A DNA stretch of 13,360 nt from an uncultured Trueperaceae bacterium. Its GTDB lineage: Bacteria; Deinococcota; Deinococci; Deinococcales; Trueperaceae. The notes beneath the pieces are model-generated. The model was given only the letters and a program-made list of their open reading frames with translations. It searched no databases and was not told the origin of the DNA. A program made the translations under genes and the position numbers. Below are positions 1-13,360 of the stretch, piece by piece; the first letter of the stretch is position 1, and each line of letters begins with the position of its first letter. The stretch is from NCBI GenBank assembly GCA_963727505.1, contig CAVSGP010000012.1, positions 1 to 13,360 of the forward strand, in the 5' to 3' direction.

Positions 1-629
1 TTGCCAGCACCGCGTCATCGGCGAACCGCCGGGCCGGCGCCGCAGCTCCCTCGCCGAGCGTGGCCGCCGCTGTGGCCGCTCCTGTAGCCGCTGCTGTAGC
101 CGCCGCGGTAGCCGCATCCCCTCCCGACTCGTCTTCAGCATCACCGGCCGCACGCTGCACCGCACGCCGCAGTCGAACGCGCAATCCCGCCCGCCAGCGG
201 GCGGCCAGGGCCGGCCGGTCGGCGGCGCGTGCCGCTCGTATGCCGATGCCGAGAAGCGCCGGCCGCAAGGCCTCCGGGAACTCCCGCGTGCCGAGGGTCT
301 CGGCCACCAGGCGCACCGTCGTCTCCGCCTCGCCGCGCAGCATGGCGGCCAGCGCCACCGCCAGCGGCGCCCACTCGGGGACGTGGATGCCGGCGCGGGT
401 GCTGGCGCCGGTACTCGCGCCGGTGCTCGCGCCGGTGCTCGCGCCAGAGGGCGGCACCCCCTCGCCCGACGACCGGCCCCCGTGCCCGGGCCGCCCGGGC
501 CGCCAGCGCCGCCGCCGAGGCGCGCGCGTCGACGTCCAGCTCGCCGCGACGCAGGTAGGTCTCGGTGAGCGCCAGCAAGGTCTCGCGTGGCCCTCTCCGA
601 TCGGACGCTGGGCTCAGGGGGATGGTCAT
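1..629 (-). CDS. Hypothetical alpha-helical protein; 3' end runs off the window; one +1 frameshift at ~457-481
   Basis: ATG at 629 overlaps the upstream stop (ATGA, 626-629) and follows GGAGG. Reads MTIPLSPASDRRGPRETLLALTETYLRRGELDVDARASAAALAARAARARG, then the plausible coding frame shifts +1 to ...GASTGASTGASTRAGIHVPEWAPLAVALAAMLRGEAETTVRLVAETLGTREFPEALRPALLGIGIRAARAADRPALAARWRAG..., open to position 1. G5 runs (plus-strand C5 at 457-461 and 477-481) lie in the shift zone. Confidence 0.6.
60..116. repeat. Degenerate 12-bp tandem repeat (~5 units, GTRGCCGCYSCK) encoding an (AATA)n linker on the minus strand
   Basis: gtggccgccgct/gtggccgctcct/gtagccgctgct/gtagccgccgcg/gtagccgca read directly. 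Confidence 0.8.
399..446. repeat. 12-bp tandem repeat x4 encoding (GAST)n on the minus strand
   Basis: gtgctggcgccg/gtactcgcgccg/gtgctcgcgccg/gtgctcgcgcca. Confidence 0.85.
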
Positions 630-1801
630 GGCTTCCCTCCCGCCAGGCGGCGCGCCGTGCGGCCCTCCATCGCTTCGGTCACCGACGCATAGATGCCCCA
701 CTGCAGGTCTTCGATCGCTTCCAGGCGGGCCCGCGCCGCGGCGAGCCAGCCCTCGTCCCCTCCAGCATGCGCCCCGTCCGGCGGCTCGACCCACAATTCG
801 GAGCAGCCGCAGTGCGCCAGCCAGCCGTCGACCAGCGCCACCGTGGTCGGGAAGAAGCTGCTGAGCCCCAGCTCGGCCAGGGCCACGCTGCGGCGGTAGC
901 GCGCCTTGCGGCTGTGCGCCCCGCTCAGCGTGCGCCCGACGGCGCGCTCGAAGTCCGCGCGGTTGTAGGCCCAGCCCTCCACGAAGCGCTCGGGCGGGTC
1001 CCAGCGCCGGCCCGCGCGGGCGGCGTCGGTGACCAGCGCGTAGAACACCGCGAAGGGCGCGCCCTCGAGCGACTCGTCCACCCGCTCCAGCGCGGCCTGC
1101 ACCTGCTCCAGCACCACCGGGAACGACGGCGGCAGCGCCGCCAGCACGTGCAGCGCCGTCGGCGCCTCGCCGGCGAGCAGGCGGTGCGCGGCATGCGCCC
1201 AGAGCTCGTCGAGGGTGCCGCCTAGCTTGCGGCGGATGAGCTTGCCCTGGCTGTGTTTCTCGAAGTGGACCTGCGAGAGGTAGGCGTCGGAGTGGAAGCC
1301 CATGTGCCAGAGCACGGCCCCCATCGACAGGTGCGGCGTCACCGGCGCCAGCGCCAGGCTGGGCCAGTCGAAGCGGCGCGACAGCCCCAGCAGCACGGCG
1401 CGCTCGGTCACGTCGGCCAGCTCCCGCAGCCCGATGTCGCTGAGATCGTCGAGGAAGGCCCCCACGGTGCGCTGGAGGCGCGCCTCCGGGCCCAGCCCGG
1501 CACGGGCGCCCACCAGGTCGAGGAGCATCATCAGCCAGCGCCCGACATCACGGTTCGGCGCGTAGCTCAGCCAGGCGTGGGCGTAGCTCGTCTCCAGCAC
1601 GTGGAGCGCCAGCAGGTTGCGGCCGCGCACGTCCTCGCCGCGGCCGGCCAGCGCCAGGCGGCGGAGATGCGCCGCGAGCTCGTGGAGGTAGCTGTCGGGC
1701 GGTCCGGTGGCGTGTGTGGCGGTCGCTGTCAGGCACAGCGACTCCAGGGTACGGACGGCCGCGGCCCAGCCGCACACAGAGCCGCACGCACAGCTGCACA
1801 C
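626..1801 (-). CDS. Hypothetical, predominantly alpha-helical cytoplasmic protein (~370-390 aa); start uncertain
   Basis: Long ORF (626..1918) with GC3-rich codons and protein-like composition from ~1700 down (DSYLHELAAHLRRLALAG...LQWGIYASVTEAMEGRTARRLAGGKP). In-frame GTGs at 1918, 1822 and 1801; 1918 is too close to the putative -10 box. No family motif recognised. Confidence 0.75.
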   Translation of the reverse strand: MCSCACGSVCGWAAAVRTLESLCLTATATHATGPPDSYLHELAAHLRRLALAGRGEDVRGRNLLALHVLETSYAHAWLSYAPNRDVGRWLMMLLDLVGARAGLGPEARLQRTVGAFLDDLSDIGLRELADVTERAVLLGLSRRFDWPSLALAPVTPHLSMGAVLWHMGFHSDAYLSQVHFEKHSQGKLIRRKLGGTLDELWAHAAHRLLAGEAPTALHVLAALPPSFPVVLEQVQAALERVDESLEGAPFAVFYALVTDAARAGRRWDPPERFVEGWAYNRADFERAVGRTLSGAHSRKARYRRSVALAELGLSSFFPTTVALVDGWLAHCGCSELWVEPPDGAHAGGDEGWLAAARARLEAIEDLQWGIYASVTEAMEGRTARRLAGGKP

Positions 1802-1921
1802 GACACCGCCCCGCAGACCCACGCCGAACGATCCGGCACGTCCTTGCGGGTCACCGCCGCGCAAGGCGCGGAGCCGCCAACCATCCGTCTTCCCCCAACC
1901 ATGTCGCCCCTTCTGCACACC

Positions 1922-1930
1922 ATCTTAGCA
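1922..1930 (-). promoter_or_regulatory. Putative extended -10 promoter TG-c-TAAGAT for the two leftmost genes
   Basis: Minus strand reads ...ccattTGcTAAGATggtg... in an AT-richer intergenic patch. Confidence 0.5.
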
Positions 1931-2080
1931 AATGGTCTGGTGAAAGGACGCACAAGCGCCAGGAGGCCGTCGGCGGCGCTGGAGAGCGCGGGCACCTGCA
2001 ACCTGCGAATTCGGTGGCCCGGGGCGTGCCGGCGGTCCCCACTGCGTTCGGAGATGCCGGCCGGCCCTACGGGACGCGCG

Positions 2081-2770
2081 TCAGTAGGAGATGTCGGTGT
2101 TCACCCAGTGGCAGCCGACCCACTTGTAGCTCGCCGAGGCGCCGCCGGAGGCCCGGATCACGTCGCCGTTGCCCCGCTCCTTGACGGAGCCCTGGTAGTG
2201 GATCGTGACGGTGCCGTGGCTGGGGCCGACGTCGAGGCTCATGATCTGGTAGCTCTTGTGGAAGTCGTAGTAGAGATGCCCGTACTTGTGCCTGGCACGG
2301 TTGAGGAAGCTGTCGAGCGTGCGGTGGAACGCCGCCTTCAGGTTCGCCTTGCTCGGGTCCGCCGAGCAACCGAAGTCTCCGCGCCCGTTCGAGCCGTGCC
2401 CGTGGTCCCCTTCACCGCGCCCGCCGTTCGGGCGGCCACTCTCATGGGTTTGGTCGGGCGGCCCGTCTCCGGGGTCGAAGGGCCAACTCCCGCGGGCACC
2501 CCAACCATCCGCCCCCACCCAGGGAGCCCCGTACACCTCGGGGTGGTGGTCGCTCGACGATCGCGGCACGCTGGCCCACGCGACAGCGAACAGGAGAAAG
2601 ACCATGATCGACACGGCGGTGAGGGCCGCGACGCGGAATCGGCCGGGCGACCCCGACCGATGGGGTGACTCCGGGCGCGGCCGTGGGCCGCGCGAAGAAC
2701 GCCGTCGAGCCCGCGGCGACCGCCCTCCGGAACGCACATGCCATTGCGCCGTGATCGGCCTTCTCGCCAT
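2081..2770 (-). CDS. Exported protein (229 aa): signal peptide, putative amphipathic beta-hairpin, Gly/His-rich linker, Cys-flanked C-terminal domain paralogous to the next gene
   Basis: ATG 2770 after GGGGTGGAACG; Arg-rich n-region, h-region VAALTAVSIMVFLLFAVAWA with an AxA site; C-terminal 91 aa align gaplessly with the 2908..3930 product (43/91 identical by hand count). Confidence 0.8.
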   Translation of the reverse strand: MARRPITAQWHVRSGGRSPRARRRSSRGPRPRPESPHRSGSPGRFRVAALTAVSIMVFLLFAVAWASVPRSSSDHHPEVYGAPWVGADGWGARGSWPFDPGDGPPDQTHESGRPNGGRGEGDHGHGSNGRGDFGCSADPSKANLKAAFHRTLDSFLNRARHKYGHLYYDFHKSYQIMSLDVGPSHGTVTIHYQGSVKERGNGDVIRASGGASASYKWVGCHWVNTDISY

Positions 2771-2848
2771 CGTTCCACCCCCAGTTCCCGGTATCGACCT
2801 CGCGCCCGGTGCCGGCATACGGGCGACCAGCACGGGAACGCTGTTCGC

Positions 2849-2854
2849 ACTCTA
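2849..2854 (-). promoter_or_regulatory. Possible -10 box TAGAGT upstream of the 2770 start
   Basis: Minus strand ggtggaTAGAGTgcgaac in the intergenic gap; no convincing -35. Confidence 0.3.
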
Positions 2855-2907
2855 TCCACCGGGTGCGGACGGGCTCGAAAATTCGGACTTCGCGGGTTGG
2901 ACGGGTC

Positions 2908-3930
2908 CTAGTAGCTGACGTCCACCGTCGACCAACCGCAGCCGTTCCAGCGGTACACCGCCGAGGCGTTGCCCGACGCCGACTCCCGCTTGCCCGTAGC
3001 GATGGTCCGTACGCTGCCCTTGTAGTGGATCTTGACCACGCCGTGGTCGCCGCTGATGCGCACCGAGGTGATGTCGAAGCTGTAGTTGAGGTCGGTGTAG
3101 ATGCTGCCGTAGGTGGCGCGCGCGCTATCCAGGAAGCCCTTCAGGGTCCGGTGGAAGGCTTCGAGCAGCATCCCGCGGTCGGGCGTGTCGGACTTCTCGC
3201 ACACCGGCCCAGGAGAACCGGCCAACGACATGGGGGCCGCCGCCTCCGGCCCGTACCCGCCGTGCGTCGGCACGAAGGGGAAGGCGTAGCTCACGCCCAC
3301 CGACAAGTAGGGCGCCCAGGTGCGCTTCGCCAGCAGCGGCACGTTCGCCACGCCCCCCTCCAGGTCGAGGCGGACGTGCAGCGACAGCGGCACATGCGCA
3401 CCGACCGTGGCGAAATAGGTGACATTGCCGCCGTAGTAGCCGCCGCCGATGCCCACGAACAGCGGCACCGGCACGGGCACCGGCGGGTAGCCACGCAGCT
3501 CGAGGCCGACGTAGGGGCCGACCACCGTGTAGCTGCCCTTCACCTGGAAGCCGAGGTACTGGTACTGGGCGGAGAGGTAGCCGGCGACGGTCTGGTAGCT
3601 CGGGAAACCGGCGCTGACGCCGAAGGCGCCGAGGACGGGGGGTGGGGACGTGTCGGTGACCGTGGTCGTCGAGGAGCCTTCGGCCGAGGAACCCGCGCCC
3701 GACGAACCGGCATTCGTCGAACCGGCGCTCGACGAACCGGACACATCGGTCGGCTGGGAAGCCGGCGCTTGCGGGCCCGGGCCTGACGCGCTCGGGGGCG
3801 CCGCCGCGAAGCCGAACCCGGCGACCAGACAGGCCGCCAGGATGACAGCCGCCCCGGCCGCGGCCAGCGGGCGGCCTGCTCGGCGGCCGGCTCGGTGCCC
3901 GGCTCGTAGGTTGCCTGTGCGGGTATCCAC
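2908..3930 (-). CDS. Putative outer-membrane protein: signal peptide, Ser/Gly/Thr linker, ~8-stranded beta-barrel (3274-3631), Cys-flanked C-terminal domain
   Basis: GTG start after AGGGGGGAG. Eight alternating Gly/aromatic-rich segments (AFGVSAGF, VAGYLSAQY, LGFQVKGSYT, YVGLELRGY, LFVGIGGGYY, TYFATVGAHV, VRLDLEGGV, YLSVGVSYAF), the last with a beta-signal-like G-V-S-Y-x-F. Confidence 0.75.
   Translation of the reverse strand: MDTRTGNLRAGHRAGRRAGRPLAAAGAAVILAACLVAGFGFAAAPPSASGPGPQAPASQPTDVSGSSSAGSTNAGSSGAGSSAEGSSTTTVTDTSPPPVLGAFGVSAGFPSYQTVAGYLSAQYQYLGFQVKGSYTVVGPYVGLELRGYPPVPVPVPLFVGIGGGYYGGNVTYFATVGAHVPLSLHVRLDLEGGVANVPLLAKRTWAPYLSVGVSYAFPFVPTHGGYGPEAAAPMSLAGSPGPVCEKSDTPDRGMLLEAFHRTLKGFLDSARATYGSIYTDLNYSFDITSVRISGDHGVVKIHYKGSVRTIATGKRESASGNASAVYRWNGCGWSTVDVSY
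3671..3745. repeat. Degenerate 15-bp tandem repeat x5 encoding an (xAGSS)n linker
   Basis: gaggagccttcggcc/gaggaacccgcgccc/gacgaaccggcattc/gtcgaaccggcgctc/gacgaaccggacaca. Confidence 0.7.
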
Positions 3931-3993
3931 GCTCCCCCCTCTCGACCGATGCTCCGTGCGGGCCGTCCAGCCGGCTCGGAGGGGTCGAGGATC

Positions 3994-4002
3994 ACGTTAC
4001 CA
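3994..4002 (-). promoter_or_regulatory. Putative extended -10 promoter TG-g-TAACGT for the barrel gene
   Basis: Minus strand ccgcTGgTAACGTgatcctcg in the intergenic gap, ~64 nt upstream of the GTG at 3930. Confidence 0.45.
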
Positions 4003-4053
4003 GCGGCGGGCCTGTCGCTCCGCAACCTCAAGCGATTGATGAACGCGCCTGCC

Positions 4054-5467
4054 TCAACGTTCCCGCGCCTCCCAGCCAGCGTCGACGTAATCGAGGTAGC
4101 CGCGCACCTGCCGGACGTACTCCGCCCAGGCGGCGTAGACAGTGCGCCGGGCGTCACGCGTGTCGGCCAGCGAGCGTTGCCGCTCGGCGAGCCCCAACGC
4201 GCGCTCCGCGAGCTGCGCGGCCGCACGACGCCTCGCCGCCTGCTTCGGGAAGTCCCGCTCGTAGGCGGTGAGCGCCTCACGGGCTCTCCTCACCCGGCGC
4301 TGCAGATCCGGGAGCGACCCCAGCGCCGTGGAGAGGACGGCGGTGGAGAGGACGACCGTGGCGTGCACGCCCACCGACCAGGCGTCCGGCCCGCCGGGGA
4401 ACGCCAGGCTCAGCTCGGCGCGCGGCGTGGCCTCGACGATCCCGACGTCCGTGCGCACGGCCACGTTGCCGGTCGTGTAGCTGCCGCTGAAGGCGAGCCC
4501 CTCGAGCGTGCCGTAGACGCCCGCCTGCCTGAGATCGGCCTCGGCGCGCCGCAGCTCGAGCTGCCTGAGCCGGTAGGCGCCCGTTGAGCGCGCCTCGGCG
4601 GGCGGCAGCACGAACCGCAGCGGCGCGTAGACCGCGGCCCCGCTCAGACCGTAGCCCTCCAGCTCGGCCTGCAGCCCACCGAGCTCCAGGCGGGACTGCC
4701 CGACCTGCAGGCGCAGACCCTCCACGCCGAGCCTACGGAGCTCGAGGTCGCGGCTCGCGCGGCCGGCCAGCGGCGAGGCGGCTCCGTCGGATGGGCCAGC
4801 GGCCGAAATCGAACCCGCCGAGATCGAACGCACCGCGGCCGAACCCGCGGTGATCAAACCTGCCGACTCCGATGCCGCGTTCGCCTGCGCCCCGAGCACC
4901 GCGCAGCTCCTGCCCCTGCGAGGTGACCTGCTCCTCGAGCTGCGCTACGGTGAGCTGGACCTGCAACAGGCGCGCGTGGGCCGTGAGTGCCCTGGCTACG
5001 GCGCGGCGCCGCAGGCGGGCCACCGCCGCGCGAGCGCGCTCCAGGCCGTCCAGCTCGGCGAGCAAAGCCGGCTCGTCGTAGCTGTAGCGCAGCGTCGCAT
5101 CGAGTTGGAGACGGGTCGACCACTCGGGCGGCACCGCGTCCGCTTCGTAGGTGCCGAAGCTCACGCCGGGCCGGAACGTGACGCTGGCGTCGAAGCCGTG
5201 GAGGACCCCGAGCGCCCGCTCCCGGGCGGCGACCTCGGCGCGGGCGTCGGCCAGCGCCGGCTCGACGGCCCGCAGGGCGTCCTCCGGCGTCGAGTCAGCC
5301 ATGGCGGCCCAGAGCATCGAGGCCAGGACGGTCGCCATCCCCCAGACATGTACGCGGAACCGCGAAGCGTGCGTCCGGTCCGTGCGCGGCCCGTACACGC
5401 TCGAGCGTTCCGCGGACGGACGTTCGGTTCGTGCCCCCTCCACGCAGACCCCAACCCCCCGCCCCAT
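4054..5467 (-). CDS. TolC/outer-membrane efflux-like protein split by a +1 frameshift (~4865-4920); pseudogene or sequencing error
   Basis: N-half in the 4733..5773 frame (likely ATG 5467 after GGGGGAG; signal peptide ...WGMATVLASMLWAAMA|DST; helix, beta segment FDASVTFRPGVSFG...LQLDATLRYSY, long helices). C-half in the 4054..4899 frame (helices, beta segment LAFSGSYTT...WSVGVHATVVL, helices). The duplicated helix-beta-helix layout matches OEP/TolC architecture; family call is from architecture only. Confidence 0.55.
4805..4864. repeat. Degenerate 15-bp tandem repeat x4 in the linker of the TolC-like gene
   Basis: gaaatcgaacccgcc/gagatcgaacgcacc/gcggccgaacccgcg/gtgatcaaacctgcc; reads AGLIT-AGSAA-VRSIS-AGSIS in the downstream frame. 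Confidence 0.65.
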
Positions 5468-5783
5468 ACCGACTCCCCCCTTCGAAGCAGCCTCGCGTCG
5501 CCACCGAGAACGTGCCTGCGACGACCTCTCCGGGAGGAACCGTGCTCCCCGCCTGCGCGCTGCTTCCATGCCCATCTCAATACCGCGCTCGGTACCATTT
5601 TCAGTACCGCCGCGTCGCGGCCTTCTGCCTCGGTTCGAGATCGACTGTAGCGCACGCCGGTGGCCGCGTACTCGTCCGGCGTGCAGGACGGATGGTTGTC
5701 CTGTGAAAAGATCTACTCGAGCCCACCATGGCGACGCATCGATCGAGACGCGAGCGCCGCGACATCTTCCCAACAGCGCGAGG

Positions 5784-5792
5784 TGCTAGACT
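5784..5792 (+). promoter_or_regulatory. Putative extended -10 promoter TG-c-TAGACT for wzc
   Basis: gaggTGcTAGACTccaac in the divergent intergenic region ~130 nt upstream of the wzc start. Confidence 0.5.
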
Positions 5793-5922
5793 CCAACCCG
5801 TATCGGTTGCCGGCCTCGGCGACGTCCATCGCAACGTACCGCCGGTGTGGACTGCGCGAGGCTGATGATCGACCTAGATTCGAGAATCAGACGAGCTTCG
5901 AATTCTGGGGGGAGGGGGATCG

Positions 5923-7614
5923 TTGAACCCTGAACCGTACCAAGACGAGATTTCGCTCCACGAACTGTGGGAGTTGATGCGGCGTGGGCTTCCGTTCGCC
6001 GTCGCCGTGACCGTACTGGCTGCCTTCACGACCTTCATGCTCGTCCGACAAGCGCCACGCGTCTATCAAGCGTCTTCCACGATCCTGGCATCACAACCCG
6101 ATTCCGGCCTCAAGTCCTTCAACGTCTCGCTCGTTACCGCACCGCCGGTAGATGTGCCGGCGTACGAAGCTGCGGCAAAGGGGTTCCCGGTGTTGAAGCG
6201 GGCACTGGGCGATCTCGGTAATGCGTCACCGACGAGAGCGGCGATCGACGACCTTCGCAAGAAGCTCTCGATCACGGCCGAACAGGACGCGAGTTCGAGC
6301 CTCATCTACGTGCAGGTGCGTGGTGAGAATCCGAAGCAGGCGGCTGCGCAGGCCAACGCCATCGCCGCGTCACTCCTCAACTGGGACAAGAATCGCGCTT
6401 CGAGCCACCTCCAAACGATCGTCAAGACGCTCGAGGGGCAGATCCAGTCGCTCGACGCTCAGATCGCCACCGACAATGCCAGCGGTTCCGGCGCGGCGTC
6501 CGATATCGCTGGCCTGCAACAGCTCAAGGCCCAGCAGACGTTGCAACTCAACGCCGCGCAGGCGCTGACGAACTCGGCGGTCGGGCGCCTGGAGATCGTC
6601 ACTCCCGCCCAGACACCTATCGAACCGGTGGCGCCTCGGCCCAAGTTGGCGGCGGCCATCGCAGCCGTCCTTGCGCTCATGGCGGCATATCTCTTCGTCT
6701 TCCTGCGATCGGCTCTGAATTCCAGGTATGGTTCCATCGACGAACTGGCCCGCGATACCGATCTCACCATCCTCGGTGAGTTCCCGAGACTGGGTCCGAA
6801 AGCCGGGCTCCTCCCGCGGGAGCGCGTCAATTTCCTGCGAACCAACCTCTCGTTCGCTTCGGCATCCATCCATCCGAAGGTGTTCGTGGTCACGAGCGCG
6901 GATCCTGGCGATGGCAAGACGACCGTGGCCGTGAACCTTGCCGAGGCCTACGCACGGAACGAATATCGGACGCTCCTGATCGACGCAGATCTACGGAAGC
7001 CTGACGTTGGCAATGTGCTCGGCGTTCAACCCGAAGGGTCATCGGATCTGCTCGCGCTCCTCCAGAACCCGTCGCGCGAGATCTCCTTGCGATCCATCGA
7101 CGTGGACGGCGTGCCGTTCCAGGTTCTGCCCACGAGCGCCGAATCCGCCCGGGCAACGGAGTTGCTGTCGCGGGCCTTCAAGGGTGTACTCAATCGTATC
7201 CAGGACTTCGACGTCATCGTCATCGACTCCGCGCCGATCCTACCCGTCGCCGATTCGCTCACCATCGCCCCGTACGCGAGCGGCGTCATCGTGGCAGCAA
7301 ACCTGGTCGACACGGACAAGCGTCGCATGCGAGGTGCCCTCGCCCTGCTCCACCGACTCGGCGTCCAGGTCATGGGGCTCGCCGTCACCCAGGTTCCGGA
7401 GAAGCAGGCCAAGCGCCGAGGGTCAGGCTACGGATACGGGTACGGATACGGATACGGGAACGGGTACGGTGCAGACGCTGAGAAGCACCGGACGACAGCG
7501 CGCGGTGAGGCTCGGAGAAGGAATATCGCCGCCTCTGTGATCAACGAACAGGACTCGCCGAAAGCGGCGGAGGTCGCCTACCGGGGCTTGAGACCCGACG
7601 AGAGCCGAAGTTGA
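5923..7614 (+). CDS. wzc: Polysaccharide co-polymerase / tyrosine autokinase (Wzc-type BY-kinase), 563 aa
   Basis: TTG start after GGAGGGGG. Wzz-like N-terminus (DEISLHELWELMRR + TM1 + YQASSTI), coiled-coil periplasmic part, PxxPVAPRP + TM2, Walker A SADPGDGKTT, A' LLIDADLRKP, B VIVIDSAP, and C-terminal Tyr cluster GYGYGYGYGYGNGYG. Confidence 0.95.
   Translation: MNPEPYQDEISLHELWELMRRGLPFAVAVTVLAAFTTFMLVRQAPRVYQASSTILASQPDSGLKSFNVSLVTAPPVDVPAYEAAAKGFPVLKRALGDLGNASPTRAAIDDLRKKLSITAEQDASSSLIYVQVRGENPKQAAAQANAIAASLLNWDKNRASSHLQTIVKTLEGQIQSLDAQIATDNASGSGAASDIAGLQQLKAQQTLQLNAAQALTNSAVGRLEIVTPAQTPIEPVAPRPKLAAAIAAVLALMAAYLFVFLRSALNSRYGSIDELARDTDLTILGEFPRLGPKAGLLPRERVNFLRTNLSFASASIHPKVFVVTSADPGDGKTTVAVNLAEAYARNEYRTLLIDADLRKPDVGNVLGVQPEGSSDLLALLQNPSREISLRSIDVDGVPFQVLPTSAESARATELLSRAFKGVLNRIQDFDVIVIDSAPILPVADSLTIAPYASGVIVAANLVDTDKRRMRGALALLHRLGVQVMGLAVTQVPEKQAKRRGSGYGYGYGYGYGNGYGADAEKHRTTARGEARRRNIAASVINEQDSPKAAEVAYRGLRPDESRS
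7426..7470 (+). repeat. (GGNTAC)n hexamer repeat encoding the BY-kinase tyrosine cluster
   Basis: ggctac ggatac gggtac ggatac ggatac gggaac gggtac ggt; a similar array occurs in the second copy at ~8662-8712. Confidence 0.85.
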
Positions 7615-7771
7615 TGCGTTCTCTTGGGGGATGATTGCGGGGTATGGCCGCCGCGGACCGCGAACGCCTCGGCCGCGCGCGTCTGTGAGGTGAGGGAGGG
7701 TGCCGACTGTCGTGCCTGCTCATGCCGGCGCCGCTCTAGGCGCCGCCAGACTCAACGGCGGCCCTGAAGTA

Positions 7772-8741
7772 CTCGACGCGCAGATCGCCGCTGATCCGGC
7801 GAACAGCTCTAGCACGGCATCCGATATTGGCGGACTGCAGCAGCTCAGGCGCCGCTGAATCCCGTTGCGCCTCGGCCCAAGCGGGCTGCCGCCATCGCTG
7901 CCGTCCTGGCGTTCATGGCTTCATACCTCATCGTCTTCTTGCGGTCGGCCCTCGACTCGAAGTACCCCTCCATCGACGAGCTGGGCCGCGATGCGGACCT
8001 GAGCATCCTCGGCGAGTTCCCGAAGCTGGGCGCCAAGGCTAGGCTTCCCCCCCGGAGCACGTCAATTCTCTCCGGACCAATGTTGCGTTCGCATCGGCAT
8101 CCATTCCATCCGAAGGTGTTCGTGTTCACGAGCGCGGACCCCGGCGACGGCAAGACCACGCTCGCCGTGAACCTCGCCGAGGCCTATGCTAGGAACGAGT
8201 ACCGGACGCTCCCAATCGACGCCGACCTGCGCAAGCCGGATGTCGGCAACATGCTCGGCATCGAGCCCGACGAGTCGTGGGACCTGCTGGCGCTCCTTCA
8301 GAACCCGTCGCTCGAGATCTCCTTGCGATCCGTCGACGTGGGCGGCGCCTTCTTCCAGGTCCTCCCCACCAAGCGCGAATCGTCGCGCGCGACGGAGTTG
8401 CTCTCGCGGAACTTCAAGGGTGTTCTCAGCCGAATTCACGACTTCGACGTCATCGTCATCGACTCCGCACCGATCCTGCCCGTAGCCGACTCACTCACCA
8501 TCGCACCCTACGCCAGCGGAGTCATCCTCGCCGCGAGCCTCGTCGACACGGACAAGCGGCCCATGCGCAGCGCCCTCGGGCTGCTCCAGCGGCTGGGCGT
8601 CCAAGTCATGGGCCTGGCCGTGACCCAAGTTCCGGAGACGCACGCCAAGCGCCGAGGGTCAGGTTACGGATACGGATACGGTTATGGGACCGGCTACGGG
8701 AACGGAAACGGGTCCGACCGGGAGAAGCCGCGGTCCTCGAC
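7772..8741 (+). pseudogene. wzc: Decayed second wzc-type BY-kinase (5'-truncated, internal deletion, compensating frameshifts, stop codon lost)
   Basis: Aligns to the first copy from 6451 onward (LDAQIAAD...SDIGGLQQL). ~85-nt deletion at 7843-7848; -1/+1 frameshift pair at ~8055 and ~8106; kinase domain roughly 85% aa identical to copy 1; homology ends just after the Tyr cluster. Confidence 0.88.
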
Positions 8742-9170
8742 GCACTCATCCGCAAGATCCACGAAGCCAAAGAATCGCGCAGCCCTACCGTCACCATCTG
8801 GGGCACCGGCACCGTCAAACGCGAGTTCCTCCACACCGACGACCTCGCCGCCGCCGCCCTCTTCCTCCTCGAGCACGTCTCGGAACCCGGCCCCATCAAC
8901 GTCGGCACCGGCAAGGACATCACCATCAACGAACTGGCCGCCCTCATCGCGGACGTCGTCGGCTACCGGGGCGAGTTCGAGCACGACACCAGCAAGCCCG
9001 ACGGCACGCCCCGCAAACTCCTCGACGTCTCACGCCTCAAGGACCTCGGCTGGGAAGCGAAGATCGGGCTGCGCGAAGGGATCGAGCGGACGTACCGGGC
9101 CTACCTCGAGAGCTCGGGCGTACGTGCCGGCGACGAGGCGCACGAACGTCGTAGCGGCGGGCGAGACTGA
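8733..9170 (+). pseudogene. fcl: 3' fragment (~145 codons) of GDP-L-fucose synthase
   Basis: VLDALIRKIHEAK...VTIWGTGTVKREFLHTDDLA...INVGTGKDITINELA...DTSKPDGTPRKLLDVSRLKDLGW matches the Fcl/WcaG C-terminal half. The Rossmann GxxGxxG and YxxxK motifs and a start codon are absent. Confidence 0.92.
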
Positions 9171-9173
9171 ACC

Positions 9174-10004
9174 ATGGCGCGAACGGAGCCGACGACCTCC
9201 CCGCAGCACCCTCCTCCCGGCAGCACCACGGACCCTTCCGAACGGCAACCACCGTCGAGGCACGTGCTCGGGATGCGGGTGGACGCCACCAGCTACGACG
9301 CGGCCGCGCGGCAGGTATGCGACTGGGCCGGGCAGCACGAGGCGCGCTACGTCTGCGTGGCCAACGTCCACATGACCATGGTCGCCACCGATGACAGCGC
9401 CTTCCGCGAGCTCGTCAACCACGCCGACCTGGTGACGCCCGACGGCATGCCCCTGGTGTGGATGCTGGGGCGCCTGGGCGTCCCGTCCGCGACGCGCGTC
9501 TACGGCCCCACCCTGATGCTGCACGTGTGTGAGTTGGCCGCGAGCGAGGGCGTCCCCGTGGGCTTCTACGGCGGCACGGAGGAGGTCCTGACGGACCTCC
9601 GGAGCGTCCTACGGACCCGCTACCCCGAGCTCGACGTCGCCTATGCCCACGCGCCGCCCTTCCGCGACCTCACCCCGGAGGAGGACACACAGGTCGTGGC
9701 CGACCTCCGCGCCTCGGGAGCGCGGATCCTCTTCGTGGGCCTGGGCTGCCCCAAGCAGGAGCGCTGGATGGAGGCGCACAAGGACCGGCTGCCGCTGGTG
9801 CAGCTCGGCGTCGGCGCGGCGTTCGCGTTCCATGCGGGCCACGTCAAGCAGGCACCGTCGTGGTTGCAGGACCGGGGGCTGGAGTGGGCGTTCCGCCTGG
9901 TCGCGGAGCCGCGTCGACTGTGGAAACGCTACTTCTACAACAACCCGCGGTTCATGGTGCTGGCGGCGTGGCAGCTCCTCCGTCGCCGTCGCGCGACGCC
10001 TTGA
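9174..10004 (+). CDS. WecB/TagA/CpsF family glycosyltransferase (GT26)
   Basis: VLGMRVD, VCVANVH, ADLVTPDGMPLVW, RVYGPTLM, FYGG, PPFR, ILFVGLGCPKQERW, GVGAAF, APSWLQDRGLEWAFRLVAEPRRLWKRY; starts 3 nt after the fcl stop. Confidence 0.95.
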   Translation: MARTEPTTSPQHPPPGSTTDPSERQPPSRHVLGMRVDATSYDAAARQVCDWAGQHEARYVCVANVHMTMVATDDSAFRELVNHADLVTPDGMPLVWMLGRLGVPSATRVYGPTLMLHVCELAASEGVPVGFYGGTEEVLTDLRSVLRTRYPELDVAYAHAPPFRDLTPEEDTQVVADLRASGARILFVGLGCPKQERWMEAHKDRLPLVQLGVGAAFAFHAGHVKQAPSWLQDRGLEWAFRLVAEPRRLWKRYFYNNPRFMVLAAWQLLRRRRATP

Positions 10005-10032
10005 GCGAACGGCCACCGGCACCCCGGGCCCC

Positions 10033-11373
10033 CTACCGCCACTCCCTCCGCAGCGCCCTACTCGCCAGGTCGCTGCGGAACGCGACCTCCGGGAGCGCCT
10101 CGAACATCGACTCGTAGCCCTGCGGAACCGCGATGTCGCCCAACGTGAGCATCCGCACCCCCACACGGCGACCGGCGACCAGCATGCGGCCACCCCGAGC
10201 ACGCACCTCATCGAGCGCCTGCCGCACACCCGCCATGTCACCCCCATAGAACCGCGGATCCACGATCCGATCCGCCGTATCCGCCCCCACCACGAACACG
10301 CTACCCGGGAACAACCGCGCCTTCCCCGTGAACAACGGCTCCCGCGTCAGCACCAACGGCGCCGTACCCGTGAACTGCAACGCCCGCCGCCGGCCCTCGA
10401 ACAGGCCGATCGGGCTCTTGTCCGCGTTGACCAGCGGCAGCTCGAACACCGGGCGGGCATGACCGCCGTCCACGCGCCGCGCCGCCACCTCCGCCAGCTC
10501 CAGGTGCCCGTCATGCACCGGATTGAACGAGCCGGAGAGCAGCACCACCGTCGGCGCGTCGCCCCCGCCCCCCGGCAGCTCACTGGTCAGCGTGCCGTCG
10601 GGACGCACCACCACGTAAGGACGCGCGCCGGCATCGAACTCCGCCAACAGCGGAGCGGGCTCGAAGCTCACCTCGAGCTCCTCTCCGACCTCCAACGCCA
10701 ACAGCGTGGGACGGAGCACGCCGCAGGCGTCCGCGACGGCGCGCAACACCAGCTGACTCGCCACCCGCTCCTCGCCCGCCCGATCGCGAGCGCCCTTGGT
10801 GAGCGTGAGGGCATACGTGGCGGTACCAAGCCCATCGCGCACCGCCACCACCACCCGGTGGCCACCCTTCTTGAACCGGTCCGTGGCGATCGAGGCCGTG
10901 CAACCCAGGCCGAAAACCGGAACGGGAACCCCGGCCTCGCTCGGCACGGCGTCGCCCGGCCGGTGCGTGGGCACGATCCGGGCGCCCGCCGTGAGGGCGC
11001 GGGCGCGGCGCCACGCCTCCAGCGCCATGGCCCGCGCGGCCCGCTGCGAGGTGGCGCGCGCCGGCGTGAAGCCGATCCACTGCGCCAGCGACTGGCCCAT
11101 GTAGGGGTCGACGGCTTCCAACACCGTTCGCGACGAACCGCCCACGGCGTGCAGCCAGCCCAGCGCCTGGGCTCCGGCGCCGGCGAATACCATGACCATC
11201 CGGTGCGGCGTGGCATGGAGCTCGCGCACCAGCGGCAGCATCCGCTCGTAGGCGTCGCCGGTCTTCGGCGGACGGCCGGCGTGCGCACCGGCATCCGGAC
11301 CGGCATGCGGACCGGCGCCCGGAACCGCGCGCGGACCCGCCCGAGGACCGCGGTGATGCCCGTCGTCGCTCAT
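10033..11373 (-). CDS. CinA/PncC-like domain fused to an HxGH nucleotidyltransferase (putative NMN/NaMN adenylyltransferase-like)
   Basis: C-terminal LLSGSFNPVHDGH, FEL..VNADK, PLFTGKARLFPGSVFVVGADTADRIVDPRFY, terminal DLASRALR (ISST-like). N-terminal GAGAQALGWL..GGSSRTVLEAVDPY...ARAMA...GLGCTASIATDR resembles the CinA C-terminal fold. Confidence 0.8.
   Translation of the reverse strand: MSDDGHHRGPRAGPRAVPGAGPHAGPDAGAHAGRPPKTGDAYERMLPLVRELHATPHRMVMVFAGAGAQALGWLHAVGGSSRTVLEAVDPYMGQSLAQWIGFTPARATSQRAARAMALEAWRRARALTAGARIVPTHRPGDAVPSEAGVPVPVFGLGCTASIATDRFKKGGHRVVVAVRDGLGTATYALTLTKGARDRAGEERVASQLVLRAVADACGVLRPTLLALEVGEELEVSFEPAPLLAEFDAGARPYVVVRPDGTLTSELPGGGGDAPTVVLLSGSFNPVHDGHLELAEVAARRVDGGHARPVFELPLVNADKSPIGLFEGRRRALQFTGTAPLVLTREPLFTGKARLFPGSVFVVGADTADRIVDPRFYGGDMAGVRQALDEVRARGGRMLVAGRRVGVRMLTLGDIAVPQGYESMFEALPEVAFRSDLASRALRREWR
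11276..11347. repeat. Degenerate 12-bp tandem repeat x6 encoding a (GPxA)n N-terminal extension
   Basis: ccggcgtgcgca/ccggcatccgga/ccggcatgcgga/ccggcgcccgga/accgcgcgcgga/cccgcccgagga. Confidence 0.75.
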
Positions 11374-11379
11374 GGTCCC

Positions 11380-11388
11380 ATTGTGGCA
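11380..11388 (-). promoter_or_regulatory. Putative extended -10 (TG-c-CACAAT) 6 nt before the ATG: leaderless transcript
   Basis: Minus strand ggTGcCACAATgggaccATG; the spacing places the TSS on the start codon. Confidence 0.5.
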
Positions 11389-11447
11389 CCTGCCACCTTC
11401 GGCGCGGTCCCCGTTCGCCCTGCGGAACGCCGAGGGCGCACGCAGAC

Positions 11448-11475
11448 GGGGCGGGCCCGCGATCGGGTCCGCCCC
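11448..11475. terminator. GC-rich hairpin (12-bp stem, 4-nt loop) downstream of the 11533 stop; possible terminator without a U-tract
   Basis: ggggcgggcccg-cgat-cgggtccgcccc, with one non-Watson-Crick position. Confidence 0.4.
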
Positions 11476-11532
11476 TCGGATGGCGCCAACCGTTCGGTCG
11501 GCCGGCGCCCGTGGGTCACCGTCGCCGCTAGC

Positions 11533-13360
11533 TCAGGGCGTGATCTCCGTGATCTGCGTCGACCAGTTGGCCAGGATGCTACGGGTGTGGTTGCACGTCG
11601 TGTCGTTGAGGAAGTCGGTGTAGGAGCAGGTCTTGTTGATGTCCTCAGACGCGATCCACAGGTTCCCTGACGAATCCACCGCGCCGGCGCCGTAGTCGCC
11701 CCAGCGTGGGCGGTTGCCACCGAGCCAGTACTCGCTGAAGCCGTCCTGCGGGCCCGCCCCGGCGTTGGCGACGACGATATCGCCGGTGGTGCCGTCGGAG
11801 CCGATGGGCACGTAGGCTGCGCTCGGGTAGTAGTGGTGTCCAGTCAACGTAACGGCGATGGCGCCGTGACCGTCTGCGTTCATGGCGATGGCCGGGAACA
11901 GCACGTTGGCCCCGGTGGGTGCGATCACGCCGGTGTGCATCAGGCTGGCCGACAGCGCGCCGCCGGCCATGCCGGGCGTGAGGTCGTACCAGGCGACGCC
12001 CGTCTGGTTGGCGCCGTGGCTGTGGCCGCCGGCCGGAGCACCCTGCGTGATGGTCGTCAGCGCGGCCCACAGGTGGCCGTCAACCAACACCGTCTGCTTC
12101 ATGCCGCTGTCGTTGGTGGCGATGCCGCCCTCCTGCTGGTGGTGCGGGGCCTTCTGGCCGAAGACGACGACACCCAGCTTGCTGCTGAGGAGGTCCGCGA
12201 GCGGCACGTCGCCGCCCTTCTGCGGGACTTCGGGCGGCGGGTCGCCGTAGGCGCCCACGGGCACACGCACGCTGCTCAGCGTGAGCGCCGGGCTGTCGGT
12301 GTTGAGCGAGTTCGTTCCGTCGAGCGCCCACACGTCGATCTCGTTGGCCGAAGACTCAAAGACGGTGGTCGCACTCGTGAAGTACTCGGTACCGTTGGCG
12401 GTGGCCGTCTGGTTGCCGACCGGGATGGCCGGGGCCACGGAGTAGCCGGGCACGCCGCCGACGTCGACCATCGGCATGGCGACGACCTGAACGGTCGCCG
12501 CGTTCACCAGCTTGTCCTTGCTGAGCGCGTAGACCCATGCGCCGTTGTAGCCGGGGCCTGAGAACGGGAAGCTGTCCGTGGTGATGTAGACGCCGTTGGC
12601 ATCGACCGCGAAGTGGGGGTAGTCGCCCAGGTTGAAGTTGCTCGCCCCGTCACTGGTCACGTCGAGGTGGTAGTAGGTCCACGCGCCACGAGGGTCGCCC
12701 GTGTTGCTGACCGCCAGGTCGATGGTGTTCTGGCCCGTGAAGTCGCCGGCATGCACACCACTGGGGACGACATCGAGCGTCAGCACCGTCAGGAACCAGC
12801 GGTCGCTGGCCGCGTCGTAGTGGCATGAGGGGTCGGTGACGAAGGGCCCGAACACGTCGTTGCTGGGATCGGTGTAGCGAACGATCGCCGACGGATATCC
12901 GAAGAACTGGTTCAACGAGGCCACGCCCTGGCCGGCGCCCGTTGCGGCGTCGTAGACCTGGGCCACGTCGTTGACGGCCTCGAGCACGAAGCCATTGCCG
13001 ACGCACAACCCCTGGTCGGGGGGCTCGGTGCTGAACTGCTGGGCGCTGTCGGCGTAGCGCTGATCGAAGTGGTTCAGGCCTTCGAAGGTGTTGAGCCCCC
13101 CGGGGCCCGCCACGACGCCGACGCTGTTGGCCGACGGCACCGAGAAGCCGACTTGCGTCTTCTGCGGGATGCGGTTGACGATGCGGCCGTTGGGCGAGCC
13201 TGCCGAAGCATCCTGTTCGGTCTCGGCCTTCGGGAGCTCGGGGCTCTGGAGGCCATAGTCCGTGCCCATGGCCGTGGTGACGAACTGCGTCGTGCCGGCC
13301 GGGACGAGCGTCCGCGCGGAGGCGGACACGCTCGCCGTCCCCAACGTCGGCGCCTTGGGC
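11533..13360 (-). CDS. Large, probably exported beta-rich hypothetical protein (>600 aa; 5' end outside the window)
   Basis: Frame is open to the window edge (PKAPTLGTASVS...). G/T/D/N/S/aromatic-rich, with motifs EPPDQGLCVG, DPSCHYD, GDYP, FPAIA and RWGDY, and a C-terminal Cys pair. Signal peptide not visible in the window. Confidence 0.8.
   Translation of the reverse strand, partial: PKAPTLGTASVSASARTLVPAGTTQFVTTAMGTDYGLQSPELPKAETEQDASAGSPNGRIVNRIPQKTQVGFSVPSANSVGVVAGPGGLNTFEGLNHFDQRYADSAQQFSTEPPDQGLCVGNGFVLEAVNDVAQVYDAATGAGQGVASLNQFFGYPSAIVRYTDPSNDVFGPFVTDPSCHYDAASDRWFLTVLTLDVVPSGVHAGDFTGQNTIDLAVSNTGDPRGAWTYYHLDVTSDGASNFNLGDYPHFAVDANGVYITTDSFPFSGPGYNGAWVYALSKDKLVNAATVQVVAMPMVDVGGVPGYSVAPAIPVGNQTATANGTEYFTSATTVFESSANEIDVWALDGTNSLNTDSPALTLSSVRVPVGAYGDPPPEVPQKGGDVPLADLLSSKLGVVVFGQKAPHHQQEGGIATNDSGMKQTVLVDGHLWAALTTITQGAPAGGHSHGANQTGVAWYDLTPGMAGGALSASLMHTGVIAPTGANVLFPAIAMNADGHGAIAVTLTGHHYYPSAAYVPIGSDGTTGDIVVANAGAGPQDGFSEYWLGGNRPRWGDYGAGAVDSSGNLWIASEDINKTCSYTDFLNDTTCNHTRSILANWSTQITEITP

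Follow-up and report, generated by a model that had tools for sequence, protein, structure and literature searches.

The Deinococcota are a deep-branching diderm phylum with an envelope unlike the proteobacterial model, and a locus from an uncultured Trueperaceae bacterium (assembly GCA_963727505.1) raises the question of what two neighbouring exported paralogues may be doing in such an envelope. The DNA analysed, hereafter the window, is a stretch of 13,360 nucleotides, namely positions 1 to 13,360 of the forward strand of contig CAVSGP010000012.1. The two paralogues, called here A and B, are listed in Table 1 with the adjacent genes and with the parts of their products.

Table 1. Genes of the window and predicted parts of proteins A and B (residues of A in the 250-aa numbering).
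Feature	Position	Strand	Description
430-aa gene	626..1918	-	no family match; downstream; directly after B in G027 (56% identity)
Gene A	2081..2770	-	probably 229 aa from ATG 2770; exported paralogue, A-type subfamily
A, residues 156-250	2084..2368	-	domain: Cys156, helix, four strands, Cys241
A, residues 88-155	2369..2572	-	linker: Gly/Asp/His/Pro-rich, low complexity; gappy, poorly conserved columns
A, residues 22-87	2573..2770	-	long, Arg-rich n-region and hydrophobic stretch; FRVAALTAVSIMVFLLFAVAWA
Gene B	2908..3930	-	340 aa, predicted exported outer-membrane protein; start GTG 3930 after GAGAGGGGGGAG, a ribosome-binding-like site
B, residues 244-340	2911..3201	-	C-terminal domain: Cys244, helix 252-274, four long strands, Cys331 in WNGCGW, terminal Tyr
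B, residues 220-243	3202..3273	-	linker between barrel and domain; low confidence (block pLDDT 60 and 48 for 221-240)
B, residues 88-219	3274..3669	-	predicted eight-stranded beta-barrel membrane anchor, very short connections
B, residues 45-87	3670..3798	-	spacer: Ser/Gly/Thr/Pro-rich, variable length, predicted disordered (pLDDT 41-51 for 41-80)
B, residues 1-44	3799..3930	-	signal region: basic n-region and hydrophobic stretch ending AAA; helix 21-38 in the model
TolC-like (outer-membrane factor-like) gene	4054..5773	-	upstream; split into overlapping ORFs 4733..5773 and 4054..4899
Wzc-like polysaccharide co-polymerase / BY-kinase gene	5923..7614	+	563 aa; Wzz, GNVR, P-loop (Pfam); GYGYGYGYGYG tail

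Both genes are read from the minus strand, B as an ORF of 340 aa (2908..3930) and A as an ORF of at most 250 aa (2081..2833), which stays open up to a GTG at 2833. Protein A probably has 229 residues, because its likely start, the ATG at 2770, follows GGGGGTGGA; the product predicted automatically, with 174 aa, truncates the hydrophobic stretch. The GC3 value of gene B is 0.90, and a promoter and terminator scan of positions 1800-6000 gave no signal beyond that of shuffled sequences. The TolC-like gene upstream is apparently broken in the window by one extra base near 4903 (a 1-nt indel in the DNA alignment), its counterpart at locus L024 being an unbroken ORF of 506 aa. Its Atlas features match clusters of the 'outer membrane efflux / TolC family' at 0.97, Pfam OEP reached only E 0.0023 on the homologue in G024, and the sole match of its profile against PDB chains was a coiled coil at E 0.25. 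Conservation of this gene as a neighbour finds little support: it stands beside B in just 3 of 27 loci and carries the apparent frameshift in the window. The divergently transcribed Wzc-like gene, on the other side of it, does recur as a neighbour of B.

The feature that unites A and B is their C-terminal part. A preliminary description of the locus had reported a common domain of 91 aa aligning without gaps (43/91 identical), and BLASTP recovers it with 44 identities in 94 positions, no gaps and an E value of 1e-25; as judged from this alignment, the similarity is far beyond chance. There are exactly two cysteines in each domain (C156 and C241 in A, in the 250-aa numbering; C244 and C331 in B), the first six residues ahead of the predicted helix and the second in the last hairpin, in the motif WxGCxW, so that the bracketing of the domain by one Cys before the helix and one near the C-terminus, also claimed earlier, is present in both proteins. 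Both cysteines are kept in 55 of 60 aligned relatives, which mostly have no other Cys in the protein; this gives indirect support to the disulphide-closed module proposed earlier. The domain is C-terminal in 82/82 representative matches.

The earlier remark that no named family was recognized for the domain agrees with searches of Pfam and NCBIfam, in which neither A nor B matched any family at E <= 0.01. The best sequence echoes of the B domain are two NTF2-like families, SnoaL_2 (PF12680) and DUF4440 (PF14534), whose N-terminal helices are missing from it, and whose matches fall below the cut-offs of 25-27 bits: the isolated domain reached E 0.07 with SnoaL_2 (14.2 bits, cut-off 27) and E 0.093 with DUF4440 (13.6 bits, cut-off 25.2), while each family matched 3 of 60 members, with best E values of 0.02 and 0.0038, respectively, again below the curated cut-offs. 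Cystatin families of Pfam matched neither the B domain nor the 60 members, and peptidoglycan-binding families matched none of A, B, the isolated domain and these members. In an Atlas search with the B domain, all leads stayed below 0.9 (the best, an unnamed cluster, at 0.84; a TcpC cluster at 0.80). The 93 homologues of B are all unnamed or 'hypothetical', and searches of literature listings found no paper on this family. The result is a new small domain family, expected to be periplasmic, and even a modest reading yields a domain definition that is missing from current family libraries.

The architecture of B was examined on an AlphaFold2 model with a pLDDT of 80.9 overall and above 90 in the barrel and in the domain. 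Residues 1-44 are probably a Sec signal peptide, with the cleavage site placed by eye; the N-termini of the homologues are hydrophobic and mostly end in A-x-A or AQ in the alignment, and a signal peptide like that of OmpA-like barrels was recognized by eye in B and in its homologues. A lipoprotein reading, based on the sequence LAAC, was tried and ruled out, B being unlikely to be a lipoprotein because the Cys is not conserved in the alignment of homologues; lipobox-like ends are present in some f2 short forms. The spacer that follows corresponds to gappy, unconserved columns.

The preliminary description had seen a barrel of about eight strands in B, and the model agrees, predicting a closed antiparallel barrel with eight strands within residues 99-219 (DSSP: 99-109, 116-123, 126-135, 138-147, 157-166, 169-181, 186-199 and 202-219), mostly at pLDDT >90. 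Its conserved motifs (GFPSYQT, RGYPPVP, GAHVPL, RLDLEGG and VGVSYAF) include invariant columns. Among the Foldseek matches of B are designed transmembrane barrels and the transmembrane domains of OmpA, OprF, OmpX and NspA, with E values of 1.2e-4 to 4.5e-3, as well as Opa60; the matches of the barrel to 6x9z, 6x1k, 9fzc, 2jmm, 4rlc, 1qjp, 2m06 and 1p4t have a probability of 1.00. At the sequence level, no Pfam barrel family (OMP_b-brl, OmpA_membrane) was over its cut-off, OMP_b-brl matching a single one of the 60 members (E 0.0033), and the profile of B had 0 matches at E <= 1 against all PDB chains. In the model the domain lies C-terminal to the eight-stranded barrel, which is the position of the periplasmic domain of OmpA, as had been proposed. 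The predicted order of signal peptide, spacer, barrel and C-terminal domain is well supported.

As regards the fold of the domain, the model of the A domain (m416130ee5105, P0001, 100 residues; pLDDT 94.8, pTM 0.83) has a helix (12-34) lying against four antiparallel strands (38-52, 56-69, 75-89 and 92-99) that form a strongly curved sheet, as in NTF2-like proteins. The best VIA-align scores were obtained with 3d9r (Z 9.2), 3rob (8.7), the designed cystatin fold 4r80 (8.1), the CaMKII hub (8.0), the intermembrane-space domain of ARC6 (7.4) and VirB8-like proteins (about 7), and scores of 7.6-6.7 with 7sjy, 5gtb, 4ec6, 6iqt, 7aed and 3wz4, Z values of 7-9 being, by the tool's own guidance, common for models that have no clear match. 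The isolated domain gave nothing at E 0.001 or better in Foldseek, 3rob reaching 3.3e-3 and ARC6 (5d9r) 6.9e-3; with full-length B, the matches in the domain part were 3soy and 7sjy. Nearly all top matches of both programs are NTF2-like entries (Z 9.2-6.5 over 80-94 residues), and the helix-plus-sheet, cystatin/NTF2-like pattern suggested earlier finds its counterpart in these structures (VIA Z 9.2-7). A full NTF2-like cone encloses a pocket with about three helices and a sheet of five to six strands. The domain does not reach it, having one helix and four strands, and the matched chains are 120-150 residues long. The predicted fold resembles NTF2/cystatin-like structures, a resemblance rather than a proven homology.

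Protein A carries the domain on a different N-terminal half, in which a short hairpin had been described but finds no support; in the alignment of relatives, the region is a gappy Gly/Asp/His/Pro-rich linker after the n-region and hydrophobic stretch. Residues 22-87 would be a signal peptide, cleaved at a signal-peptidase-like site, or a signal anchor: the hydrophobic stretch aligns with the AWA|HP and AFA|RP ends of relatives. Recent tandem copying of B into A was considered and rejected, the tree placing A in a separate clade (moderate support of 88/93 and 91/80, from 100 columns). With the eight rows of this A-type clade (support 88/93), A appears to be a member of an older, separate paralogous subfamily.

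Gene B was found in 25 of the 61 genomes of the window's family, and a profile of the domain detected it in 70 of 201 genomes of the phylum (f1 13/40, f2 52/92, f3 3/57, f4 1/9, f5 0/2). One homologue from f2 aligns across barrel and domain, both cysteines included (hhalign probability 97.5, E 5e-12). To speak of an undescribed system, as had been done, overstated the case: what emerges is an unannotated family of predicted outer-membrane proteins, phylum-wide and specific to Deinococcota, that combines two known fold types.

B often has genes linked to polysaccharide export for neighbours. Seven of the 25 B-bearing genomes of the family, representing five genera, encode the domain at a distance of 0.7-2.7 kb from a Wzc-like gene (G000, G027, G034, G058, G005, G046 and, twice, G047), and a near-full-length Wzc-like gene, in divergent, tandem or interrupted arrangement, is within the flank of B in 11 of 27 genome loci. 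Wzc-like genes are present in 22/25 B-bearing and 21/36 other genomes (Fisher p 0.021, among kin that are not independent). In G011, B stands beside genes for a GT4 glycosyltransferase, a polysaccharide deacetylase and a Bac_transf protein. The second copy in G047, a TM anchor with linker and domain, begins 4 nt after a GGDEF-EAL gene and is transcribed divergently to a second Wzc-like gene. In 18 of the 25 B-bearing genomes there is no Wzc-like gene inside about 3 kb of B, and three of these genomes (G031, G048 and G053) lack any Wzc-like match at E 1e-20; in the 12 f2/f3 loci examined, no Wzc-like gene occurs within 9 kb. The adjacency of B and Wzc could be synteny inherited inside one family; AzlC/AzlD genes, too, recur beside B in three loci.

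Comparison with known systems places B close in layout to proteins of the OmpA/OprF type. In its predicted form it shares with them a signal peptide, an eight-stranded barrel anchor and, after a short linker, a globular C-terminal domain that should lie on the periplasmic side. It differs from them in that this domain is NTF2/cystatin-like and not OmpA_C, the loops have just 2-9 residues, and no Pfam barrel family is at threshold. NTF2 modules of the same fold class, membrane-anchored and exposed to the periplasm or intermembrane space, are found in VirB8, TcpC, PrgL and DotI of type IV secretion, in ARC6 and in RsgI9, where they act in docking or oligomerization. The A/B domain has no sequence similarity to these modules, contains a conserved Cys pair, and has one helix and four strands where they have about three and five to six, respectively; moreover, in place of an inner-membrane helix it is predicted to have an outer-membrane barrel or a signal peptide as its anchor, the TM-anchored form of G047 being the exception.

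Export of polysaccharide through the outer membrane offers a third comparison. According to two reports, 18-stranded barrels of the Wzp/GfcD type pair with short OPX proteins in a composite OPX/barrel translocon (PMC9603273, PMC9601211); the main text of the former contains neither 'Deinococc' nor 'Thermus'. As a predicted outer-membrane protein encoded beside a Wzc-like co-polymerase, B resembles the OPX (Wza) and Wzp/GfcD proteins as they are presented there, and it differs in having no Poly_export or SLBB domain and eight strands instead of eighteen, for which reason the barrel is not expected to be a conduit. Poly_export (PF02563) and SLBB are absent from A, from B and from the whole genome of the window, and Poly_export (OPX) was over the family cut-off in 0/61 genomes of the family and 0/201 of the phylum, while control genomes did match. 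Because the sampled phylum has no OPX match over the cut-off, B cannot be a composite translocon of the kind outlined in these reports (PMC9603273, PMC9601211). With Wzc-like co-polymerases and no detectable OPX in the sampled genomes, B is a concrete candidate for the passage or retention of polysaccharide at the outer membrane, or else for outer-membrane tethering.

We tentatively propose that B is an outer-membrane-anchored periplasmic docking module for envelope polysaccharide assembly, a reading that we find plausible, if somewhat short of probable. The kinship of the two sequences, their conservation, the predicted folds, the distribution and the neighbouring genes are shown by the analysis; the topology, the disulphide, any binding and the connection with polysaccharide export are inferred. 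In this model a small OmpA/OmpX-like barrel, preceded by a Sec signal peptide and by a disordered spacer, would serve as membrane anchor; with its very short loops and charged R-D-E ladder, it would not be expected to form a pore. Given the topology that is usual for even-stranded barrels, the C-terminus would face the periplasm, where the domain of about 95 residues, a pared-down NTF2/cystatin-like fold in which a long helix covers a curved sheet of four strands, is probably closed by a disulphide between the Cys before the helix and that of the last hairpin. Docking to a protein partner or to a glycan in the periplasm would be its most likely role, and A may be a free or inner-membrane-tethered periplasmic version of the domain, on a signal peptide and Gly/Asp/His-rich linker. 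B would then act as the outer-membrane-side adaptor of envelope polysaccharide assembly and export driven by the Wzc-like co-polymerase, in a phylum without a detectable OPX/Wza protein. An eight-stranded barrel cannot itself conduct a polymer, which counts against this reading. In a bolder version, which we regard as decidedly unlikely, the barrel-plus-NTF2 protein would be the missing outer-membrane partner of OPX-less, Wzc-dependent export, capturing the short periplasmic crown of the Wzc-like co-polymerase or the nascent polymer and handing it to a channel such as the TolC-like neighbour, with the A-type and TM-anchored paralogues as accessory or competing adaptors.

Alternatively, B might be a general structural tether, an analogue of OmpA that attaches the outer membrane to the wall, its NTF2-like domain being bound to peptidoglycan or to a secondary cell-wall polymer and its polysaccharide neighbours being incidental. 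The OmpA-like domain order and the spread of the family through the phylum are in keeping with this, as are the lack of OmpA_C (PF00691) in A, in B and in the window's genome (0 candidates) and the housekeeping envelope contexts of the f2 homologues, which are found as dxr-rseP-B-CMD (right after rseP, Peptidase_M50, and dxr at L063 and L068) or as thiolase/3-hydroxyacyl-CoA dehydrogenase-B-CMD. However, peptidoglycan-binding families had no match, the recurrent Wzc neighbourhood would be left unexplained, and OmpA_C, present in 7/25 B-bearing and 11/36 B-lacking genomes of the family, is not anticorrelated with B and is therefore of no help in judging such a role, which we consider unlikely, albeit not far-fetched. 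A different set of neighbours bears on the handling of lipids or glycolipids, in which the domain, like LptE or MlaC, would bind an amphipathic lipid of the envelope on the periplasmic side of the outer membrane: at both f3 loci examined (L064 and L065), the B-like gene immediately precedes a gene for an LptF_LptG permease, and a Wzy_C gene is oriented divergently. Weak echoes of LptE chains (5ixm_D and 4n4r_B, Foldseek probability 0.66 and 0.51) and of the MlaC-like protein 8dte (VIA-align Z 6.8), and a Pfam LptE match in 1 of 60 members (E 0.11), point in the same direction, but all are at noise level; furthermore, a domain of one helix and four strands lacks the extra pocket-forming helices of typical NTF2-like binders, and only 3/57 f3 genomes have the protein, and we rate lipid handling as quite improbable.

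The remaining readings concern the domain and its partners. It had been suggested that A and B could be a two-component envelope module, and their domains might bind each other as a hetero-oligomer in which A caps, bridges or regulates B. Many of the NTF2-like proteins matched by the domain are oligomeric, CaMKII hubs and VirB8 being examples, and A adjoins B in both family genomes that contain it (G000 and G010), with B first in the window and A first in G010, so that the adjacency has outlived a rearrangement. Against this, the A-type gene is present in only 2/61 genomes of the family, hence in just 2 of the 25 that bear B, and the pair recurs in only one other genus (G010); neither L024, whose B is 91% identical, nor G027, of the same genus, has A beside B, and, of the 8 genomes with at least two domain genes, only 2 have them side by side. 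A conserved two-gene module finds little support, and binding between A and B seems to us rather doubtful. It is very improbable indeed that the domain is a periplasmic protease inhibitor of the cystatin type: it resembles the designed fold 4r80 (Z 8.1) and 'cystatin-like' structural-genomics entries, but Q-x-V-x-G, the motif of the cystatin inhibitory loop, is missing from both domain sequences, and no protease recurs as a neighbour.

Some minor observations can be added. A complex prediction for the periplasmic part of the Wzc-like protein (42-240) with the B domain (241-340) returned 'no answer' (0.00 twice, controls absent) and is neutral. In a scan for the TM-anchored, serine/threonine-rich form, which is also present in the family genome G047, 0 relatives were found in genome contigs and 1 in metagenome contigs; a metagenome locus with this form (L051) has a DsbA-like fragment, a hydrolase gene and a glyoxalase-type gene nearby, an uninformative context.

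As modelled, B represents an unannotated family of Deinococcota outer-membrane proteins uniting two known fold types, and no description of this combination of a barrel with an NTF2/cystatin-like domain was found in the literature searched. The window is the complete 13,360-base contig C12 (GC content 63-79%) of a 3.26-Mb genome that is 97.4% complete, and those homologues that bear names belong to metagenome-assembled genomes of Trueperaceae or Deinococcales.

The C-terminal domain that the preliminary description assigned to both A and B is real: the last 94 residues of the two proteins align without gaps (44 identical, BLASTP E 1e-25). The two cysteines described for it, near the helix and near the C-terminus, are present in both proteins, one six residues ahead of the helix and one within a WxGCxW hairpin. 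It was also correctly described as belonging to no recognised family, in that neither whole A nor whole B had a Pfam or NCBIfam match at E <= 0.01. For the isolated B domain the only Pfam echoes were SnoaL_2 (E 0.07) and DUF4440 (E 0.093), and a profile of B found no match among PDB sequences.

Features of genes A and B and of the AlphaFold2 model of B
Feature	Position	Strand	Description
Gene B	2908..3930	-	340-aa ORF
Gene A	2081..2833 at most	-	ORF; probable start ATG 2770
B, N-terminal helix	residues 21-38		hydrophobic; AlphaFold2
B, spacer	between N-terminal helix and strand region		Ser/Gly/Thr-rich, disordered; AlphaFold2
B, strand region	within residues 99-219		eight long strands; AlphaFold2, pLDDT mostly >90
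B, linker	between barrel and domain		low confidence; AlphaFold2
B, C-terminal domain	helix 252-274, strands 278-339		helix, then four long strands; AlphaFold2

The model of B, built with 51 homologues (mean pLDDT 80.9), supports the barrel of about eight strands previously proposed. In Foldseek, the strand region matched designed transmembrane barrels, OmpA, OprF, OmpX, NspA, Opa60 and Ail (E 1.2e-4 upward, probability 1.00), while the tail matched the NTF2-like entries 3soy and 7sjy. The connections between strands are just 2-9 residues long, and the motifs GFPSYQT, RGYPPVP, GAHVPL and RLDLEGG are conserved in the homologue alignment. In line with what is generally known of even-stranded outer-membrane barrels, we read the modelled barrel as a minimal anchor without a pore, with both termini predicted to be periplasmic.

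Folded alone with 60 diverse relatives, the domain gave a pLDDT of 94.8 and a pTM of 0.83, and nearly all its VIA-align matches among 48,161 chains were NTF2/cystatin-like folds. The top match was the ketosteroid-isomerase-like 3d9r (Z 9.2, 94 residues, rmsd 2.8), followed by 3rob (8.7), the designed cystatin fold 4r80 (8.1), CaMKII hubs (8.0-7.7), the RsgI9 NTF2 domain (7.6), ARC6 (7.4) and VirB8-like domains (about 7). Because Z values of 7-8 are common also for models without a clear match, we claim a resemblance of the predicted fold to NTF2/cystatin-like folds, and not proven homology; in Foldseek, the isolated domain had no match at E 0.001 or better (best 3.3e-3). The domain is pared down to one helix and four strands, whereas typical NTF2-like members have more. 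The predictions support the proposal of a cystatin/NTF2-like module placed where OmpA has its C-terminal domain.

Both cysteines are kept in 55 of the 60 aligned relatives, the five exceptions being for the most part fragments truncated at the N-terminus or alignments that are shifted, and the two are the sole cysteines in most of the aligned proteins. Such a pair is compatible with an intradomain disulphide in an exported protein. In two short forms (L070 and L071) from f2, another family of the phylum sample, the signal peptide has a lipobox-like end (ALAAC, SALAC) with the first cysteine of the domain immediately behind it, and in some f2 short forms this cysteine could be a lipidation site instead of a disulphide partner.

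A whole-protein search with A returned only A itself, called as 174 aa. An exhaustive domain search yielded 82 representatives, all with the domain at the C-terminus, and in the domain tree A lies inside an eight-row clade (support 88/93), whose sister group is the main barrel clade (25 rows, 91/80). By this separate position, A is not a recent tandem copy of B. Ahead of the domain, A-type proteins have in common an n-region rich in Arg, a hydrophobic stretch that ends in AWA or AFA, and a gappy linker rich in Gly/Asp/His/Pro; a signal peptide followed by a low-complexity linker is therefore the likelier account of the N-terminus of A, previously taken for a short hairpin. The ATG at 2770, with GGGGGTGGA ahead of it, is the likely start of A. 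Further carriers are a G024 protein with a signal peptide and an Ig-like segment, the f2 short forms (some with lipobox-like ends), and a form with an N-terminal TM helix and a Gln/Ser/Thr-rich linker, which is frequent among metagenome matches and present in G047; a pattern scan of genome contigs did not find this TM-anchored form. Pfam gave no match for six f2 homologues, one short form and the G047 form.

The domain is present in 25 of the 61 genomes of the window's family, with two copies in five. Support for the suggested two-component module is weak. A does lie beside B in both genomes that have it, but these (the window's genome and G010, where A is immediately upstream of B, the reverse of the window order) are only two of the 25. 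No A occurs in L024, whose B is 91% identical, or in the same-genus G027, and no second copy adjoins B in the 27 genome-contig loci; adjacent copies were found in two of the eight genomes with two or more domain genes, and in f2 the barrel and short forms occur together in three genomes, far apart. The pairing may be meaningful where A exists; B is independent of it. Across the phylum, a profile search found barrel-plus-domain proteins in 70 of 201 genomes (f1, 13/40; f2, 52/92, with one genus at 52/83; f3, 3/57; f4, 1/9; f5, 0/2), and an f2 homologue aligned with the B profile over 232 columns, both cysteines included (probability 97.5, E 5e-12).

In the window's family, a Wzc-like (polysaccharide co-polymerase/BY-kinase) gene lies 0.7-2.7 kb from the domain in 7/25 genomes (eight gene pairs, five genera). 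Near-full-length Wzc-like genes flank 11 of the 27 genome-contig loci, or 13 including weak partial matches, some of these loci lying in genomes that also belong to the family sample. B and the Wzc-like gene are divergent in seven loci (L029, L030, L032, L033, L035, L036, L043) and tandem in L037 and L039; between them lies the TolC-like gene in the window and L024, and the 430-aa gene (626-1918 in the window) in L026. Genes for GT4, polysaccharide deacetylase and Bac_transf adjoin B in G011, and Wzy_C, Bac_transf and Polysacc_synt_2 genes are close to it in G034. Wzc-like genes occur in 22/25 B-bearing and 21/36 B-lacking genomes (p 0.021, although the genomes are kin and the 36 include the unpublished G033). 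Two observations speak against a functional link: 18/25 B-bearing genomes have no close Wzc-like gene, and AzlC/AzlD genes also recur beside B, which shows plain retained synteny. In L073 (513-2825; G047:C16), a membrane GGDEF-EAL gene lies 4 nt upstream of the TM-anchored form, which is divergent from a second Wzc-like gene of G047; this arrangement suggests that the same machinery is under c-di-GMP-linked control. In f2, no Wzc-like gene was found in the fetched loci, and the contexts are housekeeping ones (dxr-rseP-B-CMD or thiolase/3HCDH-B-CMD). In f3 (L064, 7016-9550; L065, 6960-8738), the B-like gene immediately precedes an LptF_LptG-type permease gene, with Wzy_C divergent, and in L064 it is downstream of an unassigned 206-aa ORF. 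Envelope biogenesis is the common denominator of these neighbourhoods across families. The surroundings of the f3 gene are Lpt-like, in a phylum regarded as lacking classical LPS.

In other diderms, OPX (Wza-type export) proteins carry polymers over the outer membrane, with or without 18-stranded partner barrels (PMC9603273, the main text of which does not mention Deinococcus or Thermus). A Poly_export search, which matched the E. coli, Caulobacter, Bacteroides and Thermotoga controls, gave nothing over the cut-off in the 61 family or 201 phylum genomes (three sub-threshold matches). Wzc-like genes are common (43/61 family genomes), and with no Poly_export domain over the cut-off the outer-membrane step of Wzc-dependent export is unaccounted for in the phylum; B thereby becomes a candidate adaptor. 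Between the two TM segments of the Wzc-like protein, as judged by eye, lie only about 200 residues. The eight-stranded barrel cannot itself be the polymer conduit; the domain of B may act by docking in the periplasm during the assembly of polysaccharide or envelope, a mechanism that we infer from neighbourhoods and analogy.

The TolC-like gene upstream of B (4054-5773, reverse strand) is intact (506 aa) in the close relative L024, whereas in the window an extra base near 4903 breaks it into two overlapping ORFs, so that it is a true pseudogene or the product of an error in assembly. It is identified by Atlas features (0.97 to clusters of outer-membrane efflux/TolC proteins) and by a homologue that matches OEP weakly (E 0.0023). 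It accompanies B in only 3/27 genome-contig loci; in G024, a homologue stands after the Ig-like-plus-domain protein and before an MFS transporter. At 7837-9170 (forward strand), a second Wzc-like copy, shortened at its N-terminus, has 76% identity with residues 227-532 of the first. It continues into an out-of-frame piece similar to the C-terminal half of a GDP-sugar epimerase/reductase, apparently the scar of a rearrangement within the polysaccharide cluster; GC across 5500-9000 is 0.63-0.67, below the flanks.

In G031, where no Wzc-like match reaches E 1e-20, the B homologue has a dual-specificity/tyrosine-phosphatase-like gene (L022, 9912-10460) some 0.7 kb downstream. The window also encodes (10033-11373, reverse strand) a protein of 446 aa whose cytidylyltransferase-like motif is weak; it recurs, at 46% identity, on an unrelated contig (L050, 1794-2945), where a domain-bearing gene is about 2 kb away. 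Finally, the 430-aa protein encoded at 626-1918 (reverse strand), for which Pfam and NCBIfam gave no match, recurs directly after B in G027 (56% identity); in L024 it lies about 6 kb downstream.
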